Of a DNA stretch of 20,000 nt, positions 1 to 20,000 are shown piece after piece (position 1 is the first letter of the stretch; each line of letters starts with the position of its first letter). A program made the position numbers and the translations under genes. This DNA is from Chiloscyllium plagiosum. Its lineage: Eukaryota. The notes below the pieces were generated by a model, which worked only from the letters and a program-made list of their open reading frames with translations, was not told where the DNA came from and made no database searches. The stretch spans positions 31,504,152-31,524,151 of the forward strand of contig NC_057719.1 of NCBI RefSeq assembly GCF_004010195.1, in the 5' to 3' direction.

Positions 1-1025
1 ATTTCTTGTACGCACATAGCAAATTCCTCGCCATTTCAACCCTTAACATTATCGCAGTCCCATAGTTTGGAAAGTTCAAAATCCCTTACCATAACACCCT
101 ATTATTCTAACAGATAACTGAAATCTCCTTACAAATTTGTTTCTCAATTTCCCACCGACTATTGGGGGTCTATAATACAACCTCAGGAAGTTGATCAACC
201 CTTTCTTGTTTCTCAGTTACACCCAACTAACTTTCCTGGATGTATCTTTGGGAGCATCCTCCCTCAGTACGGCTGTAATGCTATCCCTTCTCAAAAATGC
301 CACTCCCTCTCCTATCTTGCTTCCCTTTCTGTCCTTCCTATAGCATTTGTTTCCTGGAATATTAAGCTGCCCCCCTGAGCCACGTTTCAGTAATTGCTAT
401 GATATCCCAGTCCCATGTTCCTAACCATGCCCTGAGTTTTTCTGCCTTCCTTGTTAGGCTTCTTGCATTGAAATAAATGCAGTTTAATTTATCAGTCCTA
501 CCTTGTTCTCTGCTTTGTCCCTACCTGCCTTGACTATTTGACTCGTCTTTGTTCTCAACTGTACCCGTCTCATATTGATTTCTTCCTCACTATCTCCCTG
601 GGTCCCACTCCTGCACCTTACTAGTTTAAATCCTCCTGAGTAGCTCTAGCAAATCTCCCTGCCAGTATATTATTCCCTTCCAATTCAGGTGCAATCCATC
701 CTTCTTGAACAGGTCACTTTTACCCCAGAAGAGATTCCAATGATTCAAAAATGTGAATCCTTCTCCCATACATCAGCTCCTCAGTCATGCATTCATCTGC
801 TCTATCCACCTATTCCTACCCTCACTAGCTCGTAGCACCGGGAGTAATCCAGATATTACTATTCTCGAGGACCTCTTTGAATTCCTGCCTAACTCTGTAT
901 TCTCTTTTCAGAATCTCATCCTTTTTCCTTTCCTGTCTGGTTGGCTCCAATGTGTACAATGACCTCCTGCTGGTCCCTCTCTCCCTTGAGACCATTCTGC
1001 ACCGTATCTGACACATTCTTGATCC
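1..1025 (-). mobile_element. Decayed CR1-clade LINE: esterase-type ORF1 C-terminus plus start of the ORF2 APE endonuclease, running off the window start
   Basis: Minus strand reads RIVISGLLPV…FTFLNHWNLFWGKSDLFKKDGLHLNWKGNNILAGRF (SGNH-like DGLHL motif, with stops) at about 620-870, and an endonuclease YRPP-type motif near 160-180. Confidence 0.85.
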
Positions 1026-1459
1026 TTACAAAGAGATTTTGATCAATTGAGTCAAAGGTCGGCACTTTTTTCTTTGGAGCGTAGGAGGTTGAGGGGTGAC
1101 ATTATTGAGGTTTATAAAATCATGAGCGGCAAAGATAAAGTGAATATCTAGGATCTTTTCCCTAGGATGGGGGAGTTTTAAAGTTGTGGGCATATTTATA
1201 AGGTGAGAGGAGAAAGATTTTAAAAGAACATGGGGGTGGGGAGCGCAACGTCTTTGTGCGTGGAATGAATTGACAGAGAAAATGGTTCGTGCAGAACCAT
1301 TACAACATTTAAAAGACTTTTGGACAAGTTCATGAATAGGAAATGTTTAGAGGGATACGGACCAAGTGCAGGCTGGTGGTACTAGTTTAATTGGTGTACT
1401 TGGTCAGATTGGACTGGTTGGACCAAAGATTTCCTTGCTGTGTAATTATGATGCTATGA
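1026..1459 (+). mobile_element. CR1 LINE 3' end fragment (ORF2 C-terminus plus 3' UTR, HER1-like)
   Basis: FSLERRRLRGDIIEVYKIMSGKDKV is the typical CR1 ORF2 C-terminus. Ends in a TATGA-type short repeat at about 1447-1459. Confidence 0.85.
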
Positions 1460-2131
1460 AACCTTTAAATAGCTGGAGAATAGCTTCATGTTGATGTCCA
1501 GTGAGAATAGTCATAAATTAATAGTAACTCACTTGTGAAGTCAAATAAAAGCTGGAGTTATTTGTGAAGTCAAATAAATGCAGCATTTTAAATATTCAAA
1601 CTTGCTTTGCATTCCAGTGAGGTATAATTATACTGTAAAAAGAAACATGCATTACAAATAATATGTGCATTTTGTTCATATTTAGAAGGAAACATTCATT
1701 TCTGTCTTCTCCTTATGATTGATCCATGTTAATTAATATGTTTCTGTCAACATTAGAAATCAAAAGAAGATTAAGCCCAGGGTGCTTTTGCTCTCCATAT
1801 GAAAATACTAAAACTTAAAAGTATGATTTGAAGGTTTTTTTTGATTTATTCATTTTGTGGGATGTAGGCAATGCTGGCTGGTCAACATTTATGGCCCATC
1901 CCTAGTGGCCCTTGAGAAGGTGGTAGTGAGCTGCCTTCTTGAACTGCTGCAGTCCACTTGCTGTGGGTTGACCTACCATGTCATCAGGGAGGGAATTTCA
2001 GGATTTTTGACTCAGCGACAGTGAGGGAATAGTGATATATTTCCAAGTCAGGATGATGATTGGCTTGGAGGCGAACTTGAAGGTGGTGGTGTTCTTGAAT
2101 ATCTGTTGCCCTTGTCCTTCTAGATGGAAGT

Positions 2132-2725
2132 TGTTATGGACTAGGCCAGACCACCCCCCTCCCCACAAAGCCTTACAAGAAGGTAGCCCAGACCCTAACT
2201 TTACTAGTTGTTTAAGCAAGTGTAAGGTGGGTATTCCAAGACAGAATCAGTTGGTCAAACCACTTAGTTTTAAACAAAACAGAATGTATTTATAAAATTA
2301 CCAAATGAAACACAAAGAACAAAAACAGAATATCAAATAACTTATCCGAAAACCCAACAAATCATCACTCTTAATGATGCTGTTCGAAAATACTTGCAAC
2401 AGTCTCCATAAACACCCCTTGGCACAAAAGGTAAAATCAAACACAAGTTCTTACAAGATGGGAGTCAGTGAAAGAGAACCAGCCTGAGCTTGCTTTCGAA
2501 TTCCAGCAGAGTTTCTACACAACTATTTCTAAAAGAAACCAAACCAGAGAAAAACTGAGCTGGGAAAACTTGAAAGCTTTCTGCCTGCGGCAGTATCTGT
2601 TAGCTGTAAACAAGTTGGCCTTAAAACCCATCCAAACTCAGACTTTTCAGAACTTGTGTTTTTACGACCTCTTGAAGAAAAAACCAAGGACAACCTAACC
2701 TTGTTAAAGGAGCAGCTTCATCACG
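2132..2725. mobile_element. Solo LTR inserted in the LINE
   Basis: Begins TGTTATGG and ends TCATCACG (imperfect inverted termini, terminal CA read as CG). AAGT is duplicated at 2128-2131 and 2726-2729, or GAAGT if the element ends at 2724. The host LINE resumes after it. About 594 bp with no credible ORF. Confidence 0.7.
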
Positions 2726-3645
2726 AAGTGGTCATGAGTTTGGGCGGTGCTGTGTGAGGACCTTTGGTGAATTTCTGCAGTGCATCTTGTAGATCCTGCT
2801 GCTACTGAGCATTGGTAGTGGAGGGAGTGGATGCTTATAAGGCTACATATGAGTCAAGTGGCTGCTTTGTCCTGAATGGAGTCAAACTTCTTGAGTGTTG
2901 TGGGGACAGCACTCATCCAGGCAAGTGAGGAGTATTCCATCACACTCCTGAATTGAGGCTTGTAGGTGATGAGGAGTTAGGTGAGTTACTCGCCACAGTA
3001 TTCCTGGCCTCTGACCAGCTCTTGTAGCTGTTGTATTTATGTGGTGAGTTCAGTTGAGTTTCTGATTAATGATAACGTGCATGATGTTGATAGTGCGGGA
3101 TTCGGTGTTGGTAATACCATTGAACATCAAGGGGCGGTTGTTAGGTTGTCTTTTGTTAGTGATGGTCATAGCCTAGCACTTGTGTGGCACAAATGATACT
3201 TGCCACTGGTTAGTCTCAGCCTAGATATTGTCCAGAGCTTGTATTTGGACATGGATCGCTTCAGTGTCTGAGGAGTCGCGAATGGTGCTGAACATTGTGC
3301 AGTCATCAACGAACATCCCTACTTCTGACGTTATGATGGTGGGAAAGTCATTGAGGCAGCTGAGGATGTTTGGGCCTAGAACACTATCCTGAGGAACTCC
3401 TGCAGAAATGTCCTGGAGCTGAGATGACTAATCTCCAGTAATCGCAACCATCTTCCTATGTGTCAGGTATGACTCTAACCTCCAGAGAGTTTTCCCTGTG
3501 ATACTCAGTGATTCTAGTTTTGCTAGACCTCCATAATGCCACACCTGGTCAAACGTAGCCTTGATGCCAAGGGCTGTTTGTTCGTTTTTGAACCAAAGTT
3601 GTCAGGAGCTGAATGGCCGTGGCAGAACCCAAACTGGGCATCACT

Positions 3646-3841
3646 GGTTTGTTCAATTCAGTTGCATGACACTGTAATCATTTGCAATAAATTCTGTGTC
3701 TTATAATCCTGCTCCACAGCTACCTGATGAAGGAGCAGCACCTCGAAAGTTAGTACTTCCAAATAAACCTGTTGGAATATAACCTGGTGTTATGTGATTT
3801 TTTTACTGTGTTCCCCCAGTCCAACACCGGCACATCCACAC
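3646..3841 (+). mobile_element. Short Penelope-like element 3' end (pLTR) with degenerate hammerhead core
   Basis: CATCACT is duplicated at 3639-3645 and 3842-3848. Contains CTGATGAAGGAGCAGCACCTCGAAAG and is clearly similar to the right arm of 6451-6671. Confidence 0.75.
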
Positions 3842-5953
3842 CATCACTATGCAAGTTATTGCTGAGCAGGTATTGTTTGATAGCACTGTTGATGAAACTT
3901 TCCATCCCTTTTACTGATGATTGACAGTAGACTGATCGGGCAGTAATTGGCTGGGTTGAATTTGTCCTTCTTTTTATGTACTTGGGTAGTTATCCACATT
4001 GTCGAGTAGATGCCAGTGTTGTAACTGTATTCGAAGAGTTTGACTAGGGGAACGGCAAGTTCTGGAGAATAAGTCTTTAGGATTATTGCCGGAATGTTGT
4101 AGCCTTTGCAGTATCCAGTGCCTCCAAGTGTTTTTTGATGTCACATGGAGTAAATTGAATTGGCTGAAGAACCTGGTATCTATAATGCAGGGACTATTGG
4201 ATGGGGACCGAGATGGATCATTCACTCGGCACTTCTGGCTGTAGATTATTGCAAAATCTTCAGCCTTATCTTTTGCACTGATGTACTGGGCTCTTCTGTC
4301 ACTGAGTTTAGGGATATTTATAAAGATGCCTCTTCCAGTGAGTTGTTTAATCATTCATCACCATTCATGACTGGATGTGGCAGGACTGCAGAGCTTAGAT
4401 CTGGTCCGTTGGTTGTGGGATCGCGTGGCTCTCTCTATTACTTACTGCTTATATTTTTTGGTATGCAAGTAGTCCTGTTTGGTGGCTTCACCAGGTTGAC
4501 TCCTCATCTTCAGGTATGCTGGTGCTGGTTCTGGCATGCCCTCATGTACTCTTTGTTGAACCAGTGTTCATTCCCTGGCTTGACATTCATGCTTGAATGG
4601 GGAATATGCTGGGTCATGAATTAGAATTTGCGATGGAGTACAATGCTGCTGCTGTTAATGACCCACAGCACCTCCATGGATGCTCAGTCTTGAGTTGCTG
4701 GATATCTTTGAAGCGTGTCCCATTTGTCTCAACAAGAACTGTTGCTCTTACCGATACTATCATGGACAGATGCATCTGCAGCTGGCAGATTGGTAAGGAT
4801 GAAGTCAAGTATGTTTTTCCCTCACCACCTGTCCCAGCCCTAGTCTAGCAACTATGTCTTTCAGGACCCGATCAGCTCAATCAGTAGTACTTCTGCCGAG
4901 CTACTCTTAATGGTGGACATTGAAATCCCCTACCCAGAATACATTGTGTGTATTCCTCAGTGCTAACCTCAGTGCTTCCCCCAAATGTTGTTCAACATGG
5001 AGGAGTATCGATTCATCGTCTGAGGAAGGATGGTACGTGCTAATCAGCAGGAGGGTTCCTTGCCCACGTTTAACTTGAAGCCATAAGACCTCATGATGTT
5101 CCAGAGTCAATGTTGAAGACTCACCGAGCAACTACCTCCTGACTGTGTAGCACTGTGTGGCCACCTCTGCTGGATCTGCCTTGCAGGTGAGACAGGATAT
5201 ATCCAGGGATGGTGATGGTGGTATCTGTGACATTTTCTCTCAGGCATGATTCTGTGAGTATGACTATGTCAGGCTATTGTTTACCAGTCAATGAGAAAGC
5301 TATCCCAATTTTGGCACTAGACTCCAGATGTTAGGAGAACTTTGCAGGGTCAACAAGGCCATTTCTGCCACTGTCTTTTTCGGTGCCTAGGTGGATGTCA
5401 GGTGATTCTATGGTTTCATTTCTTTGAGACCTTGTAATTCGTACAACCGAATGGCTTGCTGGGCCATTTCAGAAGGCGGTTGAGAGTCAATCACATTGTT
5501 GTGGGTTTGGAGTTCCATGTAGGCCAGAGCAGACGAGGATGGCAAATTTCCTTCCCTTAAGGACATTTGTGAACCAGATGGGATTTTCTGACAGTTGGCA
5601 TTGATTTCACGGTCATCAGTGAATGTTTTTTTTATATAGATATTTTTATTAGAAATTTAACATTTTTACAAGTTTACAAAAATAAACAAAACTTCAGATA
5701 TAAACATTGATATACAATTAGCTCAAATATACAATATCCAAAATTTAACAAAAAAAACAAAAAAAAAACAAAAAATAAGAAAAAATAACAAACAAAACTC
5801 AACTATCTACTAATCTAACCTACAACTAACCAGAGTGTATATTTAAGTCTCTTACGTGCTCGGAATGTGTTAACATCAGATGTAATAAAACCCGTATTCG
5901 TGCGGAATTCCTCCCCCCGAGGGGCCCCGGATCAGCCAGGTTTGTAATCTCAA

Positions 5954-6128
5954 TTAAATAAAAGCCCTTGTTAGGATAGCCGAAATATCTGTATTTATGT
6001 AATTCAAGAAGGGCTGCCATATTTTATAAAATAATTCGGTCTTTCTGTGCACCATATTTGTAAGGAAGTCAAGGGGAACACATTCCATAATTAATCTGTG
6101 CCAATTGAAAGTCCAGGGGGCCCTCAGC
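5954..6128 (-). pseudogene. C-terminal remnant of L1 ORF2p
   Basis: NWHRLIMECVPLDFLTNMVHRKTELFYKIWQPFLNYINTDISAILTRAFI*, homologous to the ORF2 end of the other L1 at about 17190-17360 (DWRKLVIEHIPLD…WPFLNYLGTDLSTIIIRAFI*). Confidence 0.8.
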
Positions 6129-6450
6129 GGCTTGTTGCTTTTTAAAGAGGGAATGTATTTACAATGCTTTAGTCTTGATTATATTTGTAACTTCAACCTT
6201 TTAATTTTTAAATAAGGCACTCTGCTATCTATAGATCACTATAACTCTACTCACAGAAACTGATGCTGCTGATCGTCCAAAGTCTCTAACATACAGAAGT
6301 GTTGTCCAGTTGGTCTTCAATTAGTTTTCTAAAGATCTATCTCAAAGACTTTGGAGACTTGTATGTTTTAAATAGCCAGTGCTGCAAACCACATGGTGAT
6401 TTTACGTTGATCAGGACATTTTACTTGTAACATAAATAAAACTGGACATA

Positions 6451-6671
6451 ATTAAAAATCACACAACACCAGGTTATAGTCCAACAGGTTTAATTGGAAG
6501 TACACTAGCTTTCGGAGCGACACTCCTTCATCAGGTGATAGCACTACCACCTGATGAAGGAGCGTCGCTCCGAAAGCTGGTGTGCTTCCAATTAAACCTG
6601 TTGGACTATAACCTGGTGTTGTGTGATTTTTAACTTTGTACACCCCAGTCCAACACCAGCATCTCCAAATC
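6451..6671. mobile_element. Short palindromic Penelope-like element (inverted partial pLTRs)
   Basis: AAAACTGGACATA is duplicated at 6438-6450 and 6672-6684. Arms of about 85 bp (6452-6537 and 6548-6633) are near-perfect reverse complements around a 10-nt spacer, followed by a roughly 38-nt tail on one side. Each arm holds CTGATGA-stem-GAAA. Confidence 0.85.
6506..6580. ncRNA. Pair of divergently oriented minimal hammerhead motifs
   Basis: Plus: CAC-CTGATGA-A-GGAGC-GTC-GCTCC-GAAAGCTG-GTG (core from 6551). Minus: CAC-CTGATGA-A-GGAGT-GTC-GCTCC-GAAAGCTA-GTG. AGCT palindrome and 3-bp stem I in both. Confidence 0.6.
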
Positions 6672-8079
6672 AAAACTGGACATAGGTATCGAGGCACTAA
6701 AGAATCCAGCAAGTATTTCTGACAACTAATGATTACGTGCATAATTTACTCTCTTCAGAGTCTAGGATAGCATTAGCTATTAAGCTGCAAACACCAGCAT
6801 CCTTCCTGTGATCCCAAAATAAGATGGAATGAGATCTTTATCCTCCAGGCACATGTTATGATACAGTATACTGACTGTGACATATAACAGTACTGAAACC
6901 TCCACAAAGTCAGCTGTGGAAGCACCACATTTGCTGAGAAAATCCTGCAATTTTGCTTCAGACAATGTAACATCTCAACTTCAAAACTACACATCTGCAT
7001 CAAAACAACAGAGACTGAACTTGGCAATTTTTATTGAATACTCATTTTTATCTTCGTCTGTAATTAATAATTGTGTGCATGTGAATAGTGTATTATCATT
7101 ACTAACCTCCAGAATAAGTGTGTAGGTTATTTAAAAGTGAATTTCTCCAGCTATGAGTAAGAAATATACATACCTACATACAAAACCATTGATCACGGGC
7201 AATGAGGGAGGAGCCACTTTAAAACTTTACATGACACAAGAGTCCAACTGAGTGGTTCAAAAATTTAAAAGGGATTGGGACAGAAAGTATTGAAAGATCT
7301 TCCAAGGACACATACAGAGCCGGACCTCAGTGTAGCCTGTTCTTTTAAATACACAACTGGCCACAGACTCCTAATATTTCAAGTTTTGAATTAAAGTAAC
7401 TAAATCCCGAGTTTGTCAGGGATCATTTGTTAATTTCCTGTCTGAAGGAAGAGAGCAGAGAACTGTTCACTTTCATCGTCTGTTTGCTGAGTGAGAAGTA
7501 AGATCAGTTCTATCCACATTTGTACAAGCTTTAGACTAGTGTAATACCAAACCAGACTAAAAGTGCCACCACCCAGGTCAGGAATCTCTGACATATAATT
7601 TATTTATCGTCAAGAAGGATTTAATCAAAGCAAAGTAAATTTGGACCTTAACACTTGTTCATAAATTCACATTTTATCTCTAAACTAAAGCTTCATAATG
7701 ATTTGGATTCGTCTCATCTCCTCTAATATATCTCTATGTCCACCTCCTGAAAGTACACACAAGGAATGTGTGAAAACACACCACTCCAAAAAAAACCCCG
7801 CTCCTATAGACAGAGGTAAAATTGAATAAGGTAACCACCTCCCCCCACCAACATTAACCAAATCCCCCAGCTTTTATATGTATATACACACACATATGCA
7901 TACATCCCTCATATATACATAAAATAATAACAGAAAACAACCCCACCGGGGGGGATAAAATCAAATCCCTCTCCCCACCCCCCATGATAATATTAAACAG
8001 TAAGGTAAGAGAAAAAAAAAGGGGGGATATAAACCAAAGTGGGGGGAAAGGCAAACCAACATCCATTATGTCTTACAGT

Positions 8080-8933
8080 TTATCTAAGAGAGTCCAAGAA
8101 TTCCTTAGCCTTTTCTGGTGATCCGAAGTTATATACGGATCCTTCATGGTTAAAGCATAACGTCGCTGGGTAGCGTAAGGAGTACTGAATATTTAAGTCC
8201 CTTAAACGCTTCTTCGCCTCGTCGAATGCCTTCCTCTTTTGAACCAGAGCCGGGGAAATGTCCTGAAATAGCATGATCTTGGATCCTTTATAGATCATAG
8301 CTTGGGGGTCTTTTCTGAGATTTCTAGAGGCTTCTAGAAGTATTTGCCTCTCCTTGTAGCTCTGCAGCCGGAACAGGACCGGGCGTGGGCGCTGGTTCGA
8401 GCCGGGCCCGCATATTGCGACCCGGTAGGCTCATTCCACCCTTATGGCCTGATCCAGCTTGCAGATTTAAAAGCTGTGGCAGCCACTGCTGGAGGAATGC
8501 TGTAAGCTGGCCTTCCTCTTCCCGTTCGGGAAGGCCCAGCAAACGAATATTTTTTCGACGACCTCGATTATCGAGGTCGTCAATATGATTTTCCAAGGTC
8601 CGAACTCGCTGCTCGAGAGTCCGGACCTGATCCACGGTCGATTGATGGTAGTTTCGGAGGTTGCGGCCTTTAACTCCGCCCCTCCGACTCGGCACTCGAT
8701 TTCTTGGATTTCTTGGTCGTGCTTCTGCAGCGCGGCCGAGAGCGAGTCCCAATGATTTCTGGATTCTGCAATAAAGGCATCGATCTTCGAATCCAGCTTG
8801 GAAATCATTTCTGCAAGGCTTGTCACTGTAGGTAAGTCCCACGGGGCGGCTGTGGACGCCTCTGCTGCAGCTGGAGAGGATGGGGGAGGGGTCCTGCTTG
8901 CTGAGAGCTGCGGGCTCCCTTCCCTTTAGTCAT
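8080..8933 (-). pseudogene. L1 ORF1p (coiled coil, RRM, CTD), frameshifted
   Basis: ATG at 8933 (MTKGKGARS…). Pieces in ORFs 8467-8826, 8324-8842 and 8080-8298 join to …LENHIDDLDNRGRRKNIRLLGLPEREE…RPRPVLFRLQSYKERQILL…IMLFQDISPALVQKRKAF…YSLRYPATL…, hallmark L1 ORF1p motifs. About three frameshifts. CpG-rich. Confidence 0.88.
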
Positions 8934-9085
8934 TTTTACTTAGGATCAAATTGTTTAAATGTAATATTACACAACTAATTAAATTTCACAACTTTTATAG
9001 ATGATTTGGTGAGCGTGGTAGGGGGTGGGTGACCCACTGTACCCAAGTCTTGGGAGGAGCACTATAGACTCAGTCTTGCTGGGTC

Positions 9086-9097
9086 GCCGCCATCTTG
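9086..9097 (-). promoter_or_regulatory. YY1-type motif at the L1 5' end (internal promoter)
   Basis: CAAGATGGCGGC a few bases from the element start. L1 5' termini are known to carry a YY1 site. Function here is inferred. Confidence 0.55.
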
Positions 9098-9102
9098 GAT
9101 CC

Positions 9103-9250
9103 CATCAGTGGATTCTTAATTCCAGATTTATTTTTTTCTTTATTGAATTCAAATTCCACCATTTGCCGTGCTGGGATTCAAACCTGGGACCCCACAACAT
9201 TGTCTGGGTTTGTGGATTAATAGTGTAGTGATAATACCACGAGGCCTTAC
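9103..9250 (-). mobile_element. tRNA-like (Pol III) head, contiguous with 5621 and below once the L1 insertion is removed
   Basis: A-box-like AGGCCTCGTGG (9247-9237) and B-box-like GGTTTGAATCC (9184-9174). Joined to the 5448-5621 body through the CATCAGTG duplication. Confidence 0.7.
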
Positions 9251-9323
9251 CTTTCTGTGATTATTTCCAGGATATTTATTAATTAACTGTTTCTGATTTA
9301 TGGGAAAATGTTGCTTTCCTCAG

Positions 9324-9406
9324 GTGGGTGCAACAGTGAGAGTGAGGATGAAGTTATCAGAAGACCTTATAAAAGAATTAAAGTTGGTGTTCTGGAATCG
9401 CCTGAA
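9324..9406 (+). CDS. FANCM: FANCM internal coding exon (83 nt, phase 1 to phase 0)
   Basis: Acceptor TTGCTTTCCTCAG, donor GTGAGT. Translates xGCNSESEDEVIRRPYKRIKVGVLESPE, resembling human FANCM SESEDEIFRRKVKRAKGNVLNSPE (recalled). In frame with the next three exons. Confidence 0.88.
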
Positions 9407-9569
9407 GTGAGTACATTATTTGATAACTGGCATTGAAATACACTGTTGTACAGGATAATTCAAATGCATTTTTATAATGTCAAAACTTGATTAAGATGAA
9501 TGTAACTTCTTTTAAACCAAGACTGTGTATGAAAGTGCTTTGGGTGCTACAAATTTATAGTTCTAAGTG

Positions 9570-10060
9570 TGATGCTGGAACGTCTACACTCACCGATCAT
9601 CAAACCTATGATAGACAAGAACATCCTTCAGCTGTAGTACCTAGGGAGCGTAGAGTGTAGGTGCACTCAAGCTGCCTTCGGAGAAAATTGATTTGGAGCA
9701 ATAGGAACAGGTTTCATTTGAAATGGCCTACCTCCTTCAGATTGCTAAGAGGCAGGACTTGGTTTCATCTTCTGGAGAGAGATTTCAAAGGATGTTAAAA
9801 ACCAGCAACCTACACCTTTCTTTGCAAAAACATAACACCTATTTGTGTATTTGCTCCCACAATAGCTAACTGTGACGATGCACAGGACAGGTTTTTTGAT
9901 GATCTGCACCATATCCTATAATCAATTCTTATAGCTGGCAAAATTATCCTTCTACTCAATTTTATTGCTAGTTTTGGATATTGGCTAGTTTTGGGTAGAC
10001 ATCCTTGTTCAATACTAAGTAGAAAAGGAAATCTTGAATGGATCTTTGCTGTTTCAGTTG
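9570..10060 (+). mobile_element. Old RTE-clade LINE endonuclease fragment
   Basis: WNV start near 9577 and CVFAPTIANCDDAQDRFFDDLHHIL*SILIAGKIILLLNFIASFG at about 9845-9980, matching the RTE APE pattern YAPT…KDxFY…DKxIxLGDFNARVG. Heavily degraded. Confidence 0.6.
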
Positions 10061-10279
10061 TGTGCCAAGTATAATCTCTCAATGACCAGGAGTGACCCTC
10101 TGAACTTGTCAGACATTCAGCTGAATTATGTGCCTTTTACTCTGTTGATCTGCTTTTTCCCAAATCTCTACCAGTAGGCTGATGACCACGTCTTGCAATT
10201 TATTTCTACTAAAGTCTTGCCTAACGAAACAAAATCTAGCATTTTCAATTTGGGCAAGTTGAAATTTCCAAGCATTACA

Positions 10280-10620
10280 GCCCTTAGCAGATTAATGGTT
10301 TCCACAATCCTTTGAATGAATAATGTTTTGAGATTTTATTTTGAGATGTTCTAACTCTAGTGTTAATATTGTTTGTAATGGTTCTGAATTCTTCTATCAG
10401 AAAATAATTTCTCTGTCTTATCAGATTATTTTATTTTAAAATCCTTAATTATATCACCTTTCAAACTCAACTTAATGCAGTTGTTAAGTCCCTTTATACT
10501 ATTATACTATGAATTGGTGCTCTACCCTTCACCGTCCAACACATTCTTTATAAAATGTGGTATTTAACATTAAGCACATATTCGAGATATTGTTTGATGA
10601 AGTTTTTGGCAGCTGAAGCT
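10280..10620 (-). mobile_element. Very old CR1-like 3' fragment
   Basis: Minus strand reads SLKGDIIKDFKI at about 10435-10470, echoing the CR1 RLRGDLIEVFKI motif. Boundaries uncertain. Confidence 0.35.
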
Positions 10621-11118
10621 TTACTGCACCTTGGGTGAGGCAGGGAAAGATTAATTAAATTATATGAAATGGTGATATTAAATCATTTAAATGTAGGTAT
10701 ATTTATGTTCATAATAGCACATTTAAAGGAAAACTGGAAGTTGGAAATATTTACAGCTGTGATGTACAGAACAATGAGGCTGCACTACATTGCCCTATGT
10801 TACCAGAACTGTTGGTAGTTTGAGGACTTGATGCTGTTGAACGGCACTTCCTTCACAAAGTTAGAAAGACCCTTATGACATCAATTGAGATAGATGCTTT
10901 TTACCTTTCTTTCCATTTGCCATTGGAATGTGACCAATGGAAACTAAAGGAATAGGTCAAAAGACCCCCAATGACCAGACAGTGAAAAAGAATAATTAAA
11001 TTGAATTTGAAACTGTTTAGTATGTACAATTGAAATTCCTGCCTGTGCTGTTTGTAATGAGCAATGGTGATTAGTAGTCATAAATTTTTAATTTTTACCT
11101 AAATGTTCTATGTTACAG

Positions 11119-11184
11119 GTAACTCTAACCTATGAGCACAACTCTCCTGTTTTACCCAACTGGAAAGCCAGGAAAATGCTTAAT
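11119..11184 (+). CDS. FANCM: FANCM internal coding exon (66 nt, phase 0 to 0)
   Basis: Acceptor TTCTATGTTACAG, donor GTATGT. Translates VTLTYEHNSPVLPNWKARKMLN. Position and SP-then-basic pattern match the human segment DQKNSEVDSPLHAVKKRRFPINR (recalled). Sequence similarity is weak but the phase is consistent. Confidence 0.75.
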
Positions 11185-11607
11185 GTATGTAAATAATTTA
11201 ATTCTAGGGGAACATATAGTATATATATCTGTTTAATAGGTTTGAAATGGTACTGGGATTTGAGCTGAAAATGTGTTGCTGGAAAAGCGCAGCAGGTCAG
11301 GCAGCATCCAGGGAACAGGAGAATCGACGTTTCGGGCATAAGTCCTTCTTCAGGAATGAGGAAAGTTTGTCCAGCAGGTTAAGATAAAAGGTAGGGAGGA
11401 GGGACTTGGGGGAGGGGTGTTGGAAATGTGATAGGTGGAAAGAGGTCAAGGTGAGGGTGATAGGTCGGAGTGGGATGGGGGCGGAGAGGTCAGGAAGAAG
11501 ATTGCAGGTTAGGAAGGTGGTGCTGAATTCGATGGATTTGACTGAGACAAGGTGGGGGGAGGGGAAATGAGGAAACTGGTGAAATCCGAGTTCATCCCTT
11601 GTGGTTG

Positions 11608-11836
11608 NNNNNNNNNNNNNNNNNNNNNNNNNNNNNNNNNNNNNNNNNNNNNNNNNNNNNNNNNNNNNNNNNNNNNNNNNNNNNNNNNNNNNNNNNNNNN
11701 NNNNNNNNNNNNNNNNNNNNNNNNNNNNNNNNNNNNNNNNNNNNNNNNNNNNNNNNNNNNNNNNNNNNNNNNNNNNNNNNNNNNNNNNNNNNNNNNNNNN
11801 NNNNNNNNNNNNNNNNNNNNNNNNNNNNNNNNNNNN
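11608..11836. other. Assembly gap (229 N)
   Basis: Run of N at the centre of the inverted repeat. Confidence 1.
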
Positions 11837-11963
11837 CCCCACCCCAATCTGTCCTATCACCCTCACCTTGACCTTTTTCCACCTATCACATTTCCGACGC
11901 CCCTCCCCCAAGTCCCTCCTCCCTACCTTTTATCTTAGCCTGCTGGACAAACTTTCCTCATTC

Positions 11964-11991
11964 CTGAAGAAGGGCTAATGCCCGAAACGTC
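11964..11991 (+). ncRNA. Minimal type I hammerhead ribozyme motif (Penelope-type)
   Basis: CTGAAGA-A-GGGC-TAAT-GCCC-GAAA-CG-TC: intact core, 4-bp stem II, ACGT palindrome, GUC cleavage triplet. The mirror copy on the minus strand at 11326-11353 has one stem II mismatch. Confidence 0.7.
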
Positions 11992-12196
11992 GATTCTCCT
12001 GTTCCCTGGATGCTGCCTGACCTGCTGCGCTTTTCCAGCAACACATTTTCAGCTCTGATCTCCAGCATCTGCAGACCTCACTTTCTCCTACTGGGATTTG
12101 AACCCATTATTCATTATTATAGGGGTTAAAGTCAACTGTGTCACTGAATGTTTTCTAATTATATTTGGGAGTTTGCCTCGATATTTCTTAGAAGTA

Positions 12197-12519
12197 TAGT
12201 AGCACCTCGACATACGAACGACCCCGTTCATGAACAAATCAGTTTATGAACTGGATTATATATAAAATTTTGCTTCAATGTACGTACGAAATTCACGGTA
12301 CGAACGCAAAAAGCCCGTGTGCGACCACGTGGTTTCATTGTTCTGCTTTGCTACATGCTTGTTGAATGCAAAAGCTCTCAGGCCCCGCGTGATCTCATTC
12401 AGTTCGTCTTTGGTGCGTGCGCTGTGAACAGCCGTCCAAGCATTCTTACGCTATCCGAACAATGGGAAAAATTGATTCAGTTCGCGAACGGATTAAGTTC
12501 GTAAGTCGAGGCGCTACTG
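12197..12519. mobile_element. Non-autonomous DNA transposon (MITE), Tc1/mariner-pogo (Tigger-like)
   Basis: About 23-bp terminal inverted repeats TAGTAGCACCTCGACATACGAAC and GTTCGTAAGTCGAGGCGCTACTG, flanked by TA at 12195-12196 and 12520-12521. Internal CGAAC/GTTCG subrepeats. Confidence 0.8.
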
Positions 12520-12986
12520 TATATGAAAAACAGAGTTACGTTTTTTTCTAGAAATTCAGTCTGATGCTAGTGCAATGTAATTTTCCTTTTACTTTAAAAC
12601 TGTTGCCATTATCAATTTGAAAGTCTAGATATGTGATTAAAGTAAGTATATGACAGTAATTTACAACTATTCAAATATAAGAACAACTAATACTCAAAGA
12701 GTTGATGGTTTTTATTACCTGTAGCACTGCGATTCTCTACACATAGCTGTTTGATAAAAGGTTCTGCATGAAGCCATTACTCAATATGTTTCAGATCTAG
12801 AATTATAGCTTTTGAATTGTAGGAATTGCTCCTGGTAGTTTGCAGTGACATTACATTTATTAGTAAAATATTTCCTAATTTCCACTCGTTCGCAGTTGGT
12901 CTTTTGTATATATCATTGAAGTGTCAACTAAACATTTGGATGAAAAAATAATTAAATCTTGATCTTTGGATTGCTTAATTTCTCAG

Positions 12987-13091
12987 TTAGGCTTCACAGA
13001 CAGTGAAGATGATGATTTTAAAGAAACTTCAAGCAAGAATAATAATGGTGCCAAATTGTTTAGAAATATTCATCAATCCCGGAGGCGAGAG
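12987..13091 (+). CDS. FANCM: FANCM internal coding exon (105 nt, phase 0 to 0)
   Basis: Acceptor CTTAATTTCTCAG, donor GTAGGT. Translates LGFTDSEDDDFKETSSKNNNGAKLFRNIHQSRRRE, an acidic-then-basic stretch with no stops that bridges the flanking exons in frame. Confidence 0.8.
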
Positions 13092-13724
13092 GTAGGTACA
13101 GTTTTAGTTGCATATTCAATTACTGCAATATGCAGTATTTGATCTATTTTAGAAGTTGTAGACCACTGATTTGGTATAAGATGTATTATTATCACACAGG
13201 ACCAGTACAAACACCTGATATTTTTAGAACAAATTAAAGATTTTACAAAATTAGTTATTGGATAGTTAAAGAATTTATAATTTTTGAATTTGATAACCTT
13301 TGAATTTGATTTGTGCAATTTAAAAAAAAAAAATGGCTGCCATGGAAATGTTGCCTTGGGCAAATCATGTTGCTTTCAAGTTGCTGTATTCATATAAATG
13401 AATTATCTAACTTCTCTGGCAGAATAATCACAAGATTTGAGTATAAGAGAATGAACATGTTTATTCCAAGGCATTTTTTCCTTTAGCCACTTTTCCCTTC
13501 AGCCACTAATAACTAAACTGTTGATTATAATCTGTTCTGTAGGTTACAAGTAAATAACTTTACCATGTTAAATTTTCTACCCCTAAATGCAAACAAAGTG
13601 GTGAGTGTATTAAAAACAAGATTACTATAGAAGCCATGGTAAAATGGTATGCTTTTGGTTTTCGATTCTCATCTGATTACAGCTAGTCAATGTTCCATGC
13701 TACACTGATTGGTTTTAAAAATTA

Positions 13725-14831
13725 ATCCCTACACTCATCCCTGGAACACCTAGGCAGCATTAGATGCCTGCTAATCGATTGTAGCTCAGCCTTCAACACC
13801 ATTGTCCCCTCCAGACTGACCTCAAAACTCTGAGACCTCTGCCTCAGCTCCACCTTCTGCAACTGGATCCTTAGCTTTCTGACCCACTGACTACAAGCAG
13901 TGAAGATAGACAATTGCACCTGCTCCACAATAGCACTGAACACGAGTCCCCCCAACCCCCATCCAAGGATATGTTCTCAGCCCCCTGCTGTAATCCCTGT
14001 ACACCCATGACTCTGTTGCCAAATTATGAATGAATGCCATCTTCAAATTTGCTGATGACACGACTGTGGTAGGACAGAAATCAAACAACGATGAGTCAGA
14101 ATACAGAAAGGAGATAGAGGGCTTGATGATGGGGTGCATTGAGAATAACCCCTCTCTCAATTTCGGCAAAACTAAAGAACTGAACATTGACTTCTGAAAG
14201 AAGCTCCCAGCTACATTAATGCAGCTGAGGTTGAGAGGGTGGAGACTGTAAAGTGCCTAGGAGTGGCAATAACTGACAATCTATCCTGGACTTTCCACAT
14301 AGATGCGACGGTCAAGAAGGCAGCTCAGGAAATTTAGCATGTCCTCAAGGTCCCTCACCAACTTTTACAGATGCACCATAGAAAGCAAAGTATCTGGATG
14401 CATAACGACCTGATAGGGCAACTACTCTGCCAAAAAACTACAGAAGTTTGTATACACAGCCCAGACCATTACAGAAGCCAACCTTCCACCCATGGACTCC
14501 ATTTACATGCGGAAAGGCTGCCAATATCATCAAAGAGCCATCGTGCCCCAGTATTGCTCTCCTTCAACCTCTTCTGTCAGGCAGAAGATAGAGATGCTTG
14601 AATGCATGGGCCAGCTTCTTCCCTGCTGTTGTTAGACTGATGGATGGACTCTCTAACTTGCTAATGTTGATCTTGCCTAGTGCACGCCCTGTGCGATTTA
14701 ACCTATATGTCTTTGTCCAAGTTTCTTTTTTACCTTATGATCTGTATGTTCTTGCTTAGTATGCCTGGACTGCTCTTAAATAAAGCTTTTCACTGTATTT
14801 AGATACATGTGATAATAAATCAGTCAATCAA
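13725..14831 (+). mobile_element. 5'-truncated Rex1/Babar-like LINE (RT fragment plus 3' UTR)
   Basis: HSSLEHL…CLLIDCSSAFNTIVPSRL…CNWILSFLT, PQGYVLSPLL*SLYTHD and IFKFADDTTVVG are Rex1-type RT motifs. Ends AATAAATCAGTCAATCAA. Confidence 0.85.
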
Positions 14832-15070
14832 CCTGGGCTGATCTATATCCAATCCTTTGTCTGTCCAACTCTTTTTTTTCTTCTTCTTTTTCTGTGAGTT
14901 CTATCTCCATTTATCATTTAGTGTTCACCCTATCTTCTACATAAAAAAAAAATCCTTTTCCTAACTACCATCAGTTCTGAAGAAGGGTCACTGGATTCGA
15001 AACGTTAACTCTGATTTCTCTTCTCAAATGCTGCCAGATCTGAAAATTTCCAGCAATTTCTTTGGTTGAA
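14832..15070 (+). mobile_element. Decayed Penelope-like pLTR fragment (third family)
   Basis: Hammerhead core followed by ATGCTGCCAGATCTG…TTTCCAGCAA, similar to ATGCTGCCTGACCTG…TTTCCAGCAA at 12010-12040. Confidence 0.6.
14973..15010 (+). ncRNA. Minimal hammerhead ribozyme motif (Penelope-type)
   Basis: AGTT-CTGAAGA-A-GGGTC-ACTG-GATTC-GAAA-CG-TT-AACT: 4-bp stem I (AGTT/AACT), stem II with G-U pairs, ACGT palindrome. Confidence 0.65.
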
Positions 15071-15075
15071 TCTGA

Positions 15076-15188
15076 ATTGCTTTCTGAAATGGCCTAGCAA
15101 GCCACTCACCTTAAATGCAATTAGGGACAGGCAGTAATTGCTGGCCTTAGCAGTGATGCCCACTTCCCATGAACTTTGAATTAAATAA
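15076..15188 (+). mobile_element. Short SINE-like 3' fragment joining the 5' body and 3' tail of the 1835-9250 LINE family
   Basis: 15076-15108 matches the reverse complement of about 5449-5481, and 15110-15188 matches the reverse complement of about 1845-1915. Confidence 0.7.
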
Positions 15189-15559
15189 CGAACCAGTTGG
15201 ACAGCCATTGTAACAAAATTGATCAAGGCTTCTTTTTACCAGTGTAAAACCAAGTAGCCTGAATTATGAAGTTGTTATGGGCGAAGTAAGATTGGATCTG
15301 GAAAAATTCAAAGTTGAGAGGAATGATTTATTTTAACCTGGCACTCAAATGATCTTCTATGCATATAATTACTGCAACAACACATTACATTTGTATGGAA
15401 ATTTTAAATAATAAAGTACCTTGAGGCACTAAATTTAACTTTAGCACTTTCTGACATAAGAATTCAATTGTGGAAAACTATTATGAACTTCTGCAGAATG
15501 TTTAGTGTGGCATTTTTTCCAATCTAATTCTTTGTGCAGATTTGCAAGAGTAAGAAAAT

Positions 15560-16135
15560 GACATGTGACACATCCCACATTCTTGATGACCTGAAATCTT
15601 TTGTCTTAACTGCTTTTAAGTGGAGGCAAATGCAGCAACAAATCTGTGCAATGTTCCCATGATGTCCTGTTGATATGTTACTTGATTGTTGACCAAGACA
15701 TGGGGACACAAGGCAGCACAGTGATTAGCATTGCTGCCTCACAGCACTAGGATCCCAGGTTTGATTCATCTCCATCTGTATGGAGCTTTCATGTTCTCTC
15801 CACTGCTGCGTGTGTTTCATCCAGGTGCTCCGGTTTCCTCCCACAGTTCAAAGATGTGCAGGTTAGGTGGATTGGCCATGTTTAAAAAATAATTGCCTGT
15901 AGTATCCAATATGCAGGTTTGATGGTTAGCCATGGTAAAAACCCCAGTGTTGGGGGTAGGGCGTGTCTGGGTGGCATCCTCTTTGTGCACTGTGGGAGTC
16001 CTATGATTCTATGAAAATGTTTGAGTAGACTCATAGGATCTTTTGCATCCATGTGGTCAAGCAGATGGGTCGCGCTTTAACACGTCATCCAAAAAAGTAA
16101 TCCGATGTCCCCACCTAAATTATGTGTTCAAGCCT
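15560..16135 (-). mobile_element. Old Deu-domain SINE remnant (SacSINE1/AmnSINE1-like) split by the V-SINE
   Basis: GGATCTTTTGCATCCA…TTTAACACGTCATCCAAAA…ATTATGTGTTCAAG (16037-16130) and GCAGCAACAAATCTGTGCA (about 15632-15650) resemble the reverse complement of the Deu domain as recalled. Highly diverged. Confidence 0.4.
15711..16013 (+). mobile_element. tRNA-derived V-SINE (HE1-like)
   Basis: Head GGCAGCACAGTGATTAGCATTGCTGCCTCACAGC…GGTTTGATTC, V-domain GGTGCTCCGGTTTCCTCCCACAG…AAAGATGTGCAGGTTAGGTGGATTGGCCATG, tail CTATGATTCTATG. Confidence 0.8.
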
Positions 16136-16352
16136 TTTAAGTAAAGAGATAACATGCGTATGTATATTTGTGTATTAATTTGCATGAGAACAGTTTCATG
16201 GTATCAGTAACGTGACCAAACTATAAAAGGTCGTCTTTTTAATACAGGGCAGCTCAACTTTCTTTTTTCCAAGGCATGTATCTGGAAGGTTAGGTTGGTA
16301 ACGTTTTGCAATTTATACTAGTTAGTTGACTGTTGTCTTGGTTTATTTTTAG

Positions 16353-16506
16353 CATGTTGCTCGACAGTTTCTTGATGAAGAGGCTGAGCTTTCCTTGGAT
16401 GGAGCTGAATATGTGTCCTCCGATGAAGATGACTGTGACAATATCAACGATGATTCTTTGAAAGGTTTCATAAATGATGAATCTCAGCTTTCACAAGTTA
16501 TAAGTG
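16353..16506 (+). CDS. FANCM: FANCM internal coding exon (154 nt, phase 0 to 1), conserved acidic motif
   Basis: Acceptor GTTTATTTTTAG, donor GTAAGA. Translates HVARQFLDEEAELSLDGAEYVSSDEDDCDNINDDSLKGFINDESQLSQVIS, close to human FANCM HVARKFLDDEAELSEEDAEYVSSDEND…FLNDETQLSQAIN (recalled). Confidence 0.93.
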
Positions 16507-16889
16507 GTAAGATTCTGCAATAATTCATAATATTAACTTAAGGCACATTAGTTAGTACTTATAGTTATGTCCATGTTATTTGGAACATTTTTTTTTCCCC
16601 AAGAGTTAGAAAGCTGGCTGCTCACTGATATCCAGTGAATAGCTGAGCTAAATAAACTAGAAAGGTTTGCTATTTGTTTCATGTTAAGTTGAATGATCTC
16701 AGCCAGCATTTACATCAGTGATTAACGTATATATACCAATTTAGGACATGGTCAGATTTAACTTCGGTTGCATTATAGTCAAACAGCATATTGAATGTAC
16801 TGTGTAGGTTTACCAGAATTATAGACAAGTTGTGCAAGTTACTGGAATGTGCCAGGTGCATCTCTTTTGGGGGGAAAATGTCTGTGTAT

Positions 16890-19581
16890 TCTTTTTAATG
16901 TATTTTTATGAAAAAAACATTTTTTTTTCTTTTGAGTATTACAACAAATACAAAACCAAACAATTCAAACTAATATTAAAAAACAAACCTGTTAATTACA
17001 TAAATATCAACTAATAACTAAGCTAAAAAAGAAAAGTCTTAACAATAGTAATAATGATAACCATTACACAGCTCAGCAAAACAAAGCAATAGCCCTCGAT
17101 CATCGAACGCATGAATTTATACACCTTCATATGTTTGTAGTTCCTCCCCTCTGGATACCAGATTCTTTACATAGAATTGCCATAGCTATATAAAGGCTCT
17201 TATTATTATGGTGGACAAATCTGTACCCAGGTAGTTCAGAAAGGGCCACCATGTCTTATAGAAATTCAGTTTTATGGTGCACCATAGTCTGAAGGAGGTC
17301 CAAGGGGATGTGCTCTATGACCAGCTTACGCCAGTCTGCCAGCCCCAGGGGATCTTCTGACACCCACCCTAATTGAGTGTTCTTTCTGGCAAAAAAAAGT
17401 ATACTGAAAAGCCTTATTTTGTGTCTGTCTGATTAAAGTGAATTAACAAAGCCACGAAAAAGAGATACCAGGTCCATCTCCAACTCCGTCCCCAAGACCT
17501 CCTCTATTTCGCCTACCATAGCATTCCAGTATGCTCACAGTCTGTGGCAGGACCAAAGACAATGAGTAAGAGTGCCCAAGCTCACTTTACATTTAGGAGA
17601 CCTTGGAGATGTTCCCGCTTTAAATTTAGCAAGGTGGTCTGGGGCTAGATGGACCTTGTAGAGAATCTTCAATTGCAAGATGTGGGTCCTTTGCAAATCG
17701 AGTCCTTGTTGCATTTTCCCAGATATCCTCCCATATTTCAGAAGAGATCTCAACGTCCAATTCCCTCTCCCATATCTTACAGAGTCGTTCAGTCTCGTCC
17801 AAGGGACCCTCTCCCAATAGATGATAAGCGTTGCTAACAGATAATGTATCCTCAGCACTCAACCCCCTCTTCTCCATGTCGCACCTATAAGAATCAGTTA
17901 GAAGTCTGGTCTCTTTTTGTGTGAAGTTTCTAATTTGAAAGAAACAAAGGAGGTCCATACTGGACAATTCAAATTTCAAGCCAACTGGTCAAAGGATATA
18001 AATGTGTCCCCTTCGAATAAATCACCCAGGTAAGACATGCCCCTAGCTGCCCATAGTTTAAACCCAGAGTCCATTATCCGTGGCTGAAAGCCCAGCATGT
18101 CAAAAATGATGTTTTGGCAATATTGCCCTCACTCTAATGCATTGCCCTCCACGCCTTGACACTATTGGGCTATGGCAATATTCCTTAATTGTTCTCATTT
18201 TGTCTAAGAACAGAAGGCTAATAAGGGGGCATCTTGTCTGAGATGCTTTGATTTCCAACCAAAGTGAGTGAGGGTCCCCCGGCCCATTCGTTCACGTAAG
18301 ATAGCAAGGAGTTTAACAGATTAGTTTTTGATATCTGGGAGGCCCACTCCTCCCAGTCTGTAAGGTAACTGCAATTTAGTCAGTTTAATTAGGGGCCGCT
18401 TACGATCCCAGATAAAAGAACTAAACCAGCCGCTCAGTCTTCTAAATATTTGCTTAGGAAAAAGTAGAGGAAACATTCGCATAGGATACAACAGGCAGGG
18501 CTGAATGTTCATTTTAATGAGGGCCATTTGACCTAACCAAGAAATTGGAAGTACCTCCCATTTACGAAGGTCCTGCTTGATTCTGTTGATTAAATGGGCA
18601 AAATTGGCTTTAAATAGCTGATCAAAAATGGGAGTAATAAGTATACCTAAGTAGAGAAAGCCTTCTTGCGACCATCTGAAGGGGAACCGTGATCCACCCT
18701 CCGGATCAGGCATGGCCATGGGTATGGCTTCTTGCTTCCCAAACTGTTTTTATAACCTGAGAAGATTGACACATTGTCTCAGGTGTGGCACTGAGACTGT
18801 TGGGTTTGTTAAGAAGACGAGAATGTCATCCACATACAGTGCAATCTTGTGTGACTTTGTCCCCACTTCTGGAGTGGTTATTTTGGATTCCCTGCATATT
18901 GCCTTCGCCAGCAGTGCAATCACCAGTGGTGACAAGGGACAGCCCTGTCAACAACCCCTACAAATATTAAAATTGCTTGACCGTACACCATTGGTGAGAA
19001 CCGCGGCAAGAGGTTCACTATACAAAACCTCCACCCACCAGATGAAGGTCTCTCCCAGGCCAAACTGCTTCAAAGTATGAAAAAGATATGGCCACTCAAC
19101 CCTGTCAAATGCCTTTTTCCTATCGAAGGAAATCATCTATCCCTGTACTGATTGCTGTTGACATACTTGGATCATGTTAATTAATCTCCTGACATTATCT
19201 GTTGATCTGCGACCTTTTATGAACTCTATCTGATCCTCCTCAATTGTGGAGGGCAGTACAGCTTCTAGCCTTAATGCCAGAGTCTTGGACAGGATTTTGA
19301 AGTCGACATTCAGGAGTGAAATGGGTCAATAGGAAACACAGTCCTCTGGAGCCTTCCCTTTTTTAAGAACGAGAGAGATGTTCGTCTTTCTTAGAGATGG
19401 GGTAGGAGGCCACGACAATGTGAGTCATTAAACCTACTAATCATTGGCCCTGACAATATTCTTATAAATTCCTTATAGAACTCAGTGGGGAGCCCGTCAG
19501 GACCCATTCTGGAACTGTCTCACAGCTTCCTGCACCTCTTGTTCTGACAATGGGGCCTTGAGAGATTCTTGATGGGAAGGG
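16890..19581 (-). mobile_element. L1-clade LINE ORF2 (RT plus C-terminal CCHC) and 3' UTR, decayed
   Basis: [71 protein letters not shown], ending …IIIRAFI*. T-rich 3' end at about 16890-16933. Confidence 0.9.
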
Positions 19582-20000
19582 TGAGAGCAGTAACAAATTA
19601 AAAATACTATACATGAATGCACGAAGCATTAGACATAAGATGGATGAGCTTGAGGCTCTTCTGGAAATTGGCAGATACGATATTGTGGTGATAACTGAGA
19701 CGTGGCTTCAAGTGGACAGGGTCTGGGAAATGAATATTCAAGGCTACACGTGCTATCTTAAGGACAGATTGACGGGCAGAGGGGGTGGGGTGGCCTTGTT
19801 GGTTAGGGAGGATATTCAGTCCCTTGCGCGGGGAGATCTAGAGTCAGGGGATGTAGAGTCAGTGTGGATAGAGCTACGAAATACTAAGGGTAAAAAGACC
19901 CTCTTGGGAGTCATCTACAGGCCCCCAAACAGTAGTCTGAATGTCGGATGCAAGTTAAATCAGGAGCTGAAATTGGCCTGACGCAAAGATGTCACTACAG
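19582..20000 (+). mobile_element. CR1 LINE ORF2 APE endonuclease start, running off the window end
   Basis: ORF 19613-19981: MNARSI…YDIVVITETWL…GYTCYLKDR…GGGVALLVR…ESVWIELRN…GVIYRPPNS, with a premature TGA at 19979-19981. Confidence 0.9.

Follow-up and report, generated by a model that had tools for sequence, protein, structure and literature searches.

A decayed, thrice-interrupted Zenon-1 LINE in Chiloscyllium plagiosum opens with a tRNA-like head that may act as an internal Pol III promoter

By the usual definitions, a SINE is a non-coding Pol III unit and a LINE a coding Pol II unit. Walsh et al. 2013 are said to have described autonomous BovB LINEs with SINE-derived 5′ ends, which belong to the RTE clade and are lineage-specific. 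Like Zenon-1, the crocodilian Tx1-Mar LINEs (Tx1-2_Crp, Tx1-11_Crp) carry a small-RNA-derived 5′ head common to a SINE family (Kojima 2015, PMC4494074); their heads are U1/U2 snRNA without an internal promoter, and SINEU has oligo-T (PMC4494074). Zenon-1, unlike Tx1-Mar, has A and B boxes in its head, few T runs, and sits in the Zenon clade. In the bipartite RTE/Vingi-derived SINEs (Bov-tA, SINE2-1_ACar), body and tail likewise match a LINE's 5′ and 3′ parts (Kojima 2018, PMC5786205), but in the Bov-tA type the tRNA head was attached to the deletion derivative and the LINE itself has none (PMC5786205), whereas in Zenon-1 the full-length LINE is headed. An insect Zenon also gave rise to an internal-deletion derivative (PMC6740152): lepidopteran Persaeus consists of 5′ plus 3′ Zenon parts mobilised as a short element, but it does not resemble a tRNA and lacks a Pol III promoter (PMC6740152).

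Elasmobranch Zenon-1 elements are near 3.3 kb in length (Stuart et al. 2026, PMC13343379), a size similar to that of the copy analyzed here, and consensus sequences are published, which answers the earlier question of whether the family was already catalogued. In the rows examined, each elasmobranch Zenon family has 59 to 2313 long copies, and ORF2 is intact in 0–3 copies per Zenon family (PMC13343379). The words tRNA and Deu are absent from the main text of that paper, and SINE occurs once, in a reference title. That family, and the absence of an ORF1 from it, are already published; the tRNA head of Zenon goes unremarked in that main text.

The window analyzed is a 20,000-nucleotide stretch of C. 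plagiosum DNA. On its minus strand, from 9250 to 1835, splicing out three TSD-flanked inserts, all later arrivals, leaves one continuous 3.13-kb unit (3126 nt) that runs from a tRNA-like head through a body, a linker and a disrupted APE-RT frame to AATAAA and poly(A). The features are:

9174..9250, minus strand: tRNA-like head (A-box-like 9247–9237, anticodon-arm-like stretch 9228–9212, B box 9184–9174)
9111..9173, minus strand: non-coding body, 5′ part; the published consensus runs on across the L1 insert
5622..9102, minus strand: L1-like insert, exact 8-bp TSD (5614–5621 / 9103–9110)
5449..5621, minus strand: non-coding body, 3′ part; 124/142 letters as in RhiTyp_Zenon-1 from 5582, by eye
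5347..5448, minus strand: linker from body to APE, also in published Zenon consensus sequences; multi-copy at 5360 and 5398
4802..5346, minus strand: APE endonuclease, disrupted by stops and frameshifts (Pfam and alignment to a relative)
3849..4801, minus strand: ORF2 middle and RT start, broken (tblastn with 940–983-aa relatives)
3646..3841, no strand assigned: short high-copy insert, 7-bp TSD (3639–3645 / 3842–3848)
2730..3645, minus strand: RT core (3583–2951) and downstream ORF2 (RVT_1, protein relatives)
2132..2724, no strand assigned: solo-LTR-like insert, 5-bp TSD at 2127/2725; label from the TG start and short TSD
1914..2131, minus strand: ORF2 3′ end (weak HSP, residues 931–958 of relative P0044 at 1997–1914)
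1835..1913, minus strand: 3′ tail (AATAAA 1850–1845, A8 1842–1835); depth step at 1835
15063..15190, plus strand: separate 5′-truncated short form, the last 45 nt of the body fused directly to a similar tail

The preliminary description had proposed a single minus-strand unit once the L1 insert is excised, with no room for an ORF1. Both points hold: the insert is bounded by its exact TSD, and the leader spans only 417 nt from the head to the start of the APE. The missing ORF1 is no surprise, because its absence is published for all Zenons (PMC13343379).

Within the L1-like insert, an ORF1-like remnant was found at about 8930–8080, and no ORF2 was seen. Its L1 label is weak (Tnp_22_dsRBD E = 0.13; Atlas match 0.90, with other families ranked ahead), and it is otherwise called L1-like from sequence motifs. 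Rfam miRNA-like matches at 6490–6595 are a palindromic repeat. The short insert at 3646–3841 reaches a depth of about 2 million in contig run X1, and a joint from 3641 to 3851 is present among the contigs. In other copies, contig joints jump from 2131 to 2757–2764, across the solo-LTR-like insert.

Pfam places the APE at 5131–4802, though neither match reaches the curated cut-off (Exo_endo_phos_2 at E = 1.4e-4, Exo_endo_phos at E = 7.9e-4), and the RT at 3583–2951, where RVT_1 lies above its cut-off (E = 5.4e-9). A 962-aa relative is colinear with the unit from residue 36 (5315) to 958 (1914), and APE and RT lie in one ORF2, though its frame is broken in this copy. The nearest RT relatives are shark gene models (53–69%); neither the middle of the ORF nor the body-linker frame had a match in protein searches. 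The leader contains about 10 upstream AUGs. The linker AUG at 5419–5417 is conserved and, in the part of the consensus covered, out of the APE frame; the one Zenon consensus examined to that point has no in-frame AUG upstream of the endonuclease. As an ORF2 start, AUG 5362–5360 was rejected, being private to this copy (2307/2367 of the depth has another letter there). A 2A recoding motif, sought by eye, was absent from the leader frames.

The A/B-box head claimed at 9250–9170 was recovered at the motif level: box patterns place a B box at 9184–9174 (1 mismatch) and, at 9247–9237, a site resembling an A box (2 mismatches). ARAGORN found no tRNA gene over the window, and 0 of the 9 Rfam matches in the window fall on the head; because both are silent there, the head of this copy is tRNA-like by motif only. 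Head and leader fold no better than shuffles (z = 0.79 and −0.54). Measured against SINE2 elements, the unit shares the tRNA-derived type of head, A and B boxes included, at the motif level only, and is not short and non-coding, being 3.1 kb with APE-RT.

Judged by its sequence, the unit is an elasmobranch Zenon-1 LINE, different from the published family only in its decay and the three inserts. By eye, identity to the whale-shark consensus RhiTyp_Zenon-1 (PMC13343379 supplement) is about 87% over the parts of head and body compared, with 91/104 letters agreeing over 9246–9143. Published Zenon consensus sequences were compared by eye over their first 400 letters. There, head and body open all seven elasmobranch sequences (RhiTyp_Zenon-1, CarCar_Zenon-1, ScyCan_Zenon-1, HypSab_Zenon-1 and SquAca_Zenon-1/2/3; five species, sharks and a ray), which share the same 5′ sequence, APE-RT only and poly(A) (PMC13343379), and are missing from 3/3 hagfish and coelacanth Zenons. 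The copy analyzed here has the poly(A) tail as well (A8). The seven are mutually related and hence not seven independent tests. In these opening stretches, a perfect A box lies 5–10 nt after the start in 7/7 and the B box is intact in 6/7, HypSab being one base short. SquAca_Zenon-2 and -3 (396 and 294 copies) have lost parts of the cloverleaf or body and kept both boxes.

Because all seven start with head and body, the head-body-APE junction is family-wide. Neither outcome named beforehand as fatal occurred: the junction is not unique to this locus, the linker also being multi-copy in 3/3 contig runs, and the consensus copies show neither a different 5′ UTR nor an ORF1. As to clade, the sequence would put the element in Zenon rather than in canonical CR1 or L2. 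Crustacean Zenons are known that group with those of sharks.

In X1, depth steps from 27 in the flank to 284,000 at 1835, and 28/28 bins across 1835–5614 have at least 1086. The linker was tested at 5360 and 5398; at 5398, another letter is shared by 16, 18 and 2 contigs of X1, X11 and X18, and among the contig pieces listed none spans 5449 itself. The head-body-APE junction pattern was absent from viral and metagenome contigs (0 loci), and a related-locus search in viral contigs found no relative. The body-end motif gave 0, 2 and 13 matches in viral, genome and metagenome contigs, all 15 loci being judged chance for having no likeness outside the motif. In the papers and supplements searched outside PMC13343379, a set that did not include one MetaSINE supplement file, the body had no match. 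Two 10-letter body-motif matches in the literature fall in an unrelated UCON3-type stretch.

The short form at 15063–15190 is 82% identical over 45 nt to 5493–5449, and its tail aligns; it is known here from one headless copy.

The 3119 sense letters of the unit contain 1 TTTT and no TTTTT, where 6.2 ± 2.4 TTTT are expected from single-letter shuffles (P = 0.016) and 3.8 ± 1.7 from dinucleotide shuffles (P = 0.07), under which the deficit is not significant. Among control LINE pieces in the window, 3/6 also have 0–1 TTTT runs, but these pieces are only 0.4–1.0 kb long. In the first 400 letters, TTTT occurs in 0/7 headed and 3/3 headless Zenon consensus sequences. Together, the conserved boxes and the scarcity of sense-strand TTTT point, if marginally, to Pol III transcription, while the AATAAA ahead of the A-tail fits Pol II processing.

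We give about an even chance to the reading that this dead, thrice-interrupted copy represents a single-ORF poly(A) family whose tRNA-like head works as an internal Pol III promoter and drives synthesis of the entire 3.3-kb RNA. The whole family, abundant in sharks and rays, starts with a tRNA-like promoter piece such as typifies SINEs, and the coding RNA is therefore likely to be Pol III-made; Pol III would read through the entire element because the sense strand is almost without TTTT. Pol III RNAs carry no m7G cap, which is a real obstacle to translation. ORF2 would use a non-standard start, because no in-frame AUG precedes the APE; candidates are a non-AUG codon, or the out-of-frame AUG at 5419 combined with frameshifting or reinitiation. 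An ancestral Zenon would have gained the head once, probably by a template switch onto a tRNA or SINE RNA, and, if inheritance was vertical, before the shark-ray split; the short body-plus-tail form would be an internal-deletion derivative acting as a SINE. The most elaborate version, an autonomous shark and ray LINE with a cap-free, Pol III-made 3.3-kb mRNA lacking an in-frame AUG and yielding a SINE by deletion of its middle, is unlikely as a whole.

A one-off chimera or chance adjacency, to which the failure to find a TSD around the whole unit might be attributed, deserves practically no credence: it is refuted by the identical order in the opening stretches of the seven published consensus sequences, from five species and with 59 to 2313 long copies where readable. 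SacSINE1, a tRNA-headed shark Deu-domain SINE of similar size (PMC5499810), would make the LINE 5′ region the source of the Deu domain if it were the head and body seen here. That label fails because the body is not a Deu domain: it is unlike the Deu alignment in PMC7245038 Fig. S4 by eye, and two 15-letter Deu motifs have 0 window matches at ≤3 mismatches. The comparison used the Deu stretch of AmnSINE1 and hagfish as printed there rather than SacSINE1 itself. We consider this identity very improbable. The reverse order of origin, in which a tRNA-headed SINE already bearing the Zenon tail predates the headed LINE, which took over the head and body of that SINE, is a real possibility that falls somewhat short of even. 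It would agree with the headless openings of the hagfish and coelacanth Zenons, with module exchange by template switching, the standard model (PMC5499810), and with a body depth in X18 13- to 23-fold over the APE (5275 vs 227–434), a pattern expected of an abundant short form; however, depth does not equal copy number, body and APE depths are similar in order in DNA runs, and outside the Zenon-1 family the literature searched yielded no SINE with this body.

Possible too, if less likely than not, is that the same family makes a capped Pol II coding RNA, from a promoter in head or body or by read-through, with the A and B boxes as passengers or serving the short form only. AATAAA and poly(A) in the tail, the weak TTTT statistics, the general view of LINEs as Pol II units (PMC5786205) and the promoterless U1/U2 heads of the Tx1-Mar LINEs (PMC4494074) would all suit it. 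Against it, the opening stretches of the consensus sequences start at a tRNA-like spacing from a perfect A box, both boxes outlast the deletions in the deleted subfamilies, and about 10 leader AUGs would hinder cap-dependent scanning.

If the head is a mere passenger, the result amounts to no more than an added annotation for a family already in print. If the Pol III reading is true, a SINE-type promoter on a full APE-RT frame would blur the boundary between SINEs and LINEs, new SINEs could arise in one step, by deletion and without addition of a head, and Zenon-1 would be a natural example of a Pol III-made mRNA.

On the minus strand, the unit from 9250 to 1835 is interrupted by three later inserts. 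An exact 8-bp duplication at 5614/9103 brackets the L1-like insert (5622-9102), a 7-bp one at 3639/3842 the short high-copy insert (3646-3841), and a 5-bp one at 2127/2725 the solo-LTR-like insert (2132-2724). Splicing them out leaves a unit of 3126 nt, continuous as the preliminary description had found on removing the L1 insert flanked by target-site duplications (TSDs); no TSD bracketing the whole unit was found. Its tRNA-like head carries two promoter-like sites:

9247-9237, minus strand, A-box-like site, 2 mismatches
9184-9174, minus strand, B box, 1 mismatch

ARAGORN called no tRNA, and none of the Rfam matches lies on the head. After translation with X for each stop, Pfam matched RVT_1 at 3583-2951 (E=5.4e-9) and two endonuclease models at 5131-4802 (E=1.4e-4 and 7.9e-4, both under the cut-off), with no relevant match in four of the six pieces scanned. 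A 962-aa relative is colinear with the unit from 5315 to 1914. Gene models of whale shark and horn shark come nearest to its RT, marking the window as DNA of a shark-like genome. At the 3' end, AATAAA occupies 1850-1845 and is followed by A8 (1842-1835). In the spliced unit 417 nt precede the APE, and PMC13343379 reports that no Zenon has an ORF1 and that all end in poly(A), in agreement with the absence of ORF1 proposed earlier.

The L1-like insert retains its 3' end as well as a remnant resembling ORF1, with no ORF2 seen in a six-frame listing; it is possibly HAL1-like or internally deleted. Inside it, a near-perfect palindrome at 6443-6642 (99-nt arms, 93%), related to the 3646-3841 insert, gives spurious miRNA-like Rfam matches; it seems to consist of a short, very high-copy repeat present twice, head to head.

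Four runs, three of them on contigs, were aligned to 1700-5740 at 80% likeness; the fourth, of raw RNA, gave 0 reads, a null of no evidential weight. In the contig runs, depth (which is not copy number) was 27, 24 and 0 in the flank bin, at least 1086, 1290 and 55 in all 28 bins of 1835-5614, and 6059, 3879 and 293 in the junction bin 5345-5479. Among the matches listed, linker position 5398 carries a common letter unlike the window's in 16, 18 and 2 contigs; other copies have joints that skip the 2132-2724 insert, and no listed piece spans 5449. Taken alone, these runs do not establish the junction as a family trait.

The 10 Zenon rows of Supplementary Table 2 of PMC13343379 were then compared by eye over their first 400 letters. 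All seven elasmobranch consensus sequences (great white shark, stingray, whale shark, catshark and three from spiny dogfish; 2886-3314 nt) open with the same head and body, followed by the same linker, and those of stingray and dogfish-3 reach the APE start within this length. None of the other three (two hagfish and one coelacanth, whose largely lower-case 5' end may be unreliable) has such a head there. Against RhiTyp_Zenon-1 of the whale shark, the window has 91/104 letters the same in the head and 124/142 in the body; the paper gives the elasmobranch consensus sequences as >84% alike. The head-body-APE junction thus recurs beyond this locus, and the head-body-linker-APE layout is real and family-wide in a published LINE family. 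By the features compared, namely APE-RT content, lack of an ORF1, poly(A) tail and match to the consensus, the unit belongs to elasmobranch Zenon-1. An intact ORF, another property to be checked, is present in some families and absent from others: Table 3 of that paper gives 1/1419 long copies with intact ORF2 (whale shark), 0/2313, 3/612, 1/294, 0/59 and 0/396, leaving out SquAca_Zenon-1, whose cell is garbled. Members of the family are numerous and for the most part dead.

By eye, over the same 400 letters, a perfect A box lies 5-10 nt from the start in 7/7 elasmobranch consensus sequences and an intact B box ~60 nt past it in 6/7. An anticodon-like stem-loop is spaced from the A box as in tRNA, and its loop is AGT-like in sequences from three species. 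Parts of the cloverleaf or body are missing from dogfish subfamilies 2 and 3, in which both boxes persist. The unit is not a SINE. Identity of head and body with SacSINE1 and its Deu domain was also considered and rejected: the body is unlike the Deu sequences aligned in Fig. S4 of PMC7245038, which were used in place of the SacSINE1 sequence itself, and does not resemble the Meta and UCON3 stretches printed there either. With up to 3 mismatches allowed, neither of two Deu motifs matched anywhere in the window, where 1.2 and 1.8 matches would be expected by chance, and assignment to the DeuSINEs is not supported.

Because the boxes are conserved and the consensus start position fits, transcription of the unit by Pol III from the A/B boxes of the head would be plausible and testable, although unproven. 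The proposal also draws on TTTT runs, which are absent from the first 400 letters of 7/7 headed consensus sequences and present in 3/3 headless ones, and which are fewer in this copy than in shuffled sequence. Its 3119 sense-strand letters hold no TTTTT and one TTTT, the latter against 6.2±2.4 (P=0.016) or 3.8±1.7 (P=0.07) in two kinds of shuffle. Pol II may instead make the element RNA, which fits the AATAAA; the second P value weighs against Pol III, the seven headed sequences are kin, so that their tally is not independent, and 0-1 TTTT runs also occur in three of six control LINE pieces, short as these are. Decayed pieces with RT or APE matches served as controls, CR1-, L2- and L1-like by motif:

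1-960, control LINE piece
13720-14650, control LINE piece
16900-19590, control LINE piece
19595-20000, control LINE piece

How ORF2 would be translated was considered in the stingray consensus, the sole intact one readable to the APE in its first 400 letters. By eye, a stop lies ~40 codons back in its APE frame; the open stretch between is rich in basic codons and has no AUG, and the conserved AUG (5419-5417 in the window) is out of frame in 6/7 elasmobranch consensus sequences. An AUG at 5362-5360 was rejected as the start, being private to this copy in the contig comparison. Two translated APE pieces of this copy contain no Met, its leader has ~10 upstream AUGs, and no special fold of head or leader was detected. 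Since the stingray frame lacks an AUG and the conserved one is out of frame, ORF2 would need a non-AUG start, or frameshifting or reinitiation from the out-of-frame AUG. PMC3894237 describes ORF2 initiation as an open question.

The head lies ~70 nt from, and antisense to, the first of three acidic exon-like pieces, which are reminiscent of FANCM; Pfam gave no match on them confirming this:

9326-9406, plus strand, acidic exon-like piece
12987-13091, plus strand, acidic exon-like piece
16353-16505, plus strand, acidic exon-like piece

Elsewhere, inverted 224-nt arms (95%) surround an N gap at 11257-12060 and probably broke the assembly, and a second, different tRNA-like SINE, resembling shark HE1/V-SINE, lies at 15700-16010 on the plus strand, its boxes with 2 mismatches.

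BovB reportedly has SINE sequence at 5' ends. The U1/U2-headed Tx1-Mar families (PMC4494074) are likewise LINEs with small-RNA heads. Kojima 2018 (PMC5786205) found that, among LINEs, RTE and Vingi alone have contributed 5' parts to SINE bodies; LINEs are regarded there as Pol II units. The main text of PMC13343379 has no match for tRNA or Deu and one for SINE, in a reference title. A search of the literature outside subscription journals, Repbase, Dfam, SINEBase and some supplements found no description of a tRNA-headed Zenon, and the head of this published family apparently has gone unremarked so far.

One headless body-plus-tail copy is present in the window (15063-15190), in which the body's final 45 nt (82%) join directly to a similar tail; a full SINE family of this short form may exist. 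It would arise by deletion from the LINE, for which Persaeus (PMC6740152) is a precedent; capture of an already existing SINE by the LINE is nearly as likely. Head-bearing Zenon may have arrived horizontally, in view of the tree reported in PMC13343379, where elasmobranch Zenons group with crustacean elements. On the reading we prefer, the head would have been gained once, on the elasmobranch line.
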